DNA of 64,000 bases. Source: a virus. How positions within the stretch are numbered: the first letter of the stretch is position 1; each line of letters begins with the position of its first letter. A program made the translations under genes and the position numbers. Shown here one piece after another: positions 1 through 64,000 of the stretch. The stretch covers positions 32,001-96,000 of IMG/VR virus record IMGVR_UViG_3300031414_000009; one strand, given 5' to 3'. The notes below the pieces were generated by a model. It made no database searches. It saw only the letters and a list, made by a program, of their open reading frames with translations, and was not told the origin of the DNA.

Positions 1-30
1 TCCGGCAGAATAAAGAGTGATGGTGGTCAT
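1..30 (-). CDS. 5' end of a gene running off the window (MTTITLYSAG...)
   Basis: ATG at 30 preceded by an AAGGAA SD; frame open to the window edge. Confidence 0.6.
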   Translation of the reverse strand, partial: MTTITLYSAG

Positions 31-39
31 TGCGTTTCC

Positions 40-393
40 TTATGGTTTAAATATTGAGTTACGGTAATCTTCGATGAATTTATCACCAGTCACCATATTG
101 ATAACTGCCATACCGGGGTCTTCGGTGAGGTTATCCCTTCCCACGAAACGACTGTATGTTTCTGGTGCATTGACAACCGACCAGCCATAACGATAGTTGT
201 GTTTGATAAACGAGAGTGCGCGTTTGTTGTATGTATATACAGGACGCAGTTCCCACAATCCATCCAGATAGCGAACTGTCTTATGTTCGCCTTTAGGATA
301 TACCGTATACTCCTTTGGATAGCCCATCAGCGCGTCAATGGCATGCATGTAAGCTAATCGTACCAGGTACTCGAATCTCTCGTTAAAGCGCAT
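40..393 (-). CDS. hypothetical protein
   Basis: 117-aa ORF with SD, packed in the minus-strand operon. Confidence 0.7.
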   Translation of the reverse strand: MRFNERFEYLVRLAYMHAIDALMGYPKEYTVYPKGEHKTVRYLDGLWELRPVYTYNKRALSFIKHNYRYGWSVVNAPETYSRFVGRDNLTEDPGMAVINMVTGDKFIEDYRNSIFKP

Positions 394-402
394 TTGATGT
401 CC

Positions 403-693
403 CTAATATAAGTTCTCACTTTGGAGACCGAAGTCCAATAGAGGTTCGTCCCGCCAAAGCCCCAATTGCCCTGCCTCTTTAGCTACCACTGCGGCTTCTT
501 CCCTGTTCAACCATTGTCGTTGATTACAGATGAATCCCTCTTCCATGGGTTCAGTGATATCGCTATCGACAATACCAGCTGCATCCATCTGTGCTCGCAT
601 GATATCGTCAAAGTGACGGACGCCAACATAGATGACGCCCTTCCACCGTACCGCAGCAGCAACTACTACTCTGCACCTCGGTTTACTTGACAA
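403..693 (-). CDS. conserved small phage protein (AA..RH..GF..REEA..SENLY family)
   Basis: Motifs VVAAAVR, GVRHFD, EGFIC, LNREEA, LQSENLY recalled from a widespread uncharacterised phage family; TTG start overlaps upstream gene end. Confidence 0.7.
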   Translation of the reverse strand: MSSKPRCRVVVAAAVRWKGVIYVGVRHFDDIMRAQMDAAGIVDSDITEPMEEGFICNQRQWLNREEAAVVAKEAGQLGLWRDEPLLDFGLQSENLY

Positions 694-1840
694 ACTTTTT
701 CAACTCCTCATTCAGTTTGGACATCAGTGCTACATCGTTAGTGATTGCAGCGTTAGCGCTGTTGATTGAAATCTGAGCAACGGAGATCTGCGCCTGGTTC
801 ATGGCAATACGACCCAGACATTCACCCAGCTGTTTCTGGATTTCAGCCAGAGGTAATGCCCCATCCTCCGCAACAGTGTACGGTCCGTCTTTGAACTGTG
901 CCAGTAACTCTTCGTTACTCAGACCGGACGTATTGTCACGAGTCGGAATGTCATCAGGAGTATGCTCGTGTGACTCCGGTGCAGTCTCCTGAGCGAGTGT
1001 TTCCTTCCTGACAGCAAACTCTACCATGTTTGGTGCAGTAGGCTTAGAACTCGCTACAGAGGCCGGACGGGACGGTATTGCTTTGGCTGGCTCAGGAGCC
1101 AGTTTGATCTTACCCTTTAATGCTGACAACTGATCTGCCAGTGCATTGTTGGGTAACGCACTTTTATCTTCCCAGGTAAAATGCTCTTTACCGAGATATT
1201 GGTTATGCACCAACACCATAACACCAGGAGAGCGACGAGGTAGTCCCGCAGCATCCACGTAGCTGTAGTTAATGGAGGTCTTATGCAGAAGCTCGACCAG
1301 GTATTTCTGTTGCTCCGGCTCAAGGTAATCAAAGCGTGGGCAGACACGAGTCAGTTCACTAATGGTCGCACCGAAGTTACGACTGTCCACAGTGCCCATG
1401 ATCTCTACCGCTTCAACGTGCAGCGATGGATCTACTTTGGTTAGTTCGTCTTTGTACTTATTGACATTTAAAACCTGTGGCTTCTCACGGTTATTTTGAA
1501 TGGTCGGAACACGCTCGTCTTTCTTCTCCTCTGGAGATTCTTTGGTGCGTGGATCAAACACCACATCACTAGTGTAGAAGTCATGCTTGTTTGAATCCGC
1601 TGGGATTTCTTCAAGGTTAGTGATGAGAATGAAGTTGTCATCTTCACCACTACGGAACTGTAGTACTGTTCCTGTTTGACGGGTATACTCCATCAGATCA
1701 TCAAAGTCACTTGCTGATAGTAGCGAAATGCGCTGAGTGGTTTCACGCAGATGTGAGAACGACACACCGAATTTAGAGTTGCGCAGGATAGATTTCAGTT
1801 CACGGTTTGCAGAGTACAGGGTGGTAGCTAATTTACGCAT
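683..1840 (-). CDS. hypothetical protein with two repeated winged-helix-like units and a C-terminal coiled coil
   Basis: ATG 1840 with AAGGA SD; internal repeat SKFGVSFSHL / RNFGATISEL; heptad-rich C terminus. Confidence 0.7.
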   Translation of the reverse strand: MRKLATTLYSANRELKSILRNSKFGVSFSHLRETTQRISLLSASDFDDLMEYTRQTGTVLQFRSGEDDNFILITNLEEIPADSNKHDFYTSDVVFDPRTKESPEEKKDERVPTIQNNREKPQVLNVNKYKDELTKVDPSLHVEAVEIMGTVDSRNFGATISELTRVCPRFDYLEPEQQKYLVELLHKTSINYSYVDAAGLPRRSPGVMVLVHNQYLGKEHFTWEDKSALPNNALADQLSALKGKIKLAPEPAKAIPSRPASVASSKPTAPNMVEFAVRKETLAQETAPESHEHTPDDIPTRDNTSGLSNEELLAQFKDGPYTVAEDGALPLAEIQKQLGECLGRIAMNQAQISVAQISINSANAAITNDVALMSKLNEELKKFVK

Positions 1841-1903
1841 TGGGTATTCCTTTTTAAAATAAGATAAGAGAAAGAATGGGTGGGTGTTACCCACCCGATT
1901 GAC

Positions 1904-2080
1904 TTACGCTACTGGAGTATCGCCGACAACAGCATCCGCTACTGTTGCTGCCGTTTCTTCACTGGTGACGTAACGCAGACCCCAGTATACGATCCCGGCA
2001 ATCACTGCAACGCCTACAGCCACCGCTGCAACCTGTGCCACTTTCTTACCAGTAGATTCATTAGTTTGAGTAGTTTCCAT
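1904..2080 (-). CDS. small single-pass membrane protein, early; paralog of 52431-52622
   Basis: ATG 2080 with AAGGA SD; TM segment VAAVAVGVAVIAGIVYW; first gene after an early promoter. Confidence 0.75.
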   Translation of the reverse strand: METTQTNESTGKKVAQVAAVAVGVAVIAGIVYWGLRYVTSEETAATVADAVVGDTPVA

Positions 2081-2143
2081 TTTTAATTCCTTATGTCGAG
2101 TGAGATAGTTATTTGCCAAAAATGATTATTGCCACTTTGCACT

Positions 2144-2167
2144 GGAGTATTATGTATTTAAAAATTT
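2144..2167 (-). promoter_or_regulatory. putative early (virion RNAP) promoter
   Basis: AAATTTTTAAATACATAATACTCC matches the 8-copy motif; resembles phiKZ early TATATTAC promoters. Confidence 0.65.
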
Positions 2168-2174
2168 GTTGAGA

Positions 2175-2216
2175 CGGCATAAAAGCTAGGGCCTAAACCC
2201 TAGCTTGTTTTATGTC
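2175..2216. terminator. bidirectional intrinsic terminator after phoH
   Basis: 9-bp stem AAGCTAGGG/CCCTAGCTT with TTTTATG on both sides. Confidence 0.8.
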
Positions 2217-2222
2217 CCGATT

Positions 2223-3005
2223 TTATTTATACGCAGCAAGAGCCATCTGGCAGATATGACTACGCACGCAGTCTTCTTCCAGGAACTCAACCTTACCGAC
2301 GTACTCGTTGCTATCGAAGCGATTCAACGCATCGCCCAGACCAGATGTCACGTTACCTGGCAGGTCGCACTGCTCTACGTCACCGTTTACAACAACTGTG
2401 CAGTTCTCACCAACGCGAGTAAGGAACAGTTTCATCTGGTTGCTGGTAACGTTCTGCGCTTCATCGAGTATAACGAAGGCATCTTTGAACGTACAGCCAC
2501 GCATGTATGCAAATGGTGCGATAACGACTTTACCGATTTCCGGACGCAGGCAATATTCAAGGAAGCTTGCCCCCAGTCTTTCCAACAGCACTTCGTACAC
2601 CGGCTTAAAGAACGGTGCGAACTTCTCGCTTACATCTCCCGGTAAGAAGCCCAACTCTTCATCGGTTGTCAACACAGGACGCGTGACGACGATGCGGGCA
2701 ACTTCTTTGTTCAACAGTGCATCAGCTGCTTTGGTTGCAGCAATGTACGTTTTACCGGACCCGGCTGGTCCATATCCAAAGATCAGATCCTTTGTATCCA
2801 GCGCAAGGATGTAGTGTCCCTGTGCTTCGTTTTTGGCTTCTAAAGGACGCGTGTTACGCCCAACAGCCATGCCTATCTGCTCTACAGGTTGGTTGTTATC
2901 AAACTGCTGAACATTGCGACGACGACTACCATTCCGCTTGCCACTCTGCTTATCTGCGCGGCGCGCTTCGTGCTTAACCTGGTTAGCAAATTTCTGTCGA
3001 CCCAT
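2223..3005 (-). CDS. phoH: PhoH-family ATPase
   Basis: GPAGSGKT Walker A, VTRP, LGFLPGD, YMRG, ILDEAQN, NGDVEQCD, VRS motifs. Confidence 0.95.
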   Translation of the reverse strand: MGRQKFANQVKHEARRADKQSGKRNGSRRRNVQQFDNNQPVEQIGMAVGRNTRPLEAKNEAQGHYILALDTKDLIFGYGPAGSGKTYIAATKAADALLNKEVARIVVTRPVLTTDEELGFLPGDVSEKFAPFFKPVYEVLLERLGASFLEYCLRPEIGKVVIAPFAYMRGCTFKDAFVILDEAQNVTSNQMKLFLTRVGENCTVVVNGDVEQCDLPGNVTSGLGDALNRFDSNEYVGKVEFLEEDCVRSHICQMALAAYK

Positions 3006-3181
3006 AGGTAGGTTCCTTACTGGATGTACCTTAACTATCGAAGCCTAAGGCATCGGGAGTGTTGTTCGAGAGCAAGTAGTAAAACATGTTTTCGAACGAC
3101 GAGTTTCGGGACAGTAAAAAGATGACCTAAAGTTATCTCTAAGTCATCACCTTGTTCGTCATTTACGAACATCGCACATCA

Positions 3182-4915
3182 TTAGTTAAGACCGACGATC
3201 TTAATTGCTTCCGTGATCTCACCCAGCGGTACGGAGACAGCGTTGTACGACTTAGGGCTTGTCTGTGAGAGCATTAAGATAGATGGGTAGACACGCATAC
3301 CAGTCGGAACAGGACGAGCTTCTAACCAATGTGACCCCGCCCATTCCGCTATCGCGTCGTCATGTCCCTGTGCGGTATTGACGATATAGACGCCTGCACG
3401 AACTTCGATAAACTGAACGCGCTTTTCATCAGAACGAATCTTTACGTTTTCAGTAGGCAGGTACTGGCGAATGTGCGCGGCGCTCATCGGGTATGCCTTA
3501 AGATAATAATCGGTTAACTCTTTCCAGTTGGATACCTCACCGATAATTTCACTGTAGGTCGCGACGTACTGCATTGCTGCTAGCGTAGCCTGCTTAGGGT
3601 AGCCTTGGGAGGCCACACCAGTTAAGACTCTCAGGATCTCTTCTGGGAGCTTCAGCTGGGTAGTCGGGTCCGTCTTAGTCTGGACCATTGCCTCAATCAA
3701 CCGCAGGCGTTTTTCTTCAGCCCATTGCTGAGCATCCACCGGGAAGAAATGCTTCACCCCATCGTTTTCGTAAATGACTGGGTTAGCCAGCGGTGTCAGG
3801 ACGTGGGACTGCTTACCTAACCATTTAATGGTCGTGCCAGTTTCCATCCAGAACGTAGCATATGGGTTAGGTGTGAGCGTGTACTCAACCATACCCAACT
3901 CGAATCCATCCTCTGTGCGACGCCGAGTCACACGGATATCGCGATATGCTTCACCCTTGGCATTCCATTCAGATTCGACGAACGCCTGGATAGGAACAAT
4001 CGCTAATCCATTAGCCAGTCGAGTCAGGTTACGTCTGTAGGCAGCCACGTCGCCGACTTGTCGTGCGCTAACCGGGATGCTAGCCATATGTGAACCAACT
4101 TCAGCGTAGGTGCTGGCGTATTGACTAGCACTGATTCCTTTACCGCTTAAAAACGCGAGCAGTGCTTCCACGTCTGTGCGCGCGTGGCGCTTCAGGATAC
4201 CGTCGTGCATCGCCAACCGAATTTCGCAATCCATAGACCAATTCGACTGCATGTTCTCAGTTACAAACTTTGGTGAGGTCAGTAACATATCGAGATGCCA
4301 CAGTTTAATGGCTAGGTCGTGCAGTGATGCAATGCGAGTAAAGTCGTCGTGCGTTTTGACATCCTGGTTCCACGGTTGGTTCATTAACCAGACGTTTTCA
4401 GGAAGATCGTGTTTAGCGTCCCAGCGAGGACGATCGTCTACCAGTGTAAAGTTACCTTCACCGAATATTTCAGTCAGGTGCTCTACTTTATCGCCAGCTT
4501 TGGCCGGGTCTAAGATGATAACAAAGTCGGGTCTCCATGACAGCTCGGCGAACGCCACTTCAGATAAAGCAGCCGCGTCCGGGTGGAAGCCACGATGCGT
4601 GCAAATGCCGACACTAGAGCCATGTTTCTTCAATCGTTCCACAGTCTGGTTGAAACGATCGTTACCTTCACGCACACGACGTTCGGTCATGAACAACCCT
4701 TCAGCCAGCACCACGTCTAAGCCACCGTTAGTGTTAGCTGTGGTCAGATAAACGCCCTCAGGGGGTAATGGGTAGCCTTTTTCGGCAACGCGGCGACGCA
4801 GGGACAGGAATGTGTCATTCAGAGTGTCGTCCCAATCCAGAGCGACAAAGTCCAACATGCGAGGACTGGTAAAGGTTAAATCTTTAACGAAAGATGGTTC
4901 TTCGATATTGTACAC
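3182..4915 (-). CDS. HAD-family (5'/3'-nucleotidase-like) phosphatase fused to an unknown C-terminal domain
   Basis: LDWDDTL motif I, THR motif II, K, LVDDRP motif IV, QPWN; likely GTG start 4915 after AAGGA SD. Confidence 0.75.
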   Translation of the reverse strand: MYNIEEPSFVKDLTFTSPRMLDFVALDWDDTLNDTFLSLRRRVAEKGYPLPPEGVYLTTANTNGGLDVVLAEGLFMTERRVREGNDRFNQTVERLKKHGSSVGICTHRGFHPDAAALSEVAFAELSWRPDFVIILDPAKAGDKVEHLTEIFGEGNFTLVDDRPRWDAKHDLPENVWLMNQPWNQDVKTHDDFTRIASLHDLAIKLWHLDMLLTSPKFVTENMQSNWSMDCEIRLAMHDGILKRHARTDVEALLAFLSGKGISASQYASTYAEVGSHMASIPVSARQVGDVAAYRRNLTRLANGLAIVPIQAFVESEWNAKGEAYRDIRVTRRRTEDGFELGMVEYTLTPNPYATFWMETGTTIKWLGKQSHVLTPLANPVIYENDGVKHFFPVDAQQWAEEKRLRLIEAMVQTKTDPTTQLKLPEEILRVLTGVASQGYPKQATLAAMQYVATYSEIIGEVSNWKELTDYYLKAYPMSAAHIRQYLPTENVKIRSDEKRVQFIEVRAGVYIVNTAQGHDDAIAEWAGSHWLEARPVPTGMRVYPSILMLSQTSPKSYNAVSVPLGEITEAIKIVGLN

Positions 4916-4916
4916 G

Positions 4917-5552
4917 TTACAGTCCTTCTGGAATAAAGTTGATAGAGTGAAGTTCCTGAACCCACTCAGGTCGCGAGCTATCGGTGTCACCACCAAACTT
5001 CAGAACGATGCGGTCATTTTCCTGTAGCCAGTACTTATTGTTCAACCACAGCAATACGTTCTCGTCGTTGATAATAACGCGATCGATGATGTTGTAGTTA
5101 ACGCGAATAGGCTCACTGATTGATACGGTGTTTGGATCAATGTCTAACTTACCGAGCGGAGAGAGTATTCTCCCCAGCTTATTAACCAAAGAGATGACGC
5201 CGATTGTGCCAACCAGTTCAACAGTCTTTGGTATAAGTCGGAATTTAACACGGATGCGGGAATCTTTCTTACTGAAGAGTATCGCACAACGATCATACGA
5301 GATCTGTTGGCCGAATTCAGATCCAACCAACTTGAACGGTTTCTGGGGCTTGAACACCAAACCGTGCCGGTTGTTATTCGACGTCGTGTAGAGACCAACG
5401 ATCAACGCGAGTCTCAGTGCAGCGATCTCTTCCGTAGACAGAGTAACCTCAACATCCTGTATCTTCACTCTGAAGAACGCTTCTACTACAAGTCCATGTT
5501 CCTGTGCATAGTCGAGCATATGCAAATAAGCAGGCTTAGCTAAATCTACCAT
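4917..5552 (-). CDS. hypothetical protein
   Basis: 211-aa ORF with SD, operon-packed. Confidence 0.7.
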   Translation of the reverse strand: MVDLAKPAYLHMLDYAQEHGLVVEAFFRVKIQDVEVTLSTEEIAALRLALIVGLYTTSNNNRHGLVFKPQKPFKLVGSEFGQQISYDRCAILFSKKDSRIRVKFRLIPKTVELVGTIGVISLVNKLGRILSPLGKLDIDPNTVSISEPIRVNYNIIDRVIINDENVLLWLNNKYWLQENDRIVLKFGGDTDSSRPEWVQELHSINFIPEGL

Positions 5553-5569
5553 TTAATAAGCACCTTCGT

Positions 5570-6151
5570 TTATTTATAGACGCCGGAAATGTGATGTTTC
5601 CGACAGACAGAAACGTAGCGATCGTTGCCGCCAATAACGACCTGTTCACCACTACGCGATACATTACCTTCATCGTCGATGCGCAGCACCATAGTTGCTT
5701 TGCGACCACAATGACAGATGGTTTTGATTTCTTCGAGTTTGTCAGCAATAGCTAACAGACGATGACTGCCCGGGAACAACTCACCCTGGAAGTCAGTACG
5801 CAGGCCATAACACATGACTGGGATATCAAGCATGTCGACGATGTCGGACAACTGATCTACTTGGTCGCGTGTGAGGAACTGAGCTTCATCTACCATCACA
5901 CATGCAACCCGACGTGTGTCGTTAGCATGAACTACCTGCTGGAATAGGTTAGAGTGCGGCAACACGGTCAGTGCATCGTGGGTCAGTCCAATGCGTGATA
6001 CAGCCTCAGGCTTCACTGTCTCACGAGTATCGATTGCTGGCTTGAAGATGATGACGCGCATTCCGCGTTCTTCGTAGTTGTAAGCAGCCTGAATAAGTGC
6101 GGTGGTTTTCCCGCTGTTCATTTGACCATATTTAAAGTAAAGGCTAGACAT
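5570..6151 (-). CDS. tdk: thymidine kinase
   Basis: [30 protein letters not shown], Zn motifs CHCG and SVCRKH. Confidence 0.97.
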
Positions 6152-6187
6152 AAGCTATTCTCTTTGGTGGTTTTCTAAAAGATTCAA

Positions 6188-6230
6188 CGGCATAATAAAA
6201 ATTTACCAGGGGGTTAGCCCTGGTAAACTT
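6188..6230 (-). terminator. intrinsic terminator
   Basis: 10-bp stem TTTACCAGGG/CCCTGGTAAA, then T tract and TATGCCG. Confidence 0.75.
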
Positions 6231-6231
6231 G

Positions 6232-6708
6232 TTAGTCGCACGGCTTCCAGTATTCGTCCGTAAAATACAACTCCGAGGGGAGTTTCTTATCCGTGAGTAG
6301 TTTCTGCACCTGAACACGAACACGTTCCAGTTGAGCCATGCCCTCATCATCCTTACCTTCGACATAAAGGATAGACATATGGGGAGCATAGTTATCAAAG
6401 CTGTAGCTAAAGCCGGCTTCAATTAACTCAAAGTGACGTTTCATGATTTTATCAGATGAGAGTAATAACACTACCGCTTTGCCAAGCACCGCCACACCCA
6501 TCACGTTAGCATGATAAATTTCAGGTGGTATCTCAACATCGTCTGTGGTCTTGTTATTACGTTCATCGTACATCAGGGTACAGTGGAGCTTCTCAATTGG
6601 GATAAGTGACAAACCTTTCGGTAAGTCAAGATCACGAATCGCTTTCAGCACGTTGTTGTGCGGATTGATAATCGGTTTAAGTGCCGAATATCCGATCTTC
6701 GTACCCAT
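6232..6708 (-). CDS. acb1: anti-CBASS 2H phosphodiesterase, Acb1 (T4 gp57B)-like
   Basis: Two 2H motifs EKLHCTLMY and YAPHMSILY plus KRH and EYWKP, colinear with T4 57B (EKIHSTICY, YTPHITLSY, EYKEP). Confidence 0.85.
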   Translation of the reverse strand: MGTKIGYSALKPIINPHNNVLKAIRDLDLPKGLSLIPIEKLHCTLMYDERNNKTTDDVEIPPEIYHANVMGVAVLGKAVVLLLSSDKIMKRHFELIEAGFSYSFDNYAPHMSILYVEGKDDEGMAQLERVRVQVQKLLTDKKLPSELYFTDEYWKPCD

Positions 6709-6737
6709 TGTCATTCCTCTGCAATAAAAGCATAGAA

Positions 6738-6935
6738 TTAGCGACGCTTGCAGCAATACTGACAAGACGACAGAAACAGGTACACCATGATCGGCAACCA
6801 GCCCGTTGCCAACACAACACGTTTAATGGTAATCCAACCATCGTCATTATTGTATTTCTGCTTTGCGCAGTGTTTCTCTAACTTACGGTCGATAAGTAAA
6901 GCCACCAAAAGGTATATAGCTAATCCATAGTACAT
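6738..6935 (-). CDS. small membrane protein
   Basis: 65 aa with two hydrophobic segments. Confidence 0.55.
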   Translation of the reverse strand: MYYGLAIYLLVALLIDRKLEKHCAKQKYNNDDGWITIKRVVLATGWLPIMVYLFLSSCQYCCKRR

Positions 6936-6944
6936 ACGACCACC

Positions 6945-6992
6945 AAAAAAAAAAAGAACAGCGAGGAGTAGGGAGCCTTTTGGCTCCCTACG
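6945..6992 (-). terminator. hairpin with displaced T tract
   Basis: Stem GTAGGGAGCC/GGCTCCCTAC; long T run about 12 nt downstream on the minus strand. Confidence 0.7.
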
Positions 6993-6994
6993 GG

Positions 6995-7342
6995 TTAGAT
7001 GGCTTCGGTGATATCTCCGCCACCCGTCAGCTCGCGATAAGCGCGAGCAATCTCGATACCATCTTCAGTCACCTGGAAGTTAGCACGAGACAGACCGTGG
7101 TCAGAGAGTACTTCCGTGCGTGAAACCAACGGTTTAAACAGACCGAGTCCCAGCCAGGTCACGATCAGTACTTTATTGTCGGTGTAGTCAGGGATATCCT
7201 GACCCATATCGATTTTAAAGTCCGCAATGAACTTGCCATCCGCACGGGTAACTTTTACCTGCATCGCATCTTGCCCGCTGTCGCCAATGACAGTGTCACG
7301 AGTAATAACGATGTCGGCAATTTGTTTAACGTGTTCGGTCAT
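6995..7342 (-). CDS. hypothetical protein
   Basis: 115-aa ORF, AAGGA SD. Confidence 0.7.
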   Translation of the reverse strand: MTEHVKQIADIVITRDTVIGDSGQDAMQVKVTRADGKFIADFKIDMGQDIPDYTDNKVLIVTWLGLGLFKPLVSRTEVLSDHGLSRANFQVTEDGIEIARAYRELTGGGDITEAI

Positions 7343-7351
7343 AATGATTCC

Positions 7352-7960
7352 TTATTCAATATAGCCAGTGTAACCGGCGAGTTTGACATTAACAAAGTTT
7401 ACCTTAGTGTCGTATATAACAGTAAGGTGTTTATTGGTGCCGTTTTCCATAGTGGCGATCGCGTTCCAGTGATTGGGGCTAACCTCTTCAATGAGATTGA
7501 CCTTCACACAACCTGGAGCATCAACGCCGTCAGCTTTCTTGGTTAACCCAGTTACAGTCTGACAGGCTGTGTCCGCAATACCCGCTTTGTCTACCTTCAG
7601 TTGATTATAGCTCAGCAAAACGACACTGAAAACTAACGCTGCCATTGAGACATGGAAGACCTGGTGATGTCGCCCAGTCAGGTTGTCACGCTTCCACGCA
7701 TAGACTGGTATAAACAAGAACCATATCCAGTGCGGTGGTGTGTGTCCTGCCTTACGGAGCACCATGCGATCCATCATGAACAAAACAATAGCCAACCCGG
7801 TTGAACCTAGGGTCAACAGAGTATCTATGGCTAACCCGAACGAGGGAAGTATTGTGTGAATTGTCCCTAAGGCAATCAACACGTAAATATATTCCTTTGT
7901 CACGTACGGTTTTCTGAGCGATTTGTGCAGATGATCGCCGTCAAAGTCAGCGCCTAACAT
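7352..7960 (-). CDS. multi-pass membrane protein with N-terminal GADFDGD motif
   Basis: 3-4 TM segments, IPVYAWKR motif, C-terminal Cys pair; begins MLGADFDGDHLH; AAGGAA SD. Confidence 0.75.
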   Translation of the reverse strand: MLGADFDGDHLHKSLRKPYVTKEYIYVLIALGTIHTILPSFGLAIDTLLTLGSTGLAIVLFMMDRMVLRKAGHTPPHWIWFLFIPVYAWKRDNLTGRHHQVFHVSMAALVFSVVLLSYNQLKVDKAGIADTACQTVTGLTKKADGVDAPGCVKVNLIEEVSPNHWNAIATMENGTNKHLTVIYDTKVNFVNVKLAGYTGYIE

Positions 7961-7992
7961 ATATTCTGGTTCCTTTATTTTAAAATACTAAC

Positions 7993-8020
7993 CGGCATAA
8001 AACCCTCCTCGAAAGGAGGG
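7993..8020 (-). terminator. intrinsic terminator
   Basis: CCCTCCT-TTCG-AGGAGGG followed by TTTTATGCCG. Confidence 0.8.
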
Positions 8021-8027
8021 CTGGTAT

Positions 8028-8420
8028 TTAAAGTACGGCGCTAACGTCTTCACCACGCCCAAGGACTAGGTGTCGAACGCGCTTTGATTCGAACTCACGA
8101 ATGTCGCGAAGATCCGAATTGAACGTCGCCATATTTGTGGCAACTTGTTCATCTGAAAGCCCTTCCGCTTTCTGACGTTCAGCGTATTCACCCATCGCCA
8201 CCGTAGCAGGATACACAACTTTTACGTTGAGTTTAGCTGCCACGATTTCTTTGAGTACGCTCAGCTTGAGAGGTGCGCAGATATACTGCACGCCTTCGGG
8301 TGCTTCCGCTACACTGTCGATCTGGAATTCGTCTTTCCATTCCACAGTGCTTGGGTCTTCAGCCTGTTCTGTCCATGCCTTTAGCCCAACACCCGGATAA
8401 CCTAATACGATTTCAGCCAT
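8028..8420 (-). CDS. degenerate P-loop (NMP-kinase-like) protein
   Basis: IVLGYPGVGLK (Walker A Lys position is Leu), VVYP..EY.ER; TGATG coupling to the upstream gene. Confidence 0.6.
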   Translation of the reverse strand: MAEIVLGYPGVGLKAWTEQAEDPSTVEWKDEFQIDSVAEAPEGVQYICAPLKLSVLKEIVAAKLNVKVVYPATVAMGEYAERQKAEGLSDEQVATNMATFNSDLRDIREFESKRVRHLVLGRGEDVSAVL

Positions 8421-8641
8421 CACGAAGTCCCGATCGTTGCTCGGCTCTGATACTGAACCAACCACTCGCCTATCTTACCAAGGTAACGTGACTCGTCACT
8501 GGGTAATGAAAGAATGGCTGTTTCATCATTGCCGAACTTGAGTGTTAAATCAGTGGCGTCCTTGGTCTTGTCGTATGTGGCATCTGCCGATACAAGGTCT
8601 CTTAACGCCAGGCGAGTATGTCGCCGTCCCGACTTATCCAT
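8420..8641 (-). CDS. hypothetical protein
   Basis: 73-aa ORF, operon-packed. Confidence 0.6.
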   Translation of the reverse strand: MDKSGRRHTRLALRDLVSADATYDKTKDATDLTLKFGNDETAILSLPSDESRYLGKIGEWLVQYQSRATIGTS

Positions 8642-8654
8642 TGACGCCCCCTAA

Positions 8655-8837
8655 TTAGATTTTGCAGCCATCGCCACAGTCGTTATCGCCGGCTGCTACT
8701 TCGATCGCTTCACCGCCGCCAGAACGCATCTGATCGACTTTGGCTTCCGATGCTTCGAAATCCAGATTACCCAGCGCGGCATCCATATCGAAAGAACCGT
8801 CCGAAGCTTTAGCCAGGATATCGTCTACCTTACTCAT
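8655..8837 (-). CDS. small acidic protein ending in an NrdA-like redox tail (DNDCGDGCKI)
   Basis: 60 aa, AAGGA SD; C terminus resembles the class Ia RNR alpha tail (E. coli DDGCESGACKI). Confidence 0.7.
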   Translation of the reverse strand: MSKVDDILAKASDGSFDMDAALGNLDFEASEAKVDQMRSGGGEAIEVAAGDNDCGDGCKI

Positions 8838-9168
8838 CTTTATTTTCCTTACAGTTGGGATTGCTAATCAGCATACCATTGGCATCTTTGAACGTAACGT
8901 CGATCGAACCGTCCAACAAGCCTTGTAGTGTAGTTAATACCTCCTGCGCTCTGCTGTGCGCAAAGAAGTTATCGCTACTGATATAGTACATGATCTCACG
9001 CACTTGTTGATTCGTGGCCTTCTTACCTAATTCAGTGGCCAAAGCACGCATGGTGCGATTCTTCGGTTTCTTGCAATTAGGTTCGTCGAGTTCACGCATC
9101 TGAGTGGAGATAGCTAAGAGCGCAGTGGATAACTCATGTCCCATCTGGGGTAGCGGGAGTTGTTCCAT
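8830..9168 (-). CDS. hypothetical helical protein, weakly similar to 24102-24338
   Basis: ATG 9168 with AAGGA SD; KNRTMRALA...VREI vs SNSKLRKCA...VRDV. Confidence 0.65.
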   Translation of the reverse strand: MEQLPLPQMGHELSTALLAISTQMRELDEPNCKKPKNRTMRALATELGKKATNQQVREIMYYISSDNFFAHSRAQEVLTTLQGLLDGSIDVTFKDANGMLISNPNCKENKDE

Positions 9169-9466
9169 TTTGTTCCTTATAAAAGTAATCGAGTGAAAGG
9201 CCAAAGGCGTTATTGATAAAACGACTACCGGCTTTTGGGTCGGGTGGGTTCTCGTTACTACAGAAGAACAAATCCACTTCCAACCCCTTAGACTCGTCTA
9301 TAATCAACTTTACTCTGCGATCTAGCCGATGTACTACCTCAGCCAGAAAGTTCTTCAGAGTCCGACTGACGTCGTCTAAGGGGGTGTCGTATTGTGGATA
9401 CGAACACACCCCAACGAGTTTGTCTTCTAGGTCAGAATCGAAGAACGATAAGACTATAAAAGACAT
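9134..9466 (-). CDS. hypothetical protein
   Basis: 110-aa ORF with SD. Confidence 0.6.
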   Translation of the reverse strand: MSFIVLSFFDSDLEDKLVGVCSYPQYDTPLDDVSRTLKNFLAEVVHRLDRRVKLIIDESKGLEVDLFFCSNENPPDPKAGSRFINNAFGLSLDYFYKEQNGTTPATPDGT

Positions 9467-9476
9467 TTATCGTTCC

Positions 9477-10391
9477 TTAGTTTTCCACCGCAGTTTTGCT
9501 CAGGCGAGCTTGCGCATGGTTGTAAGTATTATCGCGACCGAAGTCAATCACGCGGATGCTGGATTGCGCGATTATCGGGTACATAGTAACGACGATCGCT
9601 ATAAAATAGTACCCGGCTTCAGCGTTATGACGTACTTCAACGGTGTGGGTATAACCGAAGTTTTCATCACGCAGTAAACCCGCATATGCTTCGACTAACT
9701 CTTTACTCTCATGACGTAACGCAACGGCCACACCGTGCCGATGGTGCTTAACCAAGACCGGCATAACGTCAGATGGCACTGCCCAAGACTGAGGTGTCTG
9801 CTCAGCGGTGAGATCAATGTCGCTTTCGTCTTCAATGGGCAGCTCTAAGAAACCCATGAAGTAGAGGCGAAGTTTGTACAGTACGTCGTACAACAACTTA
9901 GTCTTCTCAGGCTTACCCGCTGTAAATGTACAGTGACCCCCCTGGAACCCGATGCAGATGGTCGGTTCCGGCGGTAGACGCTCGCCATTTACCTCCCTTG
10001 GGTTTTCCAACGCTAGGCGATAGCAGCCAGTTAGGTTAAAACCAAATTCGCTCGGTGTACGCACATTCCAGTCGTATTCGCTTGGGGCGTTGACAACCAT
10101 CAACACATACCCGGTCTTAGAGACACGCAGGTTGTTGATGTTGGGGAACTGCATAAACGGTACAAACTGCATCGCGTCGAAATCATTGCTAATGGCGACG
10201 GTTGGCGCTTCGGTGGGTATTGTGGTAAGTTCCTCAACGTGCACGTAGAACTCTACACCCAGGGAGTCTTCCACAGTGACAACACCCGGTTCGTTACCTG
10301 GACCGAGATAAAGTACTGATTTAGTGCAAATGCCACCATCCGGATCGTTCCACAGATACCAGCTATTTCTTACCAGTTCGATCTCTTTCAT
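9477..10391 (-). CDS. hypothetical protein
   Basis: 304-aa ORF, ATGA-coupled. Confidence 0.75.
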   Translation of the reverse strand: MKEIELVRNSWYLWNDPDGGICTKSVLYLGPGNEPGVVTVEDSLGVEFYVHVEELTTIPTEAPTVAISNDFDAMQFVPFMQFPNINNLRVSKTGYVLMVVNAPSEYDWNVRTPSEFGFNLTGCYRLALENPREVNGERLPPEPTICIGFQGGHCTFTAGKPEKTKLLYDVLYKLRLYFMGFLELPIEDESDIDLTAEQTPQSWAVPSDVMPVLVKHHRHGVAVALRHESKELVEAYAGLLRDENFGYTHTVEVRHNAEAGYYFIAIVVTMYPIIAQSSIRVIDFGRDNTYNHAQARLSKTAVEN

Positions 10392-10888
10392 TTCGGTTTC
10401 CTTTGTTTCTTAAAGTTAGAGGCCATGGCCGCCAGCTCTGCAAATGTGAAGATGGCAAACTGATGTTCTTTAGCATCGGTCGCTTTACAGAACAACTTCA
10501 CTGCATCTTCCAGAGTGTCAGTTAAATGTAACGCCGAGAAACCATGTTCCTCAACGGTGAGGTGTTGTGAACGACAACGTAACACGCCCGGTCCGTTTAT
10601 GAGACGAGCTTCAGAAAGGAAGCCGGCTTCCTTGTCGATAAAGTAATCGCGCAGTATGCCGTGTTCGTCCACTACCCCTGTCAACCAACGGCTATCGTGA
10701 TTGATGTTATCTGAAACACCGCCAGCGCGATAGTCCAGGAAGTTGGCAAAGACCGGACTAGTTGGGATCAACACACCAAACTGAGTCACTAAGTTTTGTA
10801 CCGGGATGTGCGTGTACATCGCATTAGGACGAACCTCACCACACACGAAAGCAATGCGGTCGTCTCTGACCATATAAACGTTTGACAT
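10388..10888 (-). CDS. probable inactive HslV/proteasome-beta-like paralog
   Basis: C-terminal SALHLTDTLEDAVKL aligns with SAMLAGKTPKQAVEF of 10890-11411; lacks Thr1, ADxR and GSG. Confidence 0.5.
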   Translation of the reverse strand: MSNVYMVRDDRIAFVCGEVRPNAMYTHIPVQNLVTQFGVLIPTSPVFANFLDYRAGGVSDNINHDSRWLTGVVDEHGILRDYFIDKEAGFLSEARLINGPGVLRCRSQHLTVEEHGFSALHLTDTLEDAVKLFCKATDAKEHQFAIFTFAELAAMASNFKKQRKPK

Positions 10889-10889
10889 C

Positions 10890-11411
10890 TTAACCTGCCT
10901 TAATTGCTTTCAGTTTGTTTGCGTTAATAACGTCTACACCATATCCAGACAGCGCATCGTATCGGTTGGCAAACTCAACAGCTTGCTTAGGCGTTTTACC
11001 GGCGAGCATAGCAGATGATGCAAACGTAGCCCCAGTGCCAACGGTGTAGTAGTCAATAAACTCATCGGACACAGCGATCAGTCCTTCGATGATGCTGATG
11101 AAGAGTTTACGCGTCAGTATCAAGGTAGGCTTTTTCACGCGCTTGTTAATCGCCAACGCCATCTCTGTGAAACCTTCGTCCGTTAACTGACCGCCCCCGC
11201 TAAAGTGATGAGCTACCGCACGAAAGAGCTTTTCCAGATCTTCGGTGTGGTTCTTACTGAGGTCGATCCCCGTAGATCCATATGCGAATGTTCCGCACGG
11301 CGAGAGTTTGATCTTGGGACCATCTGCGAAATGCGTACCGCCATCGTCGCCCTTGATGAGTAATTGGCGATCTGCTGCAATGCATTTAGAGTTAACAACA
11401 ATCGTTGTCAT
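10890..11411 (-). CDS. HslV/proteasome-beta-like Ntn hydrolase
   Basis: M-T-T-I N terminus, IAADRQ, KI, VGTG, AM.AG.TP.QAV..A..YD..SG. Confidence 0.8.
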   Translation of the reverse strand: MTTIVVNSKCIAADRQLLIKGDDGGTHFADGPKIKLSPCGTFAYGSTGIDLSKNHTEDLEKLFRAVAHHFSGGGQLTDEGFTEMALAINKRVKKPTLILTRKLFISIIEGLIAVSDEFIDYYTVGTGATFASSAMLAGKTPKQAVEFANRYDALSGYGVDVINANKLKAIKAG

Positions 11412-11432
11412 TGTTTCGATTCCTTATCCAAC

Positions 11433-11473
11433 AAAATAGAATGAGAGTGGGTTTTCACCCACTCTCTTATGCC
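11433..11473. terminator. hairpin terminator
   Basis: GAGAGTGGGT/ACCCACTCTC stem with TTATGCC on the plus side. Confidence 0.7.
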
Positions 11474-11794
11474 TTAGTAGCCGTTAGACTTCATGTTACG
11501 ATCTGGGCTACCGCGACCGGTACGCTCAGGAGTACGCGCAGTTGCCTTGACCGCAGTGCGACCAATCAGCAGGCCGCCTTCAACCTGAAACGTGATGGAA
11601 TCGCCAACAGACAGACGACTCTCACCATCCAGATACTCGACCTTCACCGGGATCTGGCAATGGTCCTGACCGGAGATAAAGACGCCTTTCTTATTGATGG
11701 AAACCACTTCAGCTTTCGCGGTGGTAACAGAACCAGCTTTGCCTTCTTCAACATCCAGGAGCTGTTTGAATTTGTTATCGATAATCAGTTGCAT
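11474..11794 (-). CDS. cold-shock/OB-fold-like small protein
   Basis: KKGVFIS...LSVGDSITFQVEGG..GRTAVK resembles a CSD but lacks most aromatic RNP residues. Confidence 0.55.
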   Translation of the reverse strand: MQLIIDNKFKQLLDVEEGKAGSVTTAKAEVVSINKKGVFISGQDHCQIPVKVEYLDGESRLSVGDSITFQVEGGLLIGRTAVKATARTPERTGRGSPDRNMKSNGY

Positions 11795-11822
11795 CTTTTC
11801 ATTCCTATTGGTAAATGGAGTC

Positions 11823-14187
<2,365 letters not shown>

Positions 14188-14253
14188 TGCGTTTCCTTAT
14201 ATGGGTTAATCAGAGTATTTCTCGTGCGTGTAATTTACTACGTCATATGCACT

Positions 14254-14277
14254 AGGATAATGTATACTTCAAAGTTT
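14254..14277 (-). promoter_or_regulatory. putative early promoter upstream of the Tad1-like/ligA operon
   Basis: AAACTTTGAAGTATACATTATCCT, variant of the 8-copy motif. Confidence 0.6.
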
Positions 14278-14283
14278 ATTGAA

Positions 14284-14332
14284 CAAAAAAGAAAAGGATA
14301 GAAAAGAGGAGACCCGAAGGTCTCCTCTGTAT
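14284..14332 (-). terminator. hairpin terminator, near-duplicate of 32490-32537
   Basis: AGAGGAGACC-TTCG-GGTCTCCTCT followed by T-rich tail. Confidence 0.8.
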
Positions 14333-14333
14333 G

Positions 14334-14867
14334 TTACGCGTTATCCATAAAGTGGCGTGTGATTTTAGCCATAGCGTTAACAAAATTAGCATCGCTCAGA
14401 TATGTCTCAGTGAAGTCCACCGGTCCGTTTTCCAGATGCACCGCAGACATCACATCAACCTCGAGTTCTTTACAGCGAACTACAACTGTAACTTGCGTCA
14501 GCTTGCCATCGATGCGGTCGAGCATAAGACCACCGATCACGCCATTGTTGGTTTCGAAGTATTCCCAGTGATCTTCGGACATCCATGGTTTGTTGCTGTA
14601 CATGCGGGCCAGGTCGCGACGCAGTTCTTCACGCTGTGCGTCGGTCAGATCCAGTTCACTGTTGTGCGACTGTACATAGATGATGCGATCCAGATGTTCA
14701 ACGTCCAGCTGCTCCAGAGGTTTGGAATCGGTGATTACAGTTTTTGATTTCTCTACGCCAGTGTCAGTGGCACTGACTACAACGTGACCAAGGTTTGCGG
14801 TTGGGAACTCAGGCACGATAGATACGGTGGTGGTGTTGCTCAGAATGAAAGTAGTTAATGCGATCAT
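14334..14867 (-). CDS. hypothetical early protein (monocistronic)
   Basis: 177 aa between an early promoter and a terminator; AAGGA SD. Confidence 0.75.
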   Translation of the reverse strand: MIALTTFILSNTTTVSIVPEFPTANLGHVVVSATDTGVEKSKTVITDSKPLEQLDVEHLDRIIYVQSHNSELDLTDAQREELRRDLARMYSNKPWMSEDHWEYFETNNGVIGGLMLDRIDGKLTQVTVVVRCKELEVDVMSAVHLENGPVDFTETYLSDANFVNAMAKITRHFMDNA

Positions 14868-14922
14868 TGTTTTGCTTCCTTATAAAGAGTAAGTTGAGTG
14901 AACAGTGCTGTTACTATTCACT

Positions 14923-14946
14923 CGAGTACTATATATCTGAAAATTT
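14923..14946 (-). promoter_or_regulatory. putative early promoter
   Basis: AAATTTTCAGATATATAGTACTCG. Confidence 0.65.
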
Positions 14947-14959
14947 GCTGAAACGGTGG

Positions 14960-15451
14960 TTAACGATCGCGCACGCGCATTAACGCATCGCCCAACATAT
15001 TCAGCCCACGCCAACACGTCTGGTCCATATGGTCTGGATGATCGATATCCATACCGATGCCCCAAAGCGTATCTGTGGGAGATGCTTCCACCAAGACACG
15101 TTTACCGGTAGCTTTCAGTTGTGCCATCAACTCGGGATTCTGTTCGAACTTAGCAGACAATACGTCGCACATTGTAGCAAAGCGTTCACCAGCCCATACC
15201 TGGTCATTATAAGGCGAGACCTCACGACCAAGCATCTTGCAGACAAATGGCGCATTGCGTTTGATCGGTTCAACGGCAGCAATCTTGGCAGCGGTTTTGT
15301 AGTCTTTGAAGTGCATGGCTTTCAACCACATAAACGCCTGCTCAGAGCAGAAGAAATCGACGCCTGCCATACTAAAGTTACAGAGGTAGAAGTTGCTGTA
15401 GATATCGTCCCCATAATAGAAGAAGACGAAATCATCAGTTGTCTTTATCAT
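14960..15451 (-). CDS. NADAR (YbiA-like) hydrolase
   Basis: YSNFY, SEQAFMWLKA, LGREV, KFEQN, LVEASPTDTLWGIG, GLNMLGDALMRVR. Confidence 0.93.
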   Translation of the reverse strand: MIKTTDDFVFFYYGDDIYSNFYLCNFSMAGVDFFCSEQAFMWLKAMHFKDYKTAAKIAAVEPIKRNAPFVCKMLGREVSPYNDQVWAGERFATMCDVLSAKFEQNPELMAQLKATGKRVLVEASPTDTLWGIGMDIDHPDHMDQTCWRGLNMLGDALMRVRDR

Positions 15452-15702
15452 ACCGCACCACCGCTCTGCTTGTACACGTCACCATCGCCTGGGACTAGCA
15501 GTGACGGAACGGAGGCAATGGCAGTCCAGTCCACTTCGCGTTTATCTAATTCCATACTACGAATCAGGTCTTTGCATTTGAAAGCAATGCTCTGATATTT
15601 GCGACGCCCTTTTGGGATTACCCGCGTTGGGTTTTTACGGTGGAGTTTCTTCTTCTCCTGACGTGTCATTTTAACGCCCGGCTTTAATTCTGATTTTGCC
15701 AT
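15448..15702 (-). CDS. small basic hypothetical protein
   Basis: 84 aa, K/R-rich, overlaps both neighbours. Confidence 0.6.
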   Translation of the reverse strand: MAKSELKPGVKMTRQEKKKLHRKNPTRVIPKGRRKYQSIAFKCKDLIRSMELDKREVDWTAIASVPSLLVPGDGDVYKQSGGAV

Positions 15703-16196
15703 CTTAACATCCTCTTTAACTTTTCAGAAAAGGTGGGTTGCTCTTTCTCCACAGGTTTGAAGAACTCGAAGAATTCAGCAACCGTGTGGCATGCCTGAGC
15801 AGCGAGTATGCAATTGGTTAAAATAGCGTGCTCATCGCTCTTGAGTGGGTTAAGTCCAGGTAAGTCATACGGATGACGCTTGCCCGCTTCAATGTTCTCA
15901 GGCGTCCATACAGGCGACACCAGAACCCCTGGGTGTTTGTGCCCAGCTACGTCATTGACAAGCCAGGTACCGTCGTAGGTTACGATCAGTGCACGATGTG
16001 TCATACCACCGTAATACTTATCGCCCCGCTCAAGATAACCATCTAACAGTTGGTCGATGTGTTCCTTGAAACAATACACACCCACCATGATAATCTTACT
16101 ACCTGCCCAATAAGCATCCGGTCCGTTTTTGCTATACGCAAAACACAATTGGGTTGCGCTATCCGGCACACCAGACGAAGAAAGCATTACTCTCAT
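15684..16196 (-). CDS. hypothetical protein, possibly a degenerate proteasome-beta-like paralog
   Basis: KIIMVG, ALIVTYDG and ILAAQACHTVAEFFEF fall in the order of the Ntn-fold elements; no catalytic Thr. Confidence 0.45.
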   Translation of the reverse strand: MRVMLSSSGVPDSATQLCFAYSKNGPDAYWAGSKIIMVGVYCFKEHIDQLLDGYLERGDKYYGGMTHRALIVTYDGTWLVNDVAGHKHPGVLVSPVWTPENIEAGKRHPYDLPGLNPLKSDEHAILTNCILAAQACHTVAEFFEFFKPVEKEQPTFSEKLKRMLRWQNQN

Positions 16197-16642
16197 TGTA
16201 AACTCCCATTGAAAACGTATTCCAACTTGCCACGTCTGTATGCGCCCTTAACAACTTCGTTCAGGTCATATCCGTAGCGGTTGACGAAGATACGGCTGTA
16301 GTGACCCAGCAGTTCTTCTGAGACCGTCACTAACGGCTTGTCGCATTCGAGTGCATCCATCGCATGCTCTAATAACCTCAGACCCAAGCCCGTGTTCTGA
16401 CACTGCGGGTTCACACGAACACAGCGCAGTTTGGTTTCCTCTGCTTTTTTGGCCAAAACAAAACCGACCAAGTCCCCGCCAACAAAAGCCCCTATTGCTA
16501 GGTTGCTCTCGTTGGCGGGGTCGGATAGGACTTTGTTGCGATACCAGTTGTCAATGTTCGGGTAATACTGATCGAGGGTTAGCAGTGAAGGGGTGAGGAG
16601 CCGAAGCTCCTCCAATGTTTTAAGTTTTCTTATTTCTACCAT
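16193..16642 (-). CDS. GNAT acetyltransferase
   Basis: YPNIDNWY, LVGF, KLRCVRVNPQCQNTGLG..L acetyl-CoA motif A, YRRGKLEYVFNG. Confidence 0.9.
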   Translation of the reverse strand: MVEIRKLKTLEELRLLTPSLLTLDQYYPNIDNWYRNKVLSDPANESNLAIGAFVGGDLVGFVLAKKAEETKLRCVRVNPQCQNTGLGLRLLEHAMDALECDKPLVTVSEELLGHYSRIFVNRYGYDLNEVVKGAYRRGKLEYVFNGSLQ

Positions 16643-17003
16643 TGTCTAACCAGAATATAAACCTTAACCAAAGCCGACCCCACCAATACTTATTGAGTTT
16701 GGTAAACATCTGGACCGACTCACCCATTTCTTTAAACACTTCCGAGTTGGAGAACACATCCACTTGTCCATATGGAGTGTGTAATGCCACATACCACCCG
16801 TGAGGATCGCCGGGCTTATCCTTGATCTCTTTGAGTTCCCAGTCTGGATAGTTGCGTGCTACTTCATCGTGCATTGCACCTGGGTCATACAGGTAATCAA
16901 TGCGAAGGGAATCCTTAACGTGGTCAGGTACGTTATCGTGCCACCAATCCGGGGCAGCGGGGTTTTCATCCAACCACGCCTTTGCTTTGATTAAACTATC
17001 CAT
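16620..17003 (-). CDS. hypothetical protein
   Basis: 127 aa, AAGGA SD. Confidence 0.7.
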   Translation of the reverse strand: MDSLIKAKAWLDENPAAPDWWHDNVPDHVKDSLRIDYLYDPGAMHDEVARNYPDWELKEIKDKPGDPHGWYVALHTPYGQVDVFSNSEVFKEMGESVQMFTKLNKYWWGRLWLRFIFWLDNGRNKKT

Positions 17004-17012
17004 TCTGGTTCC

Positions 17013-17657
17013 TTAGCATTTAAATGTGTTGTTGTACCACGTACCGACCCTAGCTGCATAGCTAAGCAGGCAACCGTAGAACACGCGAAGCATTGGACGG
17101 CGATATAACTTAGTCATCATCTTCGGTTCTCTGGCATTCGTGTCGTAGATCCTTAAGTACCCACCACACGTATCCGAAAGCGCTAGGGCAGCGCACACGG
17201 TACCGATTTCGTCAGTCTTGAAGAACCGGGTAATGACCTCCACTGGAGCACGCCCAGATCCAATGCATACCAATTCATCTCGCTTGTGATTTTTAACTAT
17301 AAAAGGAGGACCTTCTGTTGAGCGACGGAAATTAACCTCGTAACAATGGTTAGCAGTCAATACCAGCATGACACAATCCAACCCGATAGCCGCCTTTGTA
17401 TTGCGGAGTATTTTGTACGAGTCTAATGCTTCTTTCCCGCCCTTCATCAATATATCGGTTGCTATGGTAATAGCCTCAGAAGCCCCGGCACCAGCAACCG
17501 CCAAAATGACTTCCTTGTCCCAAACCGCAAGTTTGTTTTCTAACTTGTAACTGGGATATGATGTTATCTTCACGATGTTCTCGTGTTGAGAAACCCCACG
17601 AGATACTGTTCGGGAGTCGGCATAGAAAACACCACCACGTTGAACAATGACCGTCAT
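17013..17657 (-). CDS. HslV/proteasome-beta-like Ntn hydrolase
   Basis: M-T-V-I N terminus, YADSR, VKI, AVAGAG, CIGSG, SDTCGG. Confidence 0.75.
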   Translation of the reverse strand: MTVIVQRGGVFYADSRTVSRGVSQHENIVKITSYPSYKLENKLAVWDKEVILAVAGAGASEAITIATDILMKGGKEALDSYKILRNTKAAIGLDCVMLVLTANHCYEVNFRRSTEGPPFIVKNHKRDELVCIGSGRAPVEVITRFFKTDEIGTVCAALALSDTCGGYLRIYDTNAREPKMMTKLYRRPMLRVFYGCLLSYAARVGTWYNNTFKC

Positions 17658-17659
17658 CG

Positions 17660-17992
17660 CTACTCCTTAATTAACACCAGAACCTCGCCATCCATATCTG
17701 CCAGTCCTGCGGCATACAGCAACGCATCTTCCACCTCCAGACCGTTAGACTCGCCTTCCAGCAACAACTCAATGGTGCGTCGGGCTAACCAGCTAGGTAG
17801 AGTATATGTGGTGTTGCCTTTGAGCAGGGCTATGGCATTCACTTTGTCATATGGGTCTTCAAAGTGAACCATGAACGAGTGTGACGGTGTGGTGTACTTC
17901 CGGTCCACAACACGAGTGGCTTTATACAACAATGCCGTGTCCCAAACCGTAAACTGGCGCTTAGTTACTTGGATTGGATTTGCGTTGTTCAT
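17660..17992 (-). CDS. shortened inactive proteasome-beta-like paralog
   Basis: IQV....WDTALLYK...RK aligns with IVV....ADRQLLIK...PK of 10890-11411; C-terminal GLEVEDALLYAAGLADMDG. Confidence 0.5.
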   Translation of the reverse strand: MNNANPIQVTKRQFTVWDTALLYKATRVVDRKYTTPSHSFMVHFEDPYDKVNAIALLKGNTTYTLPSWLARRTIELLLEGESNGLEVEDALLYAAGLADMDGEVLVLIKE

Positions 17993-18270
17993 AAGACCCC
18001 CGGATGTGGATTTGTGATAACCCATTGTTTACAGCGTTCCATGACAGCTTCCACGTCATCGCGATCCACGCCAGCATCCAACAGACCGGTTTCGATGTCC
18101 GGTAAGGTTTGGAAATCCCAACGACCGTCCAGTCGAGCTGCCGTAATAAAGTCTATCCAGTCTATTCGCAATTTTCTTTTTACGATGATCTCGTTTAAAG
18201 AAACATCAAGCGGTAGACCGTGGGTCGCCTTGAGTTGAAACAGTTTGTCGCCCGGAAATAAATTAGACAT
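17989..18270 (-). CDS. stand-alone alanyl-tRNA synthetase helical module
   Basis: PGDKLFQLKATHGLPLDV...KRKLRIDWIDF vs AlaRS DGETAFRLYDTYGFPVDL...ERNIKVDEAGF. Confidence 0.7.
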   Translation of the reverse strand: MSNLFPGDKLFQLKATHGLPLDVSLNEIIVKRKLRIDWIDFITAARLDGRWDFQTLPDIETGLLDAGVDRDDVEAVMERCKQWVITNPHPGVL

Positions 18271-18292
18271 ATCGGTTCCCTAATAACAATGT

Positions 18293-18335
18293 GGCGTAAT
18301 AAAACCAGGTACGGAAACCCGTACCTGGCTGTATG
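18293..18335 (-). terminator. intrinsic terminator
   Basis: CCAGGTACGG/CCGTACCTGG stem followed by TTTT. Confidence 0.75.
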
Positions 18336-18338
18336 CTG

Positions 18339-18938
18339 TTACTTACTACTGGACGACCGTGAGAAGCTCACAGGTTCATTCAGTCCGGTTTCAAAAGCCT
18401 TACGTGAGCGTGAATCACTTACGACCTTACAGACGTCTTTCAGATCGATCTTCGGATATCCGGCAAAGCGCAGGAAAGCACCGCCGATGACGTAGTTCAG
18501 GCGTTTCTGATAATCACGGCAAGATTCGATCTTGCGAGACTGTGAGATCTGGAACTCTTTACGACCGCCGTTAATAATGTCTTGCACCTTGGCATACACA
18601 GAAGAATCGAGCGTCGGGTTTTGCTCTTTAATCCACTGCATAGTCGCCTTAGAGCCTTCAGCACCGTAGCGGCCTGACATTGCTGCCGCCAGAGAGTCCT
18701 GGAAGTCCTTAGCATAAACGTTAACGATCCCAGCCTGTTCCTGGATGTTCGTGGTCACTGAGGAAAGCACGTTCTCACTGTCGCTGTTCAACGCTTCGAT
18801 ATTTGCTTCCATCGTTGCGCCGGTGTTAGATGCAGAGATATAACTAACCACCACACCCACTACACCAACTGCCAGGAGCAGAACCAAAGCAATAGCAATC
18901 AATGCGCCCAGACCCAAACCTTTCTTTTTATCAGTCAT
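18339..18938 (-). CDS. membrane-anchored helical (LemA-like) protein
   Basis: N-terminal TM, helical body, GRYG..GS..MQWIKEQNP and GYPKIDL motifs. Confidence 0.65.
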   Translation of the reverse strand: MTDKKKGLGLGALIAIALVLLLAVGVVGVVVSYISASNTGATMEANIEALNSDSENVLSSVTTNIQEQAGIVNVYAKDFQDSLAAAMSGRYGAEGSKATMQWIKEQNPTLDSSVYAKVQDIINGGRKEFQISQSRKIESCRDYQKRLNYVIGGAFLRFAGYPKIDLKDVCKVVSDSRSRKAFETGLNEPVSFSRSSSSK

Positions 18939-18949
18939 CTTACTTTCCT

Positions 18950-20011
18950 TTAAGCGAAATCATTTCGTTTCATATACAGACTCACCCAGATACTTGCGGC
19001 GAGGTTAATTACTACAAAGATCAGCACGCCCCACCAACTAGGCTGGTAGCTGTCTTCCAGGTATGCAAAGGTCTGTGCAGGCAACCGCTCGTACTTTCCT
19101 TTTATTAACGCATACTGCTTGGTAACGAGTTCAAGGTTCAGTGTGTGTCCAGCCGCTAAGGTAGCCAACTCCGACAACAGTATCTGATTACCCTGTCCGT
19201 CACCATACGTCATTGCACGGAACCATTTGATTTTACCATCCGGTTCTACGCCATACACCAGAACCGTGTCGTTCTTACGAACACCTTTCCAATGTTCGTT
19301 GATTACCTCGAAGTAGTCATCGTCTTTCGGCGTTACCAACATCGTGATATTCAACTGTTTCGCCTTACCATCTACCTTAAGGGCATCATCGAGATAATCC
19401 TTAATAATCGACACATCCAATGCAGTTTCGTTGACAATGCGATTGAAGCGATAGTAGTCGTATACGCGAGGATAGTCAGGTAATGTAACGCCCTTATATT
19501 TCTCCCGCACCGTGGATGACGTTTTGAATCGATCTTCGTCAACCATCAGATAACTACGCACGCTTTCTTCCGCAGAGGCCGCTTCACCAATCTTCACTGC
19601 TAACCAGCGAGGAGGTGGTGTTAGTCCACGTCTGTCAATGCGATCGATGGTGCTATTGCCTACCGTGGTATTAACATTCCAATCCACATCGTAGGCGTGA
19701 TCTTTACAATAGATAGGATGGCATGTGCGGTGCTTTCCTGATCCACTACATGTTTCACCGCACTTGTGTTCGTGTTCGCAGGTGACGTGTTCCGAGTACT
19801 TCTTTGTCACCACTCCGTTCAGAACATCGAAGTCCGTCATCGCGTGGTACTTACCAATGGACAAGAACCCGACACAGAGAACTGTAGTGAAAAGACAAGC
19901 GAGTAACTGATAGCCCCACTCTTTTAGAGTTATCTCGTGTGGCCATAAGACCTTAGTAAAGATCGCAACGAGTACGCTCGGCGCTGCGATAAGAAACCAA
20001 TAAATGCCCAT
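18950..20011 (-). CDS. membrane protein with Cys/His-rich periplasmic segment
   Basis: Two N-terminal TMs, CEHEHKC..C...C...C..H, C-terminal TM; adjacent to 18339-18938. Confidence 0.75.
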   Translation of the reverse strand: MGIYWFLIAAPSVLVAIFTKVLWPHEITLKEWGYQLLACLFTTVLCVGFLSIGKYHAMTDFDVLNGVVTKKYSEHVTCEHEHKCGETCSGSGKHRTCHPIYCKDHAYDVDWNVNTTVGNSTIDRIDRRGLTPPPRWLAVKIGEAASAEESVRSYLMVDEDRFKTSSTVREKYKGVTLPDYPRVYDYYRFNRIVNETALDVSIIKDYLDDALKVDGKAKQLNITMLVTPKDDDYFEVINEHWKGVRKNDTVLVYGVEPDGKIKWFRAMTYGDGQGNQILLSELATLAAGHTLNLELVTKQYALIKGKYERLPAQTFAYLEDSYQPSWWGVLIFVVINLAASIWVSLYMKRNDFA

Positions 20012-20052
20012 AGCGCTTTTCCGAAGAAGGGGCGACTAGCGCCCCTGTAGTA

Positions 20053-20529
20053 TTATCCCGCCAGATAGACAACCACGTTATCGCTGGCTACGCCAGAAAT
20101 TGCACGAAACGTTTTGTCGTAGGAGAACAACCCAAAGTAACGAGAGGCTTCATCAATGATGATTGTATCGAACTGATTGCAATCACCGATAATAGGTGAT
20201 TTACCGCGACGTTCCTGCTCGCTGTAAAACGCACCACTCCAGATAAAGGGTTTGGGTACACCACTGAGTTCCTGCTCCCAGCGTTGTTCGAAAGACTCCC
20301 GCAAGGTCCGATCGGGGAAAACAATGAGCGTCTTCCCGTTGTCTTTCAGAGCCAGATTACGCACGGTGTGAGTCATACCAGTCTGTCTTGTACCCCGAAA
20401 GCCGATCGTTCTGAACTCAGCAATCGCCCTGTAGCGTGGACTGTTGATACACATGGCTCGTTCAGAGTCTAATGCGACCACACCCTTTAACAGTTCTTCC
20501 ACCACTGCGTTATAGTTTACGCGGGTCAT
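20053..20529 (-). CDS. mini terminase-ATPase-like P-loop protein with degenerate Walker A
   Basis: RQTGMT, GKTLIVFPDRTLRES and IIIDEA colinear with the terminase RQTGKS, GKIYLITKDDALRRS, THIDEV. Confidence 0.65.
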   Translation of the reverse strand: MTRVNYNAVVEELLKGVVALDSERAMCINSPRYRAIAEFRTIGFRGTRQTGMTHTVRNLALKDNGKTLIVFPDRTLRESFEQRWEQELSGVPKPFIWSGAFYSEQERRGKSPIIGDCNQFDTIIIDEASRYFGLFSYDKTFRAISGVASDNVVVYLAG

Positions 20530-20556
20530 AGAAACTTCCTCTCTTTAGTTAGTTGT

Positions 20557-21057
20557 TTAATCGATGCGCACCGGAGTGCCACTTTTGTACAGCTTAGTGC
20601 GAGTGAGGGTATAACTACTCTCATCGATGGTGATTTGAACGTCGTTGATAAAACGACTCATTGACGGCACATAATCGCCGTTATCCAACACCAGTCGCTC
20701 GGTGTTTAAAACGCGACCGATTGCGTGAGACGCAATACTAATTGCACTTACGACTTTCAGCGGAATTTGTTCGATCAGACGATCATCATTGATCTGTGTG
20801 TCTTCCAGTTCCAGCTTATCCACTTCAACAACATCACGAAGCTCTTTAATGGCCTGCAATATTGTTTCGTGATTTTCCAGCGCAGCTGGGAGCAGATCTT
20901 CGCCGCGCACCTTCACTACTAATAACAGTTTGGTTACACGACGGTCTACAACAATACCGCTTAGTCCCAGTGAGCTATACGGGTATGCTGCTTCGACGTT
21001 GATATGTTGCTGGTCTTGCAGCTGTGCAGCCGTGAATGGGTGTTTACGTTCAGACAT
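20557..21057 (-). CDS. hypothetical protein
   Basis: 166 aa, TAATG-coupled. Confidence 0.7.
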   Translation of the reverse strand: MSERKHPFTAAQLQDQQHINVEAAYPYSSLGLSGIVVDRRVTKLLLVVKVRGEDLLPAALENHETILQAIKELRDVVEVDKLELEDTQINDDRLIEQIPLKVVSAISIASHAIGRVLNTERLVLDNGDYVPSMSRFINDVQITIDESSYTLTRTKLYKSGTPVRID

Positions 21058-21737
21058 TATGCGTCCTTCATTAAAGTGGGGCCAGAGGACAATAAAAGCT
21101 GAAGCATCGAACGCTCCTCAGTGCGATGGAACTCACCGAAGTACGTGTCTGTTGCAAACACCAGCTTATCAACGTGTGGTGCGCGCTTCAGGTTCTTGTT
21201 GCCGTTGAACGCATCTACATCAACCAAACGACGTGGTATGCCATACTGGTCGTTGACATACAGGTTAACGTACGAAGCGTTCGAAATAAAGACGCCATCC
21301 GGTCCGGTCGGAATGTATTTTTCTTCCGAAAGATGATAGTTGTCAGCAATGAGCGCAAGCTTAGCGATACCCGTGACATCGATCAGTGCCTTGCTCAGCA
21401 GGCGCATCAGTTCGACGCGCTCAACTACAAAGAGTTGGTCAACGTGTGGTCCCAGGATGAAGTTAACTGTCTGGTATGGGACGTTTTCGCCTTCGGTGTC
21501 CACAGCGTTTCCGCTGGCGACAAAGCGTTGGGTGGTTTGCGGTGGCCATGCATTGTCGGTATCTTTAAACACAAATGGCTTAGCGAGCGAGCCGTTATAG
21601 TTAGTAAGTCCGTCTTTAGACCAAGCCACCCCAGTGGCAAACATCATCAGACCGTATGCTTCACGCAGATCAAGGTGGATGTTAGTGGTGTCATCGAGTT
21701 GAACACTTAAACTTTCGGTAACAGAGGATACTTTCAT
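21057..21737 (-). CDS. hypothetical protein
   Basis: 226 aa, AAGGA SD. Confidence 0.75.
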   Translation of the reverse strand: MKVSSVTESLSVQLDDTTNIHLDLREAYGLMMFATGVAWSKDGLTNYNGSLAKPFVFKDTDNAWPPQTTQRFVASGNAVDTEGENVPYQTVNFILGPHVDQLFVVERVELMRLLSKALIDVTGIAKLALIADNYHLSEEKYIPTGPDGVFISNASYVNLYVNDQYGIPRRLVDVDAFNGNKNLKRAPHVDKLVFATDTYFGEFHRTEERSMLQLLLSSGPTLMKDA

Positions 21738-21796
21738 TTTATTTCCTTTAAATTAATGATTCGGCTTCTTTATCAAAGCAATGGGTGGCGGTGTAA

Positions 21797-22876
21797 TTAA
21801 TCATTTACTGATGCGTAAACAGGTACCACACGAACTACACCATAAAGTCCAGCGACTTTAGCTTCCTCAGTCAGACGCGCAATGTCTGGATCGCGGTCGT
21901 CGCGGCAACCGAAACGATTGTACGCGTCGAACGCTTCGTTAGTGAACTCGACTTCTTTACCGTCACAGACAAATTTGCCAGTTACGATAAAACGATCGTC
22001 AGTTTCTTCGGCGTCTTCAACGATCAGTTTGATGGTGTCAGTGCGGTAGTCGACGACCAATTTGACGTCACGCGTTACACCCTGGCGAACTGCCGCTGCT
22101 TTAGCAGTCTCTTCAGTGATATAACCATGTTCGTCCAACAGGGAAGCCAACGCCTTGTCACGAAGACCCATGTGTGTCTGTTCACCAACGAACTCCGCAC
22201 GGAACGGTACGCGCGCCCACTCCAGGTTATCGGGCAGCGTTACTTTCATACCCTCGATGCGGGCGTTGTTACGAATCATCTTATCGGCGAAGTTGGTAAC
22301 GATCCCGCCGTTTTTGACGTTGTCGTAAGAACCAGAGTGATGCGTCCAGATTTCCATACCGAAGTGTCCGTAGTCATCGGAAAGAGCACCGTCTGTATCG
22401 CGCAACCCAGCACAGCCCAGGATACGAATGCCCGGAGCAGAGAGCATTGCGTTCCAACGGTCGGCTGACAGCTTGGTGTCTACCCAAACAGATTTCGGCA
22501 GGGTAACAGATGGACCCATGGCGATGGCCTCGCCCACACCGCACAGGTCAGTGACGTCTGCGCCTTCACGGGTGCGTACATCAACCGAGTGGTGCACTAC
22601 ATTAGCACCCTGCGTTGCCCGGAAAGCGGTGGTGTTCTGATATGCCGGACAAGCTGCACCAGATAACACAAGCGGACTACCGTTGCGACGGATGACCGCC
22701 ATCTTCTCACTGGCAATCTCATACTGCACGTTCTCGAGAATACATTGGTCGTCCAACTCGGTTAATGTTACCGCGTTTTCATCTTCGTCGCCGTGCGCGA
22801 CAACGACCGGTGTTGTGCCTGGAACACCAGCGGCCTTTAAGCCGTTCAGCAGCGTCAGTAATTGATCGATGTTCAT
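21797..22876 (-). CDS. hypothetical multi-domain protein
   Basis: 359 aa, AAGGA SD. Confidence 0.75.
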   Translation of the reverse strand: MNIDQLLTLLNGLKAAGVPGTTPVVVAHGDEDENAVTLTELDDQCILENVQYEIASEKMAVIRRNGSPLVLSGAACPAYQNTTAFRATQGANVVHHSVDVRTREGADVTDLCGVGEAIAMGPSVTLPKSVWVDTKLSADRWNAMLSAPGIRILGCAGLRDTDGALSDDYGHFGMEIWTHHSGSYDNVKNGGIVTNFADKMIRNNARIEGMKVTLPDNLEWARVPFRAEFVGEQTHMGLRDKALASLLDEHGYITEETAKAAAVRQGVTRDVKLVVDYRTDTIKLIVEDAEETDDRFIVTGKFVCDGKEVEFTNEAFDAYNRFGCRDDRDPDIARLTEEAKVAGLYGVVRVVPVYASVND

Positions 22877-22885
22877 TTTCTTTCC

Positions 22886-23299
22886 TTATTGGAGTAATGT
22901 AGCGTTGAAGATTTTATACAGCTGACCGAGTTCGACAACCAAGGCATTAAGAACTTTATCCTTATCGCCGTTTCGGTGTGTTGCTGTTTCAATTGCCCGA
23001 AGAACGGCTAACAGAGACTGCGCGTTTCCTATGCAGGTTTCCTGAAATTCCACCGGTACGGGTTCCATCCCTTCAGCCTTTTCTTGACTAATGGCGTCAG
23101 TATCAAAAAGCCAAACTGCAAACGCATCGAACTGACAAGACACTTTAGCATAGCGAGATCGAGTAGCGAGGTCTTGTAGCACGCCAGACATCAGCCGCTT
23201 CTTATCCAACTCAATGGCATAGAAGCAGGCACGATCCAATAAAAGAGGATAGGTCACGTACAGATTAAAGATTTCAGGGTAAGCTTCTTTTAACGTCAT
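22886..23299 (-). CDS. hypothetical protein
   Basis: Likely ATG 23299 with GAGGT SD. Confidence 0.65.
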   Translation of the reverse strand: MTLKEAYPEIFNLYVTYPLLLDRACFYAIELDKKRLMSGVLQDLATRSRYAKVSCQFDAFAVWLFDTDAISQEKAEGMEPVPVEFQETCIGNAQSLLAVLRAIETATHRNGDKDKVLNALVVELGQLYKIFNATLLQ

Positions 23300-23354
23300 C
23301 GGAATAACCTCGACATCATACAAAGGTCCGGGCAAACAACCCGGACCTGAGTAG

Positions 23355-24068
23355 TTAATTGGAGTCGTTAGAGTCGTTGAGTGCTTTGCTCATTAACTGA
23401 TCCACCGCTTCTTTGTCCACCTGACCAGATTCAGCATAGGTCTGATTCATCAGAGAACGGATAAGGTGATGCATCGCGCGCACGTTACGTTTTAAGGCAC
23501 CAGGCTCTTCGCCGGCGTAGCTCTTATCATACCCCAGGTTAGCTGTGGCCTTTTCCAGTCGTTCACAGAACTCAGCGATGGCGACTAAACTACGCTCTGG
23601 CACTGGAACAGTTGGACCGTCTGGGTGGTGGGAAATAGAACGAACTTCGTAAATCGTGTTGTTCACTTCCGGCTCGCTCAATCTGGCCATGTAGGTATCC
23701 AGAGAGCACGGCTTCCAAAAGGTCCATTGGCCGTTGTGGGTGCGACTGCGAATCTGGTAGATTTGTCCGGACTGGAATGTGCTACTACCAGATACGGGAA
23801 GGTTTAGATCGATCAGATGCAGTCGGGTGCCATCAGCGTTAAGCTTCTCAACGATCTTACGCATCCAGGCTTCATCCATCTCACCCGTACAATTACCGCC
23901 CAAGGTGAGATCGCGGTCAGTGCAGTCGACTGAAACCAGCGTGTTGTTTGGATCATACCCGAGCTTCTTCAGTCCATACCAAAGCACGCGACCCATAAAC
24001 GTCTTTCCGCTATGCGGTCGAGTACTGCGGATATCTACAGTAATCAGTTTCTTGTTTTCACGATTCAT
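23355..24068 (-). CDS. hypothetical protein with N-terminal P-loop
   Basis: STRPHSGKT Walker-A-like motif. Confidence 0.65.
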   Translation of the reverse strand: MNRENKKLITVDIRSTRPHSGKTFMGRVLWYGLKKLGYDPNNTLVSVDCTDRDLTLGGNCTGEMDEAWMRKIVEKLNADGTRLHLIDLNLPVSGSSTFQSGQIYQIRSRTHNGQWTFWKPCSLDTYMARLSEPEVNNTIYEVRSISHHPDGPTVPVPERSLVAIAEFCERLEKATANLGYDKSYAGEEPGALKRNVRAMHHLIRSLMNQTYAESGQVDKEAVDQLMSKALNDSNDSN

Positions 24069-24101
24069 TTCGCTACCTTATTTTAAGTTGAAGTGAGGCG
24101 A

Positions 24102-24338
24102 CTAAGCCCCTAATGCATTACGTTGAATGGCGGCAACGTCAGCAACGACGTCGTCTGAAACTGCCAGCTTATCGCATACGTCACGAACAAACGGTTCCTT
24201 GCAACGCTTTTTAACCATAGCTGCGCACTTGCGCAGCTTAGAGTTAGACTTACGATGGTTAGCCTGGCAGATGCGAAGTGTGAGAACCAAGTCAATCAGT
24301 TCGTTAATTTCCCGAATAGACTGTTTGATGTCTGACAT
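24102..24338 (-). CDS. hypothetical protein
   Basis: 78 aa, helical, AGGT SD. Confidence 0.65.
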   Translation of the reverse strand: MSDIKQSIREINELIDLVLTLRICQANHRKSNSKLRKCAAMVKKRCKEPFVRDVCDKLAVSDDVVADVAAIQRNALGA

Positions 24339-24365
24339 TCTATTACCTACCTTTGTTAAATAAAA

Positions 24366-24878
24366 CTACTCTGCTTCGGCTATAGGGCTACGCACGAAGA
24401 AGATGTTTGGGTTGTTGCGCAGTTCAGTATAGATTACTGACGCTGGTCCCATAACGCGATTGGGTTTAGTGCGAATATGGGAATCGCCCAACAGGACCGC
24501 ACAGCGACCCTTTTCCGCATACTCGCGAATTACGCTCAGCATTTGCTTTTCTCGAACAGCGAAACTGTAGGAGCAATCGACATATAACCCGTCTTTGTCT
24601 TTACGATCAAGCTGATGGATTTTGTCGTCCCATACATCAATACCAATGCACGGGATACCAAACTTCAATGCGAGTTCGTAGCTACCCGGACCGATAGCGT
24701 AGTTGCGCTCTTTAATAGCGCGACGCAGTTTATCGGGTGTGTCGAGGATATTGTTGCCGGCTTCTTCCGACAGAATAAAGTCGAAAGGTGCAGCACGATT
24801 ATCCATGCGAATCAGCTGCTCAACACGCTCGCGTTCTGCTTTGGTGTGCAGTTCACCGTAGATGATGACCTGTTTCAT
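24366..24878 (-). CDS. minimal TIKI/EreA/ChaN-superfamily domain (possible metallo-hydrolase or peptidase)
   Basis: IIYGELH, ILSEE, CIGID, REKQM, LLGDSH motif order; ATGA-coupled. Confidence 0.65.
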   Translation of the reverse strand: MKQVIIYGELHTKAERERVEQLIRMDNRAAPFDFILSEEAGNNILDTPDKLRRAIKERNYAIGPGSYELALKFGIPCIGIDVWDDKIHQLDRKDKDGLYVDCSYSFAVREKQMLSVIREYAEKGRCAVLLGDSHIRTKPNRVMGPASVIYTELRNNPNIFFVRSPIAEAE

Positions 24879-25522
24879 TCGATACTCCATTTCGCCGGAG
24901 AACATTTAAATTCATGCTCAAGGCCATACTGGTCTTCAAGGCTGGCTTTACCGGTCTGATATCCTACACGAACCTCTTCACACAGCTCCAGCCAGTAGTC
25001 TTCATCTGGACAGTTTTCCCAACGATGATACAATGGACTTTCAGTGTCGACCAGATCAGACATGAGCAGTGGAAACTCACGCGGTTTACGCAAACCGGCC
25101 TCATAGTGCTCGACGATGCGTTTAAATTCGTCAGCCAGTTCATCGGGCAGGCTCAGTGTGTGGCCTGAGGATTCTGGTAACGTGCCCCCATCTGTCCTGT
25201 AGTGTTGAAGAATCAACGTAGTTGCCACCGGGAACATACACCCGAAGCCAAAGATCAACTGACCTTTATACAACACCAGTGAGATGTCCGGCATGTAGAA
25301 CAACCCAGTGAACTTCAGAAGCTGTTCGTCGTAAGCCTTTGGATCTTTCGGACCATCGCTGTAGCAGCTATTGCAACCGCCCGCACTTTCGATTTTACCA
25401 TTGACATCGAAGTTGATATATCCCAAACCCAACTCATCGCGAATCTGTGTCCAGCCTTTCTTAAAGGTAGCTTTATCTACACGCATACCTTCCGGCCAAC
25501 TTACATTTGCAACATCAGTCAT
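24875..25522 (-). CDS. hypothetical protein
   Basis: ATG 25522 with GGAG SD; CNSC motif. Confidence 0.7.
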   Translation of the reverse strand: MTDVANVSWPEGMRVDKATFKKGWTQIRDELGLGYINFDVNGKIESAGGCNSCYSDGPKDPKAYDEQLLKFTGLFYMPDISLVLYKGQLIFGFGCMFPVATTLILQHYRTDGGTLPESSGHTLSLPDELADEFKRIVEHYEAGLRKPREFPLLMSDLVDTESPLYHRWENCPDEDYWLELCEEVRVGYQTGKASLEDQYGLEHEFKCSPAKWSIE

Positions 25523-25523
25523 T

Positions 25524-25952
25524 TTACGCTCCGTTAAAGATACCGCGAGTGTGGTCACGTTCGTCGTCAACCGAGATCACACCGTTTGCACAAAGGACAC
25601 CCTGAATGTAGCCTAACCAACGATGCTTTTTGGTAAGTGGCATTGTTTCGTCAGTGTCCAATTTGATAAGCATTTCGATCAGGTGCGCTGGACGCTGGTA
25701 GTTGTCCTTGGGTTTGATTAGCTCACCCTCAGTTACGATAGCACTGTAATAACGCTCGATTAACTCAGGGTAGAACAACCGACCTTCGAACGTACGCCAC
25801 ACCCAGTCGAGACCATGCGCAGTTCGACGTTCATGTGGACCCCATACGTCTACCATGGTAAACATATCGAAGCCTTCAGCATGGTCCGGAATGAACGGCT
25901 CGTTCTCGGCTAATGTGCGCTCGTGTTTCCATTTTTTAAAGGTGGTCCCCAT
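25524..25952 (-). CDS. hypothetical protein with conserved phage C-terminal motif
   Basis: KHRWLGYIQGVL..ERDHTR motif; TAATG-coupled to the RNA ligase. Confidence 0.7.
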   Translation of the reverse strand: MGTTFKKWKHERTLAENEPFIPDHAEGFDMFTMVDVWGPHERRTAHGLDWVWRTFEGRLFYPELIERYYSAIVTEGELIKPKDNYQRPAHLIEMLIKLDTDETMPLTKKHRWLGYIQGVLCANGVISVDDERDHTRGIFNGA

Positions 25953-27082
25953 TAGTCAATCTCCATACGGTAAAAGAGTTCGCAGCTATAACGATCTTTG
26001 AACTCTTTGAAGAACTGCGCTGGCCAATCGAACTTCTGGGCCTTGCTACGCCGATTCAATAGGAACAGGTCGCTCTTACTGAGAATCTGGGATAACTCAC
26101 GACCCTCCATGCCAGCGTACTTCTCGACCATTGCATCGATAGTCGCTAACCAGAGACGGTAGTCGGTAGCAACCTTAGTCGCGGCAAGCTCAGCCTGCTC
26201 TAGTACTGGGCTACCGGCAAAGCGTTGCGCTAAATACGCCAACGCATCGTCGATGTTCTCACCCAGTACCAGCTTGGCAATCGAACGCTCGCTTAAGTTA
26301 CCCACTAAGTGATGGCGCTTGATGTACCAGTCAGTTTTGAGTTTGAACATCTGACCATCGACTTGCAGCACCCAGCCTTCAAAGTTCTCACGAGTGCGTT
26401 GTGCTTCCATCAACTCGTCAAAGTCTTTGAATACATCGAAGTCCTTCAGCCGGATGTAACCGGTTTCTACTTGCAGGTTGAAGTCGGAGTTCTCTTCCCA
26501 CTCGTAGATGTCTTTGTACTCACCAGTGACGTTATCACGAATGGCCAGCAGAACCAGATGGTCTTCATCGTATTCCAGCAGATGCTGATGGTCAGGCCCC
26601 AGCTTCTTATAGACGCGTTCAAAGATAACGGTGACGTTACCGTAATGCTCACGGATGTGCCGAACTACAGGAATGGCGCGATTGTAAAATGGATCTTTAA
26701 CTAAAGCGCGCTTAGTGGCAACCAGCAGCCCATCGTTGTAAATGGTGGCCGCGACCATCGACCCGTCGCTTTTGTGCTCAATGCAATAACCCTGATGTCG
26801 CTTGGGGAACATAGCTCGAACTAAAGGCAACTGAGACTCTGCTTTCTCACCCACGTTAAAGAACTTGTGGAATGGACGCAAAATAATCTCGTTCGTTTCG
26901 GTGTCGATTAAAACACCACGAATCTCACGACGCAGGTGGCTGTCAAAGGTATCGCGCTCAGCGATGTTATAGCAGAGACTTGCCAGCTTAGTGCCGGGGT
27001 GGCGACAAACCGCAAACTCTGGCCGACCGACCATAGCGCCTAAAAGCGGCTCTGCGCTATAAAGGTAGGAATACTCGTACAT
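25952..27082 (-). CDS. rnl1: RNA ligase 1 (T4 Rnl1-like)
   Basis: REIRG, PFHKFFNVGE, motif I KSDGS, IFE, LLAIRDN, FEGWV, FKLKTDWY. Confidence 0.9.
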   Translation of the reverse strand: MYEYSYLYSAEPLLGAMVGRPEFAVCRHPGTKLASLCYNIAERDTFDSHLRREIRGVLIDTETNEIILRPFHKFFNVGEKAESQLPLVRAMFPKRHQGYCIEHKSDGSMVAATIYNDGLLVATKRALVKDPFYNRAIPVVRHIREHYGNVTVIFERVYKKLGPDHQHLLEYDEDHLVLLAIRDNVTGEYKDIYEWEENSDFNLQVETGYIRLKDFDVFKDFDELMEAQRTRENFEGWVLQVDGQMFKLKTDWYIKRHHLVGNLSERSIAKLVLGENIDDALAYLAQRFAGSPVLEQAELAATKVATDYRLWLATIDAMVEKYAGMEGRELSQILSKSDLFLLNRRSKAQKFDWPAQFFKEFKDRYSCELFYRMEID

Positions 27083-27091
27083 GGGCTTTCC

Positions 27092-27583
27092 TTATACAGA
27101 AGTGGGCTTAGGCGTGGAGTTGTGCAAACGATAGTGGTACGTCATCTTCGCCAGGTCATCGTCACTGAGCGGTGAAGTGTTACCATCGATTGCCCATACA
27201 CCGTCGACCTTTTCCAACGTGTGGCGGTGTACGCCATGGTCTGGGTCGTGTGAGGAATAGGCGGTGTTAAATGCATCTGCCAACACAACGGCTACGTGTT
27301 CTGGCACGAGGTTAATATACGTAGCGAGGTTGAGGAATGCGTTATTGAACTCGAGTGACTTAGCCCACTCGGCTACTTTGTTATCCGCATCGATCCAGCG
27401 CCCACAATGTTCAAATTCTTCACGCCCACCACTTAAGATCTCTGTCTCGTTGCAGAGCGCCGCTTCAAACCCCAGACCAGGGATGTAGATGGGGTGTTCA
27501 CCTTCGTCTGACATTAACATGGTCATGGTGGGCAGGGTGTCAATAGGTACAGCCAGCCAAAATACAAGATTAGTTTTGTTCAT
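27092..27583 (-). CDS. hypothetical early protein
   Basis: 163 aa; first gene after an early promoter. Confidence 0.7.
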   Translation of the reverse strand: MNKTNLVFWLAVPIDTLPTMTMLMSDEGEHPIYIPGLGFEAALCNETEILSGGREEFEHCGRWIDADNKVAEWAKSLEFNNAFLNLATYINLVPEHVAVVLADAFNTAYSSHDPDHGVHRHTLEKVDGVWAIDGNTSPLSDDDLAKMTYHYRLHNSTPKPTSV

Positions 27584-27620
27584 TTTGTTTCCTTAATCGA
27601 TTGGTGGGTAAATTTCACTT

Positions 27621-27640
27621 AGGTAATGTATATCTAAAAC
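27621..27640 (-). promoter_or_regulatory. putative early promoter
   Basis: GTTTTAGATATACATTACCT. Confidence 0.65.
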
Positions 27641-27651
27641 CCAGATGAGTC

Positions 27652-27701
27652 CAAAAAAGAAAGACGGAATAAGCGGGGAGCAAAAAGCTCCCCGTTTTAT
27701 G
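27652..27701. terminator. hairpin terminator
   Basis: CGGGGAGC/GCTCCCCG stem; TTTTATG on the plus side, displaced T tract on the minus side. Confidence 0.7.
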
Positions 27702-27704
27702 TTA

Positions 27705-27860
27705 TTACATCACCGCTACTGCGATGGTGGCTACAATCAATACCCAACCGGACACCGCAAACTCACCCAGTAACCCCGGATAGTGTCCAGCAATACCAAA
27801 ACAGACAACGGCTGCTCCGCCCAACACAACGGTGGCTATGTTACGAAGGTGTTTTACCAT
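27705..27860 (-). CDS. 51-aa two-TM micro-protein (not in the ORF track)
   Basis: MVKHLRNIATVVLGGAAVVCFGIAGHYPGLLGEFAVSGWVLIVATIAVAVM; TGATG overlap with the thyA stop. Confidence 0.65.
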   Translation of the reverse strand: MVKHLRNIATVVLGGAAVVCFGIAGHYPGLLGEFAVSGWVLIVATIAVAVM

Positions 27861-29083
27861 CACTTGCTCACCGGGATATTAACACGCGGGTATGGGTCGT
27901 AACCTTCCAGCGTGAAGTCTTCAAAGCGGAAGTCTTTCGGGTCAGTCACCACACGACCATGGGTGTTAATGATCAGCTTCGGCAATGGACGAGGTTCGCG
28001 ATCAATAAACTCTGGGATCTTATCCAGCTGGTTATTATAGATGTGGACGTCACCACCGATCCAAATCAGATCTTCGACTTCATAGTTCAGGATGTGTGCG
28101 AACATGTGACACAGCAACGCATAGCCCGCAATGTTAAATGGCGTACCCAGTAAGATATCCTGAGAACGACAGTACACAGAAAGAGACAGCGCACGAGTAG
28201 GTACGTTCATGCGGTTAAGCAGAGGAGTGTAGTCCTTGTCTTCATTCCACATCGCCGGTAGCTCTACACCACTCCGTGCCGCATAAGACGCCTTACGCTC
28301 TTCATAACTAAGCTCACGAGTATAAGCCTGTAGTAAGGTGTGACACCATGCTAACGCTGCATTGCCAACCAGCACGTTTTCCTGAGGAGACAAGTTCATC
28401 TCATCTGGTAATTCACTGGCATTCCAGTTGTTCACGATGTGACGACGGGAATCGGGACGAGCCTTCAGCAGATACAGCAGTTCTGCAATTTGGTCACGGG
28501 CCGCATCGCTGTAGTCCATCAACTGGCTTAAGCGAGCGAGATCGATCTTACCGTCAAACTCAGCACGACGGATTTTATCTTCCAGCACACGGCGATTGAT
28601 GAAACCTTTGTTCCACTGACGCATTTGCTTGCCATAGACCGGCCCCAGATCGCCAATACGCAGACCGTCTTTCAGAACCATGTTGACGTCACCGCCTACC
28701 TGCTCACCCTGCAACCACAACAGCGCTTTAGTAGGCATACGGTGATGTGACATATCCAGGAGATGTGGTGGAACGAAGCTCTTTAGTTTCTCAACATCAA
28801 CCTGTGCCCAAGTGATGTCTTCGATAGCCACTGCCCATTCATTCCATATCTTGACATTCTTAGCACGCAGAGTTTCGTTGTTGGTATCCCCATTTAAGAA
28901 CCAGAGGTTTTCTTCAACGATTGGACGGAACGGTGTGCTCTTAACACCAACCATTGGGAAACCTTCACGCAGATTAAAGCGCATGGTGCGATGAAATACA
29001 GACACGGTGCCTGTGCCGGTACGATCGCCTTTGTTGATACCGTTGTCGCGCACGTCCTTAACTAAATCGATATACTGTTGCAT
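27860..29083 (-). CDS. thyA: thymidylate synthase with large insertions
   Basis: DRTGTGT, IWNEWA, LGPVYGKQ, PDSRR, catalytic CH, RSQD..LG.PFN, GDVHIY; 407 aa. Confidence 0.96.
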   Translation of the reverse strand: MQQYIDLVKDVRDNGINKGDRTGTGTVSVFHRTMRFNLREGFPMVGVKSTPFRPIVEENLWFLNGDTNNETLRAKNVKIWNEWAVAIEDITWAQVDVEKLKSFVPPHLLDMSHHRMPTKALLWLQGEQVGGDVNMVLKDGLRIGDLGPVYGKQMRQWNKGFINRRVLEDKIRRAEFDGKIDLARLSQLMDYSDAARDQIAELLYLLKARPDSRRHIVNNWNASELPDEMNLSPQENVLVGNAALAWCHTLLQAYTRELSYEERKASYAARSGVELPAMWNEDKDYTPLLNRMNVPTRALSLSVYCRSQDILLGTPFNIAGYALLCHMFAHILNYEVEDLIWIGGDVHIYNNQLDKIPEFIDREPRPLPKLIINTHGRVVTDPKDFRFEDFTLEGYDPYPRVNIPVSK

Positions 29084-29646
29084 TAGAACCCCATAGTCTC
29101 TGCTGCTAAAAAGGAACACTCTGGATCTGCGTTACGAATGATCTTACATACCGCAGCCAGTTTATATTCGAAATCCTCGTACTCACTGGCCAAATGCTCG
29201 CGTGTCCAAGGTTCGCCGGCATCCCGGCTAAGCGAATACCCGCCATCGATGTCTTCACGATAGCGTGTACCCATAGTAAAATGTGCATCGTAATGAATGC
29301 CTTCTACCGGGTCGCATAACCACACATGAAAGGGGTCACCCAGTAAAATAAGATCTACACCCATCAGTTCCAACTGCCCACGCACCAGAGCTGCGAAGGT
29401 GTGACACAATCCACAGTTAACTAAGTCTGTAATGTCAGCGACTGTTGCTTTAACAGCCATAAACGGTAACAGCTTCGACCGTAGGGGTGACAACACAGAA
29501 CGCAGTTCATTGATCGTTCGTGTGATCAATTGGTTGCGTGGGGTTAGAGTCGGTGTCAGGTACGACTCACCTTCCTCGAGAAATGGATACGGTAGTTTCG
29601 CATGCGCATTAAACAAGTCAGTTGTTGTGATGGGTGTAGTAAACAT
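29083..29646 (-). CDS. papain/transglutaminase-like protein with Cys-His-Asp triad
   Basis: NCGLCHTFA, FHVW, HYDA; paralog of 40243-40713. Confidence 0.6.
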   Translation of the reverse strand: MFTTPITTTDLFNAHAKLPYPFLEEGESYLTPTLTPRNQLITRTINELRSVLSPLRSKLLPFMAVKATVADITDLVNCGLCHTFAALVRGQLELMGVDLILLGDPFHVWLCDPVEGIHYDAHFTMGTRYREDIDGGYSLSRDAGEPWTREHLASEYEDFEYKLAAVCKIIRNADPECSFLAAETMGF

Positions 29647-29648
29647 TA

Positions 29649-30350
29649 TCAAGAACCTTCTTGAATCTTCAAAAGCGTTAAGGGCTGGTCTTTCTTATAT
29701 GCCCCCGTCGCAATGTACATGTGGTTATGGTAGAACTCGACTTCATCGGTGTGGTTGTGCCCGTGTACAAATAGGTCTGCACCGGTTGTGGCCTTACCAC
29801 CACCTTTCTTTCGAGCCAGGTAATAATCACGATCCCACGTACAGGCAAAGGTATCGACCTTCTTGCCATATTCGTAATGATCGTGTGGGTAGGTGGCGTG
29901 TACGACCACCACCTTTTGGTCCTTGCAGTTGACCTCAATGATAAACGGGAAATCTGCCGTCTTCATTAATTTGCCAACTACGTGGTCACGTACTTCACCG
30001 ACGTCAAGATCTAAGATCCACGTACCGCCGTTATACAGCCAGAGACCTACAGCGTTCTCTTCTAGCTGTTCAATAGCGGACGTAGCCAGATCTTCGTGAT
30101 TACCGCGCGTCATGACAAACCAAGGCTCGTCGATCAGCGCGATCATTCTCACGGAGTCAGGGCCACGATCAATAATGTCACCTACAGAAATAAGAAGGTC
30201 TTGTTCGCGATCGAACTCGACGTCATCCAATTGCTGCATCAGCTTTTCGTATTGACCGTGGACATCACCCACGACGATGATGTTTCGGTACTTTGACCCG
30301 TCGATCCTTTTATAGACCTCTTCGGGTTGTTTGACTACCAGTCGAGTCAT
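29649..30350 (-). CDS. Ser/Thr protein phosphatase (lambda NinI/PphA family)
   Basis: GDVHG, VGDIIDRG, RGNHE, NGG, VHA, HGH. Confidence 0.93.
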   Translation of the reverse strand: MTRLVVKQPEEVYKRIDGSKYRNIIVVGDVHGQYEKLMQQLDDVEFDREQDLLISVGDIIDRGPDSVRMIALIDEPWFVMTRGNHEDLATSAIEQLEENAVGLWLYNGGTWILDLDVGEVRDHVVGKLMKTADFPFIIEVNCKDQKVVVVHATYPHDHYEYGKKVDTFACTWDRDYYLARKKGGGKATTGADLFVHGHNHTDEVEFYHNHMYIATGAYKKDQPLTLLKIQEGS

Positions 30351-31087
30351 TAATGCACCTGTAAGTGTGCGCTCCCTGGAAGGTCGTCGGTAGGTTTACC
30401 TTCGAACCAGAATCGACCAGCCAAACTCAAGCCACTTACCTTAACGTCAGCCGTAGCTACGTCGATAAGTAACTTAGTGAGTGAAGGCAATACGAGTTCA
30501 TTACCAGGCAACATGGCTGGGGTGAAGCCGAGGAACGTCTTGTACTGGTTATAGGTGTCCACAACAATCTGGATACCTGGTTCAAGATTCGTCATTCCAC
30601 GGTGATAGAGACACGGCCAATCGCTATCATCGAACACAGCCACGTTCATGATACCGTATGATTCAACCATGCCAGTGATTACGTCTTGTGCGCTGGTATG
30701 CAGAGCAAAACGTTTCCAGAATTCCAACAACTCGCCGTGCGCGCCAACCATTGCCTGTTCGTCAGTGGTCAGCTCACGGTCTTCATTGGCAGTGACGATC
30801 GCAATGAAGTCGTCTTTGCTCTCCGGGAAATAGTCCGGGTTGGCCAAGATATTTTCTACCTGCTGTAGAATAGGCGAGAGCAACGTGTACGTCAGCGTAC
30901 GACGACGTGCAAAAGATGTTGCGGCCTGGATATTCTCTGTTGAGGTGCTGATACCCAGACGGTCAGCGATATTCAGTGCCTCCTGAATCTGCACCGCGTC
31001 ACCCAATTCAGCTTCACCCAGAATAATCTGGCAGAGATTGGCAACGACCAGGTCTTCGTAATTAAAACCAATGGTTAACTTATCCAT
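30350..31087 (-). CDS. hypothetical protein
   Basis: 245 aa, TAATG-coupled. Confidence 0.75.
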   Translation of the reverse strand: MDKLTIGFNYEDLVVANLCQIILGEAELGDAVQIQEALNIADRLGISTSTENIQAATSFARRRTLTYTLLSPILQQVENILANPDYFPESKDDFIAIVTANEDRELTTDEQAMVGAHGELLEFWKRFALHTSAQDVITGMVESYGIMNVAVFDDSDWPCLYHRGMTNLEPGIQIVVDTYNQYKTFLGFTPAMLPGNELVLPSLTKLLIDVATADVKVSGLSLAGRFWFEGKPTDDLPGSAHLQVH

Positions 31088-31353
31088 TATGCTTCCTTAT
31101 TGATTACAGTGATAAAATCGCCATCCGGTAAAGTGAAGGGCTTCAGGGTTTCGCTGTCGAAGTACTTTGGCTCGACGCCAGACATGGATGGTTCACCGTG
31201 CCCTCCACCGCCAGAGATACCAGACGGTGTCACCAACAGCACTCGATCGCAATGCTTCGCTCTGAAGGGCATCTCCACAGCCACTGCGTTACCCTCAGGG
31301 TCAACCCAATTACCTAACGGCCAATAGAAGAACTGCCATTTAACGTCCATCAT
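31087..31353 (-). CDS. hypothetical protein
   Basis: 88 aa, coupled on both sides. Confidence 0.65.
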   Translation of the reverse strand: MMDVKWQFFYWPLGNWVDPEGNAVAVEMPFRAKHCDRVLLVTPSGISGGGGHGEPSMSGVEPKYFDSETLKPFTLPDGDFITVINKEA

Positions 31354-31943
31354 TCAGGCTCGCTATTCAAATGGTTTGCAATAGCGATGAACTTTTTGGC
31401 CTCCGCCTCGCTGGTACCAATAAACCGAGTACTGCAATCCTCAGTAAACCAGATCTGCTCCACCGTTTCTTCTTCCGGTAGAGCCATTACGTACCATCCG
31501 ACTTGTTTAGCGCTAGTCAGAGTATGGCGGGTTCTGGTATCGATATTAGCTTTAAACGCCGGAATGATGCGCAGTGTGCAGGGAGTGTCGTGCCCAAAGC
31601 CGTCCATAACGATTTTATCTAACGTGCCATGGTAACGAATACGTAGACTTAGCAACGCCGCAGTCAATTCATACGCTTGCACCGCAACGATCGCCGACAT
31701 CGGGGTGTTACAGTACATCTCAGTCCAGTTTACCAGCAGGGGACCTTGACTTACATTAAAACCAACAAAGGCGGAGCGAGACTTTGCCATCGCGAGATAA
31801 AACTCACGATAGTGCTCTAAGCTCCCAACCGGAATTTCCTTGACGGATTCGATGATGGCGGCGGCAAGCGCACCATCCTGAATAAATTCGCCATTGATAC
31901 TAAATGCGGGACAGATATTTTCCCGAGTCATTGGTCTAATCAA
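31350..31943 (-). CDS. hypothetical protein
   Basis: About 195 aa, coupled; start uncertain. Confidence 0.7.
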   Translation of the reverse strand: MIRPMTRENICPAFSINGEFIQDGALAAAIIESVKEIPVGSLEHYREFYLAMAKSRSAFVGFNVSQGPLLVNWTEMYCNTPMSAIVAVQAYELTAALLSLRIRYHGTLDKIVMDGFGHDTPCTLRIIPAFKANIDTRTRHTLTSAKQVGWYVMALPEEETVEQIWFTEDCSTRFIGTSEAEAKKFIAIANHLNSEPE

Positions 31944-32476
31944 AGTGCCTCCCGTTCTTTCAGGTATTCGGTGATACGTTTAGCAATGCTCAGTTGAAGT
32001 ACCCGTAATGCTTCACGCTTTTTGTCTGCACTGACTTTCGAATTAGACATTACCTGTTGCATCACTAAGAAAGGTGCGCCGGGTATGCCACTGGTTGCTA
32101 CGCTAACGTAATGCGGGTTCGAGAAACGTTCCGGATGTACAAGCTTTTCAATTTCATCTGCTGTACCGGATGCAGATAATTCATTGTTTTTGTAAAAATC
32201 TACCGCACGCGATAACACCCGACGCGGTTCGTACGATGCCAGATCAACACCACCGCCGTATTGCGTAAAACCGCACGTCTCGATGACATGGAGTTCTTTA
32301 TTAAGATTCTGTGCGTATTCAACCACACGGTCGATGCTTTTGCGGCGTTCGCGTTTGATGTACCACGCAGTTTGTTTGATAAGGCGACGAAGCTCACCCA
32401 GGCACATAACAAAAACAAAGAGTGCGTTAAACGCAATCAGTAAAACGGTGAGTTTAAGCAGTGTAAATAAGTCCAT
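31940..32476 (-). CDS. membrane-anchored hypothetical protein
   Basis: N-terminal TM, AAGGA SD. Confidence 0.7.
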   Translation of the reverse strand: MDLFTLLKLTVLLIAFNALFVFVMCLGELRRLIKQTAWYIKRERRKSIDRVVEYAQNLNKELHVIETCGFTQYGGGVDLASYEPRRVLSRAVDFYKNNELSASGTADEIEKLVHPERFSNPHYVSVATSGIPGAPFLVMQQVMSNSKVSADKKREALRVLQLSIAKRITEYLKEREAL

Positions 32477-32489
32477 TGGAAGTCCTTAA

Positions 32490-32537
32490 CAAAAAAGATA
32501 AATAGAAAAGAGGAGACCGAAATGGTCTCCTCTCTAT
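32490..32537 (-). terminator. hairpin terminator, near-duplicate of 14284-14332
   Basis: AGAGGAGACC/GGTCTCCTCT stem with the same flanks. Confidence 0.8.
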
Positions 32538-32541
32538 GACG

Positions 32542-32976
32542 TCAATCGAAATAGCCGACCCAGATGTTTCTGCTAGCAAACCCGCTCTTGAAGTCTGCCG
32601 TCTTATGCTCAGAATCGACCATGTATCGCAATAGCTTTTCATCTAATGCGAATGCTCTATTCTTGAACTCTTCAGACACATTCATATCGCGAGTCGCAAC
32701 CCAGATACCGTAGTGAACCGGCCAGTATCCGTGATTAGCGATAATATCATCCGGGCTAAGCTCTAACCACTCGGTGTGAGTATTACCACAGAACTTACGA
32801 AACTCTTCAAGAGTCTCATAGGACTTGCCACCCCGCATGCAGCCCGGGAATTCACCAGCAGCAAAGTATCCGTTTTTATACAGTACATACCCACCGCACT
32901 GCACAAAGCCAGAGTTCGTGCTGATAATCTCAAATGCACGCTCTATGGAAACTGGCGTACCAGCGCTAATTTGCAT
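32542..32976 (-). CDS. hypothetical protein
   Basis: 144 aa, overlaps upstream stop. Confidence 0.7.
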   Translation of the reverse strand: MQISAGTPVSIERAFEIISTNSGFVQCGGYVLYKNGYFAAGEFPGCMRGGKSYETLEEFRKFCGNTHTEWLELSPDDIIANHGYWPVHYGIWVATRDMNVSEEFKNRAFALDEKLLRYMVDSEHKTADFKSGFASRNIWVGYFD

Positions 32977-33562
32977 CGGTCATATCCAGGAATTCAATGC
33001 CCTGGAATACGCAACCAGAGCTAGACTGGACATCTGCGTTAGAATACATTACACGAACCCGAGTTTCAAAGCCGCGAACCATACGAACTTTGAATTCAAT
33101 TGGGTGGATGTACTGTTCTTTACGCACCGGGTTTCTGAACGCGGGTGGGAAGGATGGCGTACTGGTACTGCTCATGGATGGTCCGAAGTCGTAGCCAGCT
33201 GCTTCCGCATAGGTAGCACCAATGGTATTCACTTTACCACGGGCGTCACCAGCACACACCTTCGCGTATTTGCTGTCCGGAGAATTGTAGCCGTTGGCAG
33301 ACTGTGCGTGCTGGACTGGTTCTTCGGTCGCTTTCCGCTGAGCTTCGAGTTTCTTCTGTCGCTCTTGAGCTACCTTCAGTTGACGACTGGACTCTTCGGA
33401 AGCCAGGCGTGCGTTATTGGCGACAATCGCCGCATTGGACGCAGTTACTGCCGCCATCGATGCCGTTACCGCAGCTGACGTGACTACTGTCACAGCCTGC
33501 ACCGGCATTGCGTAGCCGCACAGCGCTACGATTGCAGCAATCAAAACAGTGAATCTTTTCAT
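32966..33562 (-). CDS. secreted/periplasmic protein
   Basis: Signal peptide MKRFTVLIAAIVALCGYAMPVQA, Ala-rich coiled coil, Cys pair. Confidence 0.75.
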   Translation of the reverse strand: MKRFTVLIAAIVALCGYAMPVQAVTVVTSAAVTASMAAVTASNAAIVANNARLASEESSRQLKVAQERQKKLEAQRKATEEPVQHAQSANGYNSPDSKYAKVCAGDARGKVNTIGATYAEAAGYDFGPSMSSTSTPSFPPAFRNPVRKEQYIHPIEFKVRMVRGFETRVRVMYSNADVQSSSGCVFQGIEFLDMTDAN

Positions 33563-33570
33563 TTATATCC

Positions 33571-34914
33571 TCACGCAACAAGTTGAATGCGAAGTGTACC
33601 TTCTTTGTAGAGAGCATCCACAAAGCCCTGTACGCTATCGCTATTGGTTTTAAAGGTTTTCTGCACCGTTGCACCGGGCAGCGGATTGAAGATGTCTGGT
33701 GCGTTGTATGCTTCGCCTGGGAACATCAGCTCGATATACCGACGCAGTTCGGCGTCTTCCAGATAACCGATGTAGACACGAGCATCAACACGCTCATCGC
33801 GAATCAATGCCTCATCTAATTTCTCAGGATGGTTGGTAGTCATGATGACAATAACATCATCAAGGCCGAGAACACCGTCCAGACCATTTAACATGTCAGA
33901 AAGATTACCGGTCAGATATTCGTCCACAGCGTCACGAGATTCCCCATTCGCTGGAGCTTCTGGCAGCTGCTCACCGTCCCGTTCTTTCTTGATCTTCTTG
34001 ACTACCCCAAACTCTGGGTCAGTCTCAGCGTTGTCACGACGCCGTGATACTGAGTAGGTGTCGATATCTTCCATCAACACAACACCACCCTTGGCGCTCT
34101 GGAACAGTGAGTTGTATGACAAACTGCCGTCTGGGCGTAGGATATGCACAGATCGATTTAGCATCGACGCAATAGCTGCCGCCAGTGAGCTTTTACCCGT
34201 ACCCGGTGGTCCGTACAGTAGTACCGTGAACTTATAGTTAAAGCCACGCTTGACATACCACTCACGATTGGTCTGGAATTTACGTAGGGGTTCGATAAGC
34301 TCTTTCTGAACCTTATCGCTCACAATGACTGTTTCGGGAGAACGTTTGTTCATCCGACTAATCCAGTTCCAATCAGACTTAGCACTTTCAAACACCGTAA
34401 CCTGATTATCGCTGTCGTCCTTTTCCATGAACGCATCCATGAGACGATAAAGTGGTTCCTTGCTTCGACCTAGCGTCGATATGCTAACACGGTACTTAGA
34501 CTGGTTAGACTGATTGGCTTGGTCTTCTGCGATGGTGAAGAAATAGAACCGACGCTGGTAGATGAAGAAGTGTGTTCCCACGCCTGGACCAACCGACCCT
34601 TTGCCTCCATTACCATCCAGTGTAATGACGCGACTCCAGTTGAACCAGGAGTTCTTAGCAAACCACGCTAAGAAGGCAATGTACTGACGACTGTTGTATT
34701 CGGACCAGTTTGTAGACGCAGTAGAGAAACTCAACTTAGTCATGCACTGTGTACGAACAAAATGCATCACCCGGTTGGGTAGTTTCCACAGGATGAAACC
34801 GATGCCTCCTGTGAATACCAGGGAGCTGGTCGTTACAATCGCTGCCTGTGCCGCTGGCCATGGTTTGGCATAGTCCAGCAGCAGCTGATAAACCGCAAGC
34901 AAATGTTCAATCAT
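33571..34914 (-). CDS. BCS1-like membrane-anchored AAA+ ATPase
   Basis: N-terminal TM, BCS1_N-like PGVGTHFFIY and ISTLGRSK, EWYVKRG, YGPPGTGKSS, LMEDID, LNGLDGV, MTTNHPEKLDEALIR..RVD. Confidence 0.88.
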   Translation of the reverse strand: MIEHLLAVYQLLLDYAKPWPAAQAAIVTTSSLVFTGGIGFILWKLPNRVMHFVRTQCMTKLSFSTASTNWSEYNSRQYIAFLAWFAKNSWFNWSRVITLDGNGGKGSVGPGVGTHFFIYQRRFYFFTIAEDQANQSNQSKYRVSISTLGRSKEPLYRLMDAFMEKDDSDNQVTVFESAKSDWNWISRMNKRSPETVIVSDKVQKELIEPLRKFQTNREWYVKRGFNYKFTVLLYGPPGTGKSSLAAAIASMLNRSVHILRPDGSLSYNSLFQSAKGGVVLMEDIDTYSVSRRRDNAETDPEFGVVKKIKKERDGEQLPEAPANGESRDAVDEYLTGNLSDMLNGLDGVLGLDDVIVIMTTNHPEKLDEALIRDERVDARVYIGYLEDAELRRYIELMFPGEAYNAPDIFNPLPGATVQKTFKTNSDSVQGFVDALYKEGTLRIQLVA

Positions 34915-35804
34915 ACTAAGTCCCTCTGGAACAGTACAAGTGCCAGCGCCGCTGTAAAGGTATCGCAGATAGTTTTACCTTTAACCGTCAACCCACCCAC
35001 GCGAATGTTAAAGTCACGCAGTTCAAATCCGATATCGATAGAAATCCCGCGATAGTCTGCTGCGCAATTCAACGCATCACAGTCGCAGAGGAAATCTGGC
35101 GTATCGAACGTATTGTAGTTGTAATCTGGCGATGGTACAATTATCTTAACATCACCAAGGTCTACTGGGTCACCAGCTACGGTAATTACCGTCATTTTGT
35201 TTTCTTCGTAGTTCTCCCGCACCACCGGCTGGCGAAGTTGGCGAGAGAAACCCGAGATGGTAGTCAGTGCCGTATGGACCAACGCCTCATCACCAGTTAC
35301 CACCACACCATTCACTTCACGTCCTGCGGGAAAGAACGGTTGGTTAGGAACTGACTCTGCCTTTACTAATAGGTCGCGGGTGTGTTGGATTAATTCGGCC
35401 ATAGCCTCACCCAGCGGTTTGTTCAATGCGGCTGCGATAGGCATGTCGTGCTTATCAACCACAACTGCATTGTACAGGTTGGTGCTACTGATACGACGCA
35501 ATACCAGAGACCCCTGTAGCTTTTCAACCATAGCCCAAAGGGTGCGATGGTCTTTCACATACTGAGGACATACGTCAGTATAGGAGTAATGCGAGAGTGC
35601 TGCACCCGGACCTTTCTCTACGATGGTCTGTAAGTTGCGCTGGTTAGACACCAACGTTGATTTTAATGCGCGCTCTACTAACGCTGCTGCGGCATTGTAG
35701 ACGTAGGGATTCAGGTCCATCTCCCCACCAGGTTGTTCTTTGAGTGAGAATCCATTGTCTAAACAGATCTCACGAATATCTGCTTTGGTTAAAATGCTTT
35801 TCAT
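34911..35804 (-). CDS. hypothetical multi-domain protein
   Basis: N-terminal NGFSLKEQPGGEMDLNPYVY phage motif; ATGA-coupled to the AAA gene. Confidence 0.75.
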   Translation of the reverse strand: MKSILTKADIREICLDNGFSLKEQPGGEMDLNPYVYNAAAALVERALKSTLVSNQRNLQTIVEKGPGAALSHYSYTDVCPQYVKDHRTLWAMVEKLQGSLVLRRISSTNLYNAVVVDKHDMPIAAALNKPLGEAMAELIQHTRDLLVKAESVPNQPFFPAGREVNGVVVTGDEALVHTALTTISGFSRQLRQPVVRENYEENKMTVITVAGDPVDLGDVKIIVPSPDYNYNTFDTPDFLCDCDALNCAADYRGISIDIGFELRDFNIRVGGLTVKGKTICDTFTAALALVLFQRDLV

Positions 35805-35856
35805 GGTTTCGAGTCCTTGTTAATAATATCAATAGATTACTGGTGTCTGTTTTTTG

Positions 35857-36678
35857 TTATTTGTCTACAGTATCTGCGTTTGAGGTGAACCACCAGTTTG
35901 GACGTGGGTCGTGGTTGGTCGGGGGCATGTTGTCACGAACCTGAGTAAACGGTCTCCCCATAGCAGCAGACTTACTGACATACTCGCTATCTGTTTTAGT
36001 GCGGTCTTTAACGTCCTCAGCCCGTCTCTGTCGATTGATCAACAGTTTGGTGTGGATAGTGTGGCCATACGTTTCCTTGTAAGCAGCGAGCGTCTGCTTA
36101 GCCATTTTACATGGTCTGCACTTCCCACACTGACTGTATTTATTCTCACCCTCACTGTTAGGCATTTCACACACCCAGATCATGTTCACCAACTCTGGAT
36201 CGATTGCATCGAGTATCTGATACTTCTCAAGATCAATCAGTGGCCAGTTAACTGGGATCGGGTCATGCCATCGTGTAAAGCGTTGGAGTTCACGCCAGGC
36301 ATTTTCTATATTGGGCAGCCAACGACAGAAACCACCGTCACTATAAACGTATCCCACTTGCAACTCGCTGTGTCGGTCATTGTCAATAACTGACAGTGCA
36401 GCAAACAACCACGCGGCCGGTTGTGAGTAGCGATTCCCCGGCGTTTGTGCAAAGCTGATGTGTGGGGCACGAAAATCTTTCTGCACTTTGTGTGGGCAGG
36501 TTTTATTTAAATAGGAGATGATTTTCTCACGAGCAACTAGCTCAGATGCGATCTTAGCGGGATGCTGTCCACCGTCGGCGTACATTACATCGCACGGTCC
36601 GATTTGGAGTTGCTTGTATACCAACGCAGTGGAGTCCAGTCCGCCAGAAAACAGAATCAGTGGAATTTTAGTGGTCAT
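35857..36678 (-). CDS. QueC-like PP-loop ATPase
   Basis: LFSGGLDST, VGY..D, PL...K, Zn site WVCEMP...CGKCRPC. Confidence 0.85.
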   Translation of the reverse strand: MTTKIPLILFSGGLDSTALVYKQLQIGPCDVMYADGGQHPAKIASELVAREKIISYLNKTCPHKVQKDFRAPHISFAQTPGNRYSQPAAWLFAALSVIDNDRHSELQVGYVYSDGGFCRWLPNIENAWRELQRFTRWHDPIPVNWPLIDLEKYQILDAIDPELVNMIWVCEMPNSEGENKYSQCGKCRPCKMAKQTLAAYKETYGHTIHTKLLINRQRRAEDVKDRTKTDSEYVSKSAAMGRPFTQVRDNMPPTNHDPRPNWWFTSNADTVDK

Positions 36679-36697
36679 TTCTTTTCCTTGTTAAAGA

Positions 36698-36724
36698 GCA
36701 TAAAACCAGGACCGAAGTCCTGGC
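36698..36724 (-). terminator. intrinsic terminator
   Basis: CCAGGAC-TTCG-GTCCTGG followed by TTTTATGC. Confidence 0.8.
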
Positions 36725-36729
36725 TTAGT

Positions 36730-37158
36730 TTATACGTAAATCCAATACTCAGGGACGTCAGCTTCATCGAGAGCAGCGTTGTACTGTTGTTCAGTAACGA
36801 CGCCAGCTTTCCAATTGGTGATGTCAACGGTTGGGCTGTTAAGTCCCATTAGGCAGGCGGCGTGATAACGACTTTCGGTATCGATGACCTGACCCACATT
36901 TAACCCACCATTTGCGAACAGTTTCGACATGGCTTTAAAGTGTGTCCGGAAGGTTTCCCGTGGTCCGTTAGGTCCGTCAAGTGGAAACTCAATAGTCTCC
37001 CGAACAGAACTCGGCCGGCGGCCTAAAACCGGAATCACCACCTCACGGTTAAATGCGTTCATTGCACGCACACTACTTTCCGTTAAGAACAAAACTGAAA
37101 GTACGCCAGACGACATTTCACTACGTACAGTTAACTGGATATCAATCACGTCATCCAT
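36730..37158 (-). CDS. hypothetical protein
   Basis: 142 aa, GAGGA SD. Confidence 0.7.
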   Translation of the reverse strand: MDDVIDIQLTVRSEMSSGVLSVLFLTESSVRAMNAFNREVVIPVLGRRPSSVRETIEFPLDGPNGPRETFRTHFKAMSKLFANGGLNVGQVIDTESRYHAACLMGLNSPTVDITNWKAGVVTEQQYNAALDEADVPEYWIYV

Positions 37159-37924
37159 TTTGTTTCCTCATATGCCGAACGAGTTCATCGACTTGCAGAC
37201 GAATGGCACCAGGCAGAACCGACTTAAACATCTTCTCGCCTGGCACCGTCTGGAACGTCCCCGATAAACTCATGCCGTAATCGATATTGCGTTTCAACCA
37301 CTCGCCGTAATCCGACACCCCGAACCGTGGACCTAACTCTTCGAACAGTCGATTTGACAGTTCCCGGTTAAGGAAGTACGTTGCGTAGATTTGGTCGGCG
37401 TCACGCAATAGCCCGGCAGGTAGATCGATCGTGTGCCCTTCTGGCAATGGCCAGATGGTATCGCCAATCAACCGAAGGGTCTCGGCGTGCCACTTGGGAT
37501 ATATGACATCCAGAGCACCACACTCATTGATCGAACTGATGGTGTTGGCGATGTTGAACGCATCGTCGTAACTAGCCGCGTGGTTGTAATCGTGCAGCAG
37601 AGCCGCATAGATCAGTGGTGGCCAAACTTCACCACCGCCAGCCTTAGCCAACATAAATGCAATCCACGCCACCCCGATTAAGTGGTGCGTAGAGTGATAG
37701 CTACCGCCCGGTCTGTTAGTGGCGATGACGAAATTGATGAGACCATCATATTCATCAAAGAACTCGGTAGACCAATACGAGGGCACACCTGTTGCAAGGT
37801 CACGCTCGGATGGATCTACGTCTTCGAGTTTAAATGGCACAGTGAAGGTCAAATCCATCGGCCGTGCTGTTATCACATCGGTACGCGGACCAATTAGTCG
37901 TATGTTAGCAGTATTATCCGACAT
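37151..37924 (-). CDS. HD-domain phosphohydrolase
   Basis: YHSTHH, ALLHDYNH, LRDAD. Confidence 0.85.
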   Translation of the reverse strand: MSDNTANIRLIGPRTDVITARPMDLTFTVPFKLEDVDPSERDLATGVPSYWSTEFFDEYDGLINFVIATNRPGGSYHSTHHLIGVAWIAFMLAKAGGGEVWPPLIYAALLHDYNHAASYDDAFNIANTISSINECGALDVIYPKWHAETLRLIGDTIWPLPEGHTIDLPAGLLRDADQIYATYFLNRELSNRLFEELGPRFGVSDYGEWLKRNIDYGMSLSGTFQTVPGEKMFKSVLPGAIRLQVDELVRHMRKQNG

Positions 37925-37956
37925 AGTTAAACGGGGAGCCTAAACTCCCCCTCCAG

Positions 37957-39276
37957 TTAGTTTGACGGCGGGTTATCGCAGTTAGCTTCCGGCACGGTAT
38001 CGTATTTGATATCGCGCTTAGGATGTGGGATGTTCAGTGTGTCACGCATACGCCACAGCCAATCAGTCTGATCGCCTGCAACCACCAGGACATGACCGGC
38101 ATCCTGCGTAACGTGATACACATTACTTTCGCTGGTGAGTACGTCATCCCAACGTAAACAAACCAATTCGGTTTTCTCCCAGTCCGACATATCGTCTTTG
38201 ACATGGTAAACCGGCAGTGCTTTAAAGCAACCACCACGCAAGTCACCGGCGTCACTGTAGAACTGACCTGCACGCACAACAACGCCAGCGGGGATCATGG
38301 CTATCGCACGCTTGACATGCTGGATTAAGTCATACGAGAGACTCACACCAACGATCTCAACTTCGTCCGGCTCGGGTGCGTCGCTGTCATACATACTTGC
38401 CCAGCGAAGGTCGCTCAACACACTCATGTGTCGTTCATACGGATGCGTTATTTCTGGGATCTCCAGCTCCGCATGCGCCCAAATATCCAGAGTGGCTTGT
38501 TCTACCAACTGCGCTAAGTGAGGGGTGATCTCCTCAGTCTCACGATACACTACCGGTTCAATGCGCTGACCCGATGCGGTAGCCAGCGCCATGTAGGTAA
38601 TCATCTGACGAGCCGGGTCGGTATCTACCGGCATGCGCAGACGCATTGTCTCATCCGTATAGTGAATACGCTGTGACTTTGCTTCGTGGTTGAACGGGAA
38701 CGAGATCTTACCACGGCGGGTGTGTCCAGACCATGCCTGAAAATCGTGCCACGGCGAAGGGAACTCAACGGCAAAGCGGTCCAGCCAGTAGGCTTCCTTA
38801 CTTACTGGGTCACGGAAGATAGTGCCGAACCGCTTGTTCTGGTCTGAGTTGCCAGGACCATGCGACATCCATTCGTCATCCGTACCCTGGAGTGGTGTAA
38901 ACGGACGGAACGTTACGGCAGCAATGAGGAACTGAATCAATTGCGCCATGGCCGGCAGGTTAAACTGAATCAGCTCGCGGTAGACCGGTTTTTCCACATC
39001 TATTGCATCAACCAACTCGGGATAATCGCTACCGATTTTGGAGTAGAGCTTTTCGATCTCCGGTGACTGGCCAAACTCAGCTCGCGCTTCCATAATACCC
39101 ATTGTGAGTTCAGCGACAGTATTAACGACATCGCGCAGGGCGTAAAGATTTCCTGCTGCGCCGCCCTCACGGGATGAGTATGCCAAACAGCGATGCGCTG
39201 CCGCAACTTGCTCTTCGGTCAACGTGGACTTCGGAAGGTAAGATAGTTCTTTATCAAAATGACTTTGGTATGACAT
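37957..39276 (-). CDS. hypothetical protein
   Basis: 439 aa; PFTPLQGTDDEW..QNKR motif seen in uncharacterised phage proteins. Confidence 0.75.
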   Translation of the reverse strand: MSYQSHFDKELSYLPKSTLTEEQVAAAHRCLAYSSREGGAAGNLYALRDVVNTVAELTMGIMEARAEFGQSPEIEKLYSKIGSDYPELVDAIDVEKPVYRELIQFNLPAMAQLIQFLIAAVTFRPFTPLQGTDDEWMSHGPGNSDQNKRFGTIFRDPVSKEAYWLDRFAVEFPSPWHDFQAWSGHTRRGKISFPFNHEAKSQRIHYTDETMRLRMPVDTDPARQMITYMALATASGQRIEPVVYRETEEITPHLAQLVEQATLDIWAHAELEIPEITHPYERHMSVLSDLRWASMYDSDAPEPDEVEIVGVSLSYDLIQHVKRAIAMIPAGVVVRAGQFYSDAGDLRGGCFKALPVYHVKDDMSDWEKTELVCLRWDDVLTSESNVYHVTQDAGHVLVVAGDQTDWLWRMRDTLNIPHPKRDIKYDTVPEANCDNPPSN

Positions 39277-39308
39277 ATCGCTTTCCTTATTTTAGCGGTA
39301 ATGTACTT

Positions 39309-39653
39309 TTATTTAGCTGGCGTTGTTGTATACCACCAACCATCTTTGTTCAACTCAACGTTGTACCGCTGAGTCGCAGCCACACGCTTATCGTAGCGAG
39401 ACATGATTGCCCGCACGGCGGTGGGTAGTTTCACGATCTGGTTAATAACCTCGTCAGTGATAATGTTCTCGCCCGGTTTGAAGCGAAGAGTTGACGTCTC
39501 TTGATCAAACTCAACTTCCACCCAGCGAGGTGAACCCATTGCTTTATATACCGCCATGTTAATGCGAAGGCCACTCCACTTATTAACACTAACGGTAAAC
39601 GGTTCCGGCGCTTTGGTGTCCTCCGGTATTTCTCTGGTTTTAACCCACCCCAT
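39309..39653 (-). CDS. hypothetical protein, tandem paralog (AbrB/MraZ-like beta fold possible)
   Basis: ATG 39653 with GGAGA SD; GLRIN, FDQETSTLRFKP, DGWWY. Confidence 0.7.
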   Translation of the reverse strand: MGWVKTREIPEDTKAPEPFTVSVNKWSGLRINMAVYKAMGSPRWVEVEFDQETSTLRFKPGENIITDEVINQIVKLPTAVRAIMSRYDKRVAATQRYNVELNKDGWWYTTTPAK

Positions 39654-40011
39654 CTTTATCTCTCCAACGTCGAGGGCTTTTAGTGATGTACCACCACCCA
39701 TCATCGGCCAGACCCACCACATGTCTGCGAGTCCTGTGCACATCCAGATCGCGATAGTAGGTATAATGCCTGGCTATCTCTTTACCTATCGACACCTGGT
39801 TGTATCTCAGACGATGGCCAGACTCGCTCGGTCTAAAACGGAGCTTGCATGCCTCGGGATCATATTGAATCTCAAGGCACGGATAGCCGGTCTGCTCAAT
39901 GGCCTGTCTAACATTGATGTTGAGTCGCATCCCACCCTGTGGAGTCATGCTAACAAAGTGAGTAGCGGGTTCCGCCTTACGCTCATTAACCTTCACAGGT
40001 AGGTACGTCAT
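39640..40011 (-). CDS. hypothetical protein, tandem paralog of 39309-39653
   Basis: GMRLN, YDPEACKLRFRP, DGWWY. Confidence 0.7.
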   Translation of the reverse strand: MTYLPVKVNERKAEPATHFVSMTPQGGMRLNINVRQAIEQTGYPCLEIQYDPEACKLRFRPSESGHRLRYNQVSIGKEIARHYTYYRDLDVHRTRRHVVGLADDGWWYITKSPRRWRDKDGVG

Positions 40012-40013
40012 GA

Positions 40014-40250
40014 TTACTCCGGCGCGTAGTGAAGTTTAGCCACGGCATAACCTTCGGCGGTCAGCACACACAGATGCGTGTCTTTACCCTTAGGTGCGGA
40101 CGCCACATCAACACGTTTACACAAACCTAATGCTGCCAACTCGGCTTCACCTGACTTAGCAGGGATCTCGCCTGCTTCACGAGGACCAAACCAAAACAAA
40201 GCGAACAGAGTATCGATCGCGCCACCACTTAACTTGTTAACGTTAATCAT
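40014..40250 (-). CDS. small winged-helix-like protein
   Basis: IPAKSGEAELAALGL...LTAEG pattern. Confidence 0.6.
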   Translation of the reverse strand: MINVNKLSGGAIDTLFALFWFGPREAGEIPAKSGEAELAALGLCKRVDVASAPKGKDTHLCVLTAEGYAVAKLHYAPE

Positions 40251-40713
40251 CTAATTCCCTAAGAGTGTATTTAGCCAACCATGCCCAGTTGTGTTCGGAC
40301 GGTGTTACCTCAAGCGCCATCGATAACACTATTAGTGCCTCGTAGACAAACGGGAACTCCGCCACTAACGTCTTCCGATCGTCATAGTCGAATAACTGGT
40401 CATGTGGCCAACGGGTTTCTGGTGTACCTGCGGAATCAAACCACTCACCTTCCCACTCAATCCAAACGTGGGTCGGGGACCCAGTTAGATGACAGTCGAT
40501 ACCCATCTCTTTCAAACGTGCCCGTGCGAGTAATGCGTAAGCATGACACAGACCATTATTAATGTAGGTATCGATAGGGATAGGTGTGCCGTCGTCTGCC
40601 TTAGGCTCCTCACTGCACTCATACCCAAACGCGTAGCATGACAACATGCGCACGCTGGGCGAGAGGCAACTGTTAAGATCAGTCAATACTCTACGGATTA
40701 CCGCGTGCGACAT
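40243..40713 (-). CDS. papain/transglutaminase-like protein with Cys-His-Asp triad
   Basis: INNGLCHAYA, THVW, WFDS; paralog of 29083-29646. Confidence 0.6.
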   Translation of the reverse strand: MSHAVIRRVLTDLNSCLSPSVRMLSCYAFGYECSEEPKADDGTPIPIDTYINNGLCHAYALLARARLKEMGIDCHLTGSPTHVWIEWEGEWFDSAGTPETRWPHDQLFDYDDRKTLVAEFPFVYEALIVLSMALEVTPSEHNWAWLAKYTLRELDD

Positions 40714-40723
40714 GCTGGCTTCC

Positions 40724-41653
40724 TTATGCGTCGGATTCTTTGATGAACACGCCGTCGCTGTTCATGTAGCCTTTACGGTCTTTGATTTCGTGCCAGGCAT
40801 CTGACATACACTCGTCCACGGTGATATCGTAGACGTCGGCCAGATCGTACAGACAAAGCAGCGCGATTTCGATATCGTCTTTTGACAGACGTTCAGCCAT
40901 GCGACCACCATGCACAGCAAAGTTGCCCAGGACATTAACCATGGCCTTCATGTGCATCTGCAACAGCTCATGTGGGTCATCGCTCAGAGTAGTACCCTGA
41001 GTTTTAGCTACTTCGTCTTCAACGCGACGCAGGTGCACGCGGAGATCGCGCTTGGCAATACCCAACACGTTGGTCAGAACAACAATACTGTCGCCGATGC
41101 TATCAACGATCAGCGGAAGTTTGTTGCGGCAGATGCCGGAAGCCAGCTCACCGACTTCTTCGTAGTACTTAGAAATCTGACCGTTGATTTTACCACAAGT
41201 CAGGATCTTACGCTCGGTAGACCAACCCAATACCTTACCCACTACATCCAGAGTAGGGTAAAGGGTTTTAGTCTTTACCAGGTCGATTGAGACCAGATTG
41301 ATCAGCTCTTTCTTTCCGTTGCCGTAAGAGTTGGCAGTACCGCGAATGGCGAATTCACAACCATATGGCCGCGCCAGTAAAGCCGCAGGGAGTTGACCAA
41401 CGTCTACACACTTAACAGTAGCACCATCCTTTGTCAGCTCTACAGTTACGTCACCAAGCAACAGTTTAGACTTGACTGGCTCCAGTAGGAAACTGGCTTC
41501 ATCGGGACTATAACCAGACAGACGATCTTCGCCCCAACGTTGTTCGATAGGACGAGCGTTAAATTCAGCAACTGCCTTTTCCAGCGACTCTTTGGTATAC
41601 TGGTTGGTTAGGACCACTGGAAAATGGAAGTAACCTTTTTCATCTTGGGACAT
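40724..41653 (-). CDS. MazG-like NTP pyrophosphohydrolase with N-terminal degenerate prohead-protease-like domain
   Basis: EEVGEL..DSIGD and AWHEIKDRKG..DGVFIKE; N-terminal YTKESLEKAV..WGE..FAIRG..LVSIDLV. Confidence 0.8.
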   Translation of the reverse strand: MSQDEKGYFHFPVVLTNQYTKESLEKAVAEFNARPIEQRWGEDRLSGYSPDEASFLLEPVKSKLLLGDVTVELTKDGATVKCVDVGQLPAALLARPYGCEFAIRGTANSYGNGKKELINLVSIDLVKTKTLYPTLDVVGKVLGWSTERKILTCGKINGQISKYYEEVGELASGICRNKLPLIVDSIGDSIVVLTNVLGIAKRDLRVHLRRVEDEVAKTQGTTLSDDPHELLQMHMKAMVNVLGNFAVHGGRMAERLSKDDIEIALLCLYDLADVYDITVDECMSDAWHEIKDRKGYMNSDGVFIKESDA

Positions 41654-41724
41654 ATTCAAATCCTTTAAACTTGGTTGGCGTGTCTGTTTTATCACGCGTT
41701 GGTTGGGTTGATCTACGACAGCGA

Positions 41725-42171
41725 TTAGTGGACCAGTTTCAGTGAAGGTTTAGCTTTAACCGGCACGTCCTCTTTAGACTGGCCGTTACCGAAGTTTTCA
41801 AACCAGGACTTAGCCGAAGCGTAGTCGCAGATAGGCTGACCGATACCGGTTTCACGACCATACATCGCAGCGATTTGTTGATAGGCCAGAACGATGCTGT
41901 GCTCTTTCCCACCGAAGCGACAATTGAAGGTAATGAACTCAGGTCCAAAATTAAGGTTACCTGTGGCAGTCGAGGACACGTTAAGAACAATCGTCGGTAG
42001 CCCGCCTTCTGCTGGTGCGGGGATGGTAAAACCTAACAACATCGGGTCGGTTACGACGTCAGCGTACAGCTGAACAAAGGGCGTGTCGAATTCGCTGATC
42101 CAGCGGTGCGAAGCTTCTGCAAAGTACGGCAGGAAGTTCGGAACAACGATTTCTTTCTGATTCTGGCTCAT
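41725..42171 (-). CDS. sspB: ClpXP adaptor SspB
   Basis: IVLNVSSTATGNL, FNCRFGG, AMYGRETGIG, C-terminal XB-like PSLKLVH. Confidence 0.9.
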   Translation of the reverse strand: MSQNQKEIVVPNFLPYFAEASHRWISEFDTPFVQLYADVVTDPMLLGFTIPAPAEGGLPTIVLNVSSTATGNLNFGPEFITFNCRFGGKEHSIVLAYQQIAAMYGRETGIGQPICDYASAKSWFENFGNGQSKEDVPVKAKPSLKLVH

Positions 42172-42224
42172 GTTTTGTATCCTTATATAAGTGTCAGATA
42201 ATGGTTCGGGGTTGTAATTTAAAA

Positions 42225-42256
42225 CGGCATAAAAGGGAAGGTTTTATCCCTCCCTT
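42225..42256 (-). terminator. intrinsic terminator
   Basis: AAGGGAGGGAT/ACCTTCCCTT stem followed by TTTTATGCCG. Confidence 0.65.
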
Positions 42257-42270
42257 AAGTATTGTATACT

Positions 42271-42726
42271 CTAAATCTCACTGAACGTAGCGCTTGCCAT
42301 AACAAACACTTCGTTTGGTGGATACTTCAGTTCGTCGAGGTTTACACAGCGAAGCTCAACTGTGGCTAACTCCGGGCGCTCCTGTTTATAGATTTTATCC
42401 TTCACCTTACTGTAGATAAACTCTAACTGGAGCTTCTCGCCATATAACCCATCTGCGGTGACCTTAACCCGCACACAGCTCGTGACTGTGCCCACGTCGG
42501 TTTGTTCAACCGTCTCTTTTGGTCTGTCCACTTTCTCGACAGTATACTTAACAGCCGTACCGTCAACGTTCACACCGGTGACACTGCCAGACACGTATTT
42601 GCTGTGCAGTCCAATACCCATGAAAGCGTCAACCAACTTGATTGGCTGATTGATGTCTAATCTTACTTCACGCAGTGCCATAGCCCTGTCCTCATTGTCT
42701 TCGTTCATAATATGAACTAACCCCAT
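42271..42726 (-). CDS. hypothetical protein
   Basis: 151 aa, divergent from the helicase; start may be 42708. Confidence 0.7.
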   Translation of the reverse strand: MGLVHIMNEDNEDRAMALREVRLDINQPIKLVDAFMGIGLHSKYVSGSVTGVNVDGTAVKYTVEKVDRPKETVEQTDVGTVTSCVRVKVTADGLYGEKLQLEFIYSKVKDKIYKQERPELATVELRCVNLDELKYPPNEVFVMASATFSEI

Positions 42727-42754
42727 TTTAACCTACCCTGGTCGGAGTACACAA

Positions 42755-44767
42755 ATGCATGATTACCTGAGTAGATTGCTCGGGATGATAGACGTTAAAG
42801 AGGAAGGCAATAACGTCATTATTTCGGGTCTGCCAGGCGATGATATCGTTGCAGATATTTATCGCTACTGGCGCACAAGCAAAATTGCCTCCAATATGTT
42901 CAGCTTCCAGGGTAAGTCTAAAATCATACTTCCCAAGTTCTTCGCGCTTGAGTTTCTTTATATGCTCGATGAACTTCGTCGTTCTAATACTGGACGAACT
43001 TCTGCACGAACGCTAAATAACATTCGAAAAGAACTCATTGAGAAAACCTGGCTATCTGGCATCACTGCCGATAACGTGCCACGTTTCTTGAATCGCAGTC
43101 GTCTGGGTCTGTTCATCAAACAGCCATTAAAACATCAGAGGGAGTTCCTGGACTCCTATGAAGACATCACCCCACGTTACAATCTGAACGGGTATGTGGT
43201 GGCGATGGGCGTGGGTACAGGTAAAACACTTGCCTCTCTTTATCTTGCTGAATGTTTGGATGTCGATTGTATTATCATGATACCGCCGGCTCGTGCGGTG
43301 AAGACGGTCTGGATACCGACACTCAAAGATGAGTACAAAAAGCCCAACGATGTTTGGGTAGCGTCAGATGGTAAGCCGTTCCCTAACAAACCACCGCGTT
43401 ATAGCATCTTCCATTATGAGTCATTGGCATACTTGAAAGAGTGTATCAAGACCTTCCGTGGAAAACGTGTTGCTGTAATACTTGATGAGTCACATAACCT
43501 CAACGAGTTAACAGCTGAACGTACGCAGATGATGCTGAATGCTGTAGAGGGACTCAACCCAATCGCCACGCTATGGTGTTCGGCTACACCGATTAAGGCA
43601 CTGGGTTCAGAAATGATTCCAATGCTGCGCAGCTTTGACCCGCTGTTCACGCCAGATGTTGAAATGCGATTCAAGCAGATCTTCGGTAAGAACAGTTCCA
43701 AAGGGACCGACATCATTAACAACCGCATGGGTGTGGTTAGTTATAAAGTCGAAGTGGTTAAGTCTAAGCCTAGCTATAATGACGTACCTATCCAGATACC
43801 GAACCCGACGCCGTTCACGTTGGACCAGCTGAAAGACGATATGATTCGTTTCATTAAAGAGCGCATGAACTACTACAAGGCGAACTTTAAGCAATTCGAA
43901 GATATCTACAATCGGTCGCTGGTTATCCACCAACAGTCACTGCGTAGCAAAGAAGAGATGGAAAACTTCCGTACCTATAACGAATACGTCAACATCATTC
44001 GCAAGGGTTATGACCCAGCCACGATGGTCGATATGGCGGCATTCTGTAACAAGTACGAGCTGAACAAGATCATGCCTTCTCTCCCACAGCAGATGCGAGC
44101 TATATTCAAAGATAGTCGTTCTGTAATCAAGTATGTTGACTTGAAGGTACGTGGCGAGTGTTTGGGCAGGATTGTAGGGCGTCGTCGTACAGAGGCAGTT
44201 TTAGCCACTATACCACATGCCCGCATTCCTGAGATTGTTCGTGGTGCGCAGAAGAAGACGGTTATCTTCACCTCTTATATCGAGGGTGTGCAGATGGCTG
44301 AGTCAATCTGTCGGCAGGCTGGTCTTAAGCCATTGGTTGTTTACGGCGATACCAACAAGAATCTGAAGGCTATCACAGATCAGTTCTTGAACGACCCGAA
44401 TGCCAACCCACTGATTGCTACGTATCAGTCGCTGTCTACGGCGGTGCCGTTAACTTCGGCATCAACGATGATCGCACTGAACCTCCCATTCCGCGAGCAC
44501 GACTACCAACAGGCAGTTGGACGCATTGACCGTATCAACCAGGATACCCCAACAGAGATTATCAACATCATGCTGGATACTGGCAAGATGGAGAATATCA
44601 CTGGCCGTACAGTTGATATCTTGCGTTGGTCTAAAGACCAGGTCGATCAGATCATGGGTGAGAAAGCAGGTTACACGGTTGAGCTGGCAATGGAATCTTT
44701 CGGCTACAACAACGTTACCGAAAATATCTACGGCATCCAACGTCCGTACTTCGCTGTCGCTGCATAA
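42755..44767 (+). CDS. SNF2/DEAD-like SF2 helicase
   Basis: HQ, GVGTGKT, LDESHN, SATP, VIFTSY, QAVGRIDRINQ. Confidence 0.92.
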   Translation: MHDYLSRLLGMIDVKEEGNNVIISGLPGDDIVADIYRYWRTSKIASNMFSFQGKSKIILPKFFALEFLYMLDELRRSNTGRTSARTLNNIRKELIEKTWLSGITADNVPRFLNRSRLGLFIKQPLKHQREFLDSYEDITPRYNLNGYVVAMGVGTGKTLASLYLAECLDVDCIIMIPPARAVKTVWIPTLKDEYKKPNDVWVASDGKPFPNKPPRYSIFHYESLAYLKECIKTFRGKRVAVILDESHNLNELTAERTQMMLNAVEGLNPIATLWCSATPIKALGSEMIPMLRSFDPLFTPDVEMRFKQIFGKNSSKGTDIINNRMGVVSYKVEVVKSKPSYNDVPIQIPNPTPFTLDQLKDDMIRFIKERMNYYKANFKQFEDIYNRSLVIHQQSLRSKEEMENFRTYNEYVNIIRKGYDPATMVDMAAFCNKYELNKIMPSLPQQMRAIFKDSRSVIKYVDLKVRGECLGRIVGRRRTEAVLATIPHARIPEIVRGAQKKTVIFTSYIEGVQMAESICRQAGLKPLVVYGDTNKNLKAITDQFLNDPNANPLIATYQSLSTAVPLTSASTMIALNLPFREHDYQQAVGRIDRINQDTPTEIINIMLDTGKMENITGRTVDILRWSKDQVDQIMGEKAGYTVELAMESFGYNNVTENIYGIQRPYFAVAA

Positions 44768-44823
44768 AAAAAAATAAACTCAAGTGCTCCTCTACCCGTT
44801 GGGGTAGAGGAGTCTTTTATGCC
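44763..44823. terminator. bidirectional terminator between convergent genes
   Basis: CTCCTCTACCC/GGGTAGAGGAG stem; TTTTATGCC on plus, long T run on minus. Confidence 0.8.
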
Positions 44824-45404
44824 ATCTTTGCCAGAGCGTCAAAGGTTTCGTGTTTACTCACCAGACGAGTTTTCTTGCTATAGGTAATGCTCTTAGCACT
44901 AGGGCGTGAAAGCACTTCGAAGATTACCCGTCCTTGTATCTTGAGGTATGCCTTATTTTTGCCGAACAAGGAAACATCTAACTCGCGAGCAATAAGGACA
45001 TTACCCATGCGGAGAGTGAATAGCTCCACTTCGCCGTCGCTGATGCGAAGGTCGTCCTCTGGTTTGGTAATCAGTTTGAGGCGGTAGATGTTCTTACGAG
45101 TTGCGCGACCTTTCCCACACCCGAGGTGTACCATGCGGGAAATAGCATCACAGACCAACTTGCGAGAAAGCGGATAAAGATCACCGTGATAATAGATACC
45201 TAACAGCTGTGTCAGCTCTCCCTGCGGATTAAAAACCATGAGTCCGTCAAAGTCAGCAATCTGGTGCATGTCGCCTGTTATGCTGATGATTGGTCTTTCT
45301 CGACTATAGATGGTAGCGGTAACTACTTCACCATGTTTACCGATACAGCCGTAGATAGACATAGCGCCATCTTTAGCGAAGAACGTTTTGTCTGTATTTT
45401 GCAT
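44817..45404 (-). CDS. hypothetical protein (dispersed paralog family)
   Basis: VFNPQGEL..LLGI, RATRKN, LRMGNVLIA resemble 57850-58326. Confidence 0.7.
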   Translation of the reverse strand: MQNTDKTFFAKDGAMSIYGCIGKHGEVVTATIYSRERPIISITGDMHQIADFDGLMVFNPQGELTQLLGIYYHGDLYPLSRKLVCDAISRMVHLGCGKGRATRKNIYRLKLITKPEDDLRISDGEVELFTLRMGNVLIARELDVSLFGKNKAYLKIQGRVIFEVLSRPSAKSITYSKKTRLVSKHETFDALAKMA

Positions 45405-45420
45405 TTCTTTTCCTTATATG

Positions 45421-45457
45421 GGGCATAAAGCGAGGAGCAGTGGCCACTGCTCCTCTT
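45421..45457 (-). terminator. intrinsic terminator
   Basis: GAGGAGCAGTG/CACTGCTCCTC stem followed by TTTATGCC. Confidence 0.75.
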
Positions 45458-45461
45458 GGTA

Positions 45462-46175
45462 TTAATTGTAACGGACGTTTTGAGTTGAGTAGTTGTAGGC
45501 GTAATCGTAAGTCATCAATGCACGGGCGCGTGCCTCAGACCCAAATGTAGTTTTGGGCGCATTCATCATTGATGTCATCTTGGCTTTAAACTGAGCGACA
45601 GTTAATGCCTTACCATTACGATAAAAGTGATTGCGATTATGCTTAGCCTGCATCGGCGTGACGTCACGCGCGAGTCTATTGTTTTTGGCCTTAAGCATGT
45701 TCAGTGCGCCGCCTATCCCAAGGAAGTGCGCAATGTATACCTCTGATGGTGAAACGTTTCGGTGTAATCGAGCGGTAAGAATTCCACGATTCTTCTTCCA
45801 CAATTCAGCACTCATTAACGCGTTAGCCATCGGGTTGGACATTTTGGTATTCCGGCTCAGGCCGTACTTAGGTCCAAACTCTTTGAGCATAGCGCGCCAG
45901 GTGGCTGGTTCAAACTGAAATAATCCTCGCTTGGTGTCGCCTTTGAATTTTGATTCAATAAAAGCAACAGCAGCCATGTTGGATGGATCTACTTTAGCTT
46001 TGACGCTTGCCTTTACGATAACGGCCTGATGCTTAGACCAGTTAGCGTAATGTGGGTTGGCAGTTGACACAGATGCCTGTGCGTGAGATTGTAAAAGCAT
46101 GAGTGCTGCAAAGACAAGCACGATGTAGGCAAAGAAGCCTACGCCCATTCTTTTACAGAAGTTAGTGGTTTTCAT
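45462..46175 (-). CDS. lytic transglycosylase (phiKZ gp144-like catalytic domain) with signal peptide
   Basis: FIESKF catalytic Glu, GLFQF..TW, NALM.A, YIAHFLG.GGA; N-terminal hydrophobic segment ending AQA. Confidence 0.88.
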   Translation of the reverse strand: MKTTNFCKRMGVGFFAYIVLVFAALMLLQSHAQASVSTANPHYANWSKHQAVIVKASVKAKVDPSNMAAVAFIESKFKGDTKRGLFQFEPATWRAMLKEFGPKYGLSRNTKMSNPMANALMSAELWKKNRGILTARLHRNVSPSEVYIAHFLGIGGALNMLKAKNNRLARDVTPMQAKHNRNHFYRNGKALTVAQFKAKMTSMMNAPKTTFGSEARARALMTYDYAYNYSTQNVRYN

Positions 46176-46287
46176 TTTCAGATGTTCCTTAGCGTTTTCG
46201 GCCCAGCGAAGGCCATGCGTTCAGGTTAGCAGGATTGCTGTGTATGTGTCGCTTACGTTTTATCCTTATTTACGACATTTAAGTTAT

Positions 46288-46869
46288 CTATACGATGGGG
46301 TCGAAGTGTACTTTATTACCAGGGGATGCTAAGACTCGTTTGTAGAGTCGAGTAAGAATCTCCTGGACACCGTCGCCTTCCCAATCAATGTTTGTCTTCT
46401 TAGAACGAGACATTGTCAACTCACCCTGACAACTACGTACAAGCGGGTGCTTTGCATACAATGTATACCAACTTTCGTGCTTTCTTACCTCCAGCGTAGA
46501 TGAGAAATACGCTACAATCGGTCGTTCGCCCACCGTACCATACGAGTCGTGGTACCAGGTTGAAACCGCAAATGCGATGTTCTCTAACTTAAGGTCGCAT
46601 GGGTTAACCTGAAACAACCACACGCTAGCATAGCGAGTAGGCGTTATCTTCATTAGTAGCCAACCAACAGGTTTCTGGAAACTAACCAGCGTTTCACTTG
46701 CAAAGAATGCGAGTCCACCGTCCACGTAGATACTAAAGTCCTTAACGTGGATAGTGCGTGGTCTGCGGTTTCTGCTGATAGATACTCGACTGGAGTACTT
46801 AGCCCGCTTAGACAGACTGGAAGAACTGAAGTCCCATTTAGATTTCAACTCAACTAAATCACGGTGCAT
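46288..46869 (-). CDS. hypothetical early protein
   Basis: 193 aa; first gene after an early promoter. Confidence 0.7.
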   Translation of the reverse strand: MHRDLVELKSKWDFSSSSLSKRAKYSSRVSISRNRRPRTIHVKDFSIYVDGGLAFFASETLVSFQKPVGWLLMKITPTRYASVWLFQVNPCDLKLENIAFAVSTWYHDSYGTVGERPIVAYFSSTLEVRKHESWYTLYAKHPLVRSCQGELTMSRSKKTNIDWEGDGVQEILTRLYKRVLASPGNKVHFDPIV

Positions 46870-46901
46870 GTTTTTGTTCCTTTTAAGATAGTCTTACGTA
46901 A

Positions 46902-46923
46902 AGATAATGTATATCTAAAAATT
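46902..46923 (-). promoter_or_regulatory. putative early promoter
   Basis: AATTTTTAGATATACATTATCT. Confidence 0.65.
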
Positions 46924-46927
46924 AGAT

Positions 46928-46959
46928 GGCATAAAACCCACCCCCGAAGGAGTGGGTTA
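46928..46959 (-). terminator. intrinsic terminator
   Basis: AACCCACTCC-TTCG-GGGGTGGGTT followed by TTATGCC. Confidence 0.8.
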
Positions 46960-46962
46960 GTC

Positions 46963-48486
46963 TTATTTGGTATACAGCTGCAACCAGCGACCCACGTCAC
47001 GCAGATAATGGCAGAACATAAACAGCGGTGAATACGCAAAGTCATTCGCGGTGTCCGGACGAGACTGGAAATAGAACTCATCGTACAGCTCTTCGCCGTA
47101 TTTTGAGTCGTAGCCAAATTCGTCATTTTCCCATACACCAGAATCGCAGCCAGAACCCATCATTGGGATGAGGTCATGCAGTTTGCTGTATTCGTTGGCG
47201 AAGTCCAGTAATGCCTTACCGGCCGCCACAACGTCGTCTTCTGAAAGCTCAGGTACGTCAGGTGCTTCTTTGTACGTAACCTTGATTTCTTCTACGGCAT
47301 TGAACTTAGCCTTAGGGTTATAGCGTAACACGTAGCCACCCATCAGTTCGTCACTGGTGAAGTTGGCTTTGAACGGATACGGAAGACGCTGTGCTTTTGC
47401 TAAAGTGTCTTTAGCCACAGCCTCGGCATCTTCACCCTTCTCGATACGTTTCTGTGCGTCTTCTTCCAGATCGCTCAGACCCTGGCCGTATGCTTTACAC
47501 GCAGGCAGGATAGTTTCGAGTAGCTTACGAATTCGAGACAGCGCTTCAGTGACGCCCTGTGCTGGAGGAAGAACCTTACCGTCCACAGAAAGACGACATG
47601 CCAGCTCTTTATCGATAGCCTTGCTCAGCGGATGGTAGTTGTGTTTAACCCAACCCGGATTGGCAAAGGTCTTTTCGATCTCTTTGCGTTGCTCTTGTGC
47701 CCAGCGAGAATCAGTAAGTTTCTTACCGTCTTTCTCGTCACCTGGTGAGGGTTTGTTATAACCCTTGAACATCGCTACGATACCGTCGAAGATACCTTCC
47801 TGGGACACTGAGAATGACTCAGTCGAAGGTTGGGTGTTAACAGTACCGGTATTTCCTGTGGCTGGGGAAGTCCCTGGTTCAGCTTGTGCTGGTTGTGAGA
47901 ACTCTGCTGCGCGTTCTTCCTGCACTGCGCTAACCAAACCCGCCGCTGTGACCGGTGCCTGTTTCTGTCCATCGGCTGGCTTCTCTTCCTGCTCGACTGC
48001 CTTACGCACGAGTTCCTGGGTGTCCAGTAACTTACCGTCAGGCGTTTTATCGTTAAAGCGATTGAACCAGTCAATCGTTTCTTCCATGCTCAGCAGAACA
48101 GTTGCATTGTTACGCTCAAGAAGACGCTTAGCGGAAACAATGGAACTCCACTGTTGTTCACTAAAGGCTTTGTCTTCGAAGCTTGGTAGGAATGCCACCA
48201 CAACCGTTTTCTCAGAGCGGATCGCGTCTTCAGTCATCTCGAGGAAACTGTAGCAACCTTCCTGATACGGCGTAATAGCATAAAGGATAACGTCCGCTTC
48301 TTCGCGAACAGCCAGCTCGGTTTCCTTGGCTTCCTCAGTCCACTCACTTACGATCGGATTGAACCAACGGAAACTTTGTCCTACTTGCTGGCAGAGACGC
48401 TCACGCCACTTCGGACCAGTGCTCGTGCCGCCCATAAAGACGACTGGAGCATTGCCTTCAGCAGCAAGTGCTTCACGAATACCCAT
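46963..48486 (-). CDS. probable virion head protein with N-terminal nucleoside 2-deoxyribosyltransferase-like domain
   Basis: VFMGGT..WRE..FNP.V.EW..E..ITP..YSFLE (NDT-like); Q/A/P/T linker; STESFSVSQEGIFDGIVAMF phiKZ-type S-x-E processing signature. Confidence 0.75.
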   Translation of the reverse strand: MGIREALAAEGNAPVVFMGGTSTGPKWRERLCQQVGQSFRWFNPIVSEWTEEAKETELAVREEADVILYAITPYQEGCYSFLEMTEDAIRSEKTVVVAFLPSFEDKAFSEQQWSSIVSAKRLLERNNATVLLSMEETIDWFNRFNDKTPDGKLLDTQELVRKAVEQEEKPADGQKQAPVTAAGLVSAVQEERAAEFSQPAQAEPGTSPATGNTGTVNTQPSTESFSVSQEGIFDGIVAMFKGYNKPSPGDEKDGKKLTDSRWAQEQRKEIEKTFANPGWVKHNYHPLSKAIDKELACRLSVDGKVLPPAQGVTEALSRIRKLLETILPACKAYGQGLSDLEEDAQKRIEKGEDAEAVAKDTLAKAQRLPYPFKANFTSDELMGGYVLRYNPKAKFNAVEEIKVTYKEAPDVPELSEDDVVAAGKALLDFANEYSKLHDLIPMMGSGCDSGVWENDEFGYDSKYGEELYDEFYFQSRPDTANDFAYSPLFMFCHYLRDVGRWLQLYTK

Positions 48487-48526
48487 TACAAACTCCTTAA
48501 CGGCGGGCTTTCACCCGCCTCAGTTT

Positions 48527-49525
48527 TTACATAAAGAAACCGTCGTCAGTGGCCTGGTCTTTCTCGTCGATAATGCTGCGGTTGTCTTTACGAGCAGCGC
48601 GGCGCTTTTCGACTTCTTCGAGCTTGCCTTTGACCATGTCAGCAATAGCCGGGATCGCCTGAACGCTCACTACAAAGTGATAGCTCTGATAATCGCGACC
48701 ATCTTTCGGATGATAACCGACGGTGCTATAGTCTGGCATTACGCCACCCAGAGTTTCAGCCGCATTGCTGATAACAGATGCGATTGAAATTGGATCAGCC
48801 ACAGAAGAAAGCTGCGATGCGTCGGTAACGACTTCAAGCAGTGCCAGCTGTGGTTTAACGTTGATGCCTGGGATACGATCAGGGCGCAGGAAGTTCAGGA
48901 TGTCTGCGGTGTCCAGCTCGGTAATGCGCGGGCCACACATAACACTGACAGCAGCAATGATTGCTTTTACTTTAGCATCCACCGCAGCACGTTCTGAGTT
49001 ATCACCATTGTCTTCGTAGGCAACCGGAATGAACATCCCGTTAGAACGAGCTTTGCCGTCCAGCGTCTTTAACGCATCCAGGGTGTTCTTAACGGTCAGC
49101 GCATTTTCGCTACTGCCGACAACGATACCAATCGCACGCTCGCCGCGTTTGATCAGCTCCATCAGTACGTTAGTACCTTCGGTGTTACCGGAACCACCAG
49201 ACAGAGAGAAGGCAACGATGTTCATTGCTTCCGGCGGCATGTTCAACAAAATCTGATTTGTTGAGTTATCTGCGGTAAATGCTTTGTGGGACTCAATGCG
49301 CAGTTTACCTGCACCGTCCATACCTGGAACGACATACACGTCTTCGTCACGTTCGTCACCGCGCAGGTTAGCGGTTTTACTGGTGTCGACGTAACCCACC
49401 TTAATTTCCGGCAGATTAGTGGCTTCGATCAGTTCTTTGTTTTCTGGCAGCGACAGATCCCATGGGCGAGTGGTGTTAATACCAAAACCGCCAACCCCAT
49501 AGATACGTACAGATCCTAAACTCAT
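48527..49525 (-). CDS. phuZ: phage tubulin PhuZ
   Basis: YGVGGFGIN, VDTS..N, DGAGK.R, SLSGGSG, ELDTADI, acidic tail IIDEKDQATDDGFFM; ATG 49525 with GAGG SD. Confidence 0.93.
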   Translation of the reverse strand: MSLGSVRIYGVGGFGINTTRPWDLSLPENKELIEATNLPEIKVGYVDTSKTANLRGDERDEDVYVVPGMDGAGKLRIESHKAFTADNSTNQILLNMPPEAMNIVAFSLSGGSGNTEGTNVLMELIKRGERAIGIVVGSSENALTVKNTLDALKTLDGKARSNGMFIPVAYEDNGDNSERAAVDAKVKAIIAAVSVMCGPRITELDTADILNFLRPDRIPGINVKPQLALLEVVTDASQLSSVADPISIASVISNAAETLGGVMPDYSTVGYHPKDGRDYQSYHFVVSVQAIPAIADMVKGKLEEVEKRRAARKDNRSIIDEKDQATDDGFFM

Positions 49526-49570
49526 TGTAAGCCTCATTTTTGTAAAATAGTCCATACCATTGGAGGTTGT

Positions 49571-50398
49571 ATGAACGCCATTGATAAGGCACTGCAAGAA
49601 ATCAGAGCGACCATTCCGCTTCCGATTCTACAGCGCGCCTTTATTAACACAATCGAACACTACCAGATGTTAAACGTTTCCCTGGACAGTGTTATTCGTG
49701 ATCAGGTCATTTCTCAGCGTGTCTGGGCTGACTGTAGCCTGCAAGGTGCGCAGCAAGTACTGATCCCATTCCGTGAATTGAAACCCATGCAACCGGATGC
49801 GTATTCCTTTATCTATCGCATTCCTAAGAGCATGACTAACGGTCGTAGCATAATGTCTGTGTTGGATGTAGTTTATTACGTAGCACAGGGATTAGTTGCC
49901 TACGGTGGTTCCTACAGTATGGTTAACTCGCTTAACTCTAACTGTGAGAACTCACCTATCCTTCAGGCAGGTAAGGCACTGCGCGACGTCGATGGTAACA
50001 TTGCACAGATCTCTACAGCTAATGCCCAGGTTATTGGTGAGAACGTTATCTTTATCAACGATAACTCCGGGCTAGTAGTTGCAGGTGGTGCGCACGTTAA
50101 ACTGGCCCACGACGATCAATTCTCTAACATCAAACCAGAGCTGTATGGTGCATTTGCTAAGCTCTGTGTGTTGGCCACCAAAGCCTGGATCTTTAACAAC
50201 ATGGAGATCATCATCGATCGAAATGAAGTCTGGTCCGGTATGGCGGTTGGCAAGTTCAAAGAGATCATCGATCGCTATTCCAGTGCGGAAGAGATGTACC
50301 AGGAGTACAAAGACACTACGTGGCGTAAGGCTCAAGTGTCTGCTGACTACGTGACATCCAACCGCATTATACGCGGGCTGTTCGGTTTCGCTCGGTAA
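49571..50398 (+). CDS. hypothetical protein divergent from phuZ, probably a phiKZ-like core gene
   Basis: 275 aa, GGAGG SD; position divergent from phuZ (inference). Confidence 0.8.
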   Translation: MNAIDKALQEIRATIPLPILQRAFINTIEHYQMLNVSLDSVIRDQVISQRVWADCSLQGAQQVLIPFRELKPMQPDAYSFIYRIPKSMTNGRSIMSVLDVVYYVAQGLVAYGGSYSMVNSLNSNCENSPILQAGKALRDVDGNIAQISTANAQVIGENVIFINDNSGLVVAGGAHVKLAHDDQFSNIKPELYGAFAKLCVLATKAWIFNNMEIIIDRNEVWSGMAVGKFKEIIDRYSSAEEMYQEYKDTTWRKAQVSADYVTSNRIIRGLFGFAR

Positions 50399-50876
50399 AG
50401 TACGCTACCGCCAGGCGTCCGGCAAACTCACTGGTATATTCAGTGCCAGGCACAATCAGTTGATGTGCAATGTGCATGTAATACAAGTGGTCCGGTTGCC
50501 TGATACGGTACAACGCCGTGCACGTAGCTGGACCAGGAATAGGGTACGTAGTGACCACCGCTACCAGATTATCATCCAGGTAGAGATAATGCGTAAACGG
50601 ATCGGAATCGTCTAGCATCAGTTCACCAGCGTCAAGTAACGCATGGGGTTCCTCAACTCGACTATCAACCCACTTACGCAACAGCTCGTAGTAGCTTCCC
50701 GTTGAACGGTCCTGACTACGATCCATTTTAACGAAGGTATAGTTCTTAGCTTCGTCTACTAACAGTGCCACTAAATTACCAACCTCGTAGTCGAGACTAA
50801 AGGTAACTTTACCGTCTTCGGTTTCCATGACACTGAGGTTTTCATCCACTTCAGGTTCAACAGCTTTAGTTTCCAT
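50367..50876 (-). CDS. hypothetical acidic protein
   Basis: 169 aa; 3' end overlaps the convergent gene by 32 nt. Confidence 0.7.
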   Translation of the reverse strand: METKAVEPEVDENLSVMETEDGKVTFSLDYEVGNLVALLVDEAKNYTFVKMDRSQDRSTGSYYELLRKWVDSRVEEPHALLDAGELMLDDSDPFTHYLYLDDNLVAVVTTYPIPGPATCTALYRIRQPDHLYYMHIAHQLIVPGTEYTSEFAGRLAVAYFTERNRTARV

Positions 50877-50884
50877 AATCTCAC

Positions 50885-50939
50885 CAAAAAAAAAAATAGT
50901 CTTAGGCTAGCCTCCCTTGTGGGAGGCTAGTTTATGCCC
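50885..50939. terminator. bidirectional hairpin terminator
   Basis: CTAGCCTCCC/GGGAGGCTAG; TTTATGCCC on plus, displaced T run on minus. Confidence 0.8.
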
Positions 50940-50950
50940 GCAGATGCGGA

Positions 50951-51310
50951 TTAATGAAAGCAGCGTTTAATCATGGTCTGAATATCGAATAACTCGATAG
51001 ACTCACCAATGACTTTACCGACTACAGTTTTACCCAGCTTAACTTCGCCGTCCTTCATACGCATTTCACCAACGGCCCATACTTTAAATGGGATACGGTT
51101 AGCTTTTGCGTAATCAACAGCTGCTTCGATTACCGACTCTGGGAGCAGGCGATCAGATGGATCTACCATTGGGTATGCCCGCATCAGTACTAACTCACCG
51201 TTCTGCTGAACGAGTGCGGTCACTGTATTGATGCTCAGTTCACTGCTCAAAACGATCTCTGCATTGAAATCGTTGTCTGCGTTCAGGATGATAGTATTTG
51301 ATGCGTTCAT
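50951..51310 (-). CDS. hypothetical protein, paralog of 53942-54391
   Basis: ATG 51310 with AAGGA SD; LLPE...VGEM.M vs VIPE...MGQL.M. Confidence 0.7.
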   Translation of the reverse strand: MNASNTIILNADNDFNAEIVLSSELSINTVTALVQQNGELVLMRAYPMVDPSDRLLPESVIEAAVDYAKANRIPFKVWAVGEMRMKDGEVKLGKTVVGKVIGESIELFDIQTMIKRCFH

Positions 51311-51323
51311 AGTGGTGTTCCTT

Positions 51324-51902
51324 TTATACGTATAAGACGATCTTTTCAGCAAGCTCTCGATTGCCTGCATAGATCACAACATGGCGATCGGTGGTATAGT
51401 CGTTATCGATATACCCGATCTGTTCGTTTTCGTTAGTATCAACTACAATAAGCCGATACTTAACAAAAGGACAACCGATGACGGTAATGCCATCGATCTT
51501 CTTCAGCAGCTCTACCAACATCGTGACTTGGTTATGTGCCCCGTTACCTGTGATGTATGTTCTACGGATCATCGCGCAGATAGAACTGTTTCCGTTCCTC
51601 AGATGCTTGACAGCGACGTTCTTGTCATAGTGGCCGACTTCGCTAAAATGCACTCCGTCCTCTGCATCAGTGTCGTGCGTCTCGATGACATAATAGCCAT
51701 CTGGTCCGGGGGTGAGCTTCTTCAACTCCTCCGGGTCACACTTACCACAGACGATGTGACCAACCACTTCGCTCACATTAAGGAGACTAGCGTTGCGCGG
51801 GTTAGCGTACACGACGATGTTTAAGTCCGTACATGACTTAATCCAGTCACGCAGTGTATTAGCACCGGGGACTTTAGAACGCATCTGAAATTCAGGGTAC
51901 AT
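51324..51902 (-). CDS. hypothetical protein
   Basis: 192 aa, AAGGA SD. Confidence 0.7.
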   Translation of the reverse strand: MYPEFQMRSKVPGANTLRDWIKSCTDLNIVVYANPRNASLLNVSEVVGHIVCGKCDPEELKKLTPGPDGYYVIETHDTDAEDGVHFSEVGHYDKNVAVKHLRNGNSSICAMIRRTYITGNGAHNQVTMLVELLKKIDGITVIGCPFVKYRLIVVDTNENEQIGYIDNDYTTDRHVVIYAGNRELAEKIVLYV

Positions 51903-51928
51903 GTGGTGATCCTTTTCATAATAAGAGT

Positions 51929-51954
51929 TTAGGCTGTATTTAAATACAGCCTAG
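51929..51954 (-). terminator. perfect palindrome / hairpin
   Basis: TAGGCTGTATTTAAATACAGCCTA, no clear U tract. Confidence 0.5.
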
Positions 51955-51968
51955 TTTAAGTAAAACGT

Positions 51969-52181
51969 TTAGAGCTTACGGAACAGGCTATCGATTGCGA
52001 CACCTGCCGCTGCACCAACTGCGGTGCAAGCAACCATAACGCCCAGGGTTTCAAACTGGCTAGCTGGTTCATCGCCTTCCTTCTTAGGGGACACGATGAC
52101 CGTTGTAGCAGCAGCAGCACCCAGTCCCATTGACACACCCACCAGGATGGTCGAGACGTTTTTCAGATCGAAGTCAATCAT
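51969..52181 (-). CDS. small two-TM Gly/Ala-zipper membrane protein
   Basis: GVSMGLGA and AVGAAAGVA motifs; AGGAG SD. Confidence 0.75.
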   Translation of the reverse strand: MIDFDLKNVSTILVGVSMGLGAAAATTVIVSPKKEGDEPASQFETLGVMVACTAVGAAAGVAIDSLFRKL

Positions 52182-52195
52182 AGTTAACTCCTCCT

Positions 52196-52372
52196 TTATT
52201 CGGTCACTGAGCGAATGACTTTCTCAACAACCACACTTACGACAACGCCGGAAGTAATCACAGCTGCCCGGCGAAGCAGCTCATGTTCCTCGCCGACATA
52301 TTTGCGGGATTCGCGATCTACGACATAACTCGTGAGACCACCCGCTACAGCACATGCGATGCGAGCCATCAT
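52196..52372 (-). CDS. 58-aa hydrophobic micro-protein (not in the ORF track)
   Basis: MMARIACAVAGGLTSYVVDRESRKYVGEEHELLRRAAVITSGVVVSVVVEKVIRSVTE; GAGGT SD; fills the gap between two small genes. Confidence 0.65.
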   Translation of the reverse strand: MMARIACAVAGGLTSYVVDRESRKYVGEEHELLRRAAVITSGVVVSVVVEKVIRSVTE

Positions 52373-52430
52373 AAAAACAACCTCTCTTTCAGTTTAGGAT
52401 GGGGACACTATGGTCCCCGACTTGCAGTAC

Positions 52431-52622
52431 TTACTGCTGCGCTTCACGCACAACATCAGCTGCTGCATCACCGGCTGCATCAACAGCAGCCGCCACGCTC
52501 TCGGTCAGGCTCTCTGCGTCACCATTAGCACGTTTCCATGCCCAATAGCCAACGCCAGCAATAGCAGCGACACCAACAACAACACAAGTAGCGATAGTTA
52601 CGTTTTTAGCGGTAGAAGACAT
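52431..52622 (-). CDS. small single-pass membrane protein, early; paralog of 1904-2080
   Basis: KNVTIATCVVVGVAAIAGVGYW then acidic Ala-rich tail. Confidence 0.75.
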   Translation of the reverse strand: MSSTAKNVTIATCVVVGVAAIAGVGYWAWKRANGDAESLTESVAAAVDAAGDAAADVVREAQQ

Positions 52623-52701
52623 AATTTGACACCTTATAAAAATGAATGGAGTAAGGGCATAAAACCCAGGGAAGTGGAGAACTAACTCTCCACATTCACA
52701 A

Positions 52702-52724
52702 GGGTCTTATATATCTGAAAATTT
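52702..52724 (-). promoter_or_regulatory. putative early promoter followed by a leader hairpin
   Basis: AAATTTTCAGATATATAAGACCC. Confidence 0.65.
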
Positions 52725-52738
52725 ATTGAAACGTCGGT

Positions 52739-53200
52739 TTAGTTAATAAACCGTGCAGCACGCAGGTAGTTGAAGATGGCATCGCCCCAGGCGCGGGTAA
52801 ATGTCATACTCATCTGACCATGCTCCATAGAACCAGTACGCGCTTCCCACACCGGCAGCCATACACCACCGTCGCGAGTAGGTAACGCGAAATAGTTCAT
52901 TGTGAAGTTACAAGCACCCGGCAGGTACCAATCGTAGGCACCGTTCATGGCAGTGTTCAGACGTGCGATCGTATCCAGATGGATGGCGACCATATGCTGA
53001 TTGCAGTCTTCGGTGGTATAAACACGAAGCAGGTGATCAGGGGCAGGTTGATACTCAACAGCAAAGCCAGGTACTGCGTGAAGGGCATTGATGAAATCAA
53101 CGATAACCGGTGGCAGCGAACGACCGTTCTGATAAAGGAAATCCATGGTGCGCTGACGAACGGCGTTGATCTGAGCATATTCCGGGTAACGAGTTTGCAT
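52739..53200 (-). CDS. hypothetical protein
   Basis: 153 aa, AAGGA SD. Confidence 0.7.
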   Translation of the reverse strand: MQTRYPEYAQINAVRQRTMDFLYQNGRSLPPVIVDFINALHAVPGFAVEYQPAPDHLLRVYTTEDCNQHMVAIHLDTIARLNTAMNGAYDWYLPGACNFTMNYFALPTRDGGVWLPVWEARTGSMEHGQMSMTFTRAWGDAIFNYLRAARFIN

Positions 53201-53212
53201 AGCTATTCCTTA

Positions 53213-53929
53213 TTAGTAGCGTGAAAGCCAACTAAAGAAGTTGGGTGACACGACGCGACCTTCTGCATCGAGGTAGTAGATCTCATCTGTTGTGTCGACA
53301 GAGAGATCGTATTCCACCAGAACACTTTCAGCCAGACGGAAGTTTAAGTTCAGTCCGAACTGTGTGAAGGTTGCAACGGTCTTGGTATTGAAAGAGGCAT
53401 GATGAGGATAAAAGGTCTCATCAAGATTAGGAGCAAACAGACTGTAAACACCTGCGTCCAATACACGGACAGTAGGATGCTTTAAGTCAGCGAATGCACG
53501 CAACAGTTGCTTAGTGAGTTTGTCACCCAGCACACTATCGGCAAAGATACTGATGTAATTCTGATCAACACCAAGCCAGCCAGCTAACACGCCGACGGTA
53601 GGTTCGTTAATCTGAATGCTAACGCCAGCGTTTTGAATGCGTCGTTTACCGACTAACTCAAGACGATTGGCAACCAGGCTTTGGTTAGACTGAGCCAGCA
53701 CGCCATAGTGACCACTGATAGTGCCCGGCTTGAGAATGTAAGACTCTTCCCATGCCAGGAGTTCAGAGGGTCGACCAGGATGCGGGATCTGACTAACTGG
53801 TACGTGTGCATCGGCACGCGTCGAACTGGAGGTTTTATAGCCAAGGGTAAAACCCAAGGTAAAACCACCGCCCGGTGTCGAAACTACACTTGCTGATTTT
53901 ATTTCAGGTTCGAAGATTGAGAAAAGCAC
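53213..53929 (-). CDS. hypothetical protein
   Basis: 238 aa, GTG start with GAGGA SD. Confidence 0.7.
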   Translation of the reverse strand: MLFSIFEPEIKSASVVSTPGGGFTLGFTLGYKTSSSTRADAHVPVSQIPHPGRPSELLAWEESYILKPGTISGHYGVLAQSNQSLVANRLELVGKRRIQNAGVSIQINEPTVGVLAGWLGVDQNYISIFADSVLGDKLTKQLLRAFADLKHPTVRVLDAGVYSLFAPNLDETFYPHHASFNTKTVATFTQFGLNLNFRLAESVLVEYDLSVDTTDEIYYLDAEGRVVSPNFFSWLSRY

Positions 53930-53941
53930 GTTAGTGTCCTC

Positions 53942-54391
53942 TTAACATGCCTCGCTATGGAGAAGTTCCAAACGAGCCACGCGATTGAGTGAGCGCTCAC
54001 TGTCCGACACTTTCACACCCCGACACGAGAGGTTAGTTAACCCCGTGGTGCTAAACGTGAATCGTCCGTCAGTGATCGAGCCTAAAGTCACGTTAGCGAT
54101 AGTTATGGAGCTGGCAACTTTATTCATCCAAAGTTGACCCATAACCCGAACTGTTCCCTTTGCTGCATTGGCAACAAGAAGGCGAGCACGATCTGCTACT
54201 TTACCGTAATCTTCCGGTATAACAGCATCACCGTTTTCCAGTGCGTATACGTGGACCACATCATTCGCGGTAAAAAGGACGACAATGTCTTTCAACTTGA
54301 TTTCTTTGTTCAGTCGCATGATCACTGCATTGTTTTCACGCATCTCTAAGAAATCCGATTTAGAGGTCTTAACCCAGCGATAAGTCTGCAT
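53942..54391 (-). CDS. hypothetical protein, paralog of 50951-51310
   Basis: 149 aa, TAATG-coupled. Confidence 0.7.
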   Translation of the reverse strand: MQTYRWVKTSKSDFLEMRENNAVIMRLNKEIKLKDIVVLFTANDVVHVYALENGDAVIPEDYGKVADRARLLVANAAKGTVRVMGQLWMNKVASSITIANVTLGSITDGRFTFSTTGLTNLSCRGVKVSDSERSLNRVARLELLHSEAC

Positions 54392-54765
54392 TAGAACCTC
54401 AGCGTTGTTTTACCAATGTCGATGCACACGGTTTTGGATTTCGGTGTTTCGCGATACATCACAAAACCTTCGATAGCCAGTGGGCTTTCCAAATCCCAGT
54501 TAATCTTGAGTGGTGTAGTCCACAGTACGTTACGTGCAACTTTCTTCAGGCGAGGGTAGAGTTTGTACAGCTCCGCCGTAGTGGTCTCTTTCGTTACCAG
54601 AGGATCATTTGCAATATCACGGATAATGCGAACAAACTGCGCATTGTCCAGATTGATGTCGTACGTGCTACGTCCACCTACGCCAAGGTTCTTATCTTGG
54701 ATCGGGAAAACTGACAGAGCGTATTCAGTAGCAAAGGTAGGGATTTTAGCGTGTGCAGTAATCAT
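54391..54765 (-). CDS. hypothetical protein
   Basis: 124 aa, AAGGA SD. Confidence 0.7.
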   Translation of the reverse strand: MITAHAKIPTFATEYALSVFPIQDKNLGVGGRSTYDINLDNAQFVRIIRDIANDPLVTKETTTAELYKLYPRLKKVARNVLWTTPLKINWDLESPLAIEGFVMYRETPKSKTVCIDIGKTTLRF

Positions 54766-54785
54766 GTTCGTATTCCTTATGAGAG

Positions 54786-55001
54786 TTAGGTCTGGATGGT
54801 GAACTTGTCACCTGATAAAGTAACGGTAATGCGTTTAGGTGAAACCTCTACGCTATAGTTTTCATGCTTACATGCAACCAGGTCCTTACGGCACTGATAT
54901 AGCATAGTGTGCATAAATGATTTTAAACGTGGTTTAGCACTGGCGATCTTAGAACCGACAATGTAGTTATTGAAAGCTTTGACAATGTGATTAGGCAGCA
55001 T
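54786..55001 (-). CDS. small basic hypothetical protein
   Basis: Likely ATG 55001 overlapping the upstream gene end. Confidence 0.55.
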   Translation of the reverse strand: MLPNHIVKAFNNYIVGSKIASAKPRLKSFMHTMLYQCRKDLVACKHENYSVEVSPKRITVTLSGDKFTIQT

Positions 55002-55557
55002 GCTCGCGGTCCGGGATAATTGCTTCCACGGTGTCGGCATCGATGCGGTTAATACGATAACGCGTTACGGTAGCCAGGCCACGGGTAGCAGGGGTAGCAA
55101 AGAACAAGGTGCGTGTACTAAGGAAGTAACCCTCGCAAACTCGCAGCGGGTTTTGACCTTTGACCAGTGGTTCGATCAGACGCACACTTACAACCGTATC
55201 AAGGTCAACGACCGCGCGATTAGGAACGCCAACGAAGTCCCAGAACATACGGTGGAGATAGGAGCCATTGCGCAGAGTTTCCAGCGAACGAGCGATCTCC
55301 ATCGTATAATGGTTCAAGCTAAGTTTTGCTAAACCGTTTGTGCTAACCTGGAATGAGATCTTTCGATTCATTATCAGCGGGCGAATTACCAGTGCTTCTT
55401 TTACGTCCCCAACGCTAACGTAATAGTTACCACCAGCCATATTGCAGACAATGGTTGCTTCACCTGAAGCGAGAATTACAATGCCCGGTCGGGGTACCAG
55501 CGTTTGTTTAACAAAGCGCATTACGCCTTTGTTCTGATCATAATACAGGGTAGCCAT
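54991..55557 (-). CDS. hypothetical early protein
   Basis: 188 aa, GAGGAG SD, first gene after an early promoter. Confidence 0.75.
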   Translation of the reverse strand: MATLYYDQNKGVMRFVKQTLVPRPGIVILASGEATIVCNMAGGNYYVSVGDVKEALVIRPLIMNRKISFQVSTNGLAKLSLNHYTMEIARSLETLRNGSYLHRMFWDFVGVPNRAVVDLDTVVSVRLIEPLVKGQNPLRVCEGYFLSTRTLFFATPATRGLATVTRYRINRIDADTVEAIIPDREHAA

Positions 55558-55588
55558 TAATTCTCTCCTCTTATTGGGCTATCTACAC

Positions 55589-55612
55589 GGAAATAATATG
55601 TATTTGAAAAAT
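55589..55612 (-). promoter_or_regulatory. putative early promoter
   Basis: ATTTTTCAAATACATATTATTTCC. Confidence 0.6.
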
Positions 55613-55634
55613 GAATGATGTCTAAGGAACCGCT

Positions 55635-56846
55635 ATGGCTGATACGTTAAAGGCGGTCTTTGATCGACAATGTCCTGATATTGTTGCTGATGCTAAGTTT
55701 GCACAGAAGATCATTGACTATGCAAAAGCCTTCGTTAATAAGAATCCTGACCATGTCCGGTTCTTTGGCGGAGCGCTCATTGGTGTTTACCCATTGCGTT
55801 GGGTGAACTCCGATCTCGATAAGTGGTACGATGTAATTCTGAATGGTGCCGATGAGATTGCCATTCGGAAAGAACTGCACGCTGTACCAGGCATTGATGC
55901 AAGTTGGGTACGTGGTGCTGACGAGACTAACCACTCGATGATCTATTGCTTGCACCTGCTTGAGCACGCAAACATTCCAGCCAAATTGAAACTGGAAGCA
56001 CAGATTGCAGCGATGGAGATTCTCCAGTACAAGTTCTTATCGAGCCTGATGTTCCACTACTTCCCACACCCCGCAGCATTATCTGTTGCTCAGGCGACGT
56101 ATAACGCTCTCTCGAAGAAGTTCGACCTGAAGGTGACTGGTAGTTGGGGTGCACTGATTAAAGAGCGTGCAATCGATATCATTGCGCCTAAGAGCATCCA
56201 CCGGAAAGCCTTCACCGACTTCACCGACTCCAAAGCAGTGGTTTACATTATCACTGACGTGCAGGGGCGTCTGCGCAGTATCGTTAAGAACATCACTGCC
56301 GTGTTCTATACGGTTAAAGATGCAGGTAAAGGTGTGCTGTCAGAATCAACGATGGTGGAAGGTGAGGATGGTATGTACCTCAAAGACAAAACCTCTGCTA
56401 TCCGTGACGGCATGAACTATCTGACCAGCATCGTTAACGACAAACGTGGATTCGTTCGTAAAGAGATTCTGCGTTTGGTTAACCGTAAGATGTCTACGTC
56501 GCGCGACTGGTTGGTGGAAGCATCGCTGAATCTGTTGTCCGATCGTTACGGTGATCCTAAGTATCCCGGTGTGCAGGAACTCTGCAAAGAGACACTGTTA
56601 CATGCCTTCGAAGTAATGACAAGTAAGAACATTCGCACTAACGATTATCCGCTTATTATGGATACGCTGAAGAAAAGCTACATGGCTTCTCGTGAGACAC
56701 ACCCTGGTGTGTTGAAGATGCGTAAGTTAGGCGATGAACTCGTACTTGCCGCGCTACCACCAGGGCGTAGCAACGTCGTTGCACCAGATCGTGGTGCCGT
56801 GTTGCTTTACATTGTGCTGCGTACTTTAACTAAGCACAATTTCTAA
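55635..56846 (+). CDS. hypothetical protein, probably a phiKZ-like core gene
   Basis: 403 aa, AAGGA SD; FFGG.LIGVY, LSKKFDLK..GSW, DVQGRLR segments; near the terminase. Confidence 0.8.
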   Translation: MADTLKAVFDRQCPDIVADAKFAQKIIDYAKAFVNKNPDHVRFFGGALIGVYPLRWVNSDLDKWYDVILNGADEIAIRKELHAVPGIDASWVRGADETNHSMIYCLHLLEHANIPAKLKLEAQIAAMEILQYKFLSSLMFHYFPHPAALSVAQATYNALSKKFDLKVTGSWGALIKERAIDIIAPKSIHRKAFTDFTDSKAVVYIITDVQGRLRSIVKNITAVFYTVKDAGKGVLSESTMVEGEDGMYLKDKTSAIRDGMNYLTSIVNDKRGFVRKEILRLVNRKMSTSRDWLVEASLNLLSDRYGDPKYPGVQELCKETLLHAFEVMTSKNIRTNDYPLIMDTLKKSYMASRETHPGVLKMRKLGDELVLAALPPGRSNVVAPDRGAVLLYIVLRTLTKHNF

Positions 56847-56899
56847 CAAAAAAGAAAAGGCTGAGGCAAGGGACCCAACGGTCCCTTGCCTTATGCCGT
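56846..56899. terminator. bidirectional terminator between convergent genes
   Basis: AGGCAAGGGACC/GGTCCCTTGCCT; TATGCCG on plus, displaced T run on minus. Confidence 0.8.
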
Positions 56900-57282
56900 C
56901 ACATTCCGTTCAGTACACTGTACGGGAATGCTGCTATCCAATGGTGCCTGTCGTTTTCGTATATTGCGCGTACATAAAACTCACTTCGGATGCTGCGACG
57001 CCTGGCGTCAATGAAACCACTAAAGAACCTAGCATTTTCATTGAGTTTGGCAGTAGTCATAAACATGTCGGGTTTGGCTATACCAACCAAACCACCTTGG
57101 AACATGTAAAAGGTGTCACCTACTTCGGCTTTTAAATGTCGTAATCCAGCGGGCGTGAATTTCATCTCTTTATTCCCGCAGCCAAAGATCATACGTTTGC
57201 TTACTCGCGTTATGACGAAACGATCAACTACTCCTAGGATCTCGTTATTGGTTAAAGATCCCGTTGGCGTTTTCATATGCAC
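56899..57282 (-). CDS. hypothetical protein
   Basis: 127 aa, GGAG SD. Confidence 0.65.
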   Translation of the reverse strand: MHMKTPTGSLTNNEILGVVDRFVITRVSKRMIFGCGNKEMKFTPAGLRHLKAEVGDTFYMFQGGLVGIAKPDMFMTTAKLNENARFFSGFIDARRRSIRSEFYVRAIYENDRHHWIAAFPYSVLNGM

Positions 57283-57748
57283 TCCAGACTTTTTCTCGTA
57301 AGAAGTCCACGGAGCGACCTGTTAATAATTCCGACTCGACTTCCGGATGTTTGTCATCATTGACCCACACCTCGGCAAAACGTTCGTCTTCTAACAGGAA
57401 CTCGACTGACCCCTCTCCAGTGTCAATGATCTCCATATCCCCACATGCAAGCAGATCGTATTCGATAAATGGCGGTGTGGTAATGCTCAGTAGTGTCAAT
57501 AGCTGATTATCCAACTCACCCACGTCGCCGTTTCCACGAAACGCTAGTAAGTCGTACAACACCGGTCCGCTGTAGTCTTCATGGTAATAACCAATCAGTA
57601 CCCAGAAAGCCTTAGGTGCTTCTTCGTCGGTTGGGGTGTATAACTCTCCTACAACTTCATTTTTGTAGTCAAGCCATTTACCGCCAATTCGTTTTAGTGC
57701 ACGGTCGGCCTTAGTGATCGCCTCCCAATTATCAAATAGTGTTTGCAT
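57245..57748 (-). CDS. acidic hypothetical early protein
   Basis: ATG 57748 with AAGGA SD; first gene after an early promoter. Confidence 0.7.
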   Translation of the reverse strand: MQTLFDNWEAITKADRALKRIGGKWLDYKNEVVGELYTPTDEEAPKAFWVLIGYYHEDYSGPVLYDLLAFRGNGDVGELDNQLLTLLSITTPPFIEYDLLACGDMEIIDTGEGSVEFLLEDERFAEVWVNDDKHPEVESELLTGRSVDFLREKVWSAYENANGIFNQ

Positions 57749-57780
57749 GGATGATTCCTTAAATAGATGTCCTTCGCACC

Positions 57781-57802
57781 GGGGTAGTATATATCTGAAA
57801 AT
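57781..57802 (-). promoter_or_regulatory. putative early promoter
   Basis: ATTTTCAGATATATACTACCCC. Confidence 0.65.
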
Positions 57803-57808
57803 GCGATG

Positions 57809-57841
57809 GGGCATAGGAGACTCCCCCGAAGGAGAGTCTCC
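57809..57841 (-). terminator. hairpin terminator
   Basis: GGAGACTCTCC-TTCG-GGGGAGTCTCC followed directly by TATGCCC. Confidence 0.75.
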
Positions 57842-57849
57842 ACAGTGGA

Positions 57850-58326
57850 CTACAGATAACGTTCAATCAGACCAGCGAGCTGCGCAGTGAATCCATCAAT
57901 ACCTTCAGACGGTCCAAAGCCTAACAGTTGCAGATTGGTTACTTTAGCTACGCCGTTAACGTGTGGGGCATCAAAGGTAGCCATTGGTGAATTACCGAGG
58001 GTCGCCATCCAGCGATCACCGGCACGGGTAATGCTAAAGCCTAACCCGTAACCACACAATTTCCACAGCCCCCCATTTTCACGAGTAGCCCGATCGGCAA
58101 TATACCCTACCAGACACTCAGGAATACCCAGTGACAGATTGGATACCGATACGCCATAGAAAACCATTCTCCCTGTTGGGTTCTGAATAACACAGATGCC
58201 TTGTTCCATAGGCACCGCAAAAGGTGACAAAGTCAAAATACGCTGGCGTTCCTCGCCATGGGCCAATGCAATCGCTGGACCCATAACTAGATCGCACTGA
58301 TCCAGGAATCTCCGATCGATGTTCAT
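57850..58326 (-). CDS. hypothetical protein (dispersed paralog family)
   Basis: ATG 58326 with AGGAG SD. Confidence 0.7.
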   Translation of the reverse strand: MNIDRRFLDQCDLVMGPAIALAHGEERQRILTLSPFAVPMEQGICVIQNPTGRMVFYGVSVSNLSLGIPECLVGYIADRATRENGGLWKLCGYGLGFSITRAGDRWMATLGNSPMATFDAPHVNGVAKVTNLQLLGFGPSEGIDGFTAQLAGLIERYL

Positions 58327-58342
58327 GTAAGTCTCTCCTACA

Positions 58343-58723
58343 TTACGTGTAACCTCCTCTGGTCGTTGTTTCCAGATACGCCACGTAATGGTCAAATACA
58401 TTTGTTAATTGATGCGCTGAGGGATACACCACTATGGTGCGTGCCCTTGCAGTTGGCGCTTTTGGATCTTGATAGAACATCACCCAGTCCTTATAGATTC
58501 CGGACGGTACATAGACCCGACCATTGTAATGCCAATACTGTTGCTGAAAACAACAGATCAGAATTGTTACTGGAAGGCTCTCACCAAGAAACCGAACGCT
58601 GTGTAAACGATATACTAGCTCCCCATGGAGGAGTACGGGTTTACGTCGTTTACGTAGGCTCGTTCGTATGATATCGAACACTATTTTTATTTTACGCAAA
58701 TAAAGCTTGAGTAGCTTCAGCAT
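58343..58723 (-). CDS. basic hypothetical protein
   Basis: 126 aa, AGGAGG SD. Confidence 0.65.
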   Translation of the reverse strand: MLKLLKLYLRKIKIVFDIIRTSLRKRRKPVLLHGELVYRLHSVRFLGESLPVTILICCFQQQYWHYNGRVYVPSGIYKDWVMFYQDPKAPTARARTIVVYPSAHQLTNVFDHYVAYLETTTRGGYT

Positions 58724-58752
58724 GCTTCGTCCCTCCTAAAGAGGACAGCATA

Positions 58753-59130
58753 CTATTTCTCTAAAGCGAGGATGCGTTCTACTGCTCGAGCTTTGTTAAT
58801 TGCGAGGATAAAGTCACGCATGTTAGCCATGATGTCCGTACCCAAATAAACCTTGCTGTGAAGCGTTGTGCCGTCTTTTGGTTTCAAGGCATCCATATGG
58901 CCAGACATTCGGTGTTCCTGTCCCTCAACGCACCACACGCGCACTGCGGGTACCCGTTTGCGCTGGCTACGACATTTAACCAATACGGTGCCCGGTAATG
59001 CCATAACAATCACTGACATGCGCAGTTCTGAAAGCGTAGCTGTATCAAGGCGATGCGGTACAGCACCGTGCTCGACCTCGAAAGTGTTTGCTGTGAATTG
59101 CGTCTTGAAATAGTCAAGTAGCTTAAACAT
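58753..59130 (-). CDS. hypothetical protein
   Basis: ATG 59130 with GGAG SD. Confidence 0.65.
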   Translation of the reverse strand: MFKLLDYFKTQFTANTFEVEHGAVPHRLDTATLSELRMSVIVMALPGTVLVKCRSQRKRVPAVRVWCVEGQEHRMSGHMDALKPKDGTTLHSKVYLGTDIMANMRDFILAINKARAVERILALEK

Positions 59131-59226
59131 GGAAATCTCCAGGGCTGGTATTTTTGTACCAGCCCGCATTGATTTATGAATCAAACAAATAGTCCGGGGT
59201 TTTATGCCTGTGGAGGGCACGTCCTG

Positions 59227-61347
59227 TTAGAATCTACGCACACGCATGGCTTTGGTACGAGCATCCTTAATGTCCTCTAAGAGTTCGTTCAGTGAGAAGC
59301 TTTCACCACCCATTGCTTTGATCTTAGTATTCAGAACGTTTAGTTTGTGTTCGAGTTTACTTACAACATACATGTTGGTTGTACTTTTTAACTCGTCAAC
59401 GACTTCGTCCAGTTCCTCACGATAAGCCTTCTGGAGTTCAGCTTCAGCTGCTGCACGGCGTTCTTCAGGAGTAGCCGCATCCGCCATAGTCTTCGACATA
59501 ATCGCACCACGAGGAATACCGTAGTGAGATAGGTTAGAAGCTTTCATGACAAACCAGAAGTTCAACAACCAACTGATTACCATGTCATCATGCCCAGATG
59601 CTTTATGGTCGATACGCCCGTTCTTAACAACGAGAGAAGTAATCTCATTGATGAGTGTTTTATCGCGAGTAACTCGACCAGCGCGTTTGGCCGCTTCTGG
59701 CAAAACTTCACCGTAAAGCGTCATGCGACTTTCAGCTGTCGTATTGAATCCAAACTTGTTACGTACGTCATCGTAGAAATAACTACCACGAGAACGAACC
59801 GGTGAGTTTACCATAGCCGCTGCATTTTTATCCACTTTCATCTCTTCAACAACCCAGTTGAAGATACGTTTAAATGGATCTATGCCTTGCAGTGGTAAAC
59901 GGAGTAACAAGGCATCAATCATTGTCTGTGCTGTAGACTTACGTTCAATGATCAGGGTAATGTTCGGATACTTAATTAGCAGTTCACCGATGTAGTCAGC
60001 AAACTTAATCAGGTTCGTCTCATTACAACGCCCCGCCCCGATAGTGCCCATATCGCGGATATCTGCAAATACCATCCCGATGGCATCTCGACCTACCGCT
60101 TCCGAGGTATCCATTCCGAGCAGGACATGCGAACTCTCCATGAACTTCTCGTGTTGGGCTTTAGGGATATGCCACCCGATGCTATAACCATCCTTACTGT
60201 ACTCGGTCCACAAAGGGTCGCGCTCAGAATCACGGATAATGTTGTTAAGCTCAGTTGACAGCGGCGAACGGAGTGAACCCGACGTCCAGCGGTTGAAGAA
60301 GTCACGGTCGGCCTCTTCACCTTTTGCACCGGAGTTCTGTAACGCGTCACGCAGCCATTCTTCAGTCAAGCCTAACTGGCGATAGCTCCACGTACCGTTG
60401 ATCATGATACGCGCGCCTTTCTTGCCGATACGTTTGATCAGCACACGTCGCAGTTCATCTTGATCTTTCAGGTCGTAGTATGACTCATCGAACACAGCAG
60501 CGTCAGAGAGCATCTCGTAGACATATGCGCCCTCACGGGTATCCTTCTTACCTGCCGTTGTTGTAAAGATGTTTGAGTATGGCTGGTCGTTCTCACGCGC
60601 AATCTGACGTGCCATTGTACCAGCAGCCAGAGCAGCAGGAATGGTGATGTCAATGTTTGAACAGAAGGGCACCTCATCGATATGCGTTACCTGACACGTA
60701 GATCCACGCCCCAAGTTTAACGCACCCGACTCTGTTTTCTGAGCCACCCCTGTCACGTAAGCATTACCTAACAGGTTGTAGGTCAGTTCTGACTGGTTAT
60801 CAGCATCCGCCCGGTCTTTCACCCAGAGGTAGGAAGGGAGCAGGTCACGGATTGCTTTTAAGCGGTCGATGTTAGAACGACGCAGCGCGTCATCCTTTGT
60901 AATCAGATAGATCTTCCCTTTATACATCGTGAAATACATCAGGTTGATACTGATGGTATCTGACGAACCAGACTTACCTGTCTGACGTGGCTGGATTAAC
61001 ATGTAGTCGATGTGGTTGTAGAAGCTCCAGATCAGACTAATGTTTGCACGGTTTGCTACGAAGCGACGCGGAACACTACCGGCTTCAAATCGTACAATCT
61101 CACGATAGTAATACCAGGGGTTAAACCGACACTCAATGGCGATCTTATTCTTAATCTCGGCTGGAAGGTCTGCCGCAAAAGGATCGACGTGTCTGAGTTC
61201 GGGCTGAAGTAATGACAGCATGAAAGTACAGTTACGTACACCCATTGCTTTGTACAGCTCTGCCATGTCCTTAAAGGACTGGTTACTGGTCTCCCAATGG
61301 ACGACAGCAGTAGGGTAGAGCTTCCAATCTTGTTCGAATAAAATCAT
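59227..61347 (-). CDS. terL: terminase large subunit (phiKZ gp25-like)
   Basis: NPWYYYRE, QPRQTGKS, GRG, HIDE, FTTTAG, nuclease GMDTSEAVGRD, IIERKS, GRIDH...HDD.VISW. Confidence 0.92.
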   Translation of the reverse strand: MILFEQDWKLYPTAVVHWETSNQSFKDMAELYKAMGVRNCTFMLSLLQPELRHVDPFAADLPAEIKNKIAIECRFNPWYYYREIVRFEAGSVPRRFVANRANISLIWSFYNHIDYMLIQPRQTGKSGSSDTISINLMYFTMYKGKIYLITKDDALRRSNIDRLKAIRDLLPSYLWVKDRADADNQSELTYNLLGNAYVTGVAQKTESGALNLGRGSTCQVTHIDEVPFCSNIDITIPAALAAGTMARQIARENDQPYSNIFTTTAGKKDTREGAYVYEMLSDAAVFDESYYDLKDQDELRRVLIKRIGKKGARIMINGTWSYRQLGLTEEWLRDALQNSGAKGEEADRDFFNRWTSGSLRSPLSTELNNIIRDSERDPLWTEYSKDGYSIGWHIPKAQHEKFMESSHVLLGMDTSEAVGRDAIGMVFADIRDMGTIGAGRCNETNLIKFADYIGELLIKYPNITLIIERKSTAQTMIDALLLRLPLQGIDPFKRIFNWVVEEMKVDKNAAAMVNSPVRSRGSYFYDDVRNKFGFNTTAESRMTLYGEVLPEAAKRAGRVTRDKTLINEITSLVVKNGRIDHKASGHDDMVISWLLNFWFVMKASNLSHYGIPRGAIMSKTMADAATPEERRAAAEAELQKAYREELDEVVDELKSTTNMYVVSKLEHKLNVLNTKIKAMGGESFSLNELLEDIKDARTKAMRVRRF

Positions 61348-61376
61348 TGTTAAGACTCCATAGAGGCAAGGCACTG

Positions 61377-61402
61377 GGCGTAGGGGGAAACCCCTACGCC
61401 CT
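61377..61402. terminator. GC-rich hairpin between a virion gene and the terminase
   Basis: GGGCGTAGGGG/CCCCTACGCCC. Confidence 0.55.
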
Positions 61403-61406
61403 TTGC

Positions 61407-63122
61407 TTAGCTGGTCTTAGTCGTGTTCAGATGATGCACAACGAGTGGTGAACTACCCAATTGCAGATCAACGTTAGCGAGGCGTTGGATAAACTGAATC
61501 ACAACAGACTCACCGACGTTCATTCCAGTACGCGACGCAATTGTAGCGTTCCAGGAACCGACAGGATACTCAGTAACGATATCGTTCATCACCAGACGGA
61601 AGTGGGTCGGTGTAGGTGCTTTCAGTTCCTCACCCTCGATGAACAGAGGCTGGGTACGATAGAACACCTGATCTAACCACAGGTCGAGCGATGTGATACC
61701 ACAGGAGATATCTACAGACCAGTTGCCGACTTTGTTGAAAGTGAAATCAGCAGACAGATTCATACCATATTCCTTATCTGCGTTCTGACTGTAGCGGAGA
61801 AGCCACGGCGTGTCGCTAGATAATGGATTACCCATGAGCGTAATGCCCAGGTTTTGGGTATGTAAATGCGGGTTCAGTGAAGGGTCAACTTTAGACACCT
61901 CGACAGAAACACCCAGGTCTTGCAGGATACCGTATTTGAGCGGACGGAAGGCCGGCGTGTTCGGGTTCCACTCGACGTATGGCGTTGCGTAGTACGCGCG
62001 CTTACGATCTGCGTTATACAGATACCATTCGATTTCATAGCCAACGAACTCGTTAACCCAGACAGGGATTGGGAACAGCTTGAGGCTATACGCACCTTCG
62101 GCTGCCACACTGCGAGCATTATACGCCTTAGCAATAAAGCGCTTAACGTTCTCACTGCCCACGATGCTGGATTCTTCATCGCTCAGGATATACGTCAGCA
62201 CCAACGGAATACGCTCGCCCTCGATTGTGGAGACGTATTGCTCCATACCTTCGAGTTTGACCTTACTGCCGTCGATTGGGTAATCCTGATAGCCGTCGTT
62301 AAAGTAAACACGGCACATCATCATCAGACTTTCGATGGTGGTGTTCAACGGAACGTTCAACACAGTCTTATCAGACTTATTGAGGTTCGGAGAAACCAGC
62401 TCGATGCCAGTAATAACGCGTTGTCCGATTTCGACTGGACGGGTAAATGTGGTTACTGAAGTGAACAGCACAGAGCGGCTCAGAACGCTACCGTCTTCAC
62501 CGTAGAACACAACAGTACACGGTTCACCCTCTTTCAGCGTGGTCGTCGTGTAAGCCTGTACAGCCACGTAGATTGCATCGTTAGTGATGTTGTTAGTGCC
62601 AACGAGTTCCAGTGGAATGTTCTCGTTAGGACTTACACCGTTACCGTCGTACCAGATACCGATTGGGGTATAACCTTCACCGGTATTATAACCACGGAAG
62701 ATCTTAGCCCATTTAGCTTCACGACCGTAGATATACAGCTGGCGGTCAATGTTCAGTGTGTGTGGCGTTACCGCACCATTGAAGTAGATACGCGAGCTTT
62801 CAGACTGGAACAGTCCTGGGCCAGAACCGAGAATGATGTCATAGTCGGTATCAGCATTTGGGTCTCGTGGCATGTACCAACGCTCCAGTCGAGACTCACC
62901 CGTGGTGTAGTCAACTTCCAGCACGCGCTTGATACCATTCTCCCAATCAATGACACCGTCGTCAGGATTGGGTACATACTTGCCCTTACCGTTCGGTCCG
63001 GTATAGATCTCACGGATATGCCACCAACGGAAGCCACGCTCTGAGTCGCGCTCCGGGATAGTATCCGTATTGGGATCTAACGTACCAATCGGTGGGTACT
63101 GAGTAGAATCGGTCATTGTCAT
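61407..63122 (-). CDS. virion structural protein (phiKZ gp26-like position)
   Basis: 571 aa, beta-rich; EIYTG..G.GKYVPN.DD; immediately upstream of the terminase as in phiKZ-like phages. Confidence 0.75.
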   Translation of the reverse strand: MTMTDSTQYPPIGTLDPNTDTIPERDSERGFRWWHIREIYTGPNGKGKYVPNPDDGVIDWENGIKRVLEVDYTTGESRLERWYMPRDPNADTDYDIILGSGPGLFQSESSRIYFNGAVTPHTLNIDRQLYIYGREAKWAKIFRGYNTGEGYTPIGIWYDGNGVSPNENIPLELVGTNNITNDAIYVAVQAYTTTTLKEGEPCTVVFYGEDGSVLSRSVLFTSVTTFTRPVEIGQRVITGIELVSPNLNKSDKTVLNVPLNTTIESLMMMCRVYFNDGYQDYPIDGSKVKLEGMEQYVSTIEGERIPLVLTYILSDEESSIVGSENVKRFIAKAYNARSVAAEGAYSLKLFPIPVWVNEFVGYEIEWYLYNADRKRAYYATPYVEWNPNTPAFRPLKYGILQDLGVSVEVSKVDPSLNPHLHTQNLGITLMGNPLSSDTPWLLRYSQNADKEYGMNLSADFTFNKVGNWSVDISCGITSLDLWLDQVFYRTQPLFIEGEELKAPTPTHFRLVMNDIVTEYPVGSWNATIASRTGMNVGESVVIQFIQRLANVDLQLGSSPLVVHHLNTTKTS

Positions 63123-64000
63123 TAACCTTTGATTGTGACGAACTGGGTCAAGTCAACAGCACCGCTAAGGTAAAGCTGACAAATCCTTTCAAGGAACAGA
63201 TACTGACTGCGAGTCACTGTTCTCGTCTTAGCCCACGGATGCGGGTGAACGGTAACATACTCGAGGTCAACACCGTTTCTTGTTGGCTCATACTCAAGGA
63301 TATACTCATAGTCCTTCAGCGATTCCATAACTGTTTGATCTGGTGCGGGCATCTGTGGCGGATCGAACCACCCTTTCTGAATGTCAGAAATGAGTTTGGT
63401 AATGATCGGACTGAACAGACGATAACGCCATTTAGTGGTGGCCAAATCAGTGAAGGTTGGTGGATTCAGTTTGGTCATCAGATAGTCACCTACCCGCTTA
63501 TCCAAATCCTCAGCCTGTTCACGTAACACATCGCCATCGTAGTCAGTGATGCCTGGTAACGGAACATGCACGTCAGAGATCCAATACGGACGACCGTCCT
63601 CAACCGCAGCAGTTTCCTTTACGCGCACCCCGTAGCGCTGCTCAGCAAACACCAAATCATCCCGATGGAATGTTCTACCGTCAGCCACCACACGAATAAC
63701 GTGATCGTCGCGAATCTGGTAGATGCGGTCGTTTGAAAGAACGCCATGTTGAACGAAGCCGTAATCTGGAAATGGTCTCATCGTACCATCGGGTTGCGCC
63801 CAATCCGTACAACGGATATCGATGTTATTTTCACCATCGACATTCAACCACTCTTTGTTGACCACCACAATTTCTGGATAGTTGACAAAGAAGTCCAGGT
63901 TAGGAATCAAGCTGTGCCTATTAAGCCAAAGTTCGATCTTACCCACCGGAACTTCCAAGACCACACCCTGTACGTCAGTGTAGTTTAAATGGAAGCGGAA
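63122..64000 (-). CDS. virion structural protein, 3' part (phiKZ gp27-like position)
   Basis: Frame open to the window end; WLN.HSLI..LDFFV..P, GFVQHG.LS; TAATG-coupled. Confidence 0.75.
   Translation of the reverse strand, partial: FRFHLNYTDVQGVVLEVPVGKIELWLNRHSLIPNLDFFVNYPEIVVVNKEWLNVDGENNIDIRCTDWAQPDGTMRPFPDYGFVQHGVLSNDRIYQIRDDHVIRVVADGRTFHRDDLVFAEQRYGVRVKETAAVEDGRPYWISDVHVPLPGITDYDGDVLREQAEDLDKRVGDYLMTKLNPPTFTDLATTKWRYRLFSPIITKLISDIQKGWFDPPQMPAPDQTVMESLKDYEYILEYEPTRNGVDLEYVTVHPHPWAKTRTVTRSQYLFLERICQLYLSGAVDLTQFVTIKG

Follow-up and report, generated by a model that had tools for sequence, protein, structure and literature searches.

Introduction

Bacterial HslV (ClpQ) assembles as a homo-dodecamer that is powered by the AAA+ unfoldase HslU, and 20S proteasomes combine inactive alpha or inactive beta subunits with active beta subunits. 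Homologues of these proteins are also carried by tailed phages. The parts of the study by Fuchs, Alva and Lupas that deal with phage-borne proteasome homologues (2021; PMC8665760) describe the PPH and AAH families as compact, HslV-like and propeptide-less, with Thr or Ser at position 1, Asp17, Lys33 and an oxyanion Gly. Both families are reported there as single genes whose function is not known; furthermore, PPH and RPC proteins are described as having no helix H2, and RPC proteins as having a C-terminal extension.

Here we examine a stretch of 64,000 nucleotides (the window), a fragment of a giant or jumbo phage that belongs to a 142-kb record with an estimated completeness of 52%. When the region was compared with phage records by megablast, no match was obtained. 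A sequence-only reading of this DNA had proposed five HslV-like paralogues, here called gA to gE, arranged as active and inactive pairs of a heteromeric protease, and the ORFs and coordinates of all five agree with our own. Two of them, gB and gD, were classed as live and one, gA, as dead, whereas gE and gC were unsupported as paralogues and an extra live copy was found elsewhere in the genome. We consider it probable, though by no means assured, that a live gB and a dead gA co-assemble as parts of a three-gene module and that gD is a separate live paralogue.

Results

Live HslV-like copies

The live HslV-like copies of this phage number at least three, with gB (173 aa; 10890..11411, minus strand) and the second, more divergent gD (214 aa; 17013..17657, minus strand) inside the window and a third, more canonical copy at genome positions 32185-32673, outside it. 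All three matched PHROG 1040, 'peptidase HslV family', with E-values of 1.7e-15, 3.9e-6 and 4.1e-30, respectively. They have an M-T-T/V start in common, and the nucleophile position is an invariant Thr in their relatives, except in the PhiEaH1, Special G and L012 lineages, where Ser replaces Thr. That gB and gD keep the Thr1/Asp/Lys set had been read from their motifs (MTTIVV..AADRQ..GPKIK..VGTGA in gB; MTVIVQ..YADSR..GSG..CGG in gD), and this was borne out by the PHROG 1040 matches and by the invariant columns, which also include the Gly and the G-[ST]-G element. Specifically, the catalytic set of gB is intact (Thr2, Asp14, Lys33, Gly48, G125-T-G127 and D152xxS155), and its catalytic columns are invariant in relatives. 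Among the relatives of gD, the invariant residues are T2, D14, K30/K42, G56/G58 and G133-S-G135, with either K42 or K30 as the candidate catalytic Lys. When aligned with E. coli HslV, the Thr/Ser2, Asp, Gly and GxG positions were invariant and the Lys column nearly so.

The ten best PDB matches of the gB family profile were all HslV (E 7e-4 to 0.3); the gD profile found HslV among PDB sequences at E 0.68 only. Comparison of gD with the gB family by hhalign resulted in a full-length alignment (P 0.0034), and the best non-self match of the gD profile within the genome was the third HslV-like ORF (E 0.004). When gB and gD were used singly as queries, phmmer recovered no HslV among PDB sequences, and nothing was returned by tblastn of gD against phage records or by BLASTP among all proposed paralogues. 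A Pfam scan of the five proposed paralogues yielded nothing useful, and PF00227 (Proteasome) had 0 matches at E <= 10 across the whole record, none of the three HslV-like proteins reaching the cut-off. In addition, gD carries a conserved C-terminal extension of ~40 aa. Inspected by eye, the two sheet halves of the third copy are joined by only one helix; proteins of its type are annotated in jumbo phages like SPN3US, Huxley and phiEaH2. Judged from the profiles that assign their folds, gB and gD are divergent HslV-like Ntn peptidases, and we infer for the live copies both peptidase activity and a substrate. The nuclear 'HslVU family' protein gp116 of Erwinia phage RAY (bioRxiv 10.1101/2023.02.24.529968) was considered as a gB homologue; the gB-like gene of RAY lies at 49.6 kb, like Special G gp58, and gp116 is therefore probably a different gene.

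A predicted Ntn-fold partner encoded beside gB

Starting 1 nt after the end of gB on the same minus strand lies gA (10388..10888), which belongs to phrog_8172, 'unknown function'. When its predicted structure (pLDDT 92.8, pTM 0.88) was compared with the PDB by Foldseek, the best 50 matches were all 20S proteasome subunits, with alpha and beta subunits at the top; in VIA, the best 42 matches were all of the Ntn fold (proteasome beta, HslV and others; Z 6.6-3.6). The best VIA match was T. maritima HslV, with 131 aligned residues and an rmsd of 4.4 at Z 6.6, a middling value on the tool's own scale. At this Z-score, 131-137 of the 166 residues were aligned, with model residue 3 on target residue 1, and in most matches model residues 1-3 were superposed on target residue 1. 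It is the exclusively Ntn match list together with the full-length coverage, and not the Z-score by itself, that makes the case for the fold. Matches in BFVD included the live partner of phage Special G as well as phage entries named 'proteasome subunit beta' or HslV.

Within the gA family, the column equivalent to Thr1 (n=39) holds Asn in 24 members, Ser in 4 and other residues in 11, the N-termini differ among members in both residue and length, and neither the nucleophile nor the Asp or Lys is conserved. The residues that are conserved are N22, G38, P42, D52, R95, G99, G101, R106 and E113; the polar set among them (D52, R95, R106 and E113/E114) is unrelated to the Ntn catalytic set and may form a new active site or ligand site just as well as an interface. 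BLASTP detected no similarity between gA and gB, the gA profile produced noise against PDB sequences, and gA, gC and gE had no match to PHROG 1040. By hhalign, gA and gB matched over 41-43 C-terminal columns only (P 0.002-0.04). The likeness of SALHLTDTLEDAVKL in gA to SAMLAGKTPKQAVEF in gB, which had been pointed out from the sequence, is exactly the stretch aligned by hhalign (P 0.002-0.008), and the fold of gA backs it. As modelled, gA is a catalytically dead Ntn-fold protein, a pseudo-subunit.

The pairing of the two genes was kept in every locus compared for synteny: a gA-like gene lies directly 3′ of an HslV-like gene in 13/13 loci checked, down to ~20% identity, and one further contig shows the same layout. 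These loci come from Erwinia jumbo phages and metagenomes (the window, L004-L008, L001, L010, L011, L015, L012, L013, L017 and L018), and the HslV-like and gA-like genes usually overlap by 4-11 nt. A 304-aa gene that overlaps the end of gA was considered as a further part of the module and rejected; it has no Pfam or PHROG family and stands beside the pair in close relatives only.

Complex prediction for gB with gA gave an ipSAE of 0.53 in three runs, above the 0.00 of the best of 3 controls and rated 'weak support'. In the calibration of the tool, 58 of 80 solved complexes passed the mark, as did 2 of 110 mismatched pairs; both of these mismatches, and just 7 of the 80 solved complexes, passed with scores of 0.60 or under. 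The partner pLDDT was >= 85 and the contacts agreed between runs; the pass may stem from resemblance to solved proteasome rings. We conclude that gB and gA are a real live/dead pair. Their linkage and the dead fold of gA suggest a two-subunit, heteromeric proteasome-like enzyme. Of the heteromeric complex proposed earlier, the gB/gA part is thereby retained, with a dead Ntn-fold gA adjoining in 13 loci, whereas the gD/gE and gC parts are not.

Conceivably, gA could have the Ntn fold and yet stay outside the gB ring, as an inhibitor, as an assembly chaperone of gB, or as an enzyme or binder that uses its own Asp/Arg/Glu residues, in which case the adjacency of the genes would reflect a shared pathway. 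A conserved polar cluster unlike the Ntn catalytic set would suit such a protein, as would the extreme sequence divergence of gA from gB and the weak score of their complex. We nonetheless regard this as somewhat unlikely: the tight, usually overlapping pairing is maintained to ~20% identity wherever it was examined, gA has the size of a ring subunit and the full-length fold, and the controls of the complex prediction all stayed at 0.00.

A conserved small gene and hairpin ahead of gB

The conserved three-gene module begins with a gene for a beta-rich protein of 106 aa with a Gly/Ser/basic C-terminal tail (11474..11794, minus strand). Of the 13 loci, 12 have a small gene of 91-114 aa at this position, and the remaining contig is too short to show it. 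The encoded proteins form two sequence groups that were joined by hhalign (prob 71%, E 3.7e-5, 65 columns), and no Pfam or PHROG family was found for the 106-aa protein. Between this gene and gB, a terminator scan located a hairpin (11443..11466, minus strand) with a 10-bp GC-rich stem, a GAAA loop and a U-rich tail, for which folding gave -22.3 kcal/mol (z -3.6). All 11 loci that were folded have a strong hairpin in this gap, with differing sequences, and the small gene could thus be on a transcript separate from that of gB. The sequence-only reading had included neither the small gene with its hairpin nor the third live paralogue. A repeated unit of a ~100-aa gene followed by an HslV-like gene was considered and dropped, gE having shown no relation to the small upstream protein family.

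The live subunits might be sequence-specific processing or ligating enzymes like connectase, rather than degradative ones, with the small tail protein as substrate or tag. A Gly/Ser-tailed small gene that is followed by a hairpin is a layout from which more of the small protein than of the enzyme pair would be made, connectase was among the structural neighbours of gA in VIA (Z 5.5-5.7), and no unfoldase was found nearby or in the record; in addition, Fuchs et al. (2021, PMC8665760) point out that a homologue of the proteasome is not necessarily a protease. However, conservation of the Gly/Ser-rich tail across the family is limited to a loose G-[ST]-G/S, with no shared terminus, and the terminator scan placed similar hairpins at many gene boundaries in this DNA; the one ahead of gB may just end the upstream transcript. 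We therefore consider a processing or ligating role unlikely. Distinctly unlikely, in our view, is the broader idea that the three genes form a self-contained, ATPase-free phage system for protein processing or tagging, in which the hairpin limits read-through and leaves the small protein in excess as substrate or tag, the dead gA presents it to the live gB, and the outcome might be ligation or trimming as by connectase, not degradation.

The absence of HslU noted earlier held for the 142-kb record, which is about half complete and in which PF07724 (AAA_2) was unmatched. The SspB homologue and the AAA+ ATPase to which attention had been drawn do exist, the latter as one AAA protein, but they are located 22-30 kb away and nothing links them to the module.

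The genes gE and gC

gE (110 aa; 17660..17992, minus strand) is placed ahead of gD with a gap of 2 nt, as for coupled translation, and is co-conserved with gD in close relatives only (synteny, L004-L008). Its syntenic relatives measure 96-104 aa, and an internal start is therefore favoured for gE. Among these relatives the sole invariant residue is W17, and the Asp of the cited motif is Q, S, R or absent; the likeness of IQV..DTALLYK in gE to IVV..DRQLLIK in gB is consequently not kept. Against four HslV-like profiles, gE gave non-significant hhalign results (P 0.03-0.6) in inconsistent registers, and with no significant profile match for gE the proposal of gD and gE as a second live/dead pair was not sustained.

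gC (170 aa; 15684..16196, minus strand) lies in the same gene run as gD. Its model, an alpha/beta sandwich (pLDDT 75.4), has the order beta-beta-beta-alpha-beta-beta-beta-alpha-alpha. The best five Foldseek matches were HslV chains, all weak (E 0.24-0.5, TM ~0.26), while in VIA the best match was to PP2C phosphatases (Z 4.2), with HslV reaching Z 3.0 in an alignment that did not start at residue 1. Comparisons of gE and gC with gB, gD, gA and a combined HslV profile by hhalign were all non-significant, and the helix-Gly-strand segment of the HslV profile, the target of all three weak matches, was treated as a generic attractor and not as evidence. For gC, hhalign indicated no sequence relation to HslV-like or gA proteins. 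We lean against a relation of gC to the Ntn fold, and neither gE nor gC is demonstrably related to gD; the earlier view of gC as a third dead copy thus finds weak and mixed structural matches and no sequence relation.

A single heteromeric protease made of five Ntn paralogues, with gB/gA and gD/gE pairs and a dead gC, would accommodate the coupled placement and co-conservation of gE with gD, the length and beta/alpha order of gC, and its HslV matches in Foldseek. Such an enzyme is very improbable, however, as gE falls short of a whole Ntn domain and the cited motif is not kept in its relatives, the structural ranking of gC puts PP2C above HslV while its profile comparisons are negative, and most phages with a gB/gA pair lack the gD, gE and gC genes.

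Discussion

In the mechanism that we favour, the jumbo phage would carry at least three propeptide-less HslV/proteasome-beta-like Ntn peptidases. The module would run from the ~100-aa beta-rich protein with its flexible tail, through the strong hairpin, to gB and gA, the latter two under coupled translation. The Thr1 active sites would come from gB and be exposed via simple removal of Met, and gA would be a duplicated, highly diverged Ntn protein that has lost the nucleophile and the Asp/Lys pair and has kept a conserved surface of its own. The two would most likely form mixed rings or stacked rings, in which gA may serve as a structural, gating or substrate-selecting subunit, like the inactive subunits of 20S proteasomes. 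gD, which is more divergent and extended at its C-terminus, would be a further live paralogue, separate from the module.

As compact, propeptide-less HslV-like phage proteins that match PHROG 1040, gB, gD and the third copy resemble PPH and AAH. In contrast, the relevant parts of PMC8665760 describe for those families no dead Ntn partner that is conserved, no small tail protein upstream and no phage with three paralogues. With bacterial HslV the phage proteins share the catalytic residues and a similar size, and among solved structures both the gB profile and the gA model match HslV best. They differ from it in that PF00227 is not reached and that the gene of the live copy is coupled to that of a dead paralogue; furthermore, unlike in HslVU, no HslU-type ATPase was found in the 52%-complete record, and the HslU of the host could serve. 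The 20S proteasome is similar in having live and dead Ntn-fold subunits as paralogues, whereas gA has no alpha-type N-terminal gating helix and the gB/gA pair evolved separately within phage HslV-like lineages.

Phage HslV-like peptidases are widely annotated, and we know of none with a known substrate, partner or role. While such peptidases are thus not new, no earlier description of the dead partner or of the three-gene module seems to exist. Together, the dead partner and the small upstream protein provide a first concrete handle, namely three proteins that can be co-expressed jointly. Should the two subunits gB and gA co-assemble, the live/dead design of the proteasome would have arisen independently in viruses. 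A fold and a likely role would then also be at hand for PHROG 8172, which comprises 34 clusters of hypothetical proteins from jumbo phages that infect Erwinia, Ralstonia and uncultured hosts.

Genomic setting and three HslV-like paralogues

The window corresponds to bases 74691-138690 of the 142-kb IMG/VR virus record, for which CheckV gave a completeness of about 52%. Base composition is even across the window, and between 8 and 21 kb the genes are closely packed and nearly all located on the minus strand. No DNA-level similarity to phage records was found, and the closest cultured phage with the key genes is Erwinia phage pEa_SNUABM_54 (272 kb), at a protein identity of 31–34%. Five minus-strand genes in this region, here called gA to gE, had been read as Ntn-hydrolase paralogues that form two pairs of a catalytically intact ("live") and a nucleophile-less ("dead") subunit, gB/gA and gD/gE, with gC as a possible third dead copy. 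The gB/gA pair and a live gD were retained in our analysis, but the gD/gE pair and the assignment of gC were not. In the window there is one live/dead HslV-like pair, set in a conserved three-gene module, and a second, solitary live paralogue, gD.

Both gB (10890-11411, minus strand, 173 aa) and gD (17013-17657, minus strand, 214 aa) matched PHROG 1040, 'peptidase HslV family' (E 1.7e-15 and 3.9e-6, respectively). Neither matched a Pfam family, and as single sequences neither reached solved HslV structures in a PDB sequence search. With a gB family profile consisting of metagenomic relatives (54–86% identity), Erwinia phage homologues and phAPEC8, the best 10 PDB matches were all HslV (E 7e-4 to 0.3), and with the gD family profile HslV ranked first, at an E-value of only 0.68. 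The gD and gB profiles aligned over their full length (153 columns, P 0.0034), with MT-IV, ADxR, K, GxG and GSG in register. Furthermore, among the 716 ORFs of the phage both profiles found a third HslV-like ORF (gB profile, E 9e-12; gD profile, E 0.004), which lies outside the window at genome positions 32185-32673 (L003:1468-1956, minus strand, 162 aa) and reads MTTIAWDG..AADSR..K..GSG. This copy is by far the most canonical PHROG 1040 member of the three (E 4e-30), being of the type annotated as 'peptidase HslV family' in SPN3US-, Huxley- and phiEaH2-like jumbo phages. A 173-aa ORF that belongs to no known family overlaps its start by 4 nt.

In a joint alignment with E. coli HslV, Met1, Thr/Ser2, Asp17, Lys33, the oxyanion Gly, the GxG loop and a C-terminal Gly were invariant or nearly so. 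Since the HslV-like copies of the phage have no propeptide, removal of Met alone would expose the nucleophile. The PHROG and profile matches and these conserved columns bear out the proposal that gB and gD are HslV-like proteins with the catalytic set, and they confirm, as judged from sequence, that the phage carries at least three live-looking HslV-like paralogues, two in the window and one elsewhere in the genome. In addition, gD has a conserved C-terminal extension of ~40 residues (17013-17130, minus strand, ~40 codons), which is aromatic and basic in character (..Y..P.LRV..G....GTW.N..F..).

gA is predicted to be an Ntn-fold protein without a nucleophile

No similarity between gA (10388-10888, minus strand, 166 aa) and gB was detected by BLASTP, and profile–profile comparison confined their match to 41–43 columns at the C-terminal helices (P 0.002–0.04), which is exactly the stretch in which the sequence-only reading had seen a motif likeness. 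An exhaustive profile search returned gA homologues in 34 clusters, all of 157–212 aa and aligned from residue 1. When an AlphaFold2 model built from the family alignment (pLDDT 92.8, pTM 0.88) was compared with the PDB by Foldseek, 20S proteasome subunits occupied all 40 rows listed (ranks 1–50), at weak scores (E 2e-3 to 1e-2, TM 0.3–0.4). In VIA, a structure search of 48,161 chains that is independent of Foldseek, the best 42 rows were exclusively Ntn-fold proteins, including proteasome beta, HslV, BPH, Anbu and connectase, as well as penicillin V acylase, acid ceramidase, NAAA and cephalosporin acylases. Z was 6.6 at best, a middling value on VIA's own scale; one such match was T. maritima HslV (131 residues aligned, rmsd 4.4), with residue 3 of the gA model superposed on target residue 1. 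We accept the Ntn fold because the VIA list is uniform and coverage is full-length, rather than on the Z itself. Searched against predicted viral structures, the model hit uncharacterised proteins from two Erwinia phages, PhiEaH1 and Bosolaphorus, and from two Ralstonia phages, RSF1 and RP12, at E 3e-14 to 1e-6. Phage Special G's live partner appeared lower in the list, as did entries with the names 'Proteasome subunit beta' or 'HslV' (E about 1e-2 to 1e-3).

Across 39 sequences of the gA family there was no conserved nucleophile. Asn occupies the Thr1-equivalent column in 24 of the 39 and Ser in 4, N-terminal lengths vary, and the positions of Asp17 and Lys33 are not conserved. The family instead has a conserved set of its own, namely P42 (39/39), G38 (38/39), E113 (36/39) and G77 (34/39), along with D52, R95 and G99 (33/39 each). 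This pattern and the Ntn-only VIA list agree with the proposal that gA is an Ntn look-alike without a nucleophile, and on the strength of the model gA is classed as a dead Ntn-fold protein.

Conserved linkage of gB and gA

A gA-like gene was found directly 3′ of an HslV-like gene in 13 of 13 loci examined, usually with an overlap of 4–11 nt. These loci are five syntenic metagenomic relatives, the Erwinia phages pEa_SNUABM_54, PhiEaH1, Special G and AH06, and four distant metagenomic contigs, of which one is 246 kb long and one has a phiKZ gp29-type gene; a further contig, outside the 13 counted, has the same layout. The upstream HslV-like genes were recognised by a PHROG 1040 match or, where that match was weak, by the catalytic motif. 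In the AH06 annotation, the HslV-like copy is a 'proteasome-like hydrolase' and its gA-like partner is hypothetical. The gB/gA pair is inherited as a unit. The gene that follows gA (9477-10391, minus strand) encodes a 304-aa protein without a known family; its start shares 4 nt with the gA stop, and the gene is conserved in this place in close relatives only.

Complex prediction for gB with gA scored 0.53 in three runs, while the best-scoring of three controls reached 0.00, a result that the tool rates as weak support. In its calibration, 58 of 80 solved complexes and 2 of 110 mismatched pairs passed the mark; among those passing, only 7 of the 80 solved complexes and both mismatches had scores of 0.60 or less. 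The partners had a pLDDT of 85 or higher and the contacts agreed between runs, but the pass could also reflect memory of solved proteasome rings. Co-assembly of gB and gA is therefore inferred, mainly from the gene linkage and the full-size, subunit-like fold of gA, and is considered moderately probable. Of the suggested heteromeric live/dead protease, one pair with conserved linkage thus stands, with weak support from complex prediction.

A small upstream gene and a hairpin belong to the module

The sequence-only reading had overlooked a conserved part of the module, consisting of a small upstream gene (11474-11794 in the window) and a hairpin. A beta-rich protein of 91–114 aa is encoded immediately 5′ of the HslV-like gene in 12 of 13 loci, the 13th contig being too short to show one. 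This protein carries a Gly/Ser/basic C-terminal tail, such as ..RTGRGSPDRNMKSNGY or ..KKTQGSGSTQAKQQRC. Its two sequence groups were joined by hhalign (prob 71%, E 3.7e-5, 65 columns), and no family was found for it in Pfam or PHROG. Between the small gene and gB lies a GC-rich hairpin (11443-11466, minus strand) with a 10-bp stem and a folding energy of -22.3 kcal/mol. Indeed, strong GC-rich hairpins of unrelated sequence were present in all 11 gaps folded between these two genes (window, L001, L004-L007, L010-L012, L017 and L018), with z scores of -2.2 to -5.2 in nine, and UUAUG[C/A]C often follows. The hairpin is likely a phage terminator or attenuator. It may close the upstream transcript as a terminator or, as an attenuator, keep the small protein at a high ratio relative to the enzyme. 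In this clade the module is directly preceded by a full-length NAD-dependent DNA ligase gene (11823-13838, minus strand), with a LigA-type domain set according to the Pfam matches of its relatives.

No support for gE and gC as further dead copies

One uninterrupted gene run (18270-14334) contains gE, gD and gC. The start of gE (17660-17992, minus strand, 110 aa; relatives 96–104 aa) overlaps the stop of the preceding gene (17989-18270, minus strand, 93 aa), which has a weak match to PF01411, a class II alanyl-tRNA synthetase segment (E 6e-4, below cut-off). Conservation of gE together with gD is limited to close relatives. The residues by which gE had been likened to the N-terminus of gB, and hence taken for a dead Ntn partner of gD, are unconserved in gE's own family. 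Comparisons of gE with four HslV-like profiles, gA and the small upstream protein were all non-significant and disagreed in register, and gE is too short for a whole Ntn domain. Support for gE as an Ntn paralogue was not obtained, but it may well be a partner of gD.

Homologues of gC (15684-16196, minus strand, 170 aa) occur in the relatives and in pEa_SNUABM_54. PP2C phosphatases are four-layer sandwiches too, and for the gC model, which is of moderate confidence (pLDDT 75.4), they led the VIA search at a Z of 4.2; no Z reached 5, and HslV scored 3.0 in an alignment that did not begin at residue 1. By Foldseek the best five matches were HslV chains, at E 0.24–0.5 and TM about 0.26, and profile comparisons were negative. 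A third dead copy is therefore not supported, and an Ntn origin of gC seems unlikely. Another member of the run is a GNAT acetyltransferase gene (16193-16642, minus strand; PF00583 E 3e-7, phrog_13728 E 1e-37), whose stop overlaps the gC start. It is missing from this site in the syntenic relatives that are more distant (L005-L008), where a different 171-aa gene lies nearby. The second-to-last gene of the run encodes a NADAR domain protein (14960-15451, minus strand; PF08719 E 1e-38).

Candidate ATPase and adaptor partners

No HslU/Clp-type ATPase (PF07724) was found in the 142-kb record. One PF00004 AAA protein (about 33763-34224) and one SspB homologue (about 41836-41994) are encoded in the window, so the earlier account was right as to presence and absence, but both are distant from the two HslV-like loci. 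In distant contigs with the module, an SspB-like gene (L017:1148-1546, weak Pfam match) lies two genes upstream of it and an AAA-family gene (L012:4542-5708, weak match) two genes downstream. Both may be accessory partners, and neither is conserved in the window.

Relation to known phage proteasome homologues

Phage-borne proteasome homologues, namely PPH, AAH and CPH, have been catalogued by Fuchs, Alva and Lupas (2021, PMC8665760), who call PPH 'the first true viral member' and describe RPC as related to PPH and extended at the C-terminus. By this description, the extension of gD recalls the RPC class. In the sections of that article dealing with them, PPH, AAH, CPH and RPC figure as single genes with no assigned function, whereas gB has a dead partner, gA, and a small gene beside it. 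We found no description of a dead partner or of the three-gene module in the literature. The 'HslVU family' protein gp116 of Erwinia phage RAY was localised to the phage nucleus (Prichard et al., bioRxiv 10.1101/2023.02.24.529968); the gB-like gene of RAY is at another genome site than gp116. The live/dead pair of gB and gA, together with its module, is directly testable.
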